Below are positions 1-64,000 of a stretch of DNA of 64,000 nt, piece by piece; positions within the stretch are counted from its first letter, which is position 1; every line of letters begins with the position of its first letter. Location: assembly GCA_963666275.2 (NCBI GenBank), contig CAXXOA010000002.1, forward strand, positions 1,312,001 to 1,376,000. Direction: 5' to 3'. This stretch comes from Oceanispirochaeta sp. (GTDB lineage Bacteria > Spirochaetota > Spirochaetia > DSM-2461). The notes under the pieces were generated by a model. It did not search any database. It was not told where the DNA came from and saw only the letters and a program-made list of their open reading frames with translations. Both the position numbers and the translations under genes were made by a program.

Positions 1-1349
1 TGGATTTCCTGATCTACCGGAACGGTCAGTTCCTTGATCGTGGAAACATAGCGGATGAGACGGCTTAAATGGCTGATCACTTTCTGAATGCCTTCAGTTT
101 GCCCTTCCTCTGCCATAATACTGATGATACTCAGCATATTGAAAAGAAAGTGGGGGTCCATTTGAGACTGGAGAGCCAGCATTCTGGCGTTTACTTCCAG
201 TGTTTTCTCAGCTACGAAAAGATCCAGCTTTTCATCCATTTTCCGGTTCATTTCCGCAAAGGATACTTCCAGAGTATTCAGCTCTGTGATCCCTGTCATA
301 TCAGGAAGTATTGTATCTGGAGGAGTCCTGCTCCATTCCATCTGATCCAGCTTTCTGCTCAAATTCATCAGAGGTTTATTGATGCCGAGACTGAGTTTGT
401 GCGAGATGAGAAAACTCAGAACAGAAATGAGAATTATCAGAGACAGGAGAAGAGCCAGTATTTTTTGAACAGGTTTCAGGTAGTCCTTTTCATTTCTGAT
501 GTTGATCAGGCTCCAGGGGGCCTCTCCGGACATGCCCAGACAGAGGATTTCCTCTCTTCGGGAAAATCTGTTCTCGCTCTTAAAAATCTTAAAGGGAATC
601 ATCTCAGATAGAATATCTGAATAGGCATTGCCATAGGGCTGGATTGACGGGTATATCTGAAGTTTCTGTCTGTTGAAAACCTTGAAATTCTGAGAATTCT
701 TTTCAAGGGAGGAAAACAGGGTCTCCATCTTCTGTTTGATTTCTATATAAGCGATTTTATTTCTGAAATCATCATAAAGGACTTGATAATAGGAGATATA
801 GAGCTGGGAGTTCGTATTGTTTGCCATCTGTTCTGAGAGGGAATCTCTTTCGGGAGGGGACCAGTAGGCTGCCATCCCATTGGTTCTGATATTTTCTATC
901 CGGGAGTGCAGCTGTTCCGGGAGTTTCTGGCTGAGGTTATACTGTCCGGCACAAATCATTTCGAGATCCGGCAGAATAATATTTACCTGTTCAACCTGTT
1001 TCAGAGGGCCGACTGTTTCCAGCAGAACCGCCTGAATGGATCTGGCGCCGTAATAGAGACTTACAGGATCAGACTCCTTTTCTTTTATCTGTTCATAATC
1101 GGTCATCTCCCTCCGGAGGCTGGGAGAGTAGGCAAGATTCAGGGATATGGTCTTTATTTTTCTCAGCTCGTTATCAAGCAGATCAGAGAGTATCCTTGTA
1201 TTTGTGATGAGATTTGTTTCCTCTCTCTGTTTGATGAGTCTGTTTGTCAGAACAAGGATAACAGAGGAGAACAGTACCGTACTGATAATCATAGGTATAA
1301 ATCCGTAAAGGAACAGAGACAGTCTGATACTTATCGGTTTCCGTGCCAT
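1..1349 (-). CDS. YesM/LytS-type membrane sensor histidine kinase (partial, runs off left edge)
   Basis: Not in the ORF track. Manual translation from ATG at 1349 gives MARKPISIRLSLFLYGFIPMIISTVLFSSVILVL (TM helix); near the left edge it reads ARMLALQSQMDPHFLFNMLSII, the His_kinase H-box (LQxQINPHFLFN). Confidence 0.85.
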   Translation of the reverse strand, partial: MARKPISIRLSLFLYGFIPMIISTVLFSSVILVLTNRLIKQREETNLITNTRILSDLLDNELRKIKTISLNLAYSPSLRREMTDYEQIKEKESDPVSLYYGARSIQAVLLETVGPLKQVEQVNIILPDLEMICAGQYNLSQKLPEQLHSRIENIRTNGMAAYWSPPERDSLSEQMANNTNSQLYISYYQVLYDDFRNKIAYIEIKQKMETLFSSLEKNSQNFKVFNRQKLQIYPSIQPYGNAYSDILSEMIPFKIFKSENRFSRREEILCLGMSGEAPWSLINIRNEKDYLKPVQKILALLLSLIILISVLSFLISHKLSLGINKPLMNLSRKLDQMEWSRTPPDTILPDMTGITELNTLEVSFAEMNRKMDEKLDLFVAEKTLEVNARMLALQSQMDPHFLFNMLSIISIMAEEGQTEGIQKVISHLSRLIRYVSTIKELTVPVDQEI

Positions 1350-1498
1350 AACAGTAGTATAAGGGGATAATCCAGTGTTGCAGCAAAAAATTCTTTCCTA
1401 TGTCGGAAATGTCCTAATGATGAGTCGGTTCAATCCATATACGGTTTGAGAATCCGGGATTAATGTGATTCTGTACACTGATATAAAGGAGTGGTTTT

Positions 1499-2497
1499 AT
1501 GAAAAAAGGTTTAATATTTCTATTGACGGCGCTTCTGGCAGTATCGCTTTTTGCTTCGGGAGAACAGGAAAAAGGAGCAAAGGATGATGGAATCGTTATC
1601 GGGTGGAGCAATGCCGGAATGGGAGATTCCTGGAGACAGTTTCTTCAGAGCAATTTTCTTGCGGAAGTGGATTCCCATCCTGAAATTAAGGATTTCTACA
1701 TAACCAATGCGGATGAAAAACCGGAAAAGCAGATAGCTGATATTCATGATCTTATAGCCAAAGGTATAGACGGGCTAATTGTATATCCCACCATGGGAGA
1801 GGTTCTGGGGCCTGCCATTGAAAGTGCCTATAACGAAGGGATTCCTGTTGTCGTTTTTGGCGGAAGTCTGGAAACAGATTCCTATACAAGTCTTGTCACA
1901 CAGGATCTGAAAGAATTCGGAAGATCTCAGGCGGAATGGCTTGCTGGAGAACTGAATGGAAAGGGGAATATCATCATGCTGAGCGGTATTTCCGGAAATA
2001 CAACAGCAGAGGAGAGGCTTGCCGGCGCAAGAGAAGAGTTTGAGAAATATCCGGGAATTACCATTCTGGATCACCATTACTGTGACTGGTCTGCGGCAAA
2101 AACAAAAAATATCATGGAAGCCATGATTTCGGCATTCCCCCAGATCGATGGTATATGGGCCGATTCCGGTTTAATGTCTCTTCCGGCACTTCAGGCTCTG
2201 CAGGAAGCCGGCCGCCCTCTTGTTCCCACAACAGGTGATCAGTTGAATGGCTATGCCAAGTTCCTGGTTGATCATAATATTCCCGGATATGCCTTTCCCA
2301 TGACGACAAAGCTTTCCGCAGAATCCGTAAAAGTACTGCTTGAGGCTATCAAAGGGAATGACGTTGAAAAAATCCATTATATCGACGTCCAGGGCATGGG
2401 ACCGGAGGACATAGAAAAATTTGTAAGACCCGAACTTTCTGACTGGTGGTGGATCGGCGATGACCAGATTCCCGAAGAATTCCTCCCGGAAATCTGA
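1499..2497 (+). CDS. RbsB-like sugar ABC transporter substrate-binding protein
   Basis: Signal peptide ending FASGEQE; periplasmic binding protein type I motifs (KQIADIHDLIAKGIDGLIV, GKGNIIMLSGISGNTTAEERLAG). Confidence 0.85.
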   Translation: MKKGLIFLLTALLAVSLFASGEQEKGAKDDGIVIGWSNAGMGDSWRQFLQSNFLAEVDSHPEIKDFYITNADEKPEKQIADIHDLIAKGIDGLIVYPTMGEVLGPAIESAYNEGIPVVVFGGSLETDSYTSLVTQDLKEFGRSQAEWLAGELNGKGNIIMLSGISGNTTAEERLAGAREEFEKYPGITILDHHYCDWSAAKTKNIMEAMISAFPQIDGIWADSGLMSLPALQALQEAGRPLVPTTGDQLNGYAKFLVDHNIPGYAFPMTTKLSAESVKVLLEAIKGNDVEKIHYIDVQGMGPEDIEKFVRPELSDWWWIGDDQIPEEFLPEI

Positions 2498-2505
2498 TAC
2501 TCAAT

Positions 2506-2534
2506 ATTCCGGCCTGCTCCTTCCGGGCCGGAAT
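2506..2534 (+). terminator. Stem-loop after the binding-protein gene (partial terminator or mRNA stabiliser)
   Basis: ATTCCGGCCT...GGGCCGGAAT inverted repeat; weak U-tract. Confidence 0.45.
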
Positions 2535-2562
2535 CCTTCAATCAATTGTAATGAGGTTAAAG

Positions 2563-3756
2563 ATGGATACTTCAATATTATTTACTCCAATCGCAATTGG
2601 AAACACAAAGGCTTCGAATCGATTTATATATCAGCCCACAGAAACGAATAACTGTGATTCTGCAGGAACTCCTACAGAGGAGACCTTCCGGGTTTACAGG
2701 GAGAGAGCGGAAGGAGGGCCGGGGATCCTGTTTGTTGAATCCATTGATGTCTCTTCTGATTGCCAGGCCCGTTCCAACAGAATGATAATCACAGAAGAAA
2801 ATAAAGAGATATACAGAGAACTTGTGAGTTCTATAAAGTTGGTTAACCCTGAAATATTGGTCATTTTTCAGCTAAGCCATGCCGGACGCCTCAGTGATCC
2901 TGAATTCAGGAAACCCCTTTTTGTTTATGCAAAAAACTCTGAGGAAACCCCCATGTCCTTGGAGGATATCCGCAAGGCATCCGGGGATTTTGTCAAAGCT
3001 GCTCTGCTGATAGATGAAATTGGCGGTGATGGCGTTGATATTAAGCAGGCCCATGGTTTTCTGGCAGGAGACTTCCTGCATCCGGGAAACCTCAGACCCG
3101 ACCAGTACGGCGGCAGTTTTGAGAACAGAACCCGGTTTTTCAGGGAGATCTTTGCTGCTGTTAAAGACAAATGCCGGGATGATTTTATCATTGGAACCAG
3201 AATTTCGCCCTATGAGGGAATCCCCGGGGGATGCGGTACTTCTGGTGCGTCTGATGTCATTGAGGATCTAACAGAAATGAAAAAGCTGGCCCGGTTACTG
3301 GAAGAAATCGGTGTGGACTTTATCAATGTTTCTGCCGGATATGCGGCAGCCAATCTTGAAATTCTGCTTCCCACAGCGACCTATCCGGAAGGGGTTTATC
3401 GTCATTTCACATGGACCAGGCAAATAAAAGAAGAAGTTTCGATACCGGTTATCGGTTCAGGTTACAGCTATACCAGAGACGGAAATAACAGTTTAACCGG
3501 TAATGATTCCGATAAAAAGAGCCTGCTCGGTTTCGCTGTTCAGAATCTAAAACAGAAATCTGTAGATCTGGTTGGTATCGGCCGCCAGGTTTTTGCAGAC
3601 CCCCGTTTTGTCAATAAAGTAAAAAATGGCCAATTGGACAGTATTCACTGGTGTACTACATGCAGCGGTTGCGGAATCCTCCTGGGGAATAATAAAAAGA
3701 TCGGATGTACTGTCTATGATAATACTTTTACGGAGATTCTGAAGAGTGTCGAATAA
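2563..3756 (+). CDS. NADH:flavin oxidoreductase (old yellow enzyme family)
   Basis: LFTPIAIG..NRF, QLSHAGR, DGVDIKQAHGFL, RPDQYGGSFENRTRF, DLVGIGRQVFADP and a C-terminal CxxCxxC...C. Start placed at the ATG after GAGG. Confidence 0.9.
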   Translation: MDTSILFTPIAIGNTKASNRFIYQPTETNNCDSAGTPTEETFRVYRERAEGGPGILFVESIDVSSDCQARSNRMIITEENKEIYRELVSSIKLVNPEILVIFQLSHAGRLSDPEFRKPLFVYAKNSEETPMSLEDIRKASGDFVKAALLIDEIGGDGVDIKQAHGFLAGDFLHPGNLRPDQYGGSFENRTRFFREIFAAVKDKCRDDFIIGTRISPYEGIPGGCGTSGASDVIEDLTEMKKLARLLEEIGVDFINVSAGYAAANLEILLPTATYPEGVYRHFTWTRQIKEEVSIPVIGSGYSYTRDGNNSLTGNDSDKKSLLGFAVQNLKQKSVDLVGIGRQVFADPRFVNKVKNGQLDSIHWCTTCSGCGILLGNNKKIGCTVYDNTFTEILKSVE

Positions 3757-4264
3757 ACGGCTGAATATCCTGGTCCTTTATGACTCCAATACAGGGAATA
3801 CCGGGAAAATGGCTGAACTGGTAGCAGAGGGGGCATCTGAATGCGCTTCTGTGCGTGTAAGGCTGTTGACCGTATCAGAAGCCCTGCCGGAAGATCTGAT
3901 ATGGTGCGATGGCATTGCCCTGGGGTCTCCCACGAATTATGGTACTGTCTCCTGGAAGCTGAAGAAGTGGTGGGATGATCTTCCGAAAGATTTATGGAGT
4001 ACCATAAACGGGAAAATGGGATGCGCATTCAGCTCCGCAGGTGGCTGGGGCGGAGGGAATGAACTGACCTGTTTAACCCTCCTGACCATCCTTATGAATT
4101 ATGGTTTTTCCGTTTTCGGTGTTACCGAATATGTCACGGACCGTTTGACTCTCCACTATGGTGCCATTTCAGCAGGCAGGCCTGAACAGCCTGAAAATCA
4201 GGCGGCTTGCAGAAAACTGGGGCAGGAGCTTGTTGGCAGGATGAGGACTCTGACGCCGACTTGA
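3746..4264 (+). CDS. Flavodoxin / WrbA-like NAD(P)H:quinone oxidoreductase
   Basis: YDSNTGNTGKMA FMN-binding loop, GSPTNYG, AFSSAGGWGGG. Confidence 0.85.
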   Translation: MSNKRLNILVLYDSNTGNTGKMAELVAEGASECASVRVRLLTVSEALPEDLIWCDGIALGSPTNYGTVSWKLKKWWDDLPKDLWSTINGKMGCAFSSAGGWGGGNELTCLTLLTILMNYGFSVFGVTEYVTDRLTLHYGAISAGRPEQPENQAACRKLGQELVGRMRTLTPT

Positions 4265-4402
4265 GTGATGGTTTCAGGCTCGGATGAATCATTTTGAACT
4301 CTTCCGGATCCGCATGAAATCATACTATTCCAGGCACTTCCTGGGCATAGTATGATCTCTTAGATCCTGCTTTATTTCTTCAGGATTTTCTGTTCCAGCT
4401 CG

Positions 4403-4843
4403 TCACATAGCAGGTGTTCTGAGAATAGCCGATATGGAATCTTCCTGTTTCATCTTTATGTATTGAATCCAGGATATTGCACTTTCCATATGGGGCATGA
4501 AATCAAAAGTCAGGCCGGCTTTCCTGAATATCTTTGATACAACAAATCTTTCAGGGATCTGCAGCTTTGAGACAAAGATGACTCTCTGACACCCCAGTTC
4601 TTTCAGTAACTTGAGGTAGTTGACAGAGAGATGGGTGGATTCCTCCGGACCTCTGAAATCCCATTTGAAATTTTCAATGAGATACCATTTTCTGATATCG
4701 GATTCCTTTATTTGTTCAATAAGAGCCTGAAAAGCTGCACAGCGCATCTCACTGGTAAAAATCCCGGAGGGAGAGTTTATCAGAATATCATCAAGAAGTT
4801 GGAACTCTCTGTATATTTCATGGGGAAGATACTCTTTTATCAT
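4403..4843 (-). CDS. Hypothetical protein, possibly SpoIIAA-like (STAS/SEC14) fold
   Basis: 146-aa ORF; the C-terminal F..MESAISWI resembles the end motif of SpoIIAA-like proteins. Confidence 0.45.
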   Translation of the reverse strand: MIKEYLPHEIYREFQLLDDILINSPSGIFTSEMRCAAFQALIEQIKESDIRKWYLIENFKWDFRGPEESTHLSVNYLKLLKELGCQRVIFVSKLQIPERFVVSKIFRKAGLTFDFMPHMESAISWIQYIKMKQEDSISAILRTPAM

Positions 4844-4933
4844 GGGAAAACCTTAACACAGAGTGGTAAAAAGGCAAGTTTTATTTTGACATTTTCATGG
4901 CCTTATTATCTCTTGACATTTTTTATTATAGAT

Positions 4934-4958
4934 ATTATAGATAATGAATATCTATAAT
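4934..4958. promoter_or_regulatory. Palindromic operator, probably for the Rrf2 regulator
   Basis: Perfect ATTATAGATA-N5-TATCTATAAT just downstream of TTGACA (4913-4918) and upstream of the RBS of 4977. Confidence 0.6.
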
Positions 4959-4976
4959 AGATTTTAAGGAGAGAAT

Positions 4977-5348
4977 ATGTTTGATAGTAGATTTATGGAT
5001 GTCGTAGCCAGAGAAGGAGTGGTTTCCATCGTATCCTGTGCCGACAATGAGGCTCATGTTGCTAATACCTGGAATTCCTACCTGTCTTTCACAGACGATC
5101 AGAAAATCCTGATTCCCGTGTACGGTATGGTAAAGACAAGAAAAAAAACGGAAAAAAACAGCAGACTTCTGCTTACTCTCGGCACAAAAGAAATTGAGGG
5201 GAAAATGGGACCGGGAACGGGATATCTGATTGAAGGAACGGGTGAATTCCTGAGAGAGGGGACAGCGTTTGATAAGGTAAAGGAGCAGTTTTCCTGGGCC
5301 AACAGGGTTCTTGTTGTTTCACCTCAATCTGTAAAACAGACGATTTAA
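4977..5348 (+). CDS. FMN-binding protein, pyridoxamine 5'-phosphate oxidase-like
   Basis: EGVVSIVS...HVANTWNSYL...GPGTGYLIEGTG, typical of Desulfovibrio-type FMN-binding split-barrel proteins. Confidence 0.8.
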   Translation: MFDSRFMDVVAREGVVSIVSCADNEAHVANTWNSYLSFTDDQKILIPVYGMVKTRKKTEKNSRLLLTLGTKEIEGKMGPGTGYLIEGTGEFLREGTAFDKVKEQFSWANRVLVVSPQSVKQTI

Positions 5349-5459
5349 GTCCAGGCTCCATATACAGGGAGTGACGGTTTTTTGTATAGTGGTTAAACTC
5401 ATTCTATACTTTAAACGTCATTCCCTTTTTCCTGCAGGGAATACCTTCTGGAGAGTTAT

Positions 5460-5948
5460 ATGCAGTTCAGTATCGGGGTTGAATATGCCTTTCATTCCCT
5501 TTTTTATATGGTGGAGATGCCTGAAGGAAAAACCATTGGCATTAAACAGATTGCAGAACTGAATAATATCAAAGAAAGCTATCTGTCTAAAATTTTTACA
5601 AAATTACGAAAAGGCGGCATTGTACGATCGATCCCCGGTGTCAATGGGGGGTACGAGTTAGCCCGTCCCGCAGATGAGATCAGTTTCTGGGATATTTTCG
5701 AAGCAATTGAAGGTTCAAGTCATTTTTTTCAGTGCGCAGAGATTCGAAAAAATAATATATTTGTTGATGATCCATCTGTTTTTACCCATGATTGTCCCTG
5801 TCTGATAAAAGTAGTCATACATGAAGGAGAGCAGCTCTTCAGAGAGCATCTGCAGTCCAGGTCTCTGAAATGGTTATACAATCAGGCTTCCGGGGATTTC
5901 TCAGATAAAAGGAAAAATGCCTTTAAAGGGTGGATCGAGTCTCTTTAA
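5460..5948 (+). CDS. Rrf2 family transcriptional regulator
   Basis: GVEYAFHSL, SYLSKIFTKL, SIPGVNGGYELARP..ISFWDIFEAIEG, FQCAEIR. Confidence 0.92.
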   Translation: MQFSIGVEYAFHSLFYMVEMPEGKTIGIKQIAELNNIKESYLSKIFTKLRKGGIVRSIPGVNGGYELARPADEISFWDIFEAIEGSSHFFQCAEIRKNNIFVDDPSVFTHDCPCLIKVVIHEGEQLFREHLQSRSLKWLYNQASGDFSDKRKNAFKGWIESL

Positions 5949-5980
5949 TAATTTTCCCATTTACCGATTCCCCAATTTCC

Positions 5981-5999
5981 ATTCACATTCCTTTTACAT
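5981..5999 (+). promoter_or_regulatory. Putative OmpR-family response regulator box (copy 1)
   Basis: ATTCACATTCCTTTTACAT: TTCACA/TTTACA half-sites 11 bp apart; recurs at 9967 and 12248. Confidence 0.6.
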
Positions 6000-6049
6000 C
6001 CTGATTCAACAATTCGCTCATACACCAAAATAAATGAGGAGTTGTTGTC

Positions 6050-7072
6050 ATGAAACGTAAATCTATGAAAAAAGCCAGGCTGATCCGCTGGACCGTCCTG
6101 GCTGTCAGTACTGCCTTTTTTCTCTTTTTGGCCCGAATTATATCGGTACACGCCATCTGTCCCATCGGGGGATTTGAAATGTTTTTCAGCGGACTGTTCC
6201 GGTCAGGATTCTCCCTGGCAGGACTTTTTTCTGCCATGGTTGTAATTTTTCTGGCCATGTCTGTCCTTTCTGTCATTTTCAGACGGGCCTATTGCGGTTA
6301 TATCTGTCCCCTGGGGGCCTTACAGGAACTTTCCATGATGGCGGGGAAAAAGGTTCTTCCTGCTGGAATCAGAAACTGGAAAATCCCTGCAAAAATCGAC
6401 AGTACTCTGAAGTATGTGAAATATGCGGTTCTGGCTTCTTTTGTGGCTGGCGCGGCTATCGGCGCCGGACACTGGATGATCGCGGGAGATCCTTTCATTG
6501 TCCTTATAGGTTTATTCAGCGGCGGGAACCTGACTGATGCGTTCTCAAGAAATCCATCGGCCTTCCTTTTTCTTATAGGGATTCTTGTTTTTGCCTTTTT
6601 TCTGGGAAAGGGTTTTTGCAAATACCTGTGTCCCGCAGGAGCCTGGTACGCTCTCCTTTCTAAAATCAGTCCTAACAAGATCAAAAGAGATACTCACAAC
6701 TGTATTAATTGCGGCCTTTGTTCCAAAGCTTGTTCTATGGATATTGATGTGGCAAAATTAGAGACGGTAGATTCGGCAGAGTGTATCGGATGTCACGAAT
6801 GCGTTAATGCCTGCCCCGTCAATGGCGCCCTTTCCGCTCCCCTGGGGAAGGTGGATGTTAAATCTGCGGTTATTCCCTTTGCAGCCGCTGCGGTATTTTC
6901 TGGCAGTCTGCTTTTTGCTTCTGCCTCACAGCCCCAGGGAGAGCATTCTCACGGGGGAGGTGAAAAACATTTCAGCGCTGACCCGGAAGAAAGCGGCAGC
7001 GTAGACACTGTGTCTTTTGGAATCGGCGGATGCCCGGGCTGTACCGGTTGCGGACTCTGCACTGCGGTCTGA
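6050..7072 (+). CDS. Membrane 4Fe-4S binding protein (NapH/MauN-like polyferredoxin)
   Basis: YCGYICPLG and FCKYLCPAG motifs, two CxxCxxCxxxC ferredoxin motifs, several TM helices. Confidence 0.88.
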   Translation: MKRKSMKKARLIRWTVLAVSTAFFLFLARIISVHAICPIGGFEMFFSGLFRSGFSLAGLFSAMVVIFLAMSVLSVIFRRAYCGYICPLGALQELSMMAGKKVLPAGIRNWKIPAKIDSTLKYVKYAVLASFVAGAAIGAGHWMIAGDPFIVLIGLFSGGNLTDAFSRNPSAFLFLIGILVFAFFLGKGFCKYLCPAGAWYALLSKISPNKIKRDTHNCINCGLCSKACSMDIDVAKLETVDSAECIGCHECVNACPVNGALSAPLGKVDVKSAVIPFAAAAVFSGSLLFASASQPQGEHSHGGGEKHFSADPEESGSVDTVSFGIGGCPGCTGCGLCTAV

Positions 7073-7094
7073 TCATTTAAAAAAGTGAGGTTTT

Positions 7095-7781
7095 ATGGAG
7101 AAAATCCTTATTGTGGAAGATGAGCAGGAGATCAATGATGTGGTCAATGACTATCTGTCTTCCCTGGGGTATGAGACTTATCAGTGCTTCAATGGAAAAG
7201 AAGCCTTGAAAGCTTTTGATGAGAGAGATTTCGATCTTGTGATTCTGGACCTGATGATGCCCGGTATTGATGGTATTGAAACGGCCCGTCGGATACGTCA
7301 GGACAGTCTGGTCCCCATACTGATGCTTACCGCAAGAGATTCAGAAGCCGATAAAGTTTTAGGACTGGAAATCGGAGCGGATGCCTATATGACTAAGCCT
7401 TTCAGTATCCGGGAACTGGGCGCCCAGGTGAGATCAATTCTGCGGAGATGGGCTGCCGGAAAAGAAGTCCCTGATGATCAGTCTCCCCTTTCTCACCGGG
7501 GAGTGGAGCTGGATCTGCTGAGGAGAATTGTGATAAAAAACGGAGCTCCTGTCAAAATGACAACAGCCCAGTTCGACCTTCTGACCATACTTCTGAAAAA
7601 TCCCGGCAGGGTCTATACCAGGGGCGAGCTCATTGAAGCATTGAGCGGGTATCAGTACGAAGGGTATGAAAGGACCATCGATGTGCAGATCAAAAATCTG
7701 AGAAAGGCTCTGGAAGACGACCCCAGCCATCCAAGTTTAATCGAGACTATCTGGGGAGTGGGGTATAAGGTCGCCGAATGA
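7095..7781 (+). CDS. OmpR-family response regulator
   Basis: Receiver domain (ILIVEDE, LDLMMP, GADAYMTKPF) plus winged helix (RTIDVQIKNLRK, IETIWGVGYK). Confidence 0.95.
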   Translation: MEKILIVEDEQEINDVVNDYLSSLGYETYQCFNGKEALKAFDERDFDLVILDLMMPGIDGIETARRIRQDSLVPILMLTARDSEADKVLGLEIGADAYMTKPFSIRELGAQVRSILRRWAAGKEVPDDQSPLSHRGVELDLLRRIVIKNGAPVKMTTAQFDLLTILLKNPGRVYTRGELIEALSGYQYEGYERTIDVQIKNLRKALEDDPSHPSLIETIWGVGYKVAE

Positions 7782-9214
7782 TTTTCAATTATAGAAAAAA
7801 CGGCATCAGAATGGAGTTGATAGCCGGGTTTGCAGCAGTCATTTTTATCAGCAGCCTCATTACCTACTTTATTATTCTGCTCTGGAGCCGCAGCAGTTTC
7901 GATGATCTTGTGAAAGCCAATGATGTGGAAACCGCCGCTCTCTATGCCGAATCCCTGGGGGGATTCTATGAAAATGAACAATCCTGGGAAAATGTGGGTG
8001 ATGCATTAGGAAACATTCATATCAGAGATGATGAACTCTTCAAAGAGCCTGACCGCTATGATGATCACAGGCATCCCCGGGAAGGGGAAGTCCCCATTGT
8101 CATTTTGGATTCCCGGGGAGAGGTCGTTTACAGCGGTATCTCCTTTAAGAACCCTTCGGAAACAGTCGATTCCCTCTCTTTGAAACCCGCCAAGGGCGAG
8201 AAGATCATGGCAGATGGAAAAGTCGTAGGATCGGTCTTTTTCAAGTCCATGCTCTTCCGGAGTTACAATCCCCAGGAACGGGTGTTTCTTCTCTCCCTGG
8301 CAAAATCTCTGGGGCTTTCCGTTTCCATCGGATTGATTCTCTCCCTTTTTCTGGGAAGTCTTCTGGCCGCCAGGTTCACCAGACCCATCATCCTGCTGGA
8401 AAACGCTGTAAGGAAAATCTCCCGGGGAGAAAAAGATCCCAGAGTTGTAATTAACCGGAAGGATGAGATCGGCAGCCTGGCAGTGAGTTTCAATCGTATG
8501 ACCGAACAGCTGCGCATTACGGAAGAGGCCCGTCAGAATCTGCTGGCAGATATTGCCCATGAGCTGAGGACTCCCGTCAGTATTCTGCAGGCCAATCTGG
8601 AAATGATTCAGGAGGGAGTCTACAGAGCGGATGATGAGAAGCTGAAAAGTCTGTACAAGGAAACCGTCCTCATGTCCAGCCTGATTAAGGATCTCCGTTC
8701 CCTGAGTGATCTGGAAGTGGGTATCGCCGCGATGAAATGCGAACCTTTCGAGCTGACAAATTTCATAAGGGAAACCTGCGGGAAATATTTACCTCTTTTT
8801 GAGGAAAAGCATGTCAGTCTGACTCTTTCCATGGGAAACTCTCTGACCGTTTCAGCAGATGAAGATAAAATCCGGCAGGTGCTGGGAAACCTTCTGGGCA
8901 ATGCTTTGAAATACGCCCCCGAAAACAGCGAAGTGAGAGTCTCAACCCGGGAATTCAAAGATGATTCGGGTGAGGATTTTGTTCGGATCACCGTGGAGGA
9001 TCACGGCTCCGGGATACCGGAGGAGAGCCGGGAAAAGATCTTCGAAAGGTTTTACAGGGTTGATCAGTCCAGAAGCCGCCATTCCGGAGGAAGAGGCCTG
9101 GGGCTGGCCATCAGCCGGAAAATTATTGAAATTTCCCGGGGATCTATGGGAGCGGAAAACAGAGAGCCTCATGGCCTCAAAGTCTGGTTTACACTGCCTG
9201 TCAACAGGCCGTAG
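7778..9214 (+). CDS. BaeS-like HAMP sensor histidine kinase
   Basis: Two TM helices, HAMP (DEIGSLAVSFNRM), H-box ADIAHELRTP, N-box NLLGNALKY, G boxes DHGSGI / GRGLGLAI. Confidence 0.95.
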   Translation: MIFNYRKNGIRMELIAGFAAVIFISSLITYFIILLWSRSSFDDLVKANDVETAALYAESLGGFYENEQSWENVGDALGNIHIRDDELFKEPDRYDDHRHPREGEVPIVILDSRGEVVYSGISFKNPSETVDSLSLKPAKGEKIMADGKVVGSVFFKSMLFRSYNPQERVFLLSLAKSLGLSVSIGLILSLFLGSLLAARFTRPIILLENAVRKISRGEKDPRVVINRKDEIGSLAVSFNRMTEQLRITEEARQNLLADIAHELRTPVSILQANLEMIQEGVYRADDEKLKSLYKETVLMSSLIKDLRSLSDLEVGIAAMKCEPFELTNFIRETCGKYLPLFEEKHVSLTLSMGNSLTVSADEDKIRQVLGNLLGNALKYAPENSEVRVSTREFKDDSGEDFVRITVEDHGSGIPEESREKIFERFYRVDQSRSRHSGGRGLGLAISRKIIEISRGSMGAENREPHGLKVWFTLPVNRP

Positions 9215-9304
9215 ATCTCAATGAAAGAGATGGTCCGGTAATCTTGTAATTTTGTGACATCAGGACTAATTTCTAAGACTAATTTGTTTCTGAAGGAGTG
9301 AAGA

Positions 9305-9841
9305 ATGCATAAAGAAATAGACCCCTATGATTATATGAATACCATATTGCAGGGAATCAGAAAGGGCGTTTTACTGACTACAAAAAAAGATGACATCGTC
9401 AATACCATGACTATCTCCTGGGGACAGATCGGAATTGAGTGGAACAAACTGATTTTTACATCCTATGTAAGGACCGGGCGTTTTACCCATGAACAGCTGA
9501 AGAGCGGAGAGTTTTCTATTAATATTCCCATAGACCGGGAAGGGGCAGGGAAAATCCTGGGATATGCCGGAACCGTAAGCGGAAGAAATACAGATAAAAT
9601 CAAAGATCTGGGGCTGACCCTCATAGAAGGGAAAAATATTTCTGTTCCCGGAATCAGAGAGTGTCCGCTGACCCTGGAATGCCGTGTTCTCTATAAGCAG
9701 CTCCAGGACTCGTCTGCTATTCCGGAAAAATTCCTGGAATCCATGTATCCTCAGGATGTGGATTCGGGTTTCCATGGCGCCAACAGAGACTTTCATACCA
9801 TGTTCTATGGGGAAATCGTCTCCTCCTATATTCTCGAATAG
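9305..9841 (+). CDS. Flavin reductase-like protein
   Basis: NTMTISWG, GTVSGRNTDK, LTLECRV, HTMFYGEIV. Confidence 0.85.
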   Translation: MHKEIDPYDYMNTILQGIRKGVLLTTKKDDIVNTMTISWGQIGIEWNKLIFTSYVRTGRFTHEQLKSGEFSINIPIDREGAGKILGYAGTVSGRNTDKIKDLGLTLIEGKNISVPGIRECPLTLECRVLYKQLQDSSAIPEKFLESMYPQDVDSGFHGANRDFHTMFYGEIVSSYILE

Positions 9842-9966
9842 GAAAGAAATTTCCCTGGGCAGTCACAACAGGTGAAACAGGTCAGGAATCAGTTTGAATA
9901 AAGAACAAGCGTTGTTTATTGACTTTGCCGTGAGAACTCTGTCCGGATATCTGAAAAATATCTTTT

Positions 9967-9985
9967 ATTCATATTCCTTTTACAT
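9967..9985 (+). promoter_or_regulatory. Putative response regulator box (copy 2)
   Basis: ATTCATATTCCTTTTACAT, 18/19 identical to 5981-5999. Confidence 0.6.
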
Positions 9986-10083
9986 TTTTTGAAGAACCTG
10001 TACCCATCACTTACTGGAATCGTATCTGCAAAAGTTGATTTCAATAGTGATAAATACATTTTTTTAATATATGAGAGGACAAA

Positions 10084-11445
10084 ATGAAGTTTCTAAAGAG
10101 AATTATTCCGGCAGTATTTTCCCTGCCGCTGTTGTTTTCCTGTGCCAGTCAAGGAGATGAAAATATGGCAATAGAGAATCCCTATTCAGCAGGCATGCCC
10201 GCAGTCGAGGGGGTAACAGCTATTGTCAGGATTTTCGGGGACGGTCAGAAAGTGTCCGCTGTGGCGGTGGAATACAGTGAAGCCATTGATGGCGGATCTC
10301 TGGATCTTTCGGATTTTACTGTACCCGATCGTGAGGTCACTGCCGTGTATACCAATGACAGTGCCTCTGTGTCAGGACAGGAAACAAAGGGGAATTTCGT
10401 TATAATTGAACTGGAGACTTCCATTTCTCCTGAGAGTGCTTCCATGGGCGGCGGCCCCGCAAAGGATGACGGGGAAGGCGGTCAGGGCGGGCCTTCTGAA
10501 AATGCGGGCGAGGGGGGCGCACCGGGATTCGCCGGTCCCCAGCTGGGCCAGGTTTCAGATAAATCTGCTGATCCTGTGATTCTCAGCGCTGTTATTGTTC
10601 AATCTGGGGATATTACAGCCAAAAATGGTCTGACCGTGGCTGGTTCCGGAGCGGAAATGAAGAGCGATAACACTGTAAGCCCTGATACGGAGGATTTCCT
10701 GCAGCTTGTCTATCATGACAGCGAGTATGAAAAAGACCTTATGTACAATCTTTATGTTCCCGAAAATTATGATCCTGCTAAAGAGTATCCTCTGATCCTT
10801 TTTATGCATGATGCCGGTGTGGTCAGCAACAATCATACAGAAACCCTGACACAGGGGTTGGGAGCGGTAATCTGGGCTTCTGATGCAGACCAGGCCCGGC
10901 ATGAGAGCTTTGTTCTCGCCCCTCAGTACAATGCCATTATGGCGGATGATAATTCAGAGACTTCTGTCGATATGGATGTTACTGTCAACCTGCTGAAATC
11001 TCTCATGAAGGAATACAGCATTGATCCGGACCGGCTGTACAATACAGGGCAGTCCATGGGAGGGATGACCTCTATTGCTATGGATATTAAATATCCGGAC
11101 CTTTTTGCCGCGTCCCTGCTTGTGGCCTGTCAGTGGGATCCCGAACTGGTAGCCCCCATGGCTGATATTCCTTTGTGGATTGTGGTTTCCCAGGGAGATA
11201 ACAAAGCGAATCCCGGGCAGGATGCCATTACGGCGGTTCTTGCTGAAAACGGAGCCACCATTGCCAAAGCCACCTGGAATGCCGAGGCGGATAAAGAAAC
11301 CCTCCAGCAGAATGTGGAAGAGATGCTGAGTCAGAATGCTTCGGTGAACTACACCGTTTTTGAGGGTGGAAGTCATCGCTACACCTGGCAGTATGCTTAT
11401 TCTATCGATGGAATCAGAGACTGGCTTTTTACCCAGCAGAAGTAA
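10084..11445 (+). CDS. Lipoprotein alpha/beta hydrolase (esterase/predicted peptidase with N-terminal Ig-like domain)
   Basis: Lipobox LFSC; YPLILFMHDAG; nucleophile motif GQSMGG; C-terminal His (SHRYTW). Confidence 0.8.
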   Translation: MKFLKRIIPAVFSLPLLFSCASQGDENMAIENPYSAGMPAVEGVTAIVRIFGDGQKVSAVAVEYSEAIDGGSLDLSDFTVPDREVTAVYTNDSASVSGQETKGNFVIIELETSISPESASMGGGPAKDDGEGGQGGPSENAGEGGAPGFAGPQLGQVSDKSADPVILSAVIVQSGDITAKNGLTVAGSGAEMKSDNTVSPDTEDFLQLVYHDSEYEKDLMYNLYVPENYDPAKEYPLILFMHDAGVVSNNHTETLTQGLGAVIWASDADQARHESFVLAPQYNAIMADDNSETSVDMDVTVNLLKSLMKEYSIDPDRLYNTGQSMGGMTSIAMDIKYPDLFAASLLVACQWDPELVAPMADIPLWIVVSQGDNKANPGQDAITAVLAENGATIAKATWNAEADKETLQQNVEEMLSQNASVNYTVFEGGSHRYTWQYAYSIDGIRDWLFTQQK

Positions 11446-11517
11446 TACCCCTGAAGAGATCTGTCCCAGTATGATAGTTGGGAATTCATGGGGCAGAGTC
11501 TCTTTGTGAGGTACTTG

Positions 11518-11550
11518 ATACCCCCTTTTTGTTCAAAGGGGGTATTTTTT
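11518..11550 (+). terminator. Intrinsic terminator
   Basis: ATACCCCCTTT / AAAGGGGGTAT stem followed by a T-run, between convergent genes. Confidence 0.7.
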
Positions 11551-11613
11551 AGAGTTCTATAAACATATCCTTCCTTCATCACGCGATCTGTTCTTTGCGT
11601 TATAACCGAAGCC

Positions 11614-12093
11614 CTATATTCTGCAATCTTTATGGATTAGAACCATGACCTGCCTTGCTGCCGGCTGCGCGATAAGGGCTTCTATCAGGAACGCGATGGT
11701 CATGTTTCTGGGCCATAGATGGACGAAATGCCGTATAGGATCCCATGTGACCGATCCCGTCCCTATCCAGGTGCCAATAATCGTCAGAAAAAAGGAAATG
11801 AAGAGAACAGAGCAGAGAGTATTAATTGTCATCACCGCACTGAAGCTGTCCCCCTGTTTCACCAGTTTCGAAGTCAGCCATTCCGACGGTTTATAAGTTA
11901 TCAGAACAACCGCAATAACAGAGGGCCAGAGCAGGGGCAGTACTCTCATAACCTTGAACCAGTTCTGAATCCTGAATCCTATTTCCAGGCAGGTTATGAT
12001 CGGAGCGATCAAGCTGACTGATATGACAGAGACAACAGCCATAAACAGGGCAAACTCCCTCTTGTTGCGGGGCAGTTTATTAAAAAAATCCAT
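11614..12093 (-). CDS. DUF2798-like integral membrane protein
   Basis: Four hydrophobic segments; LPRNKREF N-terminus and WPRN..AF..E..IAQP.AR C-terminus; RBS AAGGAG. Confidence 0.6.
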   Translation of the reverse strand: MDFFNKLPRNKREFALFMAVVSVISVSLIAPIITCLEIGFRIQNWFKVMRVLPLLWPSVIAVVLITYKPSEWLTSKLVKQGDSFSAVMTINTLCSVLFISFFLTIIGTWIGTGSVTWDPIRHFVHLWPRNMTIAFLIEALIAQPAARQVMVLIHKDCRI

Positions 12094-12116
12094 TCATTAC
12101 TCCTTTTTATGAAGGC

Positions 12117-12171
12117 AAAAAAAAAGCACGGAGCTGTAAAGCCCCGTGCTGAACCATTATACGCACTGGTC
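12117..12171 (-). ncRNA. Candidate riboswitch/attenuator leader: small pseudoknot overlapping an intrinsic terminator
   Basis: RNA GACCA-GUGCGUAUAA-UGGUU-C-AGCACGGGGC-UUUACA-GCUCCGUGC followed by a 9-U tract, lying between a promoter and the RBS of 11614-12093. Confidence 0.6.
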
Positions 12172-12177
12172 ATGTTC

Positions 12178-12206
12178 AATGTATGAAAATCGGTGAAAAT
12201 AGTCAA
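12178..12206 (-). promoter_or_regulatory. Sigma70-type promoter
   Basis: TTGACT-N17-TACATT on the minus strand, directly upstream of the leader. Confidence 0.6.
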
Positions 12207-12247
12207 GGACATGGAAATCCCTTCCATTTACAAAAGAGGAGAAATCC

Positions 12248-12266
12248 ATTCACATTTTATTCATGG
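12248..12266 (+). promoter_or_regulatory. Putative response regulator box (copy 3)
   Basis: ATTCACATTTTATTCATGG: TTCACA/TTCATG 11 bp apart; CCATTCACATT is shared with copy 1. Confidence 0.45.
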
Positions 12267-12350
12267 TCTCAATCTATCCTGTAAATCAATAAAAGATTAA
12301 CACCCTTTTGAAAGAGAACTTCCAAAGGGGAAAAAACAGGAATATGGAAA

Positions 12351-13487
12351 ATGAAAAGAAAAACAGGACTCATCACTACTTTATTGCTGTTCACTATGGG
12401 ATTGACCAATTGCCTGGTTCAGACAGCCAGCGCAGCAGAAACTCCTCTGTTGGACGGGAACGAATTGTTTACAAAACGGGATCTGCAACAGACTGCTGAT
12501 CTGAATGGCGCGGTAAGCCTGACTATGACCAGCGGGAGAGACTCGGTTGTGACAAAAGAAGGCGTCTATCTTCTGAGCGGAACTTATATAAACACGACAC
12601 TTACCATAGATGTGGGAGATGAAGCAAAAGTCCAGCTTGTTCTTGACGGCTTCAACATCACCAACAGGGACAGCCCTGCTATCTATGTCAAATCCGCTGA
12701 CAAGGTTTTCATCTCCACGGAGAACAGGAAGAGTTCTCTCCAGGTTACGGGAAATTACTTATCCGACGGGGAAACCCATCTGGATGCGGTCATTTTTTCA
12801 CGGGATGACCTGACCTTTAACGGAACGGGTTCACTTGAAATCATTTCCGTTCAGGGAAACGGTATTTCTACTAAAGACGACCTGAAAATTACAGGCGGCG
12901 CTCTTTCCATCACATCAAAGAAAGACGGTCTGGAAGCAAACGATTCCATCAGGATTAACGGCGGAAACATTACCGTGACATCCGGAAAGGATGCCCTTCA
13001 CAGTGAGAATGATGACGATTCCTCCCTGGGCTACATTTATATAAACGGAGGCACCCTGAATATATCTGCAGCCGATGACGGTGTGCAGGGAACGACCATT
13101 GTTCAGATAGACGGCGGGGATCTTACAGTAGCGAAATGCCAGGAAGGCATTGAAGCCACCCATATACAGATTAATGGAGGCAATATCACTATCAGCGCTC
13201 AGGATGACGGGATCAATGCCGCGGCCAAAAGTCCAATGGAAGTGGTTCTGGAAGTGAACGGGGGGGACATAAATATTACCATGGCCACAGGTGATACGGA
13301 TGCCTTCGATTCCAATGGAGACCTGTATATCAGAGGGGGGAATATCGATGTCACAGCCCGGTCCGCCTTTGATGCGGACAAAACCGCCCAGATGACCGGG
13401 GGCAATGTCACGGTGAACGGTGCTGTAGTTACCCAGCTTACGACCCAGGGCTTCGGCGGCCACGGTGGCGGCGGCAGGAGGCACTAG
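12351..13487 (+). CDS. Carbohydrate-binding beta-helix protein (Cthe_2159/DUF4353 family)
   Basis: Signal peptide; VQLVLDG, repeated I.I.GG.I.I.A.DDG turns, DAFDSNG. Confidence 0.82.
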   Translation: MKRKTGLITTLLLFTMGLTNCLVQTASAAETPLLDGNELFTKRDLQQTADLNGAVSLTMTSGRDSVVTKEGVYLLSGTYINTTLTIDVGDEAKVQLVLDGFNITNRDSPAIYVKSADKVFISTENRKSSLQVTGNYLSDGETHLDAVIFSRDDLTFNGTGSLEIISVQGNGISTKDDLKITGGALSITSKKDGLEANDSIRINGGNITVTSGKDALHSENDDDSSLGYIYINGGTLNISAADDGVQGTTIVQIDGGDLTVAKCQEGIEATHIQINGGNITISAQDDGINAAAKSPMEVVLEVNGGDINITMATGDTDAFDSNGDLYIRGGNIDVTARSAFDADKTAQMTGGNVTVNGAVVTQLTTQGFGGHGGGGRRH

Positions 13488-14198
13488 ATGGGAAAGGATA
13501 TCTGCCTGTTTGAAAGGAAAGAACTGAAATATCTGATCAGCCGGAGTCAGTGGGATAATCTGCTTCCTTCCATAGGCAGATATATCCAGAGAGATAACTA
13601 TCACAAATATACCATCTGCAATGTCTATATGGACTCTCCCGATTACCGGTTTATCCGGAAGAGTCTGGAGAGACCGGTCTACAAAGAAAAACTCCGCCTG
13701 AGAAGCTACGGACAGATAGGAATGCAGGAAGGGGTCTTTCTGGAGCTGAAGAAGAAATATAAGGGCATTGTTTACAAACGAAGAACCAGAATGTCCCATG
13801 AGGATGCTCTGAAATTTCTTTCGGGAGAGGGCAAAGCAAACGGCCAGATAGAGAGGGAAATCCTGTATTTTCTCAATCAGAACAAAGGCATCGCTCCGGC
13901 CATGTATATTTCCTATGAAAGAGAAGCCTGGCGGGGAAGGGCCGACGGGGATTTGCGCATAACCCTGGACCGAAATATTCTCTGGCGTGAAGATAATCCG
14001 AATCTCTCCTCCAGACCTTCGGGAAACAGTCTTCTGCATGAGGATGAACGGCTTATGGAAATCAAATGCGTCGGTTCGATGCCTTTATGGTTGACGGACG
14101 CTCTCTCCCGAAATCGGATTTACAAGACCTCCTTTTCCAAATTTGGAAAAGCCTACGGTCGACGGCTCAGCGCTGATAAGGCCAAAAGAGCCTGCTGA
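13488..14198 (+). CDS. VTC (polyphosphate polymerase) domain protein
   Basis: FERKELKY, YKEKLRLRSY, FLELKKK, YKRR, DLRITLD, LMEIK, FSKF. Confidence 0.88.
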   Translation: MGKDICLFERKELKYLISRSQWDNLLPSIGRYIQRDNYHKYTICNVYMDSPDYRFIRKSLERPVYKEKLRLRSYGQIGMQEGVFLELKKKYKGIVYKRRTRMSHEDALKFLSGEGKANGQIEREILYFLNQNKGIAPAMYISYEREAWRGRADGDLRITLDRNILWREDNPNLSSRPSGNSLLHEDERLMEIKCVGSMPLWLTDALSRNRIYKTSFSKFGKAYGRRLSADKAKRAC

Positions 14199-14220
14199 AA
14201 AAATTAAAAAGGAATACAGA

Positions 14221-14913
14221 ATGAATTCATTAACAGAAATGCTGTCAGAATCGAATCAGGCGGCCCTGGTATCCTTCGGGGCTTATGGGGTCAATCTTAT
14301 TACAGCCCTTCTTCTTGGGACCGTGTTTTCCCTGATTATTCAATGGAAGAGCAAGGTTTCCAAGTCCTTCGCACTGACTATCGCCATGCTGCCTCCCGTG
14401 GTCTGCGCCATATTCATGATGGTCAACGGCTCTCTGGGGGCGGGAGTCGCCGTCGTGGGCGCCTTCTCTCTTGTGCGATTCCGCTCCGTCCCCGGCACAG
14501 GCCGTGAAATAATGGCTCTCTTTATAGCCATGGCCCTGGGGCTTACATGTGGAACGGGAAATCTGATTTATGCTCTGATTTTCGCTTTGATCATTATAGG
14601 GGGACTGCTTGTCCTTGAGAAACTGAAATTCGGTGAGATTTTCAGTACGAACGGAGAGAGAACGCTCACCATTACGATCCCGGAAGATCTGAACTATAGT
14701 CATGTGTTTGATGACCTTTTTACACAGTATACGGAAAAATCGCGTCTGATCGGAGTGAAAACGACGAATATGGGAAGTCTCTTCAAACTCAGCTACCACA
14801 TTGAATTGAAAAATCCCTCTCTGGAAAAAGAGTTCCTGGATGACCTGAGAGTACGGAACGGAAATCTGGAAATCAGCAGTACCATTACGGCAACAGGAAG
14901 CGGGGAGCTTTGA
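14221..14913 (+). CDS. DUF4956 family membrane protein
   Basis: GAGVAVVGAFSLVRFRSVPG, ITIPEDLNY, LRVRNGNLEI. Start set at ATG 14221. Confidence 0.85.
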   Translation: MNSLTEMLSESNQAALVSFGAYGVNLITALLLGTVFSLIIQWKSKVSKSFALTIAMLPPVVCAIFMMVNGSLGAGVAVVGAFSLVRFRSVPGTGREIMALFIAMALGLTCGTGNLIYALIFALIIIGGLLVLEKLKFGEIFSTNGERTLTITIPEDLNYSHVFDDLFTQYTEKSRLIGVKTTNMGSLFKLSYHIELKNPSLEKEFLDDLRVRNGNLEISSTITATGSGEL

Positions 14914-15206
14914 TCAGAGTTTATTATACAGGGTTTCTATAGAAGGAGATGAAAATAGAGGGGAATCCAAAGGTTGGAGTTTCAGATACGTCAGGTTCTA
15001 TAAGAGTAGAAGATTTCATGAGGCTCCGGACAATCGCACTCGGGAGTAAATGTAACAGTCATTCCAGGTGAAAAAAGATATATCAGCTTAGCAGGAGTTC
15101 TCCTTAAGTATCACAATTGACTGTCTTCCAACTGGGGCTCATCATAGGACGCGGGAAAAAAGGAAAGATTGAGGTTTTGTGCTTTGGTGCTGAATCTCTG
15201 TATGCG

Positions 15207-16778
15207 TCAAATAAACACAGGCCCTTTATCAGCCGTAATGTTATCTTTTAAATTCCATGGTAATAATTCTTCCCATTCTTGTTCATTATTGATGAACGGA
15301 GCTTTAGAGAAAACATAATGCAGATAATCAAAGGGATTCAAGTTATTTTGTTTTGCAGTCTCAATCAGAGAATACATCCCGCAGGAACTGTCTGCCCCTT
15401 TGGGATTCCCGGAAAATAGCCAGTTTTTCCTCCCCAGAACAAAAGGACGAATAGCATTTTCACTGCCATTATTATCCGGAGTCAGATAAGGACTTTCCAG
15501 ATATCGGATCAAATAATCCCATTGATTCAATGCATAATGAACAGCCTTACCTAAAGCACTTTCAGGTAAAACATTTTCAGCCCTTTTATCCAACCATTGT
15601 TTAAATTTTTCAAGAATGGGTTCGGCCTTGCTTTTCCGTTGTTCCTGGAACTCTTCAGGAGATAATTTCTTACTCCTTAGATCATTTTCCAAGGCATAGA
15701 GCTTCTTGATATGCTTGATTCCTTCCAGAGCACTTTTAGATTTTTTACTGGCTTTATCAGCCTCAAAGAACTTCCTTCTGGCATGTGCAAAGCAGCCTAC
15801 CAGATGTATATCGGGATTGCCTTCTACCGCGGTTTTGTATCCTTGATATCCATCGGTTTGCAGATACCCTTTAAAACTAGTGAGAAAATTCTTTGCATAT
15901 TCCGATGCCCGTGTTGGATGGTACTCATAATAAACAGCTTGTTGTCCCGGAGGACCGCCTCTGGACAGCCACATATAGGATTTCTGTTTGTTATCCCGAC
16001 CTGGTTCATTCAGAACCTGTACGGTTGTTTCATCCATTTGGATCACCGGACCGGATTTTATGTGGGTTTTCAGCAGTTCAAAGAGAGGGAGAAGAGCTTC
16101 ATAAGCCTTTTTCTGCCAATTACTCATATTCTGACGGCTGATTCGGGCTCCCATACGCTCAAACCGCTTTTCCTGTCGGTAAAAAGGAAGATGGTCCACG
16201 TACTTGTTTACCATCAGAAATGCCAACAGACCGGGAGTGACAATCCCTTTGGGGATAATGGTAGGCTCCGGAGGGGCAATCTTTACAGCAGGAACATCTT
16301 CATCGGCGGTTCCTTCGCAATTACCACAGGCATATTTTAACCGGACAATCCGTTCTACCCAGATACGGGGAGGGATCACATGCAGTTTCTCAGAGATTTC
16401 TTCTCCGATTTTTTTCAGTTCTGTTCCGCAGGCACAGTTTTTTTCATCTTCAGGAATATCAATAATCCGTTCTTTGCGGGGAAGGTTCTCATCCAGAGGC
16501 TTTCTGCCTGTTTTCTTACGCTTGTAAGAATCTATTTGCTGTTCTTCCGAACAGTCTTCCTCAGGAGTCTGTGGTTCATCAGAATCAAATAATTCAATCT
16601 GATCAGGGATATTTTCTGCTCTTCGACCGAATTGACGATGCAATGCCAAGGCCAACTTCTCTTCAAGAAGCTGATATTTCTTTTCCCAGTTCTGATTCTG
16701 GGCTTCTGATTCAGCAAGTTGCTTTTTCAGAGATAAAAATTCTTTTTGTGCTTCCAACGGAAGAGAGGAAATATCCAT
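15207..16778 (-). CDS. tnpC: IS66 DDE transposase TnpC
   Basis: Leucine zipper, zinc finger (CACG...CGNC), KYVDHLPFYRQ, MDET, LQTDGY, CFAHARRKF, DNNGSENAIR, GRKNWLF. Confidence 0.95.
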   Translation of the reverse strand: MDISSLPLEAQKEFLSLKKQLAESEAQNQNWEKKYQLLEEKLALALHRQFGRRAENIPDQIELFDSDEPQTPEEDCSEEQQIDSYKRKKTGRKPLDENLPRKERIIDIPEDEKNCACGTELKKIGEEISEKLHVIPPRIWVERIVRLKYACGNCEGTADEDVPAVKIAPPEPTIIPKGIVTPGLLAFLMVNKYVDHLPFYRQEKRFERMGARISRQNMSNWQKKAYEALLPLFELLKTHIKSGPVIQMDETTVQVLNEPGRDNKQKSYMWLSRGGPPGQQAVYYEYHPTRASEYAKNFLTSFKGYLQTDGYQGYKTAVEGNPDIHLVGCFAHARRKFFEADKASKKSKSALEGIKHIKKLYALENDLRSKKLSPEEFQEQRKSKAEPILEKFKQWLDKRAENVLPESALGKAVHYALNQWDYLIRYLESPYLTPDNNGSENAIRPFVLGRKNWLFSGNPKGADSSCGMYSLIETAKQNNLNPFDYLHYVFSKAPFINNEQEWEELLPWNLKDNITADKGPVFI

Positions 16779-16819
16779 AAGAGAATTTTAACAAAGACTG
16801 GAATTTGAGTAAATTCCTT

Positions 16820-17167
16820 TCAGGCAATTTCTGAATATTTCAATGTTTCGTGGGCTTTCCAGAAGTCTATACCCTTCAGAAGCATAGAGAGTTCTTCAAA
16901 GCTGATGGCTTTAGCAGCTTCTTCCGTATCTGGCCAGGGGAAGCGGTGCTTCTCCAGACGCTTCTGCCAGAGGCAGAAGCCTGTCTGATCCCAGTAAAGG
17001 GCTTTCAGAATCCGTCTCTGTTTATTACAGAACATAAAAAGAGAGCCGCAAAAAGGATCAAGAGACATTTCATCCTGAACTTCTACCGCCAAACCATTAA
17101 TAGCTTTCCGCATATCGGTAACACCGGGTCGGATAAATATCTTGATTTGAGAGAAATCCTTAATCAT
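16820..17167 (-). CDS. tnpB: IS66 accessory protein TnpB
   Basis: TDMRKAINGL, LYWDQTGFCLWQKRLE. Confidence 0.95.
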   Translation of the reverse strand: MIKDFSQIKIFIRPGVTDMRKAINGLAVEVQDEMSLDPFCGSLFMFCNKQRRILKALYWDQTGFCLWQKRLEKHRFPWPDTEEAAKAISFEELSMLLKGIDFWKAHETLKYSEIA

Positions 17168-17462
17168 TGCACTGTTCCAAGGTCTGAAGCAGTTTTTTCA
17201 ATGTGATTGTATCAAAGTTCCGATCCAGTTTTATCCGGTAGCCATTCCATTGTAACTCAATGGATGAGCCTTTGACTGTTTCCTTGGGCAATTTAACAGG
17301 AACTTCAACCAAGGATGGAGTTTTACGGTCATACCGCTTTTGCCATCCGTGGAAAGTCGTTGTTTTCAGTTTTTTATCCCGGCAGAACTGACTTACAGAT
17401 TTTCCGGACTGTTTCCACTCTGCCAAAAGAGCGTAGCGCTGATCCATTGTGTATTGTTTCAT
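17160..17462 (-). CDS. tnpA: IS66 accessory protein TnpA (HTH)
   Basis: WKQSGKSVSQFCR...TFHGW; first ORF of the element. Confidence 0.88.
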   Translation of the reverse strand: MKQYTMDQRYALLAEWKQSGKSVSQFCRDKKLKTTTFHGWQKRYDRKTPSLVEVPVKLPKETVKGSSIELQWNGYRIKLDRNFDTITLKKLLQTLEQCND

Positions 17463-17533
17463 AGTAATTCTCCTGATGGAGATTGTACCGGGATGACTGG
17501 GAGATTTTTAGATGCGGTTTATTTGACGCTTAC

Positions 17534-17690
17534 TTTCCTTTGAAGAGAATTGTTTGGAGTTTCTTAGCAGCGCTAGATATTGATGGGAAAGTTCTCTCCG
17601 ATCAGCGGCATCTCGTGATAAGTGCATACAACTCATTCCAAGTTTTAAATTAATTAAGAATTCTCCCACAGAAAGTACCCTAGAAATCAT
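17534..17690 (-). pseudogene. 5' fragment of an unknown gene cut by IS66
   Basis: ATG lies immediately after the stop of 17692-18252, and the frame is open up to the IS end. Confidence 0.4.
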
Positions 17691-17691
17691 T

Positions 17692-18252
17692 TTATAGTTG
17701 CTGCTCAATGTTCCATCTTCTTCCGGAACCCTTTACTAACCGAATATCCTCAGCGGTGTAAAGAATTGAAGAACCAAAACCATCCAAGAGTAACTTAACT
17801 GATGATAAGTGTTTTCTTGGAATCAAAGTGAAGATTAGAATTACATCACCATCACGTCCAGATCCATTGATCTCAGTAACTCCAAAACCATTACATCTTA
17901 GTATGTTCCCAACCTCTTTGTTGTTATCAGAAATAATGATTCTGACGAGTACATCACCTAATGAGAGTCTTTTCTCTAAAGAAATACCCAAGATTGTACC
18001 TGCAGAAAACCCCCCAGCATAAGCAATAATGTTAATAAAACTAGACATGTTATTCATAACTTGCTGAATAATCAATAACCAAAGTATACTCTCAAAAAAA
18101 CCCACTAGAGAAGAAAGTCTTTGATACCCACGGGATGCGAAAAGTATACGTAGTGTTGCTAGTGTTACATCTACGGCTCTTGCCAAAAAAATTAATAGTG
18201 CAATTGCAGAAACTTGAAGTAGTTCTAGATCACTGACATTTAAGATATTCAT
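17692..18252 (-). CDS. UPF0316 / DUF2179 family membrane protein
   Basis: IFLARAVDVTLATLR, GFFE, YAGGFSAG, GFGVTEING.GRDG. Confidence 0.85.
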   Translation of the reverse strand: MNILNVSDLELLQVSAIALLIFLARAVDVTLATLRILFASRGYQRLSSLVGFFESILWLLIIQQVMNNMSSFINIIAYAGGFSAGTILGISLEKRLSLGDVLVRIIISDNNKEVGNILRCNGFGVTEINGSGRDGDVILIFTLIPRKHLSSVKLLLDGFGSSILYTAEDIRLVKGSGRRWNIEQQL

Positions 18253-18270
18253 TTTTCACCTACATCAAGA

Positions 18271-18726
18271 TCAAGATACATAATCACCTTGTGATTCTGG
18301 TTGATATACCATACTAATAATTTTAACTTGAATTTCTCCTCCTGGGGCATTATAGGAAATCACTTTACCAACTTCATGTCCCAGAATGGCTGCACCCAAT
18401 GGAGTCAACAATGATATATTTCCATCTTTCCCACTTGAATCTTGGGGAAATACTATTTTTACAACTGAAAATTCATGCGTTAACATATTTTCTATACGAA
18501 TCTCACTATTAATTGTAACAACGTTATTTGGTATAGATTCAGGCTCACAGAAAGTAGCAGTATCCAAATCTTCTTTTAATTTTAATAAGGTCGCAAATTT
18601 TTCTTTACCTCCCATTGTTGCTAAAGAAAGAAAACCTCGGATTCGTTCGATATCATGTACATTTAATATTCTAATATTCTTTTCCATTCGAAATATTCTA
18701 ATGTTCATTTTTTTTCTATTCAACAT
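18271..18726 (-). CDS. rnk: Rnk-like GreA/GreB-family protein (true start may be downstream)
   Basis: IPNNVVTINS, ISLLTPLGAAILG, YQPE; lacks the long Gre coiled coil. Confidence 0.75.
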   Translation of the reverse strand: MLNRKKMNIRIFRMEKNIRILNVHDIERIRGFLSLATMGGKEKFATLLKLKEDLDTATFCEPESIPNNVVTINSEIRIENMLTHEFSVVKIVFPQDSSGKDGNISLLTPLGAAILGHEVGKVISYNAPGGEIQVKIISMVYQPESQGDYVS

Positions 18727-18759
18727 GAATAAATTGTCTATATTCTGTCTAATGATTGT

Positions 18760-19635
18760 CTATAATTCCTGAATAGTTCGTAAAAAGACTGATAAGTTAA
18801 TATTTTTATTTGTTAAATCCAGTTTTCTTCTGATTGAATGCCGATGTTTTTCTATTGTTGCTGGTGAGAGACCTAATTCATCACTAATTTCTTTATTTGA
18901 CATTCCAGATTTAATATACTTAGATATCTGAAACTCTCTTGGAGATAGTAGATTCAATTTATCTTTTGTATCAAAAACTAAATCAGAATCAGGTTGTAAC
19001 ATATCTATTTTCAGTTTTGACATGAAATCTCTAAATTGCATAACATTGATTTTTTTATCCAGAAAATCAGTCAACTGAGCATCAATAATACTCCACAATT
19101 TTAATTGATTTTCCTTTTTTTCTGTTTCAATCTGAAATAAGATCTCTTTTAAAGCAATGTTTTTCTGTTCCAAGATAATGTATGCTTCAGATATTGTATG
19201 TTCCATTTCTATTCTATTCATTACAGCGCAAACTACATCAGCAAGCCCTTTTAGTAATTTTTTTTCTTCCGGAAGAAAACTTACTGAAGATTTTTTACTT
19301 TCATCAAATAGTTCAACAATGAGAGTAACCTTATCTCCATTGTTTATGTACAGTGATTCATGTATGGAATCAACAGAGACTCCTAAACCACCTTGAATCA
19401 TTTCTTTATTGTTTACAGAAATCCTGACTCTAGTTTTATTTGGTATTGAGAAACCTTCTGGGATTACTTTTGCAATCTTTCTTAATGCATCATCATAAGA
19501 AATATTAGGAATTGAAAGAACTTCCAGAACAGAAAATATACATGAAAGTTCTTTTTGTCTTTCTTCTAATGATAATTCAATCTGTTTTTCTCTCGTATCT
19601 TTTTTAAAATCGAGACTTTTGATATATGATTTCAT
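18760..19635 (-). CDS. LuxR-type HTH transcriptional regulator with N-terminal sensory region
   Basis: C-terminal LSPREFQI...GMSNKEISDELGLSPATIEKHRHSIRRKL. Confidence 0.85.
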   Translation of the reverse strand: MKSYIKSLDFKKDTREKQIELSLEERQKELSCIFSVLEVLSIPNISYDDALRKIAKVIPEGFSIPNKTRVRISVNNKEMIQGGLGVSVDSIHESLYINNGDKVTLIVELFDESKKSSVSFLPEEKKLLKGLADVVCAVMNRIEMEHTISEAYIILEQKNIALKEILFQIETEKKENQLKLWSIIDAQLTDFLDKKINVMQFRDFMSKLKIDMLQPDSDLVFDTKDKLNLLSPREFQISKYIKSGMSNKEISDELGLSPATIEKHRHSIRRKLDLTNKNINLSVFLRTIQEL

Positions 19636-19827
19636 TAATTAGTATTATAACTAGTATTCTTCAATTTTAGTAGGTCGTTTTCAATTTCTCATCATTGGAC
19701 TTGACTATTGTAACATTTCGTCATTTGGGTCCATGTTCTACGAATAAACGTATCTCCTATCCATGAATAATTAATTTCGTTGCAAATGTTACAGAAACTC
19801 TCTGAATGGTTTCTTATTATTAATGAC

Positions 19828-20562
19828 ATGAAACTATATGAAGTATTAGCCGCAGAATATAATGAGATTTTCCCATCCTCCCAGGAGAAGGTAGACTTTG
19901 TAGAACAGTACCTTGAGAAGGGAGAGTCTCAACGAATACTGGATATCGGTTGTGCAAGCGGAGAATTTGTCTATCAGTTATCTTCTTCAACCAGAGAAAT
20001 AGCAGGAATTGATCTTGATGGACTTATGATTGCTGAGGCAAAAAAACAAATGCCTTCTGACCAACCAGGCGTCATTCAATTCTTCCAGGCAGATATGCTT
20101 GGCTTTCTCAGTAATACCGAATCTGATTTCTATGATCTCATCACTTGCCTGGGTAATACAATTGTTTATCTTGATGGTGAGTCTGAATTGAGAGGTTTTC
20201 TTCAATCAGCGCAAAAAAATTTGAAAGAGCATGGAACGATGATTATTCAGATATTGAATTACAGCAATCCAATGATTGCTCCTGGTTTTATATTTCCGAA
20301 AGCAGAAACGAAGAAGATTGAGTTTAACAGAGAATATGTGGCATTAAAAGATTCTGCAAAGTTTGGGTTCAAGACCTCGGTGAAAGAAAAAGGTTCCAGT
20401 GAGACTGATATAGATTTACACCAGCACTTCCCCTTCATCAGCAGCAGAATTGAAAAAATTGCCTTGGAAGCTGGATTTATCAAATCAAAGATATTTGGCG
20501 GTTATGCTGGGAAAGAACCCGAGGTTTCTGATTTCTTTCATCTTGTCGTTCTTGAAAAGTAG
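19828..20562 (+). CDS. Class I SAM-dependent methyltransferase
   Basis: ILDIGCASG, GIDLD, ADM, CLGNT. Start set at MKLYE. Confidence 0.85.
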   Translation: MKLYEVLAAEYNEIFPSSQEKVDFVEQYLEKGESQRILDIGCASGEFVYQLSSSTREIAGIDLDGLMIAEAKKQMPSDQPGVIQFFQADMLGFLSNTESDFYDLITCLGNTIVYLDGESELRGFLQSAQKNLKEHGTMIIQILNYSNPMIAPGFIFPKAETKKIEFNREYVALKDSAKFGFKTSVKEKGSSETDIDLHQHFPFISSRIEKIALEAGFIKSKIFGGYAGKEPEVSDFFHLVVLEK

Positions 20563-20567
20563 ATTTT

Positions 20568-20610
20568 GAAGGATTTCCAGAAAGTTGTAATCCGGAAATC
20601 CTTCCATATT
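20568..20610. repeat. 43-bp hairpin-containing direct repeat, copy 1
   Basis: GAAGGATTTCCAGAAAGTTGTAATCCGGAAATCCTTCCATATT; 42/43 identical to 33602-33644. Confidence 0.9.
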
Positions 20611-20649
20611 CAATTGTAATCAAATCTATCATGGTTGTGAGATATGAAA

Positions 20650-21006
20650 TCATTTTCTCTGCCAGAATTCTATACGATGACCTTCTGGGTCATATAAATA
20701 AAAAATCATAGCATCCCATGGATGGCTTTTTATTGGTGAAGAATCAATCCCTAATTGATTCAGTTCATTCTTTTTCTCTTCTAAATTCAAAACTTCCAGA
20801 GAGAGTGTGATTCCCGCACCACCAGAGCTTTTTATCGTGGTTCTTTGAGAGTCCGCGACACTTAGTCGGGAGTTCTCTGATAATTTAAATTCAACAAACC
20901 ATTCATTTGCAAGGAGTACAGGAAGTTTTAGGATGGATTTATAAAATGAAACTGTTTCCTCCCAAATGTTACAATAGAGTATTGTATTGGAGCTCACTAC
21001 TGGCAT
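20650..21006 (-). CDS. VOC (glyoxalase/bleomycin resistance) family protein
   Basis: SFYKSIL, HPW...FYLYDPEGHRIEF. Confidence 0.85.
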   Translation of the reverse strand: MPVVSSNTILYCNIWEETVSFYKSILKLPVLLANEWFVEFKLSENSRLSVADSQRTTIKSSGGAGITLSLEVLNLEEKKNELNQLGIDSSPIKSHPWDAMIFYLYDPEGHRIEFWQRK

Positions 21007-21107
21007 CTTGATTTTACCTCGCTCTTATTTATATGTGTTTTAAGAATGAATACAAGTTCGTATCTGGTTATATTGATGAAGAGCAATGGATGTCTTATTC
21101 TTTTAAT

Positions 21108-21815
21108 ATGAACCAAGATGTATGCCGACACTGCCATAATAAAGGATGTGCCAGAAAAGTTCCAATATTTGCCTCTCTGGATAATGATGAGATTGCCGAC
21201 ATCATACGGATGACTGGACACTTTGATTACCGTAAAGGTGAATTTCTGTGCCATGAAGGTGATCCAGCGTCTGAACTTTTTATTATAAATGAAGGAAAGG
21301 TAAAACTTTCCAAATTTACAAAAGACGGTAAAGAACAAATCCTCCGAATCCTCTCAAATGGTTCCATTTTTGGCGAATACTATCTGTTAAGTGATAACAT
21401 TCCATGCAACTTCTCCGCTATAGCCATCACAGATCTGAAAATCTGTACACTTGGTAAACCGCAAATGGATAAGCTATTGGTAAGCCATCCCGAGATCGGC
21501 ATCAAACTTCTGAAAGAGGTTTCCAGCAGGTTGATTCAGATGGAAAATCTGGCAGGCAAACTTTCAAGCCATGATACAGACTCAAAAGTGGCGTATGTTC
21601 TCCTGGACATGGTGGAGAAGTATGGCTCTCTGACTATCGATGGAATTCGCATTGAAACTCCCCTAAACAGGGAAGAGATGGCCAACTTTGCCGGTGTTAC
21701 CAGAGAAACGATGAGCAGGAAACTCAGTAGTTTTGAAAAGACCGGCGTCATCAAGGTCATAGGTCACCGTAAAATAATCATTACAGAAAAAAGCGCTTTG
21801 GAAGAAATGATCTAA
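21108..21815 (+). CDS. Crp/Fnr family regulator with N-terminal Cys cluster
   Basis: CRHCHNKGC N-terminus, cNMP-like barrel (GKEQIL, FGE), HTH REEMANFAGVTRETMSR. Start uncertain (21090 or 21108). Confidence 0.9.
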   Translation: MNQDVCRHCHNKGCARKVPIFASLDNDEIADIIRMTGHFDYRKGEFLCHEGDPASELFIINEGKVKLSKFTKDGKEQILRILSNGSIFGEYYLLSDNIPCNFSAIAITDLKICTLGKPQMDKLLVSHPEIGIKLLKEVSSRLIQMENLAGKLSSHDTDSKVAYVLLDMVEKYGSLTIDGIRIETPLNREEMANFAGVTRETMSRKLSSFEKTGVIKVIGHRKIIITEKSALEEMI

Positions 21816-21828
21816 TTATTTTTCATAT

Positions 21829-21844
21829 TGTGCGTCAAATCACA
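21829..21844. promoter_or_regulatory. Crp/Fnr (HcpR-like) binding site upstream of fprA
   Basis: TGTGC-GTCAAA-TCACA, 9/10 match to TGTGA-N6-TCACA. Confidence 0.65.
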
Positions 21845-21914
21845 TTTTTATTTTTATACCGGGTTTATTCTCCAGTTACAAGTTAACCATTCGAAGGTTA
21901 CCAGGAGGATACAA

Positions 21915-23144
21915 ATGAGTATAAAAATTAACGGCAATACATCATGGATTGGAAAGGTTGATGCCAGAGACGTTCCCTTTCACCGCCTGGTCCTGACGAA
22001 AGGAACAACTTACAACAGCTACCTGATCAATTCTGAAAAACCGACGGTTATTGATACGGTGGATATCTCTTTCGGTAAAGAGTTCAGGGACAATCTAGAA
22101 AAAGAGATCGATCTGTCGGCCATCCGGTACATCGTTATCAATCACACAGAACCGGACCATTCCGGAGGTCTTCGGACCCTGGCCGCTAAAGCGGTGGATG
22201 CGGTTATCGTCTGTACCGAACCTGCGGTCTATGAACTGAAGGAGATGTACAAGCTCCATGACCGGGAATTTCTGGCCGTGAAAACCGGCGACACCCTGGA
22301 TATCGGGGGTAAAACCCTGCATTTTTTCGAAACTCCCTACCTGCATACCGAAGAGACCATGGTGACCTATTGCCCGGAAGACCGGATACTCTATTCCTGC
22401 GATATTTTCTCCACCCATGTGGCCAATGAAAACTACTTTGACGACAGGGAACCGGCGGATATTATGGAGGACTTCAAAGTTTACTATAAGCTAATCATGG
22501 GGCCCCACAGGCTCTATGTGAGAGACCTGATAGAGATTCTCTCCGGTCTGGATATTCAGACCATAGCCCCCTCCCATGGCTATATCCTCAGGAACAATGC
22601 CCGGAAGTATATCGATCTGTACGATAAGATGAGCCGGAACAGAGAGGAAGGGGTAAAGGGGCTGGTTCTCTATTCAACCATGACGGGTAATACGAAACAG
22701 ATAGCCCGGTCCATTCAACATATGTATGAACAGATGGGTATCCCCATGGAGATTCTGGATGCTGACAGAACAGATCCAGAAGAGATCAGAAGGGCTATCA
22801 CCGCAGCGGACATTGTCTTTTTCGGCAGTTCCACCCGTTACGCCGATATGCCCGGAAAACTCGAGAGTATTCTGAAAGATCTGAAGGATATGGATCTGAA
22901 AAATAAATATGCCGCCGCCTTCGGCTCCTATGGCTGGAGCGGTGAGCCCATTGAGATCATACAGGACTATCTGGAGGATTTGGATTTCCGGACTTTTACA
23001 ACAAGCGGGATTATCAAAACCACGGGAATGACGGATGTGAACTTCCCCATCAGGATCAGGTTTTCCCTGAATGACGAAAGCAGGAAAAAACTGAAAAGAG
23101 CGGTGTACTACACCATTGAACAGGTAAACGGCAAAGGAGCGTGA
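21915..23144 (+). CDS. fprA: Flavodiiron protein (FprA, NO/O2 reductase)
   Basis: GTTYNSYLI, NHTEPDHSG, PSHG, C-terminal flavodoxin (STMTGNT, AFGSYGWSG). RBS AGGAGG before ATG 21915. Confidence 0.92.
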   Translation: MSIKINGNTSWIGKVDARDVPFHRLVLTKGTTYNSYLINSEKPTVIDTVDISFGKEFRDNLEKEIDLSAIRYIVINHTEPDHSGGLRTLAAKAVDAVIVCTEPAVYELKEMYKLHDREFLAVKTGDTLDIGGKTLHFFETPYLHTEETMVTYCPEDRILYSCDIFSTHVANENYFDDREPADIMEDFKVYYKLIMGPHRLYVRDLIEILSGLDIQTIAPSHGYILRNNARKYIDLYDKMSRNREEGVKGLVLYSTMTGNTKQIARSIQHMYEQMGIPMEILDADRTDPEEIRRAITAADIVFFGSSTRYADMPGKLESILKDLKDMDLKNKYAAAFGSYGWSGEPIEIIQDYLEDLDFRTFTTSGIIKTTGMTDVNFPIRIRFSLNDESRKKLKRAVYYTIEQVNGKGA

Positions 23145-23145
23145 A

Positions 23146-23865
23146 ATGGAAGTTATAAATATCAGAAATACATCTCTGGGAGAAATTGTTGCGGAGAACC
23201 CCCTGGTTATCCCTGTACTGAATAAATATGGCCTGGACTACTGCTGCGGCGGAAAAGATACCCTCTCCCGGGCGATACACGAGGGAAACCTTGATGAAGA
23301 AAAGGTATATGAAGAGCTGGAAGGGGTCATGAAGGAGACAGAAACTCTAACAGAACTGTTCAGAGACTGGCGGAAGGCTTCCATACCCGAGATTATGGAC
23401 AGAATCCTCCAGACTCATCATGTCTTTATGAAAGAGACATTGGCGGAGTTGAATGCCCTCTTGTTCAAAGTTCTCAAGGCTCATTACAGGAACCACGGTG
23501 GTCTGTTACTCGAGGTACATAAGCTTTTTGGAACTCTCAAGACGGAGCTGGAAGCCCATCTCATTAAAGAAGAGGAGAGTCTGTTTCCCCGGATTCTTGA
23601 TTATTCCCAATCGGGAGACATTGCTATGCAGAAAGAGATTCTGGAAGAGATGGTCACAACCGAAGAGGAGCATGATGCGGCGGGTGACCTGTTCAGAAAA
23701 CTGAATAATGTAACCGGAGGTTATCGGGCACCGGAAGACAGCTGTATTTCTTTCCAAAGGACCTTTGAACTTCTGAATGCTCTGGAAAAGGATACATTCA
23801 ATCATATCCATCTGGAAAACAGCATCCTCTTTGAAGCCCTGAAATCTTCTTTACAACGGGAGTAA
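23146..23865 (+). CDS. ric: Repair of iron centres di-iron protein (RIC/ScdA/YtfE)
   Basis: GLDYCCGG N-terminal domain, HH, HLIKEE, EEEH, HIHLENSILF. Confidence 0.92.
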   Translation: MEVINIRNTSLGEIVAENPLVIPVLNKYGLDYCCGGKDTLSRAIHEGNLDEEKVYEELEGVMKETETLTELFRDWRKASIPEIMDRILQTHHVFMKETLAELNALLFKVLKAHYRNHGGLLLEVHKLFGTLKTELEAHLIKEEESLFPRILDYSQSGDIAMQKEILEEMVTTEEEHDAAGDLFRKLNNVTGGYRAPEDSCISFQRTFELLNALEKDTFNHIHLENSILFEALKSSLQRE

Positions 23866-23901
23866 TCCCCTTGATACTATTAAAGAACCACGGAGGACTT
23901 T

Positions 23902-25092
23902 ATGGGAGAAGGAATCGGCACCAATAAATTGAAAGAGCAAGAACTGCGGAAGATCATAAAAGATCTGAACGAAGGATCTGATATCAAAAAGGTGAAGAGG
24001 GATTTTGATAAACTGATAAGGGATATCAGCCCCGAGGAGATCGCCAATGTGGAACAGTCCCTGATTGATGAAGGGGTTCCGGTGGAGCATGTGCAGAAAC
24101 TCTGCGATATCCATGTCCAGGTGTTTGATGATGCCCTGAAGAAGCAGGGGAAGACAAAGGTACTACCCGGCCATCCCGTCCATACCTACAGGCTGGAAAA
24201 CAGGGAACTCCGTAAGAAAATCCGAAACCTCAAATCAGGCAGATCCGATTTCCTCACCCGACTGAAGGATGTGAAACTCATAGAACTCCATTATGTGAGG
24301 AAGGAAAACCAGCTCTTTCCCTACCTGGAATCTGTGGGATTTACAGGACCTTCCAAGGTTATGTGGGGCAAGCACGATGAAATCCGGGCTCTCTTCCGGG
24401 AGATTGAAGAGGAGTACGCCAAAGGGGATATGACCGGGGTAAAGAAAAAGAGACGTGCTCTTATTAAAGGGCTCAGAAATATGATCTTTATGGAGGAGAA
24501 AATTCTCTTTCCCACATCCCTGCGTAAGCTGCCATCTCAGGCTTGGGTCTCTATAAGAAAGGGAGAAAGTTCCATCGGGTACTGCTGGGTAGAGCCTGGA
24601 AACCTCTGGGATGCCAATCTGGTGGGTTCGCAGGATTCTGATGCTGGGTCTGTCCAGGACGCTCCGTCTGTGGCGAGTAGGGGGACTGATAAAATCTCTC
24701 TGGATACAGGTTCCCTGACGGCATTTCAGATCAACCTTCTGCTGAAAAACCTACCCTTTGATATGACCTATGTGGATGAGAATGACAAAGTGGCCTACTA
24801 CTCGGAGGGAAAAGAGCGGATCTTTCCCAGAAGCCCGGGGATTATAGGACGGGATGTGGCTAACTGTCATCCTCCCAAAAGTGTTCATGTGGTTGAGAAA
24901 ATTGTTGAGGCTCTTAAAAAGGGCGAGAAAGACCAGGCAGAATTTTGGATAAAGATGAATGGTATGTTTATCCATATCAGGTATTTTCCCATTTTTGATG
25001 CTTTGGGCAAATACCGAGGGATTATCGAAGTCAGTCAGGAGGTCTCGGGAATACGGTCTCTTGAGGGAGAACGGCGTCTTCTGGATTGGTAA
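23902..25092 (+). CDS. DUF438 + hemerythrin + PAS domain protein
   Basis: LCDIH, GHPVHTY, HYVRKENQLFP, VMWGKHD, EEKILFP, C-terminal PAS (IIGRDVANCHPPKSVH). Confidence 0.85.
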   Translation: MGEGIGTNKLKEQELRKIIKDLNEGSDIKKVKRDFDKLIRDISPEEIANVEQSLIDEGVPVEHVQKLCDIHVQVFDDALKKQGKTKVLPGHPVHTYRLENRELRKKIRNLKSGRSDFLTRLKDVKLIELHYVRKENQLFPYLESVGFTGPSKVMWGKHDEIRALFREIEEEYAKGDMTGVKKKRRALIKGLRNMIFMEEKILFPTSLRKLPSQAWVSIRKGESSIGYCWVEPGNLWDANLVGSQDSDAGSVQDAPSVASRGTDKISLDTGSLTAFQINLLLKNLPFDMTYVDENDKVAYYSEGKERIFPRSPGIIGRDVANCHPPKSVHVVEKIVEALKKGEKDQAEFWIKMNGMFIHIRYFPIFDALGKYRGIIEVSQEVSGIRSLEGERRLLDW

Positions 25093-25818
25093 ATGGACAA
25101 GTATAGAACCCTGTCACTGGTGGATTACATACAGCTCCTTTATAAGGGCCGGCTGGATAAATACCTCTATTCCTACTTTGAAGAGGAGCTGAAGGAATGT
25201 ACGCCCTTTGAGGTGAATCTGGCTATTGAGAATCTGATCATCCGGTATAAGGATGTGGAGGATATTGAAAAAACCGTTGCCCGGTTTCTCCGGGCGGCCT
25301 CTCGCGGTCTGGATCAGTACCCGGCGCCCGAGTATGGACGGGAAACACTTTTTTCAGTTCTTGTGAGGGAAAACAGAGTTATCCGGAATCTCCTGGAAGA
25401 TCTGAAAGGGGTTTTTCTTCAGATTCTCCCCCTGCTGAAGCAGAACAGTTCTGCAGAAAAAGCGGCGTTCGGGAGGGAAATTCGTAAACTGGAAGCGGTG
25501 AAGTCCCATTACCTGAAGCTGCAGTACGGCCTTTTCTCCGCTCTGGAGTCCGTGGGTGCCCCAACCTTGTGTATCAAACTGATGTGGCATCTGCAGGATT
25601 CGGTCTGGCCCCTTCATAAGGAGTGCCTGGCTTTACTGGACAGCGAAGAGTGGGATTTTCAAATGTTCAATAAGACCTACGGCCAACTGTATTTTCTTGT
25701 GGGAACCCTGTTATACAGGGAAGAGAAGATCCTCTATCCGGTAGCCGTATCGGTTCTGCCCTTATCAGTCCAGGAATCTCTGGTGAAGGAAACAGGCTCC
25801 TACGGAATCCTGTCGTAA
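25093..25818 (+). CDS. Hemerythrin-like protein, divergent paralogue of the preceding hemerythrin region
   Basis: HYLKLQYGLFSALE, LMWHLQD, REEKILYP. Confidence 0.6.
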   Translation: MDKYRTLSLVDYIQLLYKGRLDKYLYSYFEEELKECTPFEVNLAIENLIIRYKDVEDIEKTVARFLRAASRGLDQYPAPEYGRETLFSVLVRENRVIRNLLEDLKGVFLQILPLLKQNSSAEKAAFGREIRKLEAVKSHYLKLQYGLFSALESVGAPTLCIKLMWHLQDSVWPLHKECLALLDSEEWDFQMFNKTYGQLYFLVGTLLYREEKILYPVAVSVLPLSVQESLVKETGSYGILS

Positions 25819-25917
25819 TATTTGCCATCGATTTCTGTTGTTTATTTTGAATTGGTATTGTCATGCCCTATGATTGGATTAGAAAACCATTCGAATTAAA
25901 GAATATTCTATATATAA

Positions 25918-25933
25918 TGTAACATATATCACA
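25918..25933. promoter_or_regulatory. Crp/Fnr-type site upstream of the cupin gene
   Basis: TGTAA-CATATA-TCACA. Confidence 0.6.
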
Positions 25934-25983
25934 TACAGACTCTCTGTTCTCTTTTATATTCTTAAAGTATAGAGGAGGTCGGA

Positions 25984-26304
25984 ATGATAATTACAACAAT
26001 TGAAAAAGCCGAAACAATGGTACATAAAAACGGAGTTAAAGCCCAGAAGGTCTACTCGCATCCGGAAGCTCTGGTAAACCATCTTACATTTCAGGGAGGG
26101 GCGCGGTTAAAAACTCATACCACCCCGGTGGATGTGTTTTTCTATGTGCTGGAAGGAAAAGCCTGGATTGAGATAGGGGATGAGCGGGGCGCTGTGGAAG
26201 CCGGTTCTGTTGTAGAGAGTCCCAAAGGCATTCCCCATGCTCTGGAAAATTTCAGCGATAATGAAATCCTGAGAGTGATGGTTGTAAAGACTCCCAGGCC
26301 GTGA
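25984..26304 (+). CDS. Cupin domain protein
   Basis: HTTPVDVFFYVLEG...PKGIPH. Confidence 0.85.
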   Translation: MIITTIEKAETMVHKNGVKAQKVYSHPEALVNHLTFQGGARLKTHTTPVDVFFYVLEGKAWIEIGDERGAVEAGSVVESPKGIPHALENFSDNEILRVMVVKTPRP

Positions 26305-26364
26305 ATGGATAATAGGAAGGAAGTATGGGAAATTATCCTTGATTTCGTGGAGTGAGTGTATTAT

Positions 26365-26380
26365 GTTAGTAATCGATAAC
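26365..26380. promoter_or_regulatory. Putative TetR operator 1
   Basis: GTTAGTAATCGATAAC imperfect palindrome upstream of tetR; repeated at 27007. Confidence 0.6.
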
Positions 26381-26399
26381 TATTCGGGGGACCAGTCAT

Positions 26400-26987
26400 A
26401 TGTTTACAGACCGGCAGAAAGACTTTCTGAAAGCAGCTAATATGATTATCTCTCAGGAAGGATTCAGTAAATTGACCATCCGGAATGTGGCAGCAGCGGT
26501 GGGAGTGACCGAGCCGTCCGTGTACAGGCATTTTCCCAGCAAGCTTGTGCTTCTGGAGAATTTGTTGGAGGATCTGCAGTCAAAACTGATGCCCCATTTT
26601 CATGGCTTTCTAAAGGAGGCGGCTCATAATTCCGACAGTTTCAGGATTTTCATTCTGGGGTTGTTCAGAGAGTTTAAAGCCAATCCGTCGTATGCTTTTT
26701 TTGTATTTTCCGAGGAGGTTTTCCATAACGAGGCCCAATTGAAAAACAAATTGCAGATGATCATGGCTGAAAACATTTCTTTTCTTGCCAGGGCATTTGA
26801 AATATTTCAGTCCCGGGGATACTGCCGGGATGATCTCACTCCCCGGGAGATCGCATTGAATACCCTTGCCATGATTCGGTTAACTGTAAGCCGTTGGAAG
26901 ATAATGGACGAAGCGGAAGATCTGGATACTATGGCCAAAGAGATGGTGTCATCGCAGACTACATTACTGGGCGTTTCCGGATCGTGA
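26400..26987 (+). CDS. TetR/AcrR family regulator
   Basis: GFSKLTIRNVAAAVGVTEPSVYRHFPSK. Confidence 0.92.
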   Translation: MFTDRQKDFLKAANMIISQEGFSKLTIRNVAAAVGVTEPSVYRHFPSKLVLLENLLEDLQSKLMPHFHGFLKEAAHNSDSFRIFILGLFREFKANPSYAFFVFSEEVFHNEAQLKNKLQMIMAENISFLARAFEIFQSRGYCRDDLTPREIALNTLAMIRLTVSRWKIMDEAEDLDTMAKEMVSSQTTLLGVSGS

Positions 26988-27006
26988 GATTTTTTTTATT
27001 ATTAAA

Positions 27007-27022
27007 GTTAGTGAACGATAAC
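27007..27022. promoter_or_regulatory. Putative TetR operator 2
   Basis: GTTAGTGAACGATAAC upstream of the MMPL RBS. Confidence 0.6.
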
Positions 27023-27037
27023 AAACATGGAGGTCTT

Positions 27038-29368
27038 ATGATAAATGTTTATAGAAAAATAGCGGAAAAACCTTATCTGGTGTTGGTTGTACTGATCCTT
27101 TTCGGGGCAGTTTTTACGGGATCTATTAAAAAAAATGCCAGAATAGAAACAGATCTGGATAAGTATATGCCCCAGGACAATCCCGAGTTTGTCGCCAGCG
27201 ATATGGCGGAAGAGGAGTTTGAAATCCGGGACTCAGTTATTATTGCTATAGAACATCCCGAGACAGTGTACAACCCCGAGACCTTGGCTAAAATCCGGAC
27301 AATCTCAGAAATCCTCCCCGAAAGATTTGACAGGATCAAAGAGGAAGATATTTCGTCGCTTTTTACAGCGGAGAATATTACTGCCGATGAATGGGGTTTG
27401 GTCGTGGAACCTTTTTACGGAAGACGAAACATAATGCCGGAGCAGGCAGACCAGATCCGCCGGGCCGTCCAGGGAAATGAGATGGTCGACGGCAGACTTG
27501 TCAGTAAAGACGGCAGAGCGGCACTTGTGATTCTGGATATGGCGGATGAGGATTTTTCTCTCTCCTTCTATGAGGAACTGCTGAGTTTTGCACAGGAGTA
27601 TGAGGGGCCTGAAAACATCCGGATCACCGGCCGTCCCATCATAGAAGGGGAAATGACCAAACTGGGGCCTAAAGATATGGCTCGTATGGCCCCTCTGGTG
27701 CTTATATTGATTATTCTGATCGTTTTTCTCCTGCTCCGGAGTGCCAGAGATACCCTCATCAATGTCGTTATTGTACTGATCGGGACTCTATCTGCCTTCG
27801 GCATGATGACATTGTTTAAAATTCCCATTTATTCGGTATCCACCATGATCCCTGTTATGCTCATAGCCATCGGGGTGGCAGACGGGATTCATCTGCATAA
27901 TGCCATTGCCTTTATTGTAAGGGAGAACCCGGATATATCCCGGAATGAACTGATTCAGGAAACCCTGAGATCAATGAGCCGGCCGGTACAGATGACCTCG
28001 ATCACCACAGCCATCGGATTCCTCTCTCTTTTGACCAGCGATGTCCTGCCGGTGCGTTATTTCGGACTATTCACCGCCGTGGGGATTATGGTGGAAATGC
28101 TTCTGGCTCTGATCCTCTTTCCCGCTTCCATACATCTGTTCGGTGTCCCAGGAAGAAACAGGAAGAGGCAATCACCTGAAACTAAAAAGACCGTGAGAGC
28201 TCAAGGGACATTCAGTGCCAGGTACAGCCGGAAGCTCCTTTCCCGTCCCGGCCGAACCCTGTTTTTCACAATCCTTGTTCTGGCGGCGGCTGTCTGGGGC
28301 ACAACTCTGGTATGGATCGACACAAGCTTTCTGGCAAACTTTCAGAAAGACAGTGCCATTGTAGAGACTGATACTTTTGTGAATACCCATTTCGGCGGGA
28401 CTTCAACATTGAACATTGTCTTCAGAGCAGCTGAAAATGATGTGTTTAAAAATCCGGAAGTTTTGGAAGTTATGGATGATATCCAGAAAAAAGTGGAAAT
28501 GAACCCTCTTGTGGGAGACAGTTTTGCTCTCACCGATTATCTGAAGCGGATGCATCAGGTTATGCACGCCGATGATTCGGAGTACAACCGGATTCCCGAA
28601 TCCAGAGATCTGATCGCCCAGTACCTGCTGCTCTATGAAATGTCCGGAGACCCGGACAACTTGAATCAGGTGGTGGATTACGACTATGCCAATGCCAATA
28701 TGACTTTTCAGCTGAAGAGTGACAGTTCCGCTCTGATGATGGAGGTTATGAAAGAGATCGATCCCTTTCTTCCCGCACTGGCTGCTGAAGGTGTGAGTGT
28801 GCAATACGCAGGCAGCGGTTATAAATCCATGATTTTTGCGGAACTGCTCATGAAAGGGCAGATTGCCAGTCTGTTATTCTCTTTCATTCTGGTAGCTCTT
28901 ATGCTGACGCTTATGTTTAAAAGCATTCTGACAGGTCTGGCCGGCACTATCCCGATCAGCGTAACCGCCGTCATAAACTTCGGGCTTATGGGGTTACTCG
29001 GGATACCCTTGAGTTCTTCTACAGCCATTATTTCGGCAATTGCCATTGGGATCGGAGTGGATTATGCCATCCATCTGATAGAACAATACCGTACCAACCG
29101 GGAGAAAGGCTTCGGCTATAACCAAGCTGCTGAAAAGACCCTGGCGCATACGGGCCGAGCCATTGTCTATAACGCCATTGCCGTTATCGGGGGATTCTCG
29201 GTATTGCTGGTCAGTGTTTTCCCTCCCAACCGTCAGGTCGGCGGTCTGGTGGGATTGAATATGGCAACCAGTATGGCCGGGACTTTAACACTGCTGATTT
29301 TGGCGCTTGTGAAAATCGACCGCCGGAAAAATAAAGTAATCAATAATATTGAAGGTGATAGAGTATGA
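27038..29368 (+). CDS. MMPL/RND-family exporter
   Basis: Two repeats with AIGVADGIH and GIGVDYAIH, about 12 TM helices. RBS GGAGG before ATG 27038. Confidence 0.9.
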   Translation: MINVYRKIAEKPYLVLVVLILFGAVFTGSIKKNARIETDLDKYMPQDNPEFVASDMAEEEFEIRDSVIIAIEHPETVYNPETLAKIRTISEILPERFDRIKEEDISSLFTAENITADEWGLVVEPFYGRRNIMPEQADQIRRAVQGNEMVDGRLVSKDGRAALVILDMADEDFSLSFYEELLSFAQEYEGPENIRITGRPIIEGEMTKLGPKDMARMAPLVLILIILIVFLLLRSARDTLINVVIVLIGTLSAFGMMTLFKIPIYSVSTMIPVMLIAIGVADGIHLHNAIAFIVRENPDISRNELIQETLRSMSRPVQMTSITTAIGFLSLLTSDVLPVRYFGLFTAVGIMVEMLLALILFPASIHLFGVPGRNRKRQSPETKKTVRAQGTFSARYSRKLLSRPGRTLFFTILVLAAAVWGTTLVWIDTSFLANFQKDSAIVETDTFVNTHFGGTSTLNIVFRAAENDVFKNPEVLEVMDDIQKKVEMNPLVGDSFALTDYLKRMHQVMHADDSEYNRIPESRDLIAQYLLLYEMSGDPDNLNQVVDYDYANANMTFQLKSDSSALMMEVMKEIDPFLPALAAEGVSVQYAGSGYKSMIFAELLMKGQIASLLFSFILVALMLTLMFKSILTGLAGTIPISVTAVINFGLMGLLGIPLSSSTAIISAIAIGIGVDYAIHLIEQYRTNREKGFGYNQAAEKTLAHTGRAIVYNAIAVIGGFSVLLVSVFPPNRQVGGLVGLNMATSMAGTLTLLILALVKIDRRKNKVINNIEGDRV

Positions 29369-30159
29369 CTGAATTGAGAGAAAAAAAGATCCTTATGGTA
29401 TTTTCGCTGTTTTTGTTTACTGTGCTGGCTTTATCAGCTCAGCCGAGGGGACGGGACATTATGGAAAATGTCTATAACCGGTCTACCGGGGAGGATATGA
29501 CCGCTGAACTGAATATGATTTTGACCAACTCCCGTGGATCGGTACGGGAAAGAAGTATTGCCCAATACAGCAGGGAAACAGGGGAGGGGAACCAGAAAAT
29601 CATGTTCTTCCTTTCCCCGGCGGATGTAGAGGACACCAGTTTTATGAGCTGGTCCTATGATGACGGCAGCGATGATGATCAGTGGATTTATCTGCCCGCT
29701 TTAAGACGGGTAAAGCGTATTTCCTCAAAGAACAAGGACGATGCCTTTATGGGGTCCGACTTCACTTATGATGATCTTGGTGAGAGGCACCCTTCCGAGG
29801 ACAATCACAGGATCCTCAGGGAAGAGAGTTATCAAGGGGAATCCTGCTATGTTATTGAGAGTACACCAGTCAGTGATGAAGAACCATACAGCAGAACTGT
29901 TTCGTGGATTGCCAAAGATAAATGGATCGGTATCAAAAAGGATTTTTTTGATCACCGGGGAGATCTGTATAAAACATTACAGATTGATGAATACAAGCAG
30001 ATCGACGGCTATTGGGTTATTACGGATATGATCATGGAAGATCTGGACAGGGAACACTCCACAAGGTTGGAAATGGGGAACATTACATTTAACAATAACC
30101 TTTCGGATGACCTTTTTACAGAGAGGCAGATGAAGCGGAATCCTGCAGGTAGGCTATAA
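29365..30159 (+). CDS. LolA-like outer membrane lipoprotein-sorting protein
   Basis: FLSPADV, DDQWIYLPALRRVKRI, FMGSDFTYDD. Confidence 0.85.
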   Translation: MTELREKKILMVFSLFLFTVLALSAQPRGRDIMENVYNRSTGEDMTAELNMILTNSRGSVRERSIAQYSRETGEGNQKIMFFLSPADVEDTSFMSWSYDDGSDDDQWIYLPALRRVKRISSKNKDDAFMGSDFTYDDLGERHPSEDNHRILREESYQGESCYVIESTPVSDEEPYSRTVSWIAKDKWIGIKKDFFDHRGDLYKTLQIDEYKQIDGYWVITDMIMEDLDREHSTRLEMGNITFNNNLSDDLFTERQMKRNPAGRL

Positions 30160-31383
30160 ATGAAAAAAAGATTCAACCTGCACAATATAGTTCTTGCCTC
30201 TCTTGTATTCCTGCTTTCTGTTGATGCCGGCGCTAAAGAGATAGAAGTTTCCGGGATGCTGCGGAGTTATATCGGCGCAAGAGTGCAGGAAGAGGATATT
30301 CCCGTGACCGAGCAGACTGTGGACCTTTCTCTGGAAAGCTGGGGCGATATCAGCGAAATACTGATAAATCCTTATGCGTATGTTGCTGAAAACGGGGAAG
30401 TGGATATGGGGTTCAGCGAAGCCTATATAGATTTTTTCCTTCCCGGTATTGATCTGCGTCTGGGGCAGCAGGCTGTTGTCTGGGGACAGGCGGAAGGAGC
30501 CTTTATTACGGATATCGTCAGCCCTCAGGATCTCAGATCATTTATTCTGGCTGATTTCTCGGAGATCCGGAAAGGAGTCCCCGCTGTTAAAGCCGATTCC
30601 TACTTCGGACATTTGACCATGGAGGCCGTCTGGATTCCCCGGTTTGTTCCCACATCACTGCCAGGGGAGAATTCTATCTGGTATGTTCCTGAGATGACTA
30701 CGGCAGAAAGTGCTGACTTGCCTGGGTATTCACTGGAAAACAGTGAAATTTTTGGTAAGATCAGTTACTTCGGGGCAGCCCTGAACGCAGAAATCATGGC
30801 CGGTTACGCTTGGGACGACAATCCAGTGGTAACTGGAGCCGTCACATCACCGGAGAGCCGTTATTATCGTTATACTGTTACAGGAGGAAGTTTCAGTACA
30901 ACCTTGGGCCCTGTTGTCCTCCGGGGAGAAACTGCAGTCTATCTGGACCGTGAGTTTTCCGCTCTCAGTTCCGGAGAAACCGGTCCGCAGTTCAGCGCTG
31001 AATCCTATAATCAGATCCACGGTCTACTGGGACTGGACTGGAGTATGCTGGGCGTGGATATGTCTGCTCAGTATATCCATCAGCAGATCCCGGATTATGA
31101 TGAGAGTCTTTTAGCAGAAGAAATAACCCGGACTGTGACTTTCAGGGTAAGGGACAGCTATCTGGCAGACACACTGACATGGGAGCTTTTTTCCTATCTG
31201 GAGTTGCTGGATCTCGACGAGGGGACAGCCGATGCTCTTCTTCGCCCGTCCCTCATTTACAGCCTGGAAGAGGGGGTTGAGCTGAAAACCGGAGTAGAGA
31301 TCTTTCTGGGAGATGAAGAGGGCCGCTTCGGTCAGTATGAAGACAATACAATGGCCTATGTCTCCGTCAGCTGGTATTTCTGA
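30160..31383 (+). CDS. Outer-membrane beta-barrel protein (DUF1302-like)
   Basis: Signal peptide, EAYID..DLRLGQQAVVWG, terminal aromatic residue (VSWYF). Confidence 0.65.
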   Translation: MKKRFNLHNIVLASLVFLLSVDAGAKEIEVSGMLRSYIGARVQEEDIPVTEQTVDLSLESWGDISEILINPYAYVAENGEVDMGFSEAYIDFFLPGIDLRLGQQAVVWGQAEGAFITDIVSPQDLRSFILADFSEIRKGVPAVKADSYFGHLTMEAVWIPRFVPTSLPGENSIWYVPEMTTAESADLPGYSLENSEIFGKISYFGAALNAEIMAGYAWDDNPVVTGAVTSPESRYYRYTVTGGSFSTTLGPVVLRGETAVYLDREFSALSSGETGPQFSAESYNQIHGLLGLDWSMLGVDMSAQYIHQQIPDYDESLLAEEITRTVTFRVRDSYLADTLTWELFSYLELLDLDEGTADALLRPSLIYSLEEGVELKTGVEIFLGDEEGRFGQYEDNTMAYVSVSWYF

Positions 31384-31649
31384 GTAACCAAAATAAAGCA
31401 GGATCTGATGTGGCAGGATTTTAAGATTGTTTTATCTGGTAAACCTACCTTGCTCATGATCCTGCCTGCAGGGCTTAGGCCAAATTTGTTTAGCCCAATC
31501 ACTAGGTGGACGGTTTGCTGTGTGGTTGTTTTTGCTTTTTTAGTGTGATAAATGATAGCTGCGCCGGTAAATCAGTATTATCCTCAGATTATATACCGTC
31601 AAGGAGGCCAAATTCATAATTTGCCACTTCAACATTAAAGGAGTTTTAT

Positions 31650-32138
31650 GTGGATGTATATCTGTTGTATATAGTTGCTTTCATATTATTGGTTCTGTCT
31701 TTAATAAAAAGCCGGATCAAAACGAAAAAAGCCCTGATAAAAGCTTTTCGTTCTATGGAAAATATTCTTCCCGAGATGCTTTCGGTATTGATGCTGGTAG
31801 CCATGATACTGACTTTACTCGATGAAAACACTATCTCCCGGTATTTGGGTGATTCTTCGGGTTTTTTAGGACTGATTGCTCCGGCACTGGTCGGAGCCGT
31901 AACATTAATTCCCGGGTTTGTCGCTTTTCCCGTGGCAGGTAAACTATTGGAAAGCGGAGCTGGAGTTCTTCAGGTGGCAGCATTTGTTACTTCTCTGATG
32001 ATGGTTGGGATTATTACTCTGCCTATGGAAATCAAGTACTTCGGTAAACAGACAGCAATCCTGAGAAATCTGTTGTCTTTCATATTTGTCTTTGCTGCGG
32101 CATCCTTTGTCGCATTGATTGTAGGAGTGATGCAATGA
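31650..32138 (+). CDS. Predicted permease, DUF318/ArsP-like half-size subunit A
   Basis: Hydrophobic; ISRYLG, LIPGFVAFP, PMEIKYFG. Confidence 0.75.
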   Translation: MDVYLLYIVAFILLVLSLIKSRIKTKKALIKAFRSMENILPEMLSVLMLVAMILTLLDENTISRYLGDSSGFLGLIAPALVGAVTLIPGFVAFPVAGKLLESGAGVLQVAAFVTSLMMVGIITLPMEIKYFGKQTAILRNLLSFIFVFAAASFVALIVGVMQ

Positions 32139-32689
32139 AAGGATTTCTCATACGCTACCGTGGAACACTGATAACTTTGATTGTATTGGCGGTCTTTATC
32201 ATATTCTTTCCACAAAAAGCCCCGGAAGCGGGAGCCGCCCTATGGAATCAGCTAAAAACATTATTATTGATTCTACCACCTATTTTTATTCTGCTAGGTT
32301 TATTGGATGTTTGGGTTCCCAGAGAACATATGGTGAAACTCATGGGTGAAGATTCAGGAATAAAAGGTGTTCTCCTCGCATTGGTTCTGGGTTCAGCAGC
32401 AGCCGGACCGCTCTACGGAGCCTTTCCTGTGGCTGCAGTGCTTATGAAAAAGGGAGTAAAGTTTTATAACATTCTGATTTTTATCGGTGCGTGGTCAACC
32501 ACCAAAATCCCTATGCTGCTTTTTGAAATGAAATCTCTGGGATACAGCTTTGCTCTTTCCCGCCTTGTAATTGATATCATAGGTATAGGAATAATTGCTT
32601 TGCTTATGGTCAAGTTGATTCCTCAACAGAGGATACAGGAGATTTACGAGAAGGCTCAGGTGGAAGAAAATCAAGGTAAACAGATTTGA
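32135..32689 (+). CDS. Predicted permease, DUF318/ArsP-like half-size subunit B
   Basis: GLLDVWVP, AAGPLYGAFP, GAWSTTKIPMLLFE. Confidence 0.75.
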   Translation: MKGFLIRYRGTLITLIVLAVFIIFFPQKAPEAGAALWNQLKTLLLILPPIFILLGLLDVWVPREHMVKLMGEDSGIKGVLLALVLGSAAAGPLYGAFPVAAVLMKKGVKFYNILIFIGAWSTTKIPMLLFEMKSLGYSFALSRLVIDIIGIGIIALLMVKLIPQQRIQEIYEKAQVEENQGKQI

Positions 32690-33288
32690 AATTTTCTGAT
32701 CTCTTCAAAGACGCAGTACAGAAAGACTATGAGAAGGGAGAAGTCCTTCATAGACCTCATGAAAAATGCATTTCTTTGGGGTATGTACAATCAGGAATGT
32801 TAAGTATGAAGAATTACTTGTCATCAGGAAAAGCATTATCCCTAACGAAATTTTATCCTGGAGAAATGTATGGTGAATTGCTTGTCCTTGCAGAAGAGAA
32901 TTATAGAGGATGGTTGATTGCCGATGAACCAACGACTGTTCTGGAATTGAATGCAGAACGATTGAGTTATTTATTGATGGAGTCATCTTTTAAAAAAATA
33001 TTCTTTCGAAGAATTTCCTATCGGGTCTCCACAATGACTGAAAGAATGGAAATCCTTACATATAAGAAAGTATCAGACCGTATTATCCTATACTTTTTAA
33101 GTCACTACGATGAAGGTAAGGAGTTTGAAATCAATATTACGTCTTTGGCTGAAGAGTTGGATTGTTCCAGAGAAGCGTTATCAAGAGCCATCTCATTTCT
33201 TGAGAAAGAAGAATTTCTATCCAAGAGAGGACATAAATTGAGAATTTTGAGTTTTCCTTTACTGGAAACTAAGCTATCATTCAATTAG
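32686..33288 (+). CDS. Crp/Fnr family regulator (HcpR-like)
   Basis: YGELL, HTH LAEELDCSREALSR; TTG start. Confidence 0.82.
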   Translation: MKFSDLFKDAVQKDYEKGEVLHRPHEKCISLGYVQSGMLSMKNYLSSGKALSLTKFYPGEMYGELLVLAEENYRGWLIADEPTTVLELNAERLSYLLMESSFKKIFFRRISYRVSTMTERMEILTYKKVSDRIILYFLSHYDEGKEFEINITSLAEELDCSREALSRAISFLEKEEFLSKRGHKLRILSFPLLETKLSFN

Positions 33289-33294
33289 GTCAAT

Positions 33295-33624
33295 ATGTTA
33301 GTAAGTCGAAAAATGGATGAGAAGACTCTTCACCGGATGCATTCCATCTATTGCAAAAATAACCATCAGTCTTCTTCATCTTTATGTGAATCCTGTAAAT
33401 CACAATTTGAATACAGCCTTCAGCAAACGAAACATTGTAAATGGAAGAATCAAGGAAGACTATGTTCTTCCTGTGCTGTTCATTGCTTTGAAGAAGAGAA
33501 ACGAGAGAAAATCAGAGATGTAATGAGATACTCCGGACCTCGTCTTTTACTCACAAATCCAATACTGTCAATTCGGTATCTTATACTGAAATCTATGCAA
33601 GGAAGGATTTCCAGAAAGTTGTAA
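33295..33624 (+). CDS. YgbA-like (nitrous oxide-stimulated promoter family) protein
   Basis: IYC...LCESC...C...CSSCAVHCF...VMRYSGPR. Confidence 0.85.
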   Translation: MLVSRKMDEKTLHRMHSIYCKNNHQSSSSLCESCKSQFEYSLQQTKHCKWKNQGRLCSSCAVHCFEEEKREKIRDVMRYSGPRLLLTNPILSIRYLILKSMQGRISRKL

Positions 33625-33644
33625 TCAGGAAATCCTTCCATATT
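33602..33644. repeat. 43-bp direct repeat, copy 2 (also a likely bidirectional terminator)
   Basis: GAAGGATTTCCAGAAAGTTGTAATCAGGAAATCCTTCCATATT; overlaps the ygbA-like stop codon. Confidence 0.9.
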
Positions 33645-33650
33645 AAAATC

Positions 33651-35276
33651 CTATTTTCCTGCCATCATGGCAGCAACATCTTCAGATACTTCACCGGTAG
33701 GCTTGATGTTAAAGTTCTCCACAAGGACTTTCGCCACATTGGGAGAGAGGAACGCCGGAAGGGTTGGTCCAAGACGGATTCCTTTTACTCCTAGAAAGAG
33801 TAGTGCAAGAAGTACGGCTACAGCTTTCTGTTCATACCAGGCAATATCAAAGGAGATGGGAAGGTCGTTGATATCATCCAGTTCAAAGACCTCTTTCAGT
33901 TTTAAGGCAATCAGAGCCAGGGAGTAGGAATCGTTGCACTGACCGGCATCCAGAACTCTTGGAATCCCTCCTATATCACCCAGGTTCAGTTTATTGTATC
34001 TGTATTTAGCACAACCGGCAGTGAGGATGACACTATCCGCAGGTAGAGTTTCGGCAACTTCAGTAAAATAGGAACGAGTCTTTTGCCGGGCATCACAACC
34101 ACCCATTACGACGAATCTTTTAATGGCGCCGGATTTCACAGCGTCCACAACTTTATCCGCCAGTGCGAAAACCTGTTCATGGGCAAATCCTCCGACAATA
34201 GATCCTGTTTCAATCCCTGTAGGAGGTATACAGGATTTTGCACAATTGATGACCGCTGAAAAGTCTTTTTTTCCGTTCTTCTCTTCAATATGGGGTACTC
34301 CCGGATATCCGGCCATGCCAGTGGTGAAAATCCTGTCTTTGTAGGCATCTTTAACAGGTACTATACAGTTGGTGGTCATAAGGATAGCACCGTTGAAAGA
34401 ATCAAACTCCTTGTCCTGTTTCCACCAGGCATTTCCATAGTTTCCGTAGAAATGATCATACTTCTTGAATTTGGGATAATAGTTGGCGGGCAGCATCTCG
34501 GAATGAGTATAGATATCAATACCAGCATCTTTGGTCTGTTCCAGAAGCTGTTCAAAATCCTTCAGATCATGTCCTGAAACCAGTATTCCCGGTCTTGTTC
34601 CAACACCTATATTTACAGTGGTAATCTCCGGGTTGCCGTAGGTCTCGGTATTCGCTTTATCCAAGGTCGCCATAGCCGTAACCGCCGCTTCCCCGGTTTT
34701 CAAGGTTAAGGCAATCAGTTTATCGATATCTGATTCAGTAACCAGATTTGCTAGAGCCTGTAGATGGAAATCCCAGAGGCTTTCATCCTCATAACCCAGG
34801 ACTTTGGCATGAGTGGTATACGCTGCCAGGCCTTTCAACCCGTAGGTTATTAATCCTTTTAAACTTCTGATATCTTCATTCTTTTCTGCGAGAACTCCGA
34901 CTTCCTTTGCTTTTTCTGACCAGGCAGACTCAGGGGCATCCCATGCAGCGCTGTCATCAGAAAACACTGATCCTTTGGATTTCAATGAGTTCCTGATCTC
35001 AAGGGCTTCTTTTATCAGATCGGTGATTCTTTGGTCATCAAAGTTGGCATTGGTAATCGTGGCAAATAGAGCGGCAGCAATAAACTCAGCTGTTTCAGCT
35101 TTTCCCTTTTTGTCCAGAATGCCTTTTTTCTCAGCATCCAAAGCAAGTCCAGCCACTCCTTTGAGGCTATGAATGAGTAAATCCTGGAGGTTTGCTGTTG
35201 ATTCGGGTTTACCGCAGACACCTCTTTTATCGCAGCCGGTGTTTTTTGCTGCTTCCTGACATTGAAAACAAAACAT
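33651..35276 (-). CDS. hcp: Hybrid cluster protein (hydroxylamine/NO reductase)
   Basis: MFCFQCQE...GC...GVCGK, SGHDL, THSEMLP, TTNC, GGCD, GCAKY, GQCNDSY, WYEQKA. Confidence 0.97.
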
Positions 35277-35405
35277 AGTATCTCCTTTATAAACAGTTTT
35301 ATAAAAGTCTAATGGATAAAAAATTGTTTTCCAGTGAGGAATTATTCTATTCAGAAAGATTGCAAAGAAGGAATTATTCTCATCTTTGGAACTAATGTGG
35401 CAAGA

Positions 35406-35957
35406 TTATGATAGAGTTTCCCTGTGGTTAAAGGAGCTTATATACCTCTCAGCCTTAGCAACCCTTGTCTCCAAGTCGCCAGAAAGTTCTATCACCGGAG
35501 TGTTCCCTGCAAGGTCGCCGATGATTCTTTGAATCATTATGTCGACTTCTTCTTGAAGTTCGGAATACTCATCCGAAGGGGAATTCTGAGTTACAATGTC
35601 TTCTACAGGAAGATAAAAAAGAGCATCCAGAGACTCAATACTTTTCTTAACTTCTTCAAAATACTCATCTTCGTCAATTTCTCCATAATTATCAGCAACA
35701 AGAGTATATGCAAGAAGATCTACGGGAGATCTATCGAAGAACACATCTTCACTTTGCTCCTCTTCTATCAATTCGAGTGATTTTTCAAGCATGGCCCGAT
35801 ACTCATCGAGAGATGGTGGGTCGGGAATCTCATATCCCTCTTCCAGTAATAGATGGTAAGGTTCGTCGTATATAATATAATTGGGAAAACTCTCAGAAAG
35901 GAGCTCAATAATTGTTGATTTTCCACTGTTGTGTGAACCAGTAACTGCTATAAGCAT
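35406..35957 (-). CDS. P-loop NTPase (AAA_28 / nucleotide kinase-like)
   Basis: IAVTGSHNSGKST Walker A, FDRSPVD. Start set at MLIAV. Confidence 0.75.
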   Translation of the reverse strand: MLIAVTGSHNSGKSTIIELLSESFPNYIIYDEPYHLLLEEGYEIPDPPSLDEYRAMLEKSLELIEEEQSEDVFFDRSPVDLLAYTLVADNYGEIDEDEYFEEVKKSIESLDALFYLPVEDIVTQNSPSDEYSELQEEVDIMIQRIIGDLAGNTPVIELSGDLETRVAKAERYISSFNHRETLS

Positions 35958-36093
35958 TGATAATCTCCAATAAATAATTTCGAGGACAGTAGTTGATAGA
36001 TCTAAGTATTTCACTTTTGTTTTGATTCTATTAAACTAAATTTGATTGGTTAATCTGTATAATATTCAATATCGAGTTAAAAGTGAGAAAAAC

Positions 36094-36999
36094 ATGAAAA
36101 AGATCAAAATGAAGTCAGGTTTGAATATTACTATAGATTTAAGTTTAATAATCTTTGCAGGAATCCTCTACGCATTTGCTCTAAAATACTTTGTTCTACC
36201 ATCAAAAATAATTCTTACTGGTACTGAAGGGATTGCCTCATCGTTATCCTATTTTTATGACAGTGAGAGATTATTCTTGTATTTATATATCGGTTTTCAG
36301 TTTCTTATTCTGACATTTGGTTTTTTCAAAGTAAGTAAGCAGTTTGCAGTAAGGTCTTTCATCACAGTTTTAATAGTTGTGCTGTTCTTACGTTTTCTGC
36401 CTGAGTTCCAGTTCGCACAACCAGAATCTCAAAACGAAAGAATTATTCTCGTTATATTTGGAGGATTGTTAGCTGGTGTTGCAAAAGCTTTAGCTTTTAA
36501 ACATCGGGGTTCTACAGGAGATGAAGATGTTATTGGTGCATATTTTGCAATGAAACTTTTAAAACCTGTGGGATTTGTATCAGTGATAGCCGCTATTGTT
36601 TCTACTACATTTGGAATTGTACTGGATGTTATCAAGACGGATACTTTTGAAGTTGCCATCAATACTCTCATGTATACAAGTATTTATATCTTTATAGCAG
36701 CAGAAACTCTGAATAATTTGTATAAAAAGTTTCAAATCACTCTGTTGACAATCATGACTGATGATCCAGAAAAGATCGGTGAGCTAATTAAAAGGACACT
36801 TGATTATAGGACATATACAGGTCAGACGGCTTCTGGGGGGCATAGTAAAACAGAATATCAAATGATAAAAACGATAATTACAAGAGAGGAGCTTCCCGAA
36901 TTGCTGAGAATCATTGATTCTGTTTACCCAGAGTGTTTTTACTATTATCATGATGTAGAAGGAACTTCAAGAAAATACTTTATTAGACCAATAGGATAA
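36094..36999 (+). CDS. YitT family membrane protein
   Basis: LTGTEGIA, FGGLLAG, GSTGDED; C-terminal DUF2179-like domain. Confidence 0.82.
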   Translation: MKKIKMKSGLNITIDLSLIIFAGILYAFALKYFVLPSKIILTGTEGIASSLSYFYDSERLFLYLYIGFQFLILTFGFFKVSKQFAVRSFITVLIVVLFLRFLPEFQFAQPESQNERIILVIFGGLLAGVAKALAFKHRGSTGDEDVIGAYFAMKLLKPVGFVSVIAAIVSTTFGIVLDVIKTDTFEVAINTLMYTSIYIFIAAETLNNLYKKFQITLLTIMTDDPEKIGELIKRTLDYRTYTGQTASGGHSKTEYQMIKTIITREELPELLRIIDSVYPECFYYYHDVEGTSRKYFIRPIG

Positions 37000-37003
37000 T
37001 TAT

Positions 37004-37531
37004 ATGATGAGAAAGTGGGATAAGATAATTCAAATCAATTTAATTCTTATAGTATCAGCCTTTTCTTCCTGCACTCAAGAATCAAGTTTTCCAAATTTAT
37101 CAAGAACATCATGGAATAACAGAAGTGTGGATAATATTGAATATTCTTCATTAGCACAAGGAATGACTTATTTACCTCTGTATTCACATATTTATTATAT
37201 ACAAGAAAATAAACCCTTTTATTTAACTTCAACGGTAAGTATCAGAAATGTTTCAAAAGATGATAAGGCATATCTTTTATCAGCAGATTATTTTGATACT
37301 GATGGTAATCTGGTTAGAAGCTATCTTCAAAAACCAATCTATTTAAATCCATTAGAGACTGTTGAAGTAGTAATTGCTGAATCTGATATAAAAGGTGGAT
37401 CGGGCGCAAATTTTCTGTTTAAATGGGCAGTAGGAAATGAACTGAACCCAATTTTATTTGAAGCTGTGATGATATCTACTTCTGGCCAACAAGGTTTATC
37501 TTTTACATCTAGAGGTGTTAGAGTTTATTAA
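37004..37531 (+). CDS. DUF3124 family lipoprotein
   Basis: Lipobox FSSC; TYLPLYSHIY, STVSIRN, GGSGANF, EAVMI, SFTSRG. Confidence 0.8.
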   Translation: MMRKWDKIIQINLILIVSAFSSCTQESSFPNLSRTSWNNRSVDNIEYSSLAQGMTYLPLYSHIYYIQENKPFYLTSTVSIRNVSKDDKAYLLSADYFDTDGNLVRSYLQKPIYLNPLETVEVVIAESDIKGGSGANFLFKWAVGNELNPILFEAVMISTSGQQGLSFTSRGVRVY

Positions 37532-37601
37532 CCGTCTTTCTATCTTCAACCTGTCCCATCATCGGAACTGAATGTAGCAATCTTGCTTCATTCAACAACA
37601 T

Positions 37602-37683
37602 GTTCACCAGATGAACGCATAATGCATGTTCATGTGGTGAACTGCACGTTCATGACGTGAACGCCGGTGTTCACCTGGTGAAC
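37602..37683. repeat. Array of four GTTCA-N5-TGAAC palindromes followed by an AT-rich tract
   Basis: Units start at 37602, 37628, 37648 and 37669; AT-rich run at about 37686-37728. Confidence 0.85.
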
Positions 37684-37987
37684 CGATATATATAGATATA
37701 AATAAACTTATAAATATAATACTACTATAGGAATCTTCGATTCATATTGCATATAGGAGCTGAAAGCTCATTCTTTCTTGCATAAAGATTAAGAATCTGT
37801 ACTGTCAGCGGAACCAATCACTGTAGAACTCTTCTGGTTAACGTGTTAATTACTTCATCTCATCTTCAATGATCTTTATAAATTTGTGATCAGCCATTGA
37901 AACTTGACTCCATGGTACAATAAACCGATGATCAAATTAAGTTGCTACAAAATGCAACAGTTATTTAGAAACTAGGTGACCATCATT

Positions 37988-38446
37988 ATGTTTAGTCTTG
38001 AAGCAGACTTGGTAGATCAATTTATCAATCATATAGAGAATCGAAATATTTATTGGAATTTAAGTAATATCCTCAAAGAGTTCAATTATTCAAATGGTAA
38101 GACAGATATAATTGCAACTGATGAAGATACTGTTTTTGCATTTGAAGCAAAACTTGATAAGTGGCGAAAAGCGATTAATCAGGCGTATAGAAATACGATA
38201 TTTGCAGATTACTCATATGTAATATTACCAAAATCTAGACAGACAATCTCAATGAAGAATAAATCTGAGTTTGAAAAATACGGGGTTGGGCTTATACTGG
38301 TAGATGAGCAAACTGCTGAGATTTCAATAACTGCAAAGAAAAATTTCCCAGGAAACAACTGGATTGTGAATAAAGCAAAAACAATGATGCAGGAGAAATG
38401 TAACGTCGCAAGTATATCAGGAGGTTGCGAGGGAGTATTGTCTTAG
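37988..38446 (+). CDS. PD-(D/E)XK nuclease-like protein (MmcB/sce7726-like)
   Basis: EF...GKTDII...FEAKL..WRKA..QA...FADYSYVILP...GVGL. Confidence 0.65.
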   Translation: MFSLEADLVDQFINHIENRNIYWNLSNILKEFNYSNGKTDIIATDEDTVFAFEAKLDKWRKAINQAYRNTIFADYSYVILPKSRQTISMKNKSEFEKYGVGLILVDEQTAEISITAKKNFPGNNWIVNKAKTMMQEKCNVASISGGCEGVLS

Positions 38447-38648
38447 GAAAAACCTTCATTTTGATAGGTACCTTGGTAATGGGGCGTTTAAAGAGGTTTA
38501 CTTAGTTCAAGATTCTTCTAGCAATATTGCATTAAAAATAATAAATCCTCAAAAAGCAAATCTTAAGAGATTGGAGAGGGAAGTTAAGTCTGTTCAAGTA
38601 TGTAGCTCTCCTTTTATATCCAAGTTTTTTGCTCTTGATACCTTCCAA
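38403..38648 (+). pseudogene. Truncated Hanks-type Ser/Thr protein kinase (N-lobe only)
   Basis: Not in the ORF track. Reads (T)SQVYQEVAREYCLRKNLHFDRYLGNGAFKEVYLV...IALKII...RLEREV; ACG sits where a start codon is expected after AGGAG; cut by the IS end. Confidence 0.8.
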
Positions 38649-38706
38649 TGACCCCAGCCCTTTAAACTGTACCACGATCTAGATTAGTTTTCAGCCGATT
38701 TATACA

Positions 38707-38991
38707 ATGGAGGCTGAAATGAAAAAGAGATTTACAGAAGAGCAAATTGTAAAAATCCTTAATGAGCAGGTTGCCGGTAAGAAGGTTAAAGAAATAGCCA
38801 GAGATTACGGTATCAGTGAGAATACTTTCTTTAATTGGAAAAAGAGGTATGGTGGAATGACTACCAAAGAAGTTGTCAGGTTAAGGCAACTAGAATCTGA
38901 AAATGAGAATTTAAAGAAGCTTGTTGCCGAACTTTCGTTGGACAATATGGCTCAAAAGGAAATCATAAAAAAGTTCTGCGACCCGGAGTAA
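38707..38991 (+). CDS. IS3-family transposase OrfA
   Basis: KKRFTEEQI, GISENTFFNWKKRYGG, LRQLESEN..LKKLVAEL. Confidence 0.92.
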   Translation: MEAEMKKRFTEEQIVKILNEQVAGKKVKEIARDYGISENTFFNWKKRYGGMTTKEVVRLRQLESENENLKKLVAELSLDNMAQKEIIKKFCDPE

Positions 38992-39002
38992 AGAAACAGG
39001 TT

Positions 39003-39836
39003 GTGAACCACCTGATTCAGAACTTCGGGATATCAGTTAGACGGGCATGTAAACTAGCTCAGATCGCAAGATCAACATTCCTGTATAGTAAGAAACCAAA
39101 CGATGATCATGTCATTCTGGAAGCAATCAAGAAGATCATTTCCAAAAACAGTAAATATGGCTGTGAGATGATCCATTTGAAGCTTAGACAGCAGGGAATG
39201 TTAATTAACCATAAAAGGATTGCACGGATCTATAGAGAGCAGGGATTGCAGTTAATAGCTAGAAAGCGTAGGAGGAAAATCGCATCAGAAGAACGAACTC
39301 CTGTTGATTTACCGGCAGCGCCGAATAAGTTGTGGGCAATGGATTTCATAAATGATTCAATCAGTTTCAACAGGAAGTTGAAAATACTAACAGTCATAGA
39401 TCCTGTTACTAATAAATCACCAGTTATCCATCCTGCTTATTCAATAACAGGTAACCATCTATCAGAGATTCTTGAAGAGGCATGTGAAATTCATGGATAT
39501 CCAGAGATTATTCAATGTGATAATGGACCTGAATTCAGAGGCCAAGAACTTGATAAGTGGTGTTTTAAACATGGCATTAAAATTAGTTATTCCAGACCTG
39601 GTAAGCCAATTGATAACTGCCATATTGAGAGTTTCAACGGTACATTCAGATATGAATGCTTGAATTCGAATTACTTTGAAACCCTTAAATCTGCAAGGCG
39701 TATTATTGAAAACTGGCGGAATGAATACAATGAGGAACGTCCTCAGAAAAGATTAAAAGGGATGACACCATCCCAATATGAAGATAAGCTAATAAGGCAG
39801 AAAACTAATCCTACAACTGGTCGAAATGTGGGGTGA
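39003..39836 (+). CDS. IS3-family transposase OrfB (DDE), fused to OrfA by -1 frameshift
   Basis: WAMDF, CDNGPEF, PGKPIDNCHIESFNG, YNEERP; the -1 frame is open from the slip site. Confidence 0.92.
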   Translation: MNHLIQNFGISVRRACKLAQIARSTFLYSKKPNDDHVILEAIKKIISKNSKYGCEMIHLKLRQQGMLINHKRIARIYREQGLQLIARKRRRKIASEERTPVDLPAAPNKLWAMDFINDSISFNRKLKILTVIDPVTNKSPVIHPAYSITGNHLSEILEEACEIHGYPEIIQCDNGPEFRGQELDKWCFKHGIKISYSRPGKPIDNCHIESFNGTFRYECLNSNYFETLKSARRIIENWRNEYNEERPQKRLKGMTPSQYEDKLIRQKTNPTTGRNVG

Positions 39837-39841
39837 GGTCA

Positions 39842-40207
39842 ATCAATCTAAATGATCTTGCTCAGGAGGATAAACCACAGAGGCTTGCTTCCTTAACAAG
39901 CCAAATAGAGGCGGAGAAAATCTATCTGATTATAAAAACAGATATTGAACCAAGAAGAGAGTTAGCGGATTCTTTGTTGATTACCAAACTACTCCAATTC
40001 ATACGTGAATTAACTCAAATTGAAAAAGAAATCGTAATAGCATTTAGTTCATTCGATATGATGATTTTTAAAGCTGCTGGTGCTAATCATTGTGCAACGA
40101 GCAAATTTTTTAACCTACGGAGGTTTACACCATCGAGGTTTGATGACAATTCTGGAGGTGGTGGTCAACTCCCATATTTCTTTTCAGAATCTCTATCAGC
40201 TTTCTAA
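39842..40207 (+). pseudogene. Fragment of an unknown protein whose 5' part was removed at the IS junction
   Basis: Frame is open from the IS end; protein-like sequence AAGA..CATSKFFNLRRFT..RF...GGGGQLPYFF; contains no kinase C-lobe motifs. Confidence 0.6.
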
Positions 40208-40591
40208 GCACAAAATATAATAATCATACAGGAGTAATTCGTTACTTACTATTATAGTGCTCTTAATGAGCTTTACAGCTCCTACTTTAGAATGATGATG
40301 AATGATAATGGGAATTAGAAGAAGTCCATCACATCCGGTAAAAAAGGAGCTTCTCGAGAATGGAATTCCGCCTTCATTTATGGGAATTCTGAAGAGGAAA
40401 ATAATTGCAAATGAGAAAGAATAGCAGTATAGAGTGTTTATAAATGCAAGTGTTATAAATGAGAAACCACTCTCATTTTAGAATGTTTGATTGAAGGTAT
40501 TCTTTTAAATATAAATAATAGCATTCCAAAACCTAAAGTTTTCATCATAATCATTTGAAAGAAAAGATACTCAAACTATAACAAAAAATAC

Positions 40592-40710
40592 TTGACGCTG
40601 ACAAAGTTTAGAAGTAATATGTGACCGTACACGCAAATATGAATTAGTTATTATTATATTATAAGGAAGGCAAGATGTTTTTTTGATGCGTGACCGGTAA
40701 CGCATCAAAA
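40592..40710 (+). promoter_or_regulatory. Promoter with two LacI-type operators
   Basis: TTGACG-N17-TAATAT; TGTGACCGTACACGCA (40620-40635); TTTTGATGCGTGACCGGTAACGCATCAAAA palindrome (40681-40710). Confidence 0.7.
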
Positions 40711-40748
40711 TAAAATATTATGAACTGTTTAAAATAAGGAGATAAGTC

Positions 40749-41747
40749 ATGAAAAAAGAGAAATTTTTAGTCTGTGTATTATTTGGAGTATTTGCAACGT
40801 TGGCGTTCGCATCGGGAACACAGGATATTGAATCAAAGGAAAAAGTTCCTACACTCATCATTGCCAGTTCAAATGCACCCGATTCTTTAATGGCAAAAAT
40901 GGGAGAAAGATTACAAGCAAATATAAACAATAGCGGAGTCCTAAGAGCTAAATATTTAACTGGACAATCATTGGGAGATATGCAACAGGTCATGGAACAA
41001 CATATGCAGGGTACTGTTGATATTGCTTTTGATCGTCCCCTCTGGTTTGCTCCATTTGTTTCTGATTTTCAAGTTCTCTCTTGGGGGTTTACGTTTAGAG
41101 ATAGAGGTCATTTAGAGCAATTTTACTCAAGCAGTATTTATGAGGGTATGAAAGAAAAAGTTCAAGAAAAGTTAGGAATCACTATTCTCTACTCTGCTCC
41201 AGATCAAGCGAGAGTAACATTTTCTAGAAAACCTATTGAAAATGCAGATGATGTAATAGGAATTAAAATGAGAGTGCCTCGAATTGAAACCTTTATTGAA
41301 CTTTGGGAGACTCTGGGGGCAAAACCTACTCAAGTGGCTTGGTCTGAAGCTTTTACATCTTTGAAAACAGGTGTTGTCGATGCTGCAGAATCCGACATAG
41401 CTGGTGCATGGTCTCAACGGTTCCATCAAGCGGGTAAATATATAGCACTTACAAATCATGTAATGATGGGGATATTTGTTTCTATTAATAGTGAAAAATT
41501 ATCTTCTCTTAATGATATTCAAAAATCTGCTTTGCAGGATGCTGTTATTGAAGCAGTACAGTGGGCAAGCTCTACTTCATCAAATAGTGTTAATGAAACA
41601 CTTGAGAAGATGGAAGCTGATGGGGCGATCATAAATGAGATTGATGTCTCACCATTTCAGGAAAAAAGTAGACAAGGTGTGCAAGATATGGAAGCAAGAG
41701 GTGTTTGGCCTAAGGGTCTTTGGCAGCAGATTCAAGATATATATTGA
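40749..41747 (+). CDS. dctP: TRAP transporter substrate-binding protein
   Basis: Signal peptide; GIKMRVP, LGAKPTQVAWSEAFTSLKTGVVDAAE, TNH. Confidence 0.9.
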   Translation: MKKEKFLVCVLFGVFATLAFASGTQDIESKEKVPTLIIASSNAPDSLMAKMGERLQANINNSGVLRAKYLTGQSLGDMQQVMEQHMQGTVDIAFDRPLWFAPFVSDFQVLSWGFTFRDRGHLEQFYSSSIYEGMKEKVQEKLGITILYSAPDQARVTFSRKPIENADDVIGIKMRVPRIETFIELWETLGAKPTQVAWSEAFTSLKTGVVDAAESDIAGAWSQRFHQAGKYIALTNHVMMGIFVSINSEKLSSLNDIQKSALQDAVIEAVQWASSTSSNSVNETLEKMEADGAIINEIDVSPFQEKSRQGVQDMEARGVWPKGLWQQIQDIY

Positions 41748-41787
41748 ACTGTCTCCAAATGAATAAAAAAAGAGATGGAGGTTCAAT

Positions 41788-42354
41788 ATGAATTGGTTTC
41801 TCGAAAAATATAAAGCAATATTGAGAACTATTGGCATAATAGAAATAGGTATCATCACCATAATGCTTGTATCTATTTTAATATTAATAATTGTTCAAAT
41901 TATTATGCGCTCAGTCTTTAATGAGCCTAATGCTTGGGCTGAAGAAGCTTCGGTATATTTATTTATCTGGATTACTATGATTGGCGCTAGTGCTGCATTA
42001 AAGATGATGCGACATATTACAATAAGAACCTTTGTCTCTTCTCTTAATAAAAAACTAGGTTTCTTTATTAGGATTACAATTTTCTCAATGATCATGATTG
42101 CACTGGTGATCATCATTATAAATATCCCAAGAATTATTAAAGTTGAGATGATTTCTAATACTGTATGTTTACCAATTGAAATCCCAAGAGCTTTTTTCTT
42201 CTCTATACCATTATTAATCTCTATGGTCTCTATGACTATAGTATTTTTGTATTATCTTCTTTCAACAATATATGAATTTATATCAGATAAGCCAGTTACT
42301 TCAATTATTCAATCAAACTTTCTTGATGATGAGACTGAAGAGGAGAAAATATGA
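41788..42354 (+). CDS. dctQ: TRAP transporter small permease
   Basis: QIIMR...WAEEASVYLFIW...GA...HI; four TM helices. Confidence 0.88.
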   Translation: MNWFLEKYKAILRTIGIIEIGIITIMLVSILILIIVQIIMRSVFNEPNAWAEEASVYLFIWITMIGASAALKMMRHITIRTFVSSLNKKLGFFIRITIFSMIMIALVIIIINIPRIIKVEMISNTVCLPIEIPRAFFFSIPLLISMVSMTIVFLYYLLSTIYEFISDKPVTSIIQSNFLDDETEEEKI

Positions 42355-43646
42355 GCTTAATATGGTTGTTGATTTTACTTATAATAATGTTTTCATTAAT
42401 TCTTTTAGAAATGCCTGTCGCTTTTTCATTAATAATTACTTCATTAATATTTTTGTTGGTTCAAGGGGTGAATACATTGCCATTAGTACTTGGAAGAATG
42501 GTGACAGGGTTAGAAAGTTTTGTGTTACTTGCAGTTCCTTTATTCATTCTTGCAGGGCACCTTCTAAATTCAAGTGGTATTACTAAGAGAATTTTTCATT
42601 TTTCAGAATGTCTCGTAGGTCATGTAAAAGGTGGATTAGGTCATGTGAATATTATGGCAAGTTTAATTTTTTCAGGAATGTCCGGGGTGGCACAAGCTGA
42701 TGCAGCTGGTCTTGGTATGATCGAAATCCGTGCGATGAAAGATGCTGGTTATCCTGTCCCTTTTAGTGCCGCTATAACTGCCGCATCTTCAATTATTGGT
42801 CCGATAATACCACCAAGTGTCATAATGGTATTATATGCGGTTATGTCTGGAGCATCTTTACCATCCTTATTCTTAGCAGGGATAATACCAGGACTATTAA
42901 TGTCACTAACTTTAATGTTAACTGTATGGGTAATGGTTCATTTTAAAATTGTTAATGTACCACCATCTCCTAAAGCAAGTATAAGAAAAACAATATTTGC
43001 TTTTTTACATGCAGTACCACCTTTAGCTGCTCCCACCTTATTACTGATAGGCTTGTTTACAGGTATAGCTACGCCAACAGAATTAGGAGCAATGATATGC
43101 TTATACGCAATAATCCTAGGAATTGTCTATAAAGAACTAACTCTGAAGCAATTGGTGAAAGCGTTAGCGAATACTGCAATAACATGTGGGATCTTAATGT
43201 TTATAGTAGTCGCTGCAGCACCTTATGGAGGTATGTTATCTATAACAGGATTTCCGGAAAAACTGTCAGAACTGATTCTTTTATTGAATTGTGACACATG
43301 GGTTATTTTAATATTCATAAATATCCTTTTCTTAATTTTAGGTTGTTTTCTTGAAACAACACCTGTGATGATTATTACAATACCTGTTCTAAAGCCAATA
43401 TTGGATGGATTGGGTGTAAGTCCAATTCATTTTGGAATAATAATGGTGATTAATTTATTGCTAGGAACATTAACACCTCCTTTTGGAGTTTTGCTTTTTG
43501 TTATGATGGATGTTGCTAAAGTAAAATTCTCCCAAATGGTAAGAGCTATAGCACCATTTTATATTCCATTACTTATTTTCCTACTAATAATCACTTTTGT
43601 ACCTGCTTTATCTCTTTTTTTACCAGAATTAATTTTTAATACTTAA
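42351..43646 (+). CDS. dctM: TRAP transporter large permease
   Basis: LAVPLFILAG, FSGMSG, GPIIPPS, ATPTE, LTPPFG. Confidence 0.93.
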   Translation: MSLIWLLILLIIMFSLILLEMPVAFSLIITSLIFLLVQGVNTLPLVLGRMVTGLESFVLLAVPLFILAGHLLNSSGITKRIFHFSECLVGHVKGGLGHVNIMASLIFSGMSGVAQADAAGLGMIEIRAMKDAGYPVPFSAAITAASSIIGPIIPPSVIMVLYAVMSGASLPSLFLAGIIPGLLMSLTLMLTVWVMVHFKIVNVPPSPKASIRKTIFAFLHAVPPLAAPTLLLIGLFTGIATPTELGAMICLYAIILGIVYKELTLKQLVKALANTAITCGILMFIVVAAAPYGGMLSITGFPEKLSELILLLNCDTWVILIFINILFLILGCFLETTPVMIITIPVLKPILDGLGVSPIHFGIIMVINLLLGTLTPPFGVLLFVMMDVAKVKFSQMVRAIAPFYIPLLIFLLIITFVPALSLFLPELIFNT

Positions 43647-43669
43647 TTATTTTATTGGAGGTTGAAATT

Positions 43670-44980
43670 ATGCAAACTATTACTGAAAAAGAAAAAAAAA
43701 TCCCTGTGAAATTTGATGTTGATGTTCTTGTTGTTGGAGGAGGTCCCGCAGGATTTAGCTCATCTATTGCTTCTGCACGGTGTGGAGCTAAAACAGTCTT
43801 GATTGAATCATCTGGTATGATAGGAGGTGAATCAACTGCAGGTTTGATGAGTCATTGGACCGGAGATGTAAAAGGTCCAATTTTCGATGAGTTAATTGAA
43901 CGGACAAAAGAAACAGATGAAGACTATAATTTTTACAAAGATAAGATTCTAAAAGGAAAATATTTAATAAATACAGAGAAATTGAGATTAGAAATGCTTG
44001 AAATGCTTCATGAAGCAGGTGTTGAATGGCATCTTTTTACATTTTTTTCAGATGCAATAGTAGAAGATAATAAGTTAAAAGGAATAATTGTTGAAACAAA
44101 ATCTGGACGTTATGCAATTATAGCGAAAGTAATAATAGATGCAACTGGAGATGGTGATGTGTCATATAGAGCCGGAGCTGATTATTGGATTGGACGTGAG
44201 TCTGATGGAGCAATGCAACCAATGTCAATTATGTTTAAGATTGGTGGAGTTGATTATTCAAAAGCAATTTTCCCTGGAGAGTTTATTGATCATTTTGAAA
44301 TTAATGGGAAGAGTATACAAAATATAGGAAGAGAAGTTCTTCCATCACCTTCTGGACATGTCCTTTTATATCCAAATCCTCTTCCAGGAGTTGTTACTGT
44401 CAATATGACCAATTCTATAAACAAAAATGGACTCTCTCCAAAGGAAATAACTGATGCTGATTTAGAATGTCGACGTCAGATTCCTCATATATTAAATTTT
44501 CTTAAAAAGTATGCTCCAGGTTATGAAAATTCATTTCTATTAACATCTGCTGCTCGTATTGGTGTTCGAGAAACCCGGCATATTAAAGGATTATATATTT
44601 TTAATGAGAATGACATCCTTGAAGGGAAAAAATTTGATGATTGGATTGCCACTAAAAATTGGTTTTTCTTTGACATGCATAATATTTCTGGTCCTGGTTT
44701 AGATGAAGCTGGAAAAGTGTATCAAAAAGAGACAAATTATTTTTCTATGCCCTACAGAAGCTTCGTCCCTGAAAAAATTGATGGTTTACTAATGGCAGGA
44801 CGATGCATATCAGGAACACATGTTGCTCATTCTGCTTACAGAATAATGCCGATTTGTGTTAACATGGGGCAAGGTGTAGGAACAGCTGCCGCATATTGTG
44901 CTAAGAATGATGTTAATCCTCGTGATGCGGATGTAACAATTATCCAAAAAATGCTAATAAAACAAGGCGTAGAGCTTTAA
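43670..44980 (+). CDS. FAD-dependent oxidoreductase
   Basis: DVLVVGGGPAG, IDATGDGD, GVRETR, AGRCIS, MGQGVGTAA. Confidence 0.88.
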   Translation: MQTITEKEKKIPVKFDVDVLVVGGGPAGFSSSIASARCGAKTVLIESSGMIGGESTAGLMSHWTGDVKGPIFDELIERTKETDEDYNFYKDKILKGKYLINTEKLRLEMLEMLHEAGVEWHLFTFFSDAIVEDNKLKGIIVETKSGRYAIIAKVIIDATGDGDVSYRAGADYWIGRESDGAMQPMSIMFKIGGVDYSKAIFPGEFIDHFEINGKSIQNIGREVLPSPSGHVLLYPNPLPGVVTVNMTNSINKNGLSPKEITDADLECRRQIPHILNFLKKYAPGYENSFLLTSAARIGVRETRHIKGLYIFNENDILEGKKFDDWIATKNWFFFDMHNISGPGLDEAGKVYQKETNYFSMPYRSFVPEKIDGLLMAGRCISGTHVAHSAYRIMPICVNMGQGVGTAAAYCAKNDVNPRDADVTIIQKMLIKQGVEL

Positions 44981-45006
44981 TCCTAAGAAAGTTTAGTGGA
45001 ATAAGT

Positions 45007-46032
45007 ATGGCAACAATTAGAGATGTAGCAAAATTAGCAGGAGTGTCTATTGGCACTGTAGATCGAATTCTTCATGAACGTGGGCGTTACTCAAAGGAAG
45101 CTTCAAAAAAAGTGTGGACTGCTGTCAAAGAATTAGATTATAAACCTAATATAACAGCAAGAAATCTCTCAATGTCAAAAAGTTTTAATATGGGCGTACT
45201 TATTCCATTTGAACATCAAGGAAGTGGATATTGGGGGTCCCCATTACGAGGAATGCTACAGGCTGTTAAGGAATTGGATGCCTATCGTGCCAATCTTTCT
45301 ATTTTCAATTTTGATCGATTTAATGCTAAAGACTTTGTAAAGGCAGCATATGAGATGTTGAATAAACCACTTGATGGTTATTTAATAGCACCAGTTTATA
45401 CCGAACAATCGCTTCAAATCATGAGTTTGATTACACCTCAGAAGCCTGTAGTTTTTTTCAATTCCGATTTATCTGGTTGCACTCGTTTATGCTATATTGG
45501 GCAAAATTCTTTCTTGAGTGGTCAAATAGCTGCGAGATTAATGCGATTATTACTAAAAAAATCTAATTATAAAACTTTACTCATTAGATCTAATGAAGCG
45601 AATATACACTTAGAGAATAGAACAAAAGGATATATAGATAATTTAGGTATTTTTACAAAAGTGGTTTTATATGACGAACAAGAATATTATAACAAAGAAA
45701 AATATTATAGGATGTTGGATGAGCATTTAAACAATGAAATCAAAGGAATCTTTGTAACTGATGCTTCGGTTTTTCGTGTAGCTGACTATTTATATGATAA
45801 AGGTTTGAAAAGTAAGATTAGTTTAATTGGATGTGATTTAACTTATGAAAACCGAATTAGAATTAGCAATGATCAAATTGATTTTTTATTAACACAAAGA
45901 CCTGTGGAAATGGGGTATGAAGCTGTTAATATTCTTTATAGAAAAATTATCTTAGAAGAAAAAATATTCATTGATAAAATTATGCCTATTGATATTTTAA
46001 CCCAAGAAAATCAAGAATATTTTAATTTTTAA
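45007..46032 (+). CDS. LacI family regulator
   Basis: TIRDVAKLAGVSIGTVDR, YKPN..AR.L. Confidence 0.93.
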   Translation: MATIRDVAKLAGVSIGTVDRILHERGRYSKEASKKVWTAVKELDYKPNITARNLSMSKSFNMGVLIPFEHQGSGYWGSPLRGMLQAVKELDAYRANLSIFNFDRFNAKDFVKAAYEMLNKPLDGYLIAPVYTEQSLQIMSLITPQKPVVFFNSDLSGCTRLCYIGQNSFLSGQIAARLMRLLLKKSNYKTLLIRSNEANIHLENRTKGYIDNLGIFTKVVLYDEQEYYNKEKYYRMLDEHLNNEIKGIFVTDASVFRVADYLYDKGLKSKISLIGCDLTYENRIRISNDQIDFLLTQRPVEMGYEAVNILYRKIILEEKIFIDKIMPIDILTQENQEYFNF

Positions 46033-46195
46033 ATTATTGATAACACGAGCCTGTAATTTTTTCAATTTAAAAATTCATTTCTCGTTCTGAAATCATACCA
46101 TCATATTCCAGGTCGCTCTAAGTGAAATAGAAAAATAGTAAAAAATAATGAGCCATGGAAGGATATTGATAATATCTATGTAACTGGATGAAAAT

Positions 46196-47380
46196 CTATC
46201 CCATTTCTTCCATAACAGTTCTAATTTTACTAAGCCTTTCAGCAGTTGCATGGTCATAATGCTGATTCATCTCTGTTGTAGAATGCCCAATGACCTTCAT
46301 TGTTACAGACTGGTCGAAGTGATCATTAAAGTAAGAGTTTGCGAAATGTCTGAGAGAATGGAATGTTAGGCTTCTCCCTTTCCGCTGTTCCTCGGTGATC
46401 TCGATGTTTACCAGAGCTCTTTGAAAAAACTTACCGATTGCTTTATGGTCTACAGGCTGCTCTCCATCACTAAAAGAAAATATATGTCCAAAGGGGTTTA
46501 CTACCTGGCATTGCTTCAGATAATTGGCAATATCGGGAGTTATTGGAACTATCCTTGTGTCTTTGGTTTTTGTCGATACTAATCCATATTTTCTATCCCA
46601 GGAATGGCAGATCTTCAGTTCTAGTTTTTCAAGATCAATATATTCATTTCGTAATGCCTGAATTTCGCCTATCCTGAGTCCACAAGAGGCTCCAAGGTAG
46701 GTGATGGTGAAATATAGCAATTGATTATCCCAAATATCTTCCAGAGCGTTTTTGTCCTTAAAAAGTTTGCGGTATTCAGACATTGTCAGGATCTGACGTT
46801 CTCTTTTCTGTTCTGCCATCCTTTTTACATTTAGGCAGGGATTGACTGTAAGATCTCCCAGCCGAGTTGCTTCACCCAGAATTATCTGCAGTGTGGTGTA
46901 ATAAACATTAATGGAACGGCCGGACAAGCCGTTCCGCTGCATTTTGAACATCCATTTTTCGATATGGGCTGGAGTGATTTCTGACAGTTTTAGATTTTTG
47001 AAAGAGGGGAGTAAGTTCTTCTCTAGTATTCGTCGGTTGTTATCGGCATTGCTTCGGGAGAGGATTCGTCCTCGTTTTTCTTCTGCAGAGATGAAGGGAC
47101 ATTTGCCCCAGATAAACCAGTTCTGTGTATATATTGAGAAAAGATCTTTTGTTTGGGTATTCAGTCGATCTTTTTCTTTGGTGAACTTTAAATGCTTTGC
47201 TGCTCTCATTGCTTGTCGTTCTGACTTGGCAAGATTTTCAGTATCAACATCCATACCGACAGAGAATCGATTTGATCTGTGGAAATGCACTCCGTCATCG
47301 GTATAGTAGTAGTAAAAATACCAGACTTTCTTCCCTCTGATAGGCTTCTTTAGCAGTACGATTTCTTTGCCTCGATGCAT
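46196..47380 (-). CDS. Tyrosine recombinase/integrase
   Basis: GLRIGEI, K (TKTK), FHSLRH, IGHS and HYDH catalytic residues; adjacent to the tRNA 3' end. Confidence 0.95.
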   Translation of the reverse strand: MHRGKEIVLLKKPIRGKKVWYFYYYYTDDGVHFHRSNRFSVGMDVDTENLAKSERQAMRAAKHLKFTKEKDRLNTQTKDLFSIYTQNWFIWGKCPFISAEEKRGRILSRSNADNNRRILEKNLLPSFKNLKLSEITPAHIEKWMFKMQRNGLSGRSINVYYTTLQIILGEATRLGDLTVNPCLNVKRMAEQKRERQILTMSEYRKLFKDKNALEDIWDNQLLYFTITYLGASCGLRIGEIQALRNEYIDLEKLELKICHSWDRKYGLVSTKTKDTRIVPITPDIANYLKQCQVVNPFGHIFSFSDGEQPVDHKAIGKFFQRALVNIEITEEQRKGRSLTFHSLRHFANSYFNDHFDQSVTMKVIGHSTTEMNQHYDHATAERLSKIRTVMEEMG

Positions 47381-47428
47381 AAAAACACTCCTTCATAATG
47401 TTAATCCAAGTAAGCAAAAAGATCAAAG

Positions 47429-47500
47429 TGTGTCTACATCTGTGTCTACAGTTTTCGTAGGGCAAATAAAAAAGCCTTACAGATAAACTAAAGTGTCTAC
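47429..47500. repeat. GTGTCTAC direct repeats, putative integrase arm-type sites
   Basis: TGTGTCTACA at 47429 and 47441; GTGTCTAC at 47493. Confidence 0.6.
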
Positions 47501-47512
47501 CTGTAAGGCTTT
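47468..47512 (-). terminator. Terminator/inverted repeat downstream of the tRNA
   Basis: AAAGCCTTACAG / CTGTAAGGCTTT stem with a T-run on the minus strand. Confidence 0.65.
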
Positions 47513-47518
47513 ATGTAG

Positions 47519-47592
47519 TCGGGCTGGCCGGATTTGAACCGGCGACCCCATGTCCCCCAGACATGTACGCTAAACCCCTGCGCTACAGCCCG
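47519..47592 (-). tRNA. tRNA-Pro(GGG)
   Basis: Acceptor stem CGGGCTG/CAGCCCG, anticodon arm CATGT-CTGGGGG-ACATG, T-loop GGTTCAAATCC; CCA not encoded. Confidence 0.97.
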
Positions 47593-47652
47593 TTATTAAA
47601 CGCTCGGAAAAAATAGCATAGGGGCTGAAAATTGTCAATCGATCGGGCAAAT

Positions 47653-49401
47653 TTATTTCTGATCTTCTGATTCCCTGAAGAAAGCGCTGCTGTTTATGAT
47701 CTCATCGTGATGGTTGATAAAGACATCAAGCAGTTCCGGATCAAAAATCTGTCCCTTCTGGCTGATCATATAGGCCAGGGTATCTTCCAGGCTCATGGCT
47801 TTTCTGTAGGGGCGGTCGCATGTGAGGGCGTCATAAATATCCGCCAGAGTAAAAATGCGGGCATAAAGAGGTATCTTCTCTCTTTCCAGGCCTTCGGGAT
47901 ACCCTGTGCCGTCCCATCTCTCATGGTGGTTGAAAATAATCGGAATCGCCGGCTCCAGAAAAGGAATATTCTTGACAGAGTCCCGACCTATTTCGGGGTG
48001 TTTTTTCATGATCTCCCATTCAATTTCACTTAACCCTGAAGTTTTATGAAGGATTCTGTCGGGAATTCCCAGTTTCCCGATATCATGAAGATAGGCTCCC
48101 CGCTGCAGATGCAGCTTGTCATGGTCTGTCAGATTCAGAAGATCGGCTATTTTAAGGGTAATTGCCGCCACGCGGTGACTGTGCCCCTCTGTCTCCACAT
48201 CTCTCAGTTCCAGGATCCGTGCCCAGGCCATAAGGATCTCATCATAGGAATCTTCCAGAATGGTTTTGCTTTTCTGCAGATGTTTTATTAGCTGCTGGTT
48301 GGTTATGGCTCCGGAAAGCTGAAAAAGACTGAGCTGAAGATATTCCAGTTCGATTGAATCCGGTTCTCTTGAAAGGATCAGCTCCAGGAAGCCTTTCTGG
48401 TCGGTTGTATAGAAATGACTGCCGAAATAGATTTCTTCCTCCCGGATATTTTTCATTACTTCAGTTTTATCATCGGTAAAATCCACTTCCTGTTTCTGGA
48501 GCATCAGAAAAGGACCGTTGAAAGAGGGCAGTCTGAAAGGGACTCCTGTCAGATCTTCCGGTTTTGATGTCAGGTAGGAGGAGAAAACGGCGTTCCTGTC
48601 CACCAGGGATATCGCAATGGCATTGATGGGGAGTTCTTCATGAATATTGACCTGCATCTGATTCAGTCTCTCTTTCAGTTCCAGTCTGGTGTCTGAAAGA
48701 TAGTTCCCCATCTGTCTGAGAGATTTGAGCAGCCGGATCTGTTTGGCACTCTCTTCTCTTATTTTTCTCAGGGCGGCATTATTGAGTTTTTCCTTACGGT
48801 AGCGCCTTTCCATACCATCCAGGATCAGACCGATCATCTGGGTAATGAGAACATTCACAAAGAGAATGTTAATGACTATGATCCACCAGATTTCCCTGTA
48901 TTCGGCAATGGGGAAACTCTCCAGTCTGCCTTCCAGGTATAAGATACTGATCACCGACAGGATAATTGTATTGAAGGCAATATGCATAATGCCTTTTTCC
49001 CTGTTGGTATTGATAGCCAGATACACATAGGACACGGCCAGAAAGAGGAGTCCCGCTCCGTAGGGGCCTGTTGTAATGAGCAGGAGGATTCCCACGGTAT
49101 AAATGATTTTGCCCAGAACGATCATTCTCACCCTGTAACTGATCGGTCTGAGCAGGCCTATGCTCACAAGGAAAATGTAGAAAAGGACCAGCGAGATCCC
49201 CAGAGGGGTTTTTCCCTCTCTGTAGAACTGCATGGCTCCTGTTATGGTTGCAATCAGACCGGGAACCATGATGGTCAGTATCATGGAGATGAAAATAGTC
49301 TGCTGCCAGTACAGAAGTGTATCCCAGCGCCCGGTATCCTCCGGGCGTATCATGATTTTTCGTGAGCGGGATAAAATAGAGTAAATCAGCTTTTTCTTCA
49401 T
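47653..49401 (-). CDS. Membrane-anchored HD-GYP cyclic dinucleotide phosphodiesterase
   Basis: N-terminal TM bundle; TEGHS.RV, LHDIGK, HHERWDGTGYP, DRPYRK. Confidence 0.9.
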   Translation of the reverse strand: MKKKLIYSILSRSRKIMIRPEDTGRWDTLLYWQQTIFISMILTIMVPGLIATITGAMQFYREGKTPLGISLVLFYIFLVSIGLLRPISYRVRMIVLGKIIYTVGILLLITTGPYGAGLLFLAVSYVYLAINTNREKGIMHIAFNTIILSVISILYLEGRLESFPIAEYREIWWIIVINILFVNVLITQMIGLILDGMERRYRKEKLNNAALRKIREESAKQIRLLKSLRQMGNYLSDTRLELKERLNQMQVNIHEELPINAIAISLVDRNAVFSSYLTSKPEDLTGVPFRLPSFNGPFLMLQKQEVDFTDDKTEVMKNIREEEIYFGSHFYTTDQKGFLELILSREPDSIELEYLQLSLFQLSGAITNQQLIKHLQKSKTILEDSYDEILMAWARILELRDVETEGHSHRVAAITLKIADLLNLTDHDKLHLQRGAYLHDIGKLGIPDRILHKTSGLSEIEWEIMKKHPEIGRDSVKNIPFLEPAIPIIFNHHERWDGTGYPEGLEREKIPLYARIFTLADIYDALTCDRPYRKAMSLEDTLAYMISQKGQIFDPELLDVFINHHDEIINSSAFFRESEDQK

Positions 49402-49473
49402 GGGTTAATACTTTACCATCCGTTTTCTAAAGCATAGGACCCCGTATCAGCTAATTCAAGTCAGATTGGTAAA

Positions 49474-50700
49474 TTATCTCCCGGACTTTTTACGAAGAAT
49501 ATAGCCCTCTTTTACAGCCACTCCCGGTTTAATAAAGCAGGGCTTTCCATGGTCGATTTTGGACAATTCATTCCCTTCGGGATCGTAAAGAGTAAAGTCA
49601 CTGTCGGCTATGTAGAGAAGATCCGGGCCGATATACTCCAGTTCCTCTCCGGAAAATATCTGGTTTTTCACATCCAGTTCGTAGAGTCCGTTTTCTGAGA
49701 ATTTTCCTATGGAACCCAGGAACTTGTACTGGGCCGCTTCGGGTTTCTCTGCAGACTCTTCTATTTCCTCCCGGCCATAGTAGAACCCGGTGGAAAACTT
49801 CCGGTGACTCACTTTGGAAATCTCTTCCTTGAATCCTTCCAGATCGGGCACATCAATCCCCTGAAGAGAGTCGATCATCTTTCTGTAGGCTCTGGTGACA
49901 ACGGCGGTGTAGTAGATGGATTTCATACGGCCCTCAATTTTCAGAGAGTCCACACCCGCATTTTTAAGATCCTGAATGTGATCAATCATACAGATATCCT
50001 TGCTGGACAGGATAGAGGTAAAACCCTCTCCTTCGTAGATCGGATAGTATTCGCCCGGTCTCTGTTCCTCTTCCAGAACCATCTCGGTGTTGGCGGGGCC
50101 TTCCAGTGGGCGGAAATCCCAGCGGCAGGAATGGGCACAGCTGCCGTCATTGGCGCTGCGGTCAATCATCCACCGGCTTAAGAAGCAGCGGCCCGAGTAG
50201 GCCAGGCACATGGCGCCGTGCACAAAGGTTTCCAGCTGGACATCGGGTACGGCCAGGCGGATCTCCTCAATTTCTCTCAGAGAGCACTCTCTACCCAGAA
50301 TGATCCGGGAGAAACCCAGGTCCCTGTAGAATTTGACCGATTCCGCATTCAGGGAGTTCGCCTGTGTGCTCAGGTGAAGATCTCTTCCGGGAAAGTGTTT
50401 CTGGAGGGTTCTTACAATACCCATATCACTGATGATAAAAGCGTCAAAAGGGTAGGCCTGGAAGGACTCCAGGGACTGTTCAAGACGTTTGATATCATTG
50501 TTGTGAAAATATATATTCAGGGCGCAAAAGAGTTTTTTATCGCCTTTGATCGCTGCTATTTCGGCGGCTTCGTCCCGTCCGAAATTGTCTGCCTTTGCTC
50601 TGAGGGAGAAACTGTGCAGGCCGATATAGGCGGCATCTGCTCCGTAACTGTAGGCATATTTGAGTTTTTCCACATTTCCTGCGGGTGCTAATAATTCCAT
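49474..50700 (-). CDS. Peptidase U32 family protein (TrhP/YegQ-like tRNA hydroxylation protein)
   Basis: ELLAPAG, HLSTQAN, ETFVHGAMCLAYSGRC, CAHSCR, SLKIEGRMKS. Confidence 0.88.
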   Translation of the reverse strand: MELLAPAGNVEKLKYAYSYGADAAYIGLHSFSLRAKADNFGRDEAAEIAAIKGDKKLFCALNIYFHNNDIKRLEQSLESFQAYPFDAFIISDMGIVRTLQKHFPGRDLHLSTQANSLNAESVKFYRDLGFSRIILGRECSLREIEEIRLAVPDVQLETFVHGAMCLAYSGRCFLSRWMIDRSANDGSCAHSCRWDFRPLEGPANTEMVLEEEQRPGEYYPIYEGEGFTSILSSKDICMIDHIQDLKNAGVDSLKIEGRMKSIYYTAVVTRAYRKMIDSLQGIDVPDLEGFKEEISKVSHRKFSTGFYYGREEIEESAEKPEAAQYKFLGSIGKFSENGLYELDVKNQIFSGEELEYIGPDLLYIADSDFTLYDPEGNELSKIDHGKPCFIKPGVAVKEGYILRKKSGR

Positions 50701-50843
50701 GATTCCCCATTATGAATAAAAGGCGCCTCAGGTCAACACTTGCCGGGGGAGTTTGGAGGAATTTCCTCCCCGGGGAGAGGTCCGGGAGGTTCCGGATGTT
50801 GCAATCAATGTGAGGAATTGTATACTGAGACAGGAGAGGTCCT

Positions 50844-51926
50844 ATGAAAGAGAATACGATCCTTGGCTGGTTCGGAGAAGATCCCCATGAAGCGGGAAGA
50901 AAACTGATGGAAGCATCCAGGCAGTGGGAGATCTGGGGTAAAGACGATCTCATCGGTCTGAAACCGAATCTCATCCTGGCTAGAGAGGCTTCTTCGGGAG
51001 CCACAACACATCCCGAGTTTGCTGCTGGCGTAATCGAGTTTCTGCAGGAGAAAGGATTCTCGAATCTGATGATCTTGGAGGGGTCCTGGGTGGGGGACAG
51101 AACTGAAAAAGCTTTCCGGGTCTGCGGTTATACAGCTCTCTCTGAAAAATACGGCATTCCCCTGGTGGATACCCAGAAGGATGAATCTGTCCTCTGTCAG
51201 GCAACAAATGGAGAATACAGGATTTGCCGGTCGGTCCTGGAGCTGGACCGGCTGATTAATATGCCTGTTCTGAAAGGACACTGCCAGACCTCTGTCACCT
51301 GTGCTCTTAAAAATCTCAAGGGCTGTATTCCCGATAGCGAGAAAAGACGATTTCATAGATTGGGACTCCATCAGCCCATCGCCGATCTGAATGAGATCCT
51401 CAGGCCGGATCTGATTCTGGTAGACGGGCTGGAGGGGGATCCTGATTTTGAAGAGGGTGGAAATCCTCTGAAAATGAATATCTTTCTGGCCGGTATTGAT
51501 CCGGTTCTAATGGACAGCTATGTGACCGGACTGCTGGGCCTCAGAACAGAACATGTTCCCTATATAGGCAAGGCTGCCGCCCTGGGAGTGGGAACGCCCT
51601 GGTCGGAGGATTCTGTCATTACCTATCTGAATAAAGGAGAGGGTGTGGCAGGGATTGAAAGGACAGCCCAGGCTGACCGTCTCGGCGGGTATATCCGCGA
51701 GAAGAGCGCCTGCAGCGCCTGTTATGCCTCCCTTATGCAGGCACTGAATATTCTTGAAGGAGAAGGACATCTTCCGTCAGAACCAGTTTTTATCGGTCAG
51801 GGGTACAGGGGACAGACTCCCCGGGGACTCGGTATCGGGGTCTGTCTGAGAGGCGCTTCCGCATCGGTACCAGGATGTCCTCCGAAAGTAGAGGATATTG
51901 TAGCTTTTTTACGAAATAACGGTTAA
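50844..51926 (+). CDS. DUF362 domain Fe-S protein
   Basis: LKPNL, TTHP, INMPVLKGH, ALKNLKG, DPV..D; C-terminal CSAC...C...GCPP. Confidence 0.85.
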   Translation: MKENTILGWFGEDPHEAGRKLMEASRQWEIWGKDDLIGLKPNLILAREASSGATTHPEFAAGVIEFLQEKGFSNLMILEGSWVGDRTEKAFRVCGYTALSEKYGIPLVDTQKDESVLCQATNGEYRICRSVLELDRLINMPVLKGHCQTSVTCALKNLKGCIPDSEKRRFHRLGLHQPIADLNEILRPDLILVDGLEGDPDFEEGGNPLKMNIFLAGIDPVLMDSYVTGLLGLRTEHVPYIGKAAALGVGTPWSEDSVITYLNKGEGVAGIERTAQADRLGGYIREKSACSACYASLMQALNILEGEGHLPSEPVFIGQGYRGQTPRGLGIGVCLRGASASVPGCPPKVEDIVAFLRNNG

Positions 51927-51948
51927 TTAACAAAAAAAATATATTCTT

Positions 51949-51975
51949 TAACTTTTTTTTAATAATGACCGATGT
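51949..51975 (+). promoter_or_regulatory. Putative sigma28 (FliA) promoter
   Basis: TAAC-N15-ACCGATGT versus consensus TAAA-N15-GCCGATAA. Confidence 0.5.
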
Positions 51976-51982
51976 ATATTAT

Positions 51983-52098
51983 AGACATAGTTTAACGAAA
52001 TTATTTCGGTCGGCCAGAGGTGATCATCAACGGATCCAAATAACACCGGCTGAGATTCTATAGACAAACCCCGGGACACTGAAGCGGGGTTTCTTTAT
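51983..52098 (+). ncRNA. Candidate small RNA
   Basis: About 115 nt with no credible ORF between the promoter and an AAACCCCG/CGGGGTTT terminator (52066-52092); internal stems present. Confidence 0.4.
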
Positions 52099-52126
52099 GC
52101 CCATTTGAAAAATCAGAATCCATGAA

Positions 52127-52522
52127 TCAGGTAATATTCCTCACAATCCAGAGGACCCGTTCCAGGGGCATCTCTTTTTTCTGTCTGAAGGGAATAATGG
52201 TGGAGTGGAATTTCTGCACTTCCTGTGGACCGTCGGGAGCTGCATTGAAGAAGTCGCTGTTTACCAGTTCGTACTCTTTTTCCATGATCGACTCACTCCG
52301 GATGACTTCATCTATCAGGGACTGGAAAAAGTCGGCTTTCTCCTTCTTTAAAACCTGGTGGTAACTTTTTCCTATCAGACGGCTGCCGTCGGCAAAGAGT
52401 TTCCTGTTGGTCCCTCCCAGAAGGGAGAGATACTCACCCTCTCTGCTCATGACAAAAACGATACTCCTGTCGGACTCCAGTTCTTCCAGGACCCTTTGCT
52501 GGTATTCCGGGGGCAGATCCAT
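52127..52522 (-). CDS. Stand-alone PAS domain protein
   Basis: VFVMSREGEY, LIGKS, VLWIVRNIT; RBS AAGGAGG. Confidence 0.75.
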   Translation of the reverse strand: MDLPPEYQQRVLEELESDRSIVFVMSREGEYLSLLGGTNRKLFADGSRLIGKSYHQVLKKEKADFFQSLIDEVIRSESIMEKEYELVNSDFFNAAPDGPQEVQKFHSTIIPFRQKKEMPLERVLWIVRNIT

Positions 52523-52732
52523 AGTTCCTCCTTTTCAGTGCATAATAGAACAGTTGCAGAAACAGGTACCTGGACTCCCCGGCAATCAGTTCACGGTCAA
52601 ACCCCTGAACTCAAAACTTTCCTGTCTGCCATTGAGTTTCCGTCTACCTAATCTTCTTAAAAACAATTCTAAGCTCTTCGGGAAGGCAATTCAAAACTTC
52701 CCGGGAAATCAGGACATTACTGATTGCTCATT

Positions 52733-55042
52733 TCAGAACAGATCCAGCTGCCTTCCGTAGAATATTTCATCAAAATGGAGGCCCATGTAGGGGAGCACCG
52801 CTTCCGCCAGGGGGCGGAGCTGTTTTTCTATGTAGTGTTCATAATCTGGTACTGCTCCCTCTGCCGGAAGAGGACTGGGGCCCTCCAATGTCATTATATA
52901 CCGGATCTCCCGGATGTTTTTCCTTTTTTCCGGTGGCAGAAGCATGGCGGCTTTGACATGGGGAGGGATATGGGTGGTGTAGTTTTCCGGAGCCTTACTC
53001 AGGCCCTTCTTATAAACAAGCTCTTCATCCATACGGCCCTCTTTCAGATCTTCTACGAATTGTTTGATCCACTGGGCCGCATCCTCTTTGTGAAAGAAGT
53101 GACGGTACAGTTCGTACTGGAAGTTCCGGGCCAGTTCGGTCCAGTCGGAACGGACGTATTCCATACCTGTAAACTCCAGGGTATCCACTCCGCCTTTTCT
53201 CAGCATTCCGGCATAGCGTTTTCTGGCGCCGGTTTCGGTACCACGCAGGGGGGGGAGAAAGAAACTGCTGTAGTGCTTCTCGTACTCGATTTCAAGATGG
53301 GAGAAAACTCCCGACTCTTCGGTTATTTTCATCTCCATAAAATGGTTTATCTTCTCTGTGAGTCTGCGGCCCGACTCTTCGGGGTTCCGGATCTCCTGCT
53401 CCTTCAGGCAGACAAAAACCGAATCCGTATCGCCGTAGATCACCTTGTAACCTTCATTTTTCAGCCAGTTCACTGTCTGTTTGAGAACCCACTGCCCTGT
53501 TTCCGTGATGGCTTTGGGGAGGTGGGGATGGTAGAAGCGGCAGCCTGTTGTGCCCATGGCGCCGTAGAAGCTGTTCATCAGGATCTTTACAGCCTGGGCG
53601 AGCTGGGTGTTGTTCTGCTCTTTTGCCTCTTTCCTTTTTTCCATCAGATGGGTCAGAAACTCAGGCAGGATCGATTCGGTCCGGGAGAAGCTGTGTCCCG
53701 ATGGGGTGGTTATGGTATTCTCTCTGCGTTCCAGCAGGGCCAGAGGATCAATATGAAAGGTCAGAATCACCGTGGGATAGAGGCTTTTAAAGTCCAGAAC
53801 CGCCACATGGTCGTACCGGCCCGGTTCCTGGGAGAATACATAGCCTCCGGGGGCACTCTCTCCCTCGCTGATATCCGCCACATCCGGGGCCACATAGCCT
53901 TTCCGGTGAAGCCGGGGAAGATAGAAGTGATCAAAAGCCGCTATGGTTCTGTTCACCTGATCCAGAGGCAGCCCCGTCAGTTCCCGCCGGGCGCAGATAA
54001 GATCCAGCAGATTTGTTTTCTTTATGATATCACTGACAAGGCGGCAGTCTTCCAGATTGTACCGGGCCAGGGCGGCGGGATCTTCTTTGTAGCGCCGCTC
54101 GATTTCCGCCACCTTGTCTTCTTCGCTGGAGATATCCTTGCCCCGGTTCAGAACTTCCTGAGCCACAGTTTCGAGCTTGAAGTTTTCGAATTTGAAGAAG
54201 TTCTGCTTCATTGTCTGGAGGCTGTCTACTATCTGGCGGCCCCGGGTTTCGGCCGCATAGAATCCCCCCCGGTTCTCTTTGATCTTTAAAGGCTGGTCCT
54301 GCCGTCCCAGGTTGAAGGGGATGCCGTAATGAAGGAACCGTTCGCTCAGGAATTTCAGATCAAATCCGATCACATGCCAGCCTGTGATGACATCGGGGTC
54401 CCATTTCTTTATCCACAGGGCAAAGGCCTGCAGGGTTCCCTGTTCTCCCCGGCAGTACTGGATCTCTCCGTTTCCCCCGTTGTGATCAGAGTGGAGGAGA
54501 ACTTTTGAGAACTCTTCAATGATGCAGTTATACCCTGTGCCGTGCATGGCAATGGAGTAGACCTGTCCGTTCTGTCCCGTCTCTATATCCAGAGAGAGGA
54601 CCCGGAAGGCCGGCTCCTCCCTGGCCGCCTGCAGCTGGGGGTCGAAATAGACAGGCCCCTGGGGCGTCTGTCTGACCGGTCCTGTCCATTCTATGCCGCT
54701 GTTGATGAAGCGTTCCATCAGGTATCGGTCGGAAGGGTAGATATCCGATTCAAAAACCCTGAATCCCTTTGCTCTGAGGGTATCTCTGGCCTGATAGTAG
54801 TGATGGAGGCTTTCGAAATAGAGGGCATCCACGGCTTCCCCGTCAAAGGACGTCAGTTTTAAAGGGCGGCGTCCCAGGAACTCAATGCCATGGGGTGTCT
54901 GTTTTGAGGGAATAAAAAAGACGGGGTTGTTATCTGTAACAATAATGGTGAATGGGCCTTCCGGGCCGGTGCCGGATAGAATAATACGGTGCTTCCCGTT
55001 GCTGTCCTGGCTTTCGCAGGTTAGTACATACCCTCGATGCAT
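52733..55042 (-). CDS. polB: DNA polymerase II (family B)
   Basis: Exonuclease LDIET, polymerase DFKSLYP, KILMNSFYG, YGDTDS; C-terminal clamp-binding QLDLF. Confidence 0.95.
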   Translation of the reverse strand: MHRGYVLTCESQDSNGKHRIILSGTGPEGPFTIIVTDNNPVFFIPSKQTPHGIEFLGRRPLKLTSFDGEAVDALYFESLHHYYQARDTLRAKGFRVFESDIYPSDRYLMERFINSGIEWTGPVRQTPQGPVYFDPQLQAAREEPAFRVLSLDIETGQNGQVYSIAMHGTGYNCIIEEFSKVLLHSDHNGGNGEIQYCRGEQGTLQAFALWIKKWDPDVITGWHVIGFDLKFLSERFLHYGIPFNLGRQDQPLKIKENRGGFYAAETRGRQIVDSLQTMKQNFFKFENFKLETVAQEVLNRGKDISSEEDKVAEIERRYKEDPAALARYNLEDCRLVSDIIKKTNLLDLICARRELTGLPLDQVNRTIAAFDHFYLPRLHRKGYVAPDVADISEGESAPGGYVFSQEPGRYDHVAVLDFKSLYPTVILTFHIDPLALLERRENTITTPSGHSFSRTESILPEFLTHLMEKRKEAKEQNNTQLAQAVKILMNSFYGAMGTTGCRFYHPHLPKAITETGQWVLKQTVNWLKNEGYKVIYGDTDSVFVCLKEQEIRNPEESGRRLTEKINHFMEMKITEESGVFSHLEIEYEKHYSSFFLPPLRGTETGARKRYAGMLRKGGVDTLEFTGMEYVRSDWTELARNFQYELYRHFFHKEDAAQWIKQFVEDLKEGRMDEELVYKKGLSKAPENYTTHIPPHVKAAMLLPPEKRKNIREIRYIMTLEGPSPLPAEGAVPDYEHYIEKQLRPLAEAVLPYMGLHFDEIFYGRQLDLF

Positions 55043-55183
55043 AAAGCTCTCCAATTCTGTATTTCGGACTTTTCCCGAAAATCCTTATGTATTCCCGATT
55101 ATATGGAATTTCCGCCAAATAAGCAAAAAACAGCCTATCTGGAGGATATCCTATACTTTCGGTACCAGAAAACAGGCCTCACA

Positions 55184-55221
55184 CCCTTCTCCTTTGGGAG
55201 AGAGGGGCAGGGGGGAAAGGG
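55184..55221 (-). repeat. BoxC-like extragenic palindromic element
   Basis: Minus strand CCCTTTCCCCCCTGCCCCTCTCTCCCAAAGGAGAAGGG: pyrimidine tail plus imperfect hairpin. Confidence 0.5.
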
Positions 55222-55350
55222 CTTAGGAGATAAAAACAGAACGATCAGGCCTTTCCTCTCTTTCCGCTGTTTCTGCTGGAATATTACGGGTGGCCTTGGA
55301 GCCTGTTATGGAGTACAATCATCGGGTGAATTCTTTAGGGAGTTATACTC

Positions 55351-56946
55351 ATGCATCAATTTAATAGATTAAAACCCTGGCAGACCGAACTTCTGCTGCT
55401 CCTGTCGGGAGCTCTTCTCTTTGCCCTCTCTTTTCCCAGCTTTGCCTACCGGTGGGGTTTCGGATTTCTGGGATTTATAAGTCTGGTTCCCATGTTCCTT
55501 CTCATACGAAGAAGCGGATTCGGAAAGAGTGCTGTTTACGGTTTTCTTTACGGTTATATTGCCTATTCTCTCTTCAACTTCTGGCTGGCCAAATTCAACC
55601 CTGTCTCCTTTGTGGTTGTTCCCATGATCTATGCGGTCTATTTTCTGTTCTGGTTCCCTGTTTTTAAATGGGCCGACAGAACCTTTCCCCGCTGGGGATA
55701 CCTGGTACAGCTGATTTTCTGGCTGGCTTATGAGATCTTCCGGGTCCAGGGATTCCTGGGCTACTCCTACGGTATTCTGGGTTACTCCCAGTACAGGTTT
55801 ACCTCTCTGATCGGGATTGCCGATCTCACAGGAGTTCTGGGTGTTTCCTGTCTGGTGGTTTTTCCCTCCCTGTGGATCGCCCGGTTTCTCAGCTTCAGGA
55901 TCGAAGAGGGCGCCGGCTGGGCGGCACTCAAAAAAGCCCGGTTTCTGACTCTGCCCGCAGCTGTCTACATCCTTGTGTTTGCAGCCAGTCTGGGGTACAG
56001 CACTCTGAACAGGGTCGACTATACGGAGACCCCCGTCTGGAGGACCTCCCTGATCCAGCACGATATCAATGCCTGGCGTTCGGGCATGTCCGTGTACCGG
56101 GAGGCTCTGACAAAATTGAAAGAGGTTTCCCTGGATGCGATCAAAGAGGAGCCCGATACGGTTATCTGGTCGGAAACAGCCTTTGTCCCCAGTATAAGAT
56201 GGCACGATCGCCGGAGAGAAGAGCGGGACAAGTATGAACTGGTTCAGGATCTGAAAGATTTTCTGAGCCGTCAGGAAGCCTCTTTTATAATAGGAAACAA
56301 TGACATTGTCGAGATTGCAGGGGAGCGGGAAAGCTATAACGCTGTTCTGGTTTTTGACAAAGAGGAAATTGTAGATACCTACCATAAAATCCATCTGGTA
56401 CCCTTTGGAGAGCACTTCCCCTACGAAAAGCTGTTCCCCCGGTTCTATAAGTATATTCTCAATAACGGGGCCACTTTCTATATCCACGGGGATGAATACA
56501 CCATCTTCGATATGGGTAAAGCCAAGGCCTCTCCTCTGATCTGTTTTGAAGATACCTTCGGGTATCTGTCCCGGAATTTTGTCCGCCAGGGGGCTCAGGT
56601 CCTGGTCAATGTGACCAACGACTCCTGGTCTCCCGCCCAGGCCTGTTCCATTCAGCACGTGGGTATGGCCGTTTTCCGCAGCGTGGAAAACAGACGATCC
56701 ATGGTGCGGGCCACCAACGGCGGTTTTACCTGTCTCATCGATCCCAACGGAAAGATTGTAGACTGGCTGGAACCTTTTTCGGCGGATCATCTGACTGTGG
56801 ATGTCCCTGTGTATGATGAAAGGGAGACCCTCTACACGGCCACACCCTTTCTGTTTGACCGGTTTATAATGATCTCATCGGTATTGATGGGAGTTGTTAT
56901 GCTGATTCTGACAATTCTAAAGGCAAGGAGAGCGGGTAATGAGTAA
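55351..56946 (+). CDS. lnt: Apolipoprotein N-acyltransferase
   Basis: TM region plus nitrilase triad: WSET, KIHLVPFGE, ICFE; TNDSW, RSVENRR. Confidence 0.93.
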   Translation: MHQFNRLKPWQTELLLLLSGALLFALSFPSFAYRWGFGFLGFISLVPMFLLIRRSGFGKSAVYGFLYGYIAYSLFNFWLAKFNPVSFVVVPMIYAVYFLFWFPVFKWADRTFPRWGYLVQLIFWLAYEIFRVQGFLGYSYGILGYSQYRFTSLIGIADLTGVLGVSCLVVFPSLWIARFLSFRIEEGAGWAALKKARFLTLPAAVYILVFAASLGYSTLNRVDYTETPVWRTSLIQHDINAWRSGMSVYREALTKLKEVSLDAIKEEPDTVIWSETAFVPSIRWHDRRREERDKYELVQDLKDFLSRQEASFIIGNNDIVEIAGERESYNAVLVFDKEEIVDTYHKIHLVPFGEHFPYEKLFPRFYKYILNNGATFYIHGDEYTIFDMGKAKASPLICFEDTFGYLSRNFVRQGAQVLVNVTNDSWSPAQACSIQHVGMAVFRSVENRRSMVRATNGGFTCLIDPNGKIVDWLEPFSADHLTVDVPVYDERETLYTATPFLFDRFIMISSVLMGVVMLILTILKARRAGNE

Positions 56947-58381
56947 GATAGATAATGTTCTCAGATTTTTTGAAAAGATCAATGAAATTCCCCGGAAATC
57001 CCGGAATACAGGGCCTATTACTCAATTCCTGATGCAGTGGGCCCGGGAGCAGGGGTTTGAGGCGGAAAAGGATGAAACCGCCAATGTGCTTATCAGAGTT
57101 CCTGCCTCTCCGGGGTATGAAAACTCACCTGTGGTGATTCTTCAGGGGCATTCGGATATGGTGTGTGAAAAAACACCCGATTCGGATCACGATTTTTCCC
57201 GGGATCCTGTCAAATGCCTGATAGAAGGGGAGTGGATGCGGGGAGACAATACCTCCCTGGGGGCAGATAACGGCATTGCCCTGGCCCTGGCCATGGATAT
57301 CGCCACGGACCCCCTGGTAAAGCATCCTCCTCTTGAAATTCTGGTTACCTCGGATGAGGAGATCGGCCTGATCGGGGCCAATAACCTGAAAGAGGGATTT
57401 CTCAGCGGAAAGATCCTGATCAATATGGACTCGGAAGACGAGGGGGTTTTTACCATCGGCTGCGCCGGCGGGGCCGACAGCAAAATAGCCATACCCCTCT
57501 CTCTGGAGAAAGTCCCGGGAGACTATAGCTTTTATAGGATAACCATAGGCGGTCTTCTGGGCGGTCATTCCGGGATGGATATTGCTCTGAACCGGGGCAA
57601 CGCCCTGAAAATGGCGGGCAGGATTCTGTCTGACCTGTCGCTGCAGACGGATCTGCGTCTGGTTTCCCTGAACGGAGGAAGCGGCGCCTCCAATGCTATC
57701 TGCCGGGATGCATCTACGGTGATCGCCTTTCCCCAAGGGGAGGGAGAAAAAATCCGGGCTCTGGTAGAGCAGTGGGCTTCGGTTCTCAAAGACGAGATAA
57801 AAACAACAGAACCTGACCTGACTGTCTCCCTGAAAGAGGCAGCTGCGCAGGATTCTTCGCTGGATGCCGCTTCAAGGAATATGGTGCTGCAGGTCCTTCG
57901 CCTGATTCCCCACGGGATAGAAAAGTTTTCTTCCGATATTGAAAATCTGGTGGAAACTTCAAGCAATCTGGCCTGGATGAGTATTGAAAAAGAGTCTCTG
58001 CATATTCTGACGAGTCAGCGCAGTTCGGTCATGTCCGAGCTGAGGGATATGAACCTCCGCATGGAGGATCTGGCGGCTCTGGCGGGGGGAAGCTGTGAAA
58101 CTCTGAATAAATACCCCTCCTGGCAGCCTGATATGGACTCGCCCCTTCTGAAGAAAAGCGCTGATCTGTACAGAACGCTCATGGGAAGGGAACCTGTGAT
58201 CGAAGCGATCCATGCAGGACTGGAGTGCGGTCTGATCGGGGATAAATACCCGGGTATGGATATGATCTCTATCGGACCAACCATCAAGCATCCCCATACT
58301 CCTGAAGAGAGACTCCATGTGGCTTCTCTGGAGCCTTTTCGCGACTTCCTTGCGGCTTTGCTGGGGGAGCTGAAAGGATAG
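56939..58381 (+). CDS. pepD: Aminoacyl-histidine dipeptidase (M20C)
   Basis: QGHSDMV, LGADNG, DEEIGL, GGHSG, IHAGLECG, HTPEE. Confidence 0.93.
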   Translation: MSKIDNVLRFFEKINEIPRKSRNTGPITQFLMQWAREQGFEAEKDETANVLIRVPASPGYENSPVVILQGHSDMVCEKTPDSDHDFSRDPVKCLIEGEWMRGDNTSLGADNGIALALAMDIATDPLVKHPPLEILVTSDEEIGLIGANNLKEGFLSGKILINMDSEDEGVFTIGCAGGADSKIAIPLSLEKVPGDYSFYRITIGGLLGGHSGMDIALNRGNALKMAGRILSDLSLQTDLRLVSLNGGSGASNAICRDASTVIAFPQGEGEKIRALVEQWASVLKDEIKTTEPDLTVSLKEAAAQDSSLDAASRNMVLQVLRLIPHGIEKFSSDIENLVETSSNLAWMSIEKESLHILTSQRSSVMSELRDMNLRMEDLAALAGGSCETLNKYPSWQPDMDSPLLKKSADLYRTLMGREPVIEAIHAGLECGLIGDKYPGMDMISIGPTIKHPHTPEERLHVASLEPFRDFLAALLGELKG

Positions 58382-58583
58382 GGATCCATCATCTCTATAA
58401 GAGGAGAGATCCTGAAGATAGAATATCACCAAGATCTCTTCTTAAGTCCCTTTTTCACTCACGGAAACAGCCTGAGATGAGATAAAGGACTTCTTTCAAT
58501 CGTTTAAAAGATTTTATAGGGAGAATTGAACCGGTGATTCAAAAAGAGTCTGATTTAATGCAGATTTTCTATAATTTTCCGGC

Positions 58584-59561
58584 TTACTCTTCCGGATAGA
58601 CAAGTTCGGGGGGGTGGGTCAGGCGGATCTCGCCTTCTCCGGTTTTTATCAGTTCAATCAGAGCCCGGGAGGCATCGGTGTAGATATTCTCTATGCCTAT
58701 ATTCAAGGTGGCGGGCTTCTCTTCCAGCACCTGAAGTTCCGTGCTGTTGTCATAGCCTATGAGGGGGAAATCCTCCTGCAGAACTGTCCCGCTTTTGTAC
58801 ATCTGGGTGACTGTCTGCACCAGGAACATATCGTTCACAAAGGAAATTCCGTCAATTCTATTCTGATCAATCAGTTCCTGAAGCTGCCTGGTTCTCTCTT
58901 CCGGGTTCTCCGAATTGATGACCAGGGCATCGGGGTACACCGTGAGAAATCCCTTCTGTCTCAGAGGGTGGGAAAAAGGATCCTCTTCATCCATTATGTA
59001 CACCGGGTGTTCGGATCCCCGGCTTTTCAGATATTCCCCCTGGAGTTCTCCCCCTTTTTCATTGTCAGTGGCGGAAAAATTGCAGTTTTCCAGATGGATT
59101 GCCCTGTGACAGATCACATAGGGGATCTCCCAGGATTTGATATACCCCGCCTCTTCGGGGGTGACAAAGTCAAAAATCAGGACACCGTCGCAATGGGAGC
59201 GGATCTCTTTCTCTTTGATGGCATAGAGGGAGTTTACCTGCTTCACTTCAAAAAAGTAGGGCTGATCTTCAAAATAGCTTGTCAGTGCCAGAACGGCTTC
59301 CGAGAATATCCAGTAATTCCTTTTCACATTGGTCCAGTAGTGTCCGTCTTCTCTTTTCACATAGATCAGAAGGATCGTATTGGTCCCTTTTTTGCGGAGA
59401 GCGCTGGCATTCTTGTCCAGTTTGTACCCCAGGGATTCGGCGGCTTCCATGATTTTCTGCCGTGTGGCGGGGGAGACTTTTTCGGGGCGGCTGAAGGCCC
59501 TGGAAACAGTCGCCTGAGAAACGCCTACTACTTTGGCAATCGTATAGCTGTCAACTTTCAT
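58584..59561 (-). CDS. LacI family regulator
   Basis: IAKVVGVSQATVSRAF, LGY....ASAL, IGYDN. Confidence 0.88.
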   Translation of the reverse strand: MKVDSYTIAKVVGVSQATVSRAFSRPEKVSPATRQKIMEAAESLGYKLDKNASALRKKGTNTILLIYVKREDGHYWTNVKRNYWIFSEAVLALTSYFEDQPYFFEVKQVNSLYAIKEKEIRSHCDGVLIFDFVTPEEAGYIKSWEIPYVICHRAIHLENCNFSATDNEKGGELQGEYLKSRGSEHPVYIMDEEDPFSHPLRQKGFLTVYPDALVINSENPEERTRQLQELIDQNRIDGISFVNDMFLVQTVTQMYKSGTVLQEDFPLIGYDNSTELQVLEEKPATLNIGIENIYTDASRALIELIKTGEGEIRLTHPPELVYPEE

Positions 59562-59574
59562 AATCTATCCATAT

Positions 59575-59702
59575 AATACATTCGTATACATTGTTTTTGT
59601 CTGCTGCTTTTCAAAATTAGCATGGTTAAGCACTAAAATCAAATAAATAGGAATTTTCTTGACAAAAAAATCGCCATGCCACAGAATGTATTCGAATGCA
59701 TT
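59575..59702. promoter_or_regulatory. Divergent promoter region with two LacI-type operators
   Basis: AATACATTCGTATACATT (59575-59592) and AATGTATTCGAATGCATT (59685-59702); TTGACA-N17-CAGAAT overlaps the second. Confidence 0.7.
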
Positions 59703-59725
59703 ATAGACAAATAAAGGAGTCTAAC

Positions 59726-60997
59726 GTGAAAAAAATTATCTCTCTCATCCTGACCGGGCTGATGGCATTCTCTCTCTTTTCAGCAGGTCAGCAGGAAAAG
59801 GCGGACAGTGGCGAAATCACATTAACTTTTGCCAGTTGGAGTATTCAGGAAAAAAACTTCCAGGACTATTTTACACAGTTGAAAAATGATTTTGAAGCGG
59901 CCAACCCGGGAATCAGGGTAGAGTTCAGCGGTTATCCCTACGGGGAACTGAAAAAGCAGGTTCTCATAATGGCCAATGCCGGGCAGGCTCCGGATATTAT
60001 CCAGTGTGAGCGTTCCTGGTATTCCGGTTTTGTGGGAGGCGGGTATGTGGCTGAGCTCGATTCCGTTCTGGGAGCCGACTATATGGCTGAGATTTATCCT
60101 GAAATTCTGGCAGATATGAAAGTAGACGGCAAAGCCTACGGTGTTCCCTGGATTGCCAGCCCCTTTGTCCTTTTCTACAATAAAGATCTCTTCGCCCAGG
60201 CTGGTCTGGATCCGGATACACCCCCGGCTACCTACGAAGAGGCAATGGAATTCGCTGCAAAGATCAGCCAGCTGAAAGATGCTGACGGCAATACCGTTTA
60301 CGGTCTGGGACAGACTACCGGTGCCGTTCCTGTCAGCGGAGGCGCTGTGCTCAGCATGTTCTTCAGCTACGGCGGCGGCATTGTAGATGAAAAAGGCAAT
60401 GTCAGTGTTATCAACAGCGGAAATAAAGCGGCTCTGGAGGATCTGAAAAAGATGCATCAGGCAGGATTCAACCCTGAAGGCGCCAAACTCAAAGATCTGC
60501 GGAACCTGATGGCTATCGGCCGGATGGGCATGTATTTTGATCAGCTCTGGGGTATCGGCGGTGCTTATGCGATCAATCCGGACCTCCGGGGTAAAGTGGG
60601 AGTTTCCACACCTCTCAGCGGTGCCGGAGCTCCTGCAGGATCCACTCTGGAAGCCCATCTCCTTATGATCAGCGAAGATTCGGAGCATAAAGAAGCGGCA
60701 GCAAAATTCCTGAAGTTCGCCACAAGTACCGAACAGATGAGCAAGTATTCCCAGCTGGCTCCTTTTCTCTTTCCCATGGTCAGCCAGGTGGAGGGAACTG
60801 CCGGATACAAAACCAGAGAGGACATAGAGCCTGTTCTGAACTATCCTGAAACTATCCGTTCCGTACCCAAGCATTCGGAAATGGAAAATGTGTTCCTGGC
60901 TCTGACTACAGCCGCACAGTCTGTTACTGTCGGAGGAATGACCTCCGATGAGGCACTGGCAAATCTTGACAAAGAGTTGAAAGCGCTCCTGCAATAG
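59726..60997 (+). CDS. Carbohydrate ABC transporter substrate-binding protein
   Basis: GTG start after AAGGAG; signal peptide; GQAPDI, DGKAYGVP, LFYNKDLF. Confidence 0.9.
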   Translation: MKKIISLILTGLMAFSLFSAGQQEKADSGEITLTFASWSIQEKNFQDYFTQLKNDFEAANPGIRVEFSGYPYGELKKQVLIMANAGQAPDIIQCERSWYSGFVGGGYVAELDSVLGADYMAEIYPEILADMKVDGKAYGVPWIASPFVLFYNKDLFAQAGLDPDTPPATYEEAMEFAAKISQLKDADGNTVYGLGQTTGAVPVSGGAVLSMFFSYGGGIVDEKGNVSVINSGNKAALEDLKKMHQAGFNPEGAKLKDLRNLMAIGRMGMYFDQLWGIGGAYAINPDLRGKVGVSTPLSGAGAPAGSTLEAHLLMISEDSEHKEAAAKFLKFATSTEQMSKYSQLAPFLFPMVSQVEGTAGYKTREDIEPVLNYPETIRSVPKHSEMENVFLALTTAAQSVTVGGMTSDEALANLDKELKALLQ

Positions 60998-61007
60998 GAG
61001 ATATATC

Positions 61008-61035
61008 CTGCTTCCTGAGCTATCTCGGGAAGCAG
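61008..61035 (+). terminator. Intra-operon stem-loop
   Basis: CTGCTTCCTGAG / CTCGGGAAGCAG after the binding-protein gene. Confidence 0.55.
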
Positions 61036-61060
61036 AGTTTTTAAAAAAAATGGGAATCCT

Positions 61061-61951
61061 ATGACTTTAAACAGCAAAACCGGGGATAGAATATTCGGGA
61101 ATTTACTTCTTCTCCCTTCCATCCTTATTGTGGGAGGCTTTATCTTTCTTCCGGTTATTCAATCCGTATTCTACAGTTTCTTCAACTACAAACTCACAAG
61201 GAAGAAGATGCCCCTTGACTGGAACAACTTCGGGAACTACCGGAGCCTCTGGGAGAGCGGGAAGCTTCAGAATGCTTTTTCCGTCACTTTTACCTTTATG
61301 ATCATGGTGGTTATCGCCGTTTTTCTGCTGGGGATGATCATGGCAGTCCTCCTCAGGAAGGGGTCGTCCGGAACAAGACTGAAAAGGAGTCTCTCTCTCC
61401 TGCCCTGGGGCACTCCCACGGTTATCGTGGCCCTTTTATGGTCATGGATGTTTCAGGCCGAATACGGGGTTGTGAACTTCCTTCTGCTGAAGCTCCATAT
61501 TATTTCCGAACCGGTCAGTTTTCTTGTTAATCCCTCTACAGCTCTGGGCGCTGTGGCCGTAGCCGCTGTCTGGAGGCAGCTGCCCTTCATGTTCATTATG
61601 CTTCTGGCAGGACTCCAGGGCATCCCGGCGGAAATGTACGAAGCCGCCCATATGGACGGGGCCTCGGGAGTTCAGACCTTCCGTCATGTGACCCTCCCTT
61701 TTCTGAGGAATGTTATCCGTTCCAGCATCCTCGTGACGATAATTACCAATTTCAAGCAGTTTCCTCTTTTCTGGACAATGACAGGAGGAGGCCCCATGGG
61801 GAAGACAGAAACCCTGGCCATCCTGACCTATAAAAATGCCTTTGGAAACCTCAATTTCGGTGTAGGAGCCGCTGTCGCGGCTGCCTGGATGGCTGTGCTT
61901 ATCCTTTTTTCACTGGTTTACAACAGGGTTTTCAAGGAAGCGGAGTACTGA
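61061..61951 (+). CDS. Carbohydrate ABC transporter permease
   Basis: EAA loop YEAAHMDGA; TGGGP. Confidence 0.93.
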   Translation: MTLNSKTGDRIFGNLLLLPSILIVGGFIFLPVIQSVFYSFFNYKLTRKKMPLDWNNFGNYRSLWESGKLQNAFSVTFTFMIMVVIAVFLLGMIMAVLLRKGSSGTRLKRSLSLLPWGTPTVIVALLWSWMFQAEYGVVNFLLLKLHIISEPVSFLVNPSTALGAVAVAAVWRQLPFMFIMLLAGLQGIPAEMYEAAHMDGASGVQTFRHVTLPFLRNVIRSSILVTIITNFKQFPLFWTMTGGGPMGKTETLAILTYKNAFGNLNFGVGAAVAAAWMAVLILFSLVYNRVFKEAEY

Positions 61952-61952
61952 T

Positions 61953-62789
61953 ATGAAGAAAAAAATACGTTTGTCTTCCCTGATTGCCGGTGGGGTGGTC
62001 ATCCTGCTGGGGCTGTTCCTGCTCTTTCCCCTGTACTGGATTGTTGTGACGTCCTTCAAAAACAATATGGATATCTACAGGTTCCCCCCGCAGTTCATAC
62101 CGGTCCATTTTACCCTTGCCAACTACCTGGGAATCTTCCGGGACAATTCGGTGGTGCTCTATCTTGTAAATAACCTTCTGGTTTCGGCGGGGGCCACAAT
62201 TCTGACTCTGGGAGCCTCCTCTCTGGCGGGGTACTCCCTCTCCCGGTATCCTTCCCGGTTCGGAAAGTTTGTCGGAACATCACTGCTCTCCACCCAGATG
62301 TTCCCCATTGTGGGGCTGATTCTGGCCCTGTATATGATTTTCCGTAATATGAATCTGATCAATAACAGACTCAGCCTGATCCTCTCTCTTGCGGCTATAA
62401 CCATTCCCTTTTGTACGATCCTGATCAAGGGCTTTTTTGATGATATCTCCCGGTCTCTGGAAGAGGCGGCCCGCATCGACGGCTGTTCCCGCTTCAGGAC
62501 CCTGGTCTCCATCATCATGCCTCTGTCCAAGCCGGGGCTGCTGGCCATCGGGCTCTTCACTTTCATGCAGGCCTGGGATGACTTCCTCTTTGCCATCACT
62601 TTTATCCTTTCCGACGAAAAACGCACCCTTTCCGCGGGGATTGCCATGAAATTCCTGGGAGAGGTTTCCTACGACTGGGGAATGGTTACTACGGTTTCCG
62701 TGGCGGGGGTTATTCCCATGTTTATTCTTATCTTTGCGTTTCAGCGGTACATGGTGGCTGGCCTGACAGCCGGGGCGGTGAAAGGATGA
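61953..62789 (+). CDS. Carbohydrate ABC transporter permease
   Basis: LEEAARIDG; terminal GLTAGAVKG. Confidence 0.93.
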   Translation: MKKKIRLSSLIAGGVVILLGLFLLFPLYWIVVTSFKNNMDIYRFPPQFIPVHFTLANYLGIFRDNSVVLYLVNNLLVSAGATILTLGASSLAGYSLSRYPSRFGKFVGTSLLSTQMFPIVGLILALYMIFRNMNLINNRLSLILSLAAITIPFCTILIKGFFDDISRSLEEAARIDGCSRFRTLVSIIMPLSKPGLLAIGLFTFMQAWDDFLFAITFILSDEKRTLSAGIAMKFLGEVSYDWGMVTTVSVAGVIPMFILIFAFQRYMVAGLTAGAVKG

Positions 62790-64000
62790 AAAAAATGACG
62801 CAGGACTACCTGGATAGAAAAACAGGAAAAGGACCCTTTTCCTATGATCCTGACAAGGAGCTGCCCAATATTCTGATGGTGACTATGGATATGGTACCGC
62901 CGGATTTCTACAACGCCAGGGTTCCAGTGGACACTCCCTTTCAGAGGAGTCTGGCCGATGAGGGGATCTCCTACAGCAGGGCCTTTTCGACCTCTCCTCT
63001 CTGCGGCCCTTCCCGGGCGGCTATCCTGACGGGACGCTATCCCTACATTACAGGAAACTCCGAACGGGCCCATGACGGGCATCAGACAGAGCTCCGCAGC
63101 GAGGATATTATCTGGCCCGAATACCTGAAGGCCCGGGGATACCATACAAGGCATATCGGAAAATCCCATGTGGGGACAGAGCACTTCATGAGAGCCTTCA
63201 GCGAAAACTGCTCTCCCTGGGACCGATGGTCCCCCCCCTGGTTTAACGAGGACCTTTACATTCAGTTCCTCAAGGATAAGGGGCTGGGCAGGTTCTCTTT
63301 CAAAAAAGAGATCCGCGGATGCAGCTGGGAGGGATCGCGGAACGGAAACTCCTACGGAGGCTGGCTGGCCGACCAGAAGGGTGAGCCCTTTCCGGAAAAC
63401 GCGCTCTATCCCTCTTTTCTTGTCGAAAGGACCATACAGACCCTGGAAAACAGGGAGAATCCGAACCAGCCCTTCTATATGCAGCTGGATTTTTTCGGCC
63501 CCCATCAGCCCTTTGCCATTCCAGGCGGCTGGGAGAAACGGGAGGAGGAGATCCGAAAGCAGATCACCCTGCCCGAAAGCTGGCTGGAGTGGGAAGCTGC
63601 CGGGTTCCCCGACAGAACCGGTGATCCCCGTGTCTATGACATGTATAGGAGAAACTGGGGAATGAAGAGCCGGGAGGATATGACTGATTATCTTGTGGCC
63701 AATCAGCTGCAGTATGAAATCCTGGACAGGCAGCTCGGCCGGCTTTTGAGCTATCTGAAAGAAAGAGATCTCTACGATTCAACCCTGATTGTGTTTACGG
63801 CCGATCATGGGGAGATGAACGGCCGCAAGGGCTGTATCGACAAGGGTGCCTATCTGAACCCCCAGGTCCTGCAGGTTCCACTCTATGTAAAACCCGCCGG
63901 ATCTCCTGTGCAGCAGTCTCCTCTGGTTATTGACTCGCCCAGTTCCCTTCTGGATATCTGTCCGACCATGCTGGACGCGGCGGGCATCTCGATTCCCGAA
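62786..64000 (+). CDS. Formylglycine-dependent sulfatase-like hydrolase (partial, runs off right edge)
   Basis: Not in the ORF track. PNILMVTMD, CGPSRAAILTGRYP (CxPxR), IGKSH, PHQP, FTADHGE; ATGA overlap with the permease stop. Confidence 0.9.
   Translation, partial: MKKMTQDYLDRKTGKGPFSYDPDKELPNILMVTMDMVPPDFYNARVPVDTPFQRSLADEGISYSRAFSTSPLCGPSRAAILTGRYPYITGNSERAHDGHQTELRSEDIIWPEYLKARGYHTRHIGKSHVGTEHFMRAFSENCSPWDRWSPPWFNEDLYIQFLKDKGLGRFSFKKEIRGCSWEGSRNGNSYGGWLADQKGEPFPENALYPSFLVERTIQTLENRENPNQPFYMQLDFFGPHQPFAIPGGWEKREEEIRKQITLPESWLEWEAAGFPDRTGDPRVYDMYRRNWGMKSREDMTDYLVANQLQYEILDRQLGRLLSYLKERDLYDSTLIVFTADHGEMNGRKGCIDKGAYLNPQVLQVPLYVKPAGSPVQQSPLVIDSPSSLLDICPTMLDAAGISIPE

Follow-up and report, generated by a model that had tools for sequence, protein, structure and literature searches.

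A candidate riboswitch in the leader of a DUF2798-type membrane-protein gene: a short conserved hairpin that overlaps an intrinsic terminator

The DNA analysed, here called the window, is a stretch of 64,000 nucleotides from an Oceanispirochaeta sp. contig. Its minus strand carries a gene for a small DUF2798-type membrane protein, preceded by a short leader. An earlier note, made from the sequence alone, had named a promoter, the complementary segments GACCA/UGGUU and GUGC/GCAC, a terminator, a U tract and a ribosome-binding site in this leader, and all of them are present where it placed them. The features are the following:

12178..12206, minus strand: predicted sigma-70-type promoter (-35 TTGACT at 12206-12201, 17-nt spacer, -10 TACATT at 12183-12178)
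12167..12171, minus strand: unconserved 5' leader bases GACCA, the 5' strand of P1 in the earlier note (alignment columns 1-5, which vary freely)
12163..12166, minus strand: 5' strand RYGC of P1, the conserved antiterminator stem (here GUGC, 12166-12163), recognised by covariation
12150..12162, minus strand: conserved loop of 13 nt, GUAUAAUKRWUCA, the putative core for binding of a ligand or protein
12156-12152, minus strand: UGGUU, the 3' strand of P1 in the earlier note, located by sequence
12146..12149, minus strand: switching strand GCRY (here GCAC), which pairs either in P1, as its 3' strand, or in the terminator, as its 5' base, covarying with both partners
12125..12150, minus strand: intrinsic terminator hairpin of 11 pairs, including a closing A-U pair, with a 4-nt loop (sequence, fold and covariation)
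12129-12126, minus strand: terminator 3' arm RYGC, the putative P1-displacing strand, located by sequence
12114..12125, minus strand: U tract of nine U (12125-12117), then GC, located by sequence
12100..12105, minus strand: ribosome-binding site, located by sequence
11614..12093, minus strand: ORF of the DUF2798-type membrane protein, 159 aa, ATG at 12093 (ORF and profile)
11522..11542, called on the plus strand: terminator-like hairpin between the membrane-protein gene and a convergent esterase gene

The window promoter scores 9/12, which alone is not above chance (one site seen against 2.5 expected in shuffles). In homologous leaders, a promoter-like site of at least 9/12 ends 10-23 nt upstream of the motif in 46 of 63, the shuffled mean being 2.7, and transcription in the window is predicted from the sequence to start near 12171. 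The unit is probably monocistronic, since the minus-strand transcript would meet the terminator-like hairpin at 11522..11542. The leader folds more stably than its shuffles (z -3.83), which the terminator accounts for, and among the 430 terminator-like sites of the same genome only 22 are preceded, at a distance of up to 25 nt, by four bases exactly complementary to the base of their stem. Near the unit, a divergent Cthe_2159 / VTC / DUF4956 gene trio is found at 12351-14913 of the plus strand, which we take to be a polyphosphate-related operon, and a three-ORF element at 15207-17462 of the minus strand resembles by eye an IS66-family transposon.

The gene had been called DUF2798-like, and this description holds. 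The protein of the window matches PF11391 with 19.9 bits (E 7.5e-4), below the Pfam cut-off of 23.5 bits; 7 of 21 more distant relatives exceed the cut-off, several of them with two repeats, and the three Atlas clusters shown are DUF2798. The AlphaFold model has four long helices (pLDDT 78.9), and the conserved polar residues are E13, N91, S100, WPRN 127-130, E138, QP 143-144 and R147. Fold searches gave no clear match (best Foldseek E 0.26, best VIA Z 7.3, best PDB profile E 2.3), and no RNA-binding domain was recognised in the protein. The four helices, the conserved glutamates in the membrane and the two repeats are reminiscent of small exporters of the PACE/SMR type, a resemblance that is only suggestive; no family of this type appears among the Pfam, NCBIfam and PDB matches.

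Leaders of the same gene family were gathered from 4 genome loci and from the 80 best of 238 matches in metagenomes, which with the window make 85. In 72 of them the core RYGC-GUAUAAUKRWUCA-GCRY precedes an intrinsic terminator that varies; this arrangement, hereafter type A, was counted by the pattern GCGUA[U/G/A]AA[U/C][G/U][G/A][U/A]UCAGC shortly upstream of the gene. The other 13 comprise one type A cut by the end of its contig (L017), three leaders of type B and six of type C, both described below, and three that belong to none of these types (L025, L071, L073).

Pairing was assessed in an alignment of 56 distinct leaders (A2), which omits L004, a degenerate copy, and all exact duplicates. 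The RYGC/GCRY helix is paired in 97.8% of cells, with two invariant pairs (8-24 and 9-23) and two variable ones: pair 6-26 occurs as GC (20), AU (19) and GU (12), and pair 7-25 as CG (39), UA (12) and UG (5). Both variable pairs are canonical in 61 of 66 distinct copies, compared with a permuted mean of 47.7 and a maximum of 55. Furthermore, G-U type cells number 20 and A-C cells 1 in these 66 copies; this tolerance of G-U with near absence of A-C points to pairing of RNA from the minus strand. A U-U at pair 6-26 is confined to one clade (4/66), and L004 is degenerate. On a tree of 62 proteins, weakly supported and poorly resolved, from which 4 copies without an intact ORF call were left out, at least 19 changes of state are needed for pair 6-26 and at least 4 for pair 7-25, with the UA state arising in two separate places; an independent-pairs test, having only 2 and 1 pairs on starred branches, had no power.

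These data change the structure drawn in the earlier note, where GACCA/UGGUU was P1 and GUGC/GCAC a pseudoknot helix short enough to be chance. Covariation among homologous leaders, the check it had proposed, upheld the second helix through its compensatory changes and failed the first, which is paired in just 58.7% of cells of the 56 sequences and whose 5' bases are not conserved. The worry about chance is thereby answered for GUGC/GCAC; the pseudoknot falls together with GACCA/UGGUU, and the structure is a simple hairpin that competes with the terminator. The fluoride-type pseudoknotted aptamer proposed as a model was not borne out either: its Rfam model has no match at E values up to 10, and the pseudoknot is unconserved.

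The conserved 13-nt loop extends past the loop that had been drawn. Nine of its 13 positions are invariant in all 66 distinct copies, and it is conserved far more than the stems, while the proteins are 51-73% identical to that of the window. Its TATAAT also occurs as TAGAAT and TAAAAT. A pseudoknot between the loop and the upper terminator stem was considered and not accepted, being only 74.7% paired, and the alignment lends support to no tertiary pairing.

The terminator is paired in 97.9% of cells in the alignment of homologues, 8 of its 11 pairs being changed on both sides, and its loop varies in length and sequence. The two covarying helices share the strand GCRY and are mutually exclusive; the 5' RY of P1 equals the 3' RY of the terminator in 49 of 66 copies. 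In addition, UGC follows the U tract in 42 of 66 copies, compared with 60 of 430 terminator-like sites in the genome of the window and, within the loci, 18 of 101 further terminators; kinship inflates this excess. This UGC is left without a role by a model of hairpin against terminator and is unexplained.

By computation, P1 alone contributes about -3.2 kcal/mol, and the fold that combines P1 with the upper terminator stem lies above the terminator fold by a median of 7.1 kcal/mol (range 5.0-12.6; 6.3 in the window). Since the terminator fold is better by about 7 kcal/mol, termination is the predicted default and read-through would need something that stabilises P1, as in an ON switch. The earlier proposal of an unclassified cis-regulatory leader of ON type, with the 5' side of the terminator base sequestered in a short helix, is thus supported by the conservation and by the mutually exclusive helices.

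The mechanism that we propose is as follows. Transcription would start about 5-15 nt upstream of the 21-nt hairpin P1 (RYGC, 13-nt loop, GCRY). The upper terminator stem would be the next hairpin to form, folding directly against P1, and could stay folded in the ON state. By default, the terminator 3' RYGC, a near copy of the P1 5' strand, would displace P1 over 4 bp, completing the 11-bp terminator, and transcription would stop at the U tract. If a ligand bound the conserved loop, and perhaps the helix stacked next to it as well, P1 would hold and the polymerase would read into the gene, whose membrane protein could plausibly export or detoxify the bound ligand.

The spread of type A was followed in several sets of genomes. 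Among 251 Oscillospirales genomes, 10 have the gene, and type A is present in all 9 besides G001, three of which are identical or almost identical to loci already in the collection. Two strong new matches were obtained in 150 Clostridia genomes, both upstream of a DUF2798-type gene; weaker matches there (30 bits or less, 16 inspected) resemble ordinary terminators and were rejected. In the 301 genomes of the Lacrimispora family, 8 exact matches besides G003 are among the matches listed, and the 4 of these that have terminators all lie before the gene or a remnant of it; the loose pattern is mostly noise in this set, and 60 further matches lie beyond those listed. Three of 12 viral loci are real type A, all preceding a DUF2798-type gene. 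Thus, carriers are found in Lachnospiraceae (a Lacrimispora MAG is a named one), Oscillospirales, a Lactiplantibacillus plantarum plasmid (L107), viral contigs and the Oceanispirochaeta window, whose genome belongs to a phylum other than Bacillota.

In every case in the sets searched, a convincing type-A copy precedes a member of the DUF2798-type family, and no association with another gene was found; the link between leader and gene is one-to-one. The window's genome has a single copy. Two pattern matches occur in 300 other genomes of its phylum, neither with a terminator, so that no second carrier was found there, and no conserved neighbour or regulator gene accompanies the leader and its gene in the loci compared. 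The single copy, the lack of a second carrier in these 300 genomes and the lack of conserved neighbours fit a mobile, stand-alone cassette of leader plus gene. A plasmid blastn search with a leader returned chance matches only. In three loci (L012, L015, L199) the cassette lies directly 3' of a gene that is rpsN-like by eye, and no promoter belonging to the cassette itself is obvious; in L148 (from 1501) an intact type-A leader stands before a gene remnant that retains only the C-terminal end.

Distant members of the protein family have type A in 0 of 34 loci, and their surroundings are of a different kind. An LmrA/YxaF-like TetR gene lies directly upstream of the family gene in L220, L226, L227 and L217; L220 and L217 also have an MFS gene downstream. 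In L213 and L218 a distant DUF2798 gene faces a MarR-like gene (named by eye) across a GTCAAC/GTTGAC palindrome. These members without the RNA motif, beside TetR- or MarR-like genes and in one arrangement with an MFS gene, suggest an inducible efflux or detoxification role. In a Bacillus/Paenibacillus subfamily (L224, L234-L239, L242, L243, L246-L248), a conserved DNA direct repeat similar to GTTCAC-N4-TGTTCACTTA upstream of the promoter looks like a transcription-factor site. Other members vary further: a long terminator-like hairpin (L111:3920-3985) stands before the DUF2798 gene of a Clostridium tagluense plasmid and a leader region before that of Lactobacillus amylolyticus (L110), neither with an Rfam match at gathering; a T-box leader lies just upstream of the type-A-less member in L071 (1141-1400), with a perfect inverted repeat before the ribosome-binding site; and the family reaches Methanomassiliicoccales archaea (P0200 cluster).

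Three further leader types precede genes of this family. Type B (L001, L002, L022) lies 40-90 nt upstream of the gene and overlaps a terminator. Its order is CA-GC, a short capped stem and GC-GUAGAAU inside an outer helix, with the 3' half forming the left arm of the terminator. Shuffling each leader 20000 times never reproduced the type B pattern, which was chosen after inspection of three related sequences, and the minimum-energy fold of L002 yields its 2x7 internal loop. From its base order, type B would be an apparent circular permutation of the type-A core. Type C (L037, L040, L050, L066, L067, L082) is a hairpin with an asymmetric internal loop beside the ribosome-binding site and without a terminator; a similar loop overlaps a terminator upstream of a distant DUF2798 gene in L212 (G1025:C327:90-250). 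Type D (AUCAG ... CCAUCUGAA) precedes DUF2798-type genes in 6 of 201 Bacilli genomes and in the plasmid L109 (loci L222, L223, L225, L229, L231, L249 and L109, and loosely L232). It exists in terminator forms and in forms close to the ribosome-binding site, and its 3' segment is doubled in L223 and L225. By eye, type C, its relative in L212 and type D have in common a G-C pair flanked by 5' YR, with a purine-rich strand on the 3' side. Viral matches to the patterns of types B and C were discarded as chance, and the lone type-D match away from a family gene lies inside an ORF.

None of these RNAs is in Rfam as searched. Rfam 15 found only tRNA over the whole window and nothing near gathering in 11800-12600, so the check for a known family that the earlier note had advised returned none at gathering for the leader; in 20 homologous loci the only matches were one T-box and one tRNA, both elsewhere in the loci. 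Types B, C (including L212) and D had no Rfam match. In the literature, neither five literal variants of the core nor PF11391 was found in a search that most subscription papers lie outside, and the papers on DUF2798 are unrelated as far as their available parts go. The main texts of the motif screens PMC8632094 and PMC11109978 do not contain 'DUF', and the supplement of PMC8632094 has no match; the supplements of PMC11109978 and PMC5737381, outside the search, could list the motif. The accessible part of PMC9788692 mentions an unpublished domain-by-domain screen. In view of these supplements and this screen, there is a small but real chance that type A has already been described somewhere. 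The type-A leader is a real and well-supported attenuator RNA, apparently an undescribed one.

What stabilises P1 can be weighed among several explanations. The reading that we prefer, with a probability of about 0.58, is a transcription attenuator of ON type that has not been described before and is most likely a riboswitch for a small molecule or ion. The same structure could serve protein-dependent antitermination, in which P1 would be kept closed by an RNA-binding protein attached to the 13-nt loop. RAT-binding antiterminators hold a hairpin in this way, and small hairpins whose loop does not vary are characteristic of protein-binding sites, so the invariant loop suits this explanation, and the energy gap and the covariation fit it equally. 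Against it, no partner gene travels with the cassette across Lachnospiraceae, Oscillospirales, the plasmid, the viral contigs and Oceanispirochaeta; the gene product itself is a membrane protein lacking a recognised RNA-binding domain; and the matches to PyrR (17.8 of 54 bits) and L20-leader (18.8 of 58.7 bits) are far under gathering. A small ligand is favoured over a protein, which we consider unlikely, because hosts are unrelated and have no partner gene and because these bases come back in RNAs of other architecture, although neither point is proof. An element acting on DNA or polymerase is much less probable still. Here the TATAAT of the loop would be a second -10 or a sigma-dependent pause, or RYGC/GCRY an operator, with the terminator only dampening transcription; the presence of TATAAT and its variants in the loop and the operator-like DNA repeats at distant family members speak for it. 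However, TATAAC variants occur in 5 of 72 copies, a separate full promoter lies upstream, and an internal -10 would start transcription inside the terminator; the ratio of G-U to A-C argues against it as well, and the base order of the permuted sibling is sensible as RNA only. As for attenuation by a ribosome or tRNA, the loop has AUG in 30 of 66 copies, as a leader peptide might need, and UGGU in 30 of 66, which could pair with a tRNA 3' end as in a T-box. Yet UUG stands in another frame in 29 of 66 copies, UGGU is replaced by UUGA, UUGU, UUAA or CGGU in 36 of 66, and upstream there is no room for a ribosome-binding site or a specifier stem; both forms are largely refuted, AUG and UGGU being missing from other copies, and we give this explanation hardly any weight.

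It is also conceivable, though improbable, that type A is a remodelled relative of the xanthine-I (NMT1, RF03054) riboswitch that kept the 5' strand, turned the 3' strand into a U tract and senses a purine-like ligand. Counted by eye against the parts of PMC8266621 and PMC11904786 available, xanthine-I G4-G19 equals the majority base of alignment columns 10-25 at 13 of 16 positions. The binomial p of this match, which was noticed post hoc, is 3.8e-6; roughly corrected for the number of comparisons, it becomes about 0.02-0.11. Again by eye and from the same parts, U5-A6-G7-A8-A9 and U13-U14-C15-A16-G17 of its 5' strand are matched except G7 (G in 5 of 66); the helix P2b and the type-A terminator stem have the same G as their first base, and U41-G42-C43 falls near the UGC enriched after the U tract, with the mode one base off. 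On the other side, as those partial accounts of xanthine-I have it, type A lacks the ligand-contacting G10 and the C11-G35 pair, where the equivalent columns are U/C and G/U, and the 3' strand C33-A39 (J2, P2a) is absent, with the U tract in its place. Moreover, the P1 of type A, backed by covariation, differs from that of xanthine-I, RF03054 has no match at the locus or at a variant closer to xanthine-I, the xanthine-type pattern is in no viral locus, and xanthine-I is, in the accessible text of PMC7373994, a translational OFF switch of Proteobacteria. The missing G10, C11-G35 and C33-A39, the lack of an RF03054 match and the translational OFF logic show that type A is not a member of xanthine-I.

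Returning to the riboswitch reading, a more specific form of it would be a new class with a 21-nt hairpin aptamer core, a circularly permuted internal-loop form and perhaps a strand shared with xanthine-I, one of four or more unlisted RNA motifs by which a single uncharacterised exporter family is controlled; we hold this only tentatively, at somewhat below even odds. The ligand cannot be read from context, since a single gene family is associated and is itself uncharacterised. As weak guesses, a small heteroaromatic or purine-like compound is possible and an ion is doubtful, and a ligand of another kind stands slightly ahead of both, short of being probable. We know of no natural aptamer as small as this 21-nt hairpin, and if the new class is true, the core would be among the smallest natural ligand sensors, while its ligand would expose a new RNA-sensed compound together with the function of DUF2798. 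Binding by the hairpin would also inform about the minimum size of natural aptamers and their rearrangement by circular permutation. A tiny motif with switch geometry and its sibling motifs mark one uncharacterised membrane-protein family, which offers a testable route to ligand and substrate. The fluoride riboswitch is one orphan whose controlled genes exposed unrecognised biology. Guanidine (PMC7736828, PMC9788692) and Na+ and Li+ (PMC9337991, PMC9646797) are others, in the available parts of these papers.

Type A has three general features of a transcriptional ON riboswitch: a place in the 5' leader, a conserved helix exclusive with the terminator and conserved unpaired nucleotides, with start sites that are predicted. 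The fluoride riboswitch is likewise an ON switch of transporter genes whose aptamer helix and terminator are mutually exclusive. A similar arrangement is found in the HMP-PP riboswitch (thiS motif), where, in the available text of PMC6478431, P1 disrupts the terminator base and P2 is the terminator tip, as in the ON folds of type A; its terminator loop is conserved and pseudoknotted and its genes are thiamin genes, whereas type A has a free terminator loop, its conserved bases in the P1 loop, no supported pseudoknot and a DUF2798-type gene. Guanidine-IV and Gd4v, in the portions seen of PMC7736828 and PMC9788692, resemble type A in their two adjacent hairpins, the second a terminator, in ON logic and in a patchy spread over several phyla. 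Unlike type A, for which both pseudoknot candidates are poorly supported, they need a pseudoknot between the hairpins, and their genes are sugE, MATE, GNAT and transaminase genes instead of DUF2798-type ones; neither DUF2798 nor the type-A core is in the Gd4v supplement (PMC9788692). Na+-I (DUF1646, PMC9337991) and Li+/Na+-II (PMC9646797), as partly available, are like type A in having an aptamer helix that excludes an intrinsic terminator, ON logic and transporter genes, and unlike it in their two extended stems with conserved clusters at the P1 base and in the P2 loop. The ion riboswitch families gave no Rfam match at the type-A locus at E values up to 10. Finally, the yjdF riboswitch is much larger than the type-A hairpin. 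According to the accessible part of PMC12641257, it is translational and unrelated in sequence to type A, but it shares with it an almost exclusive tie to one uncharacterised protein family, for which a role in detoxification has been proposed.
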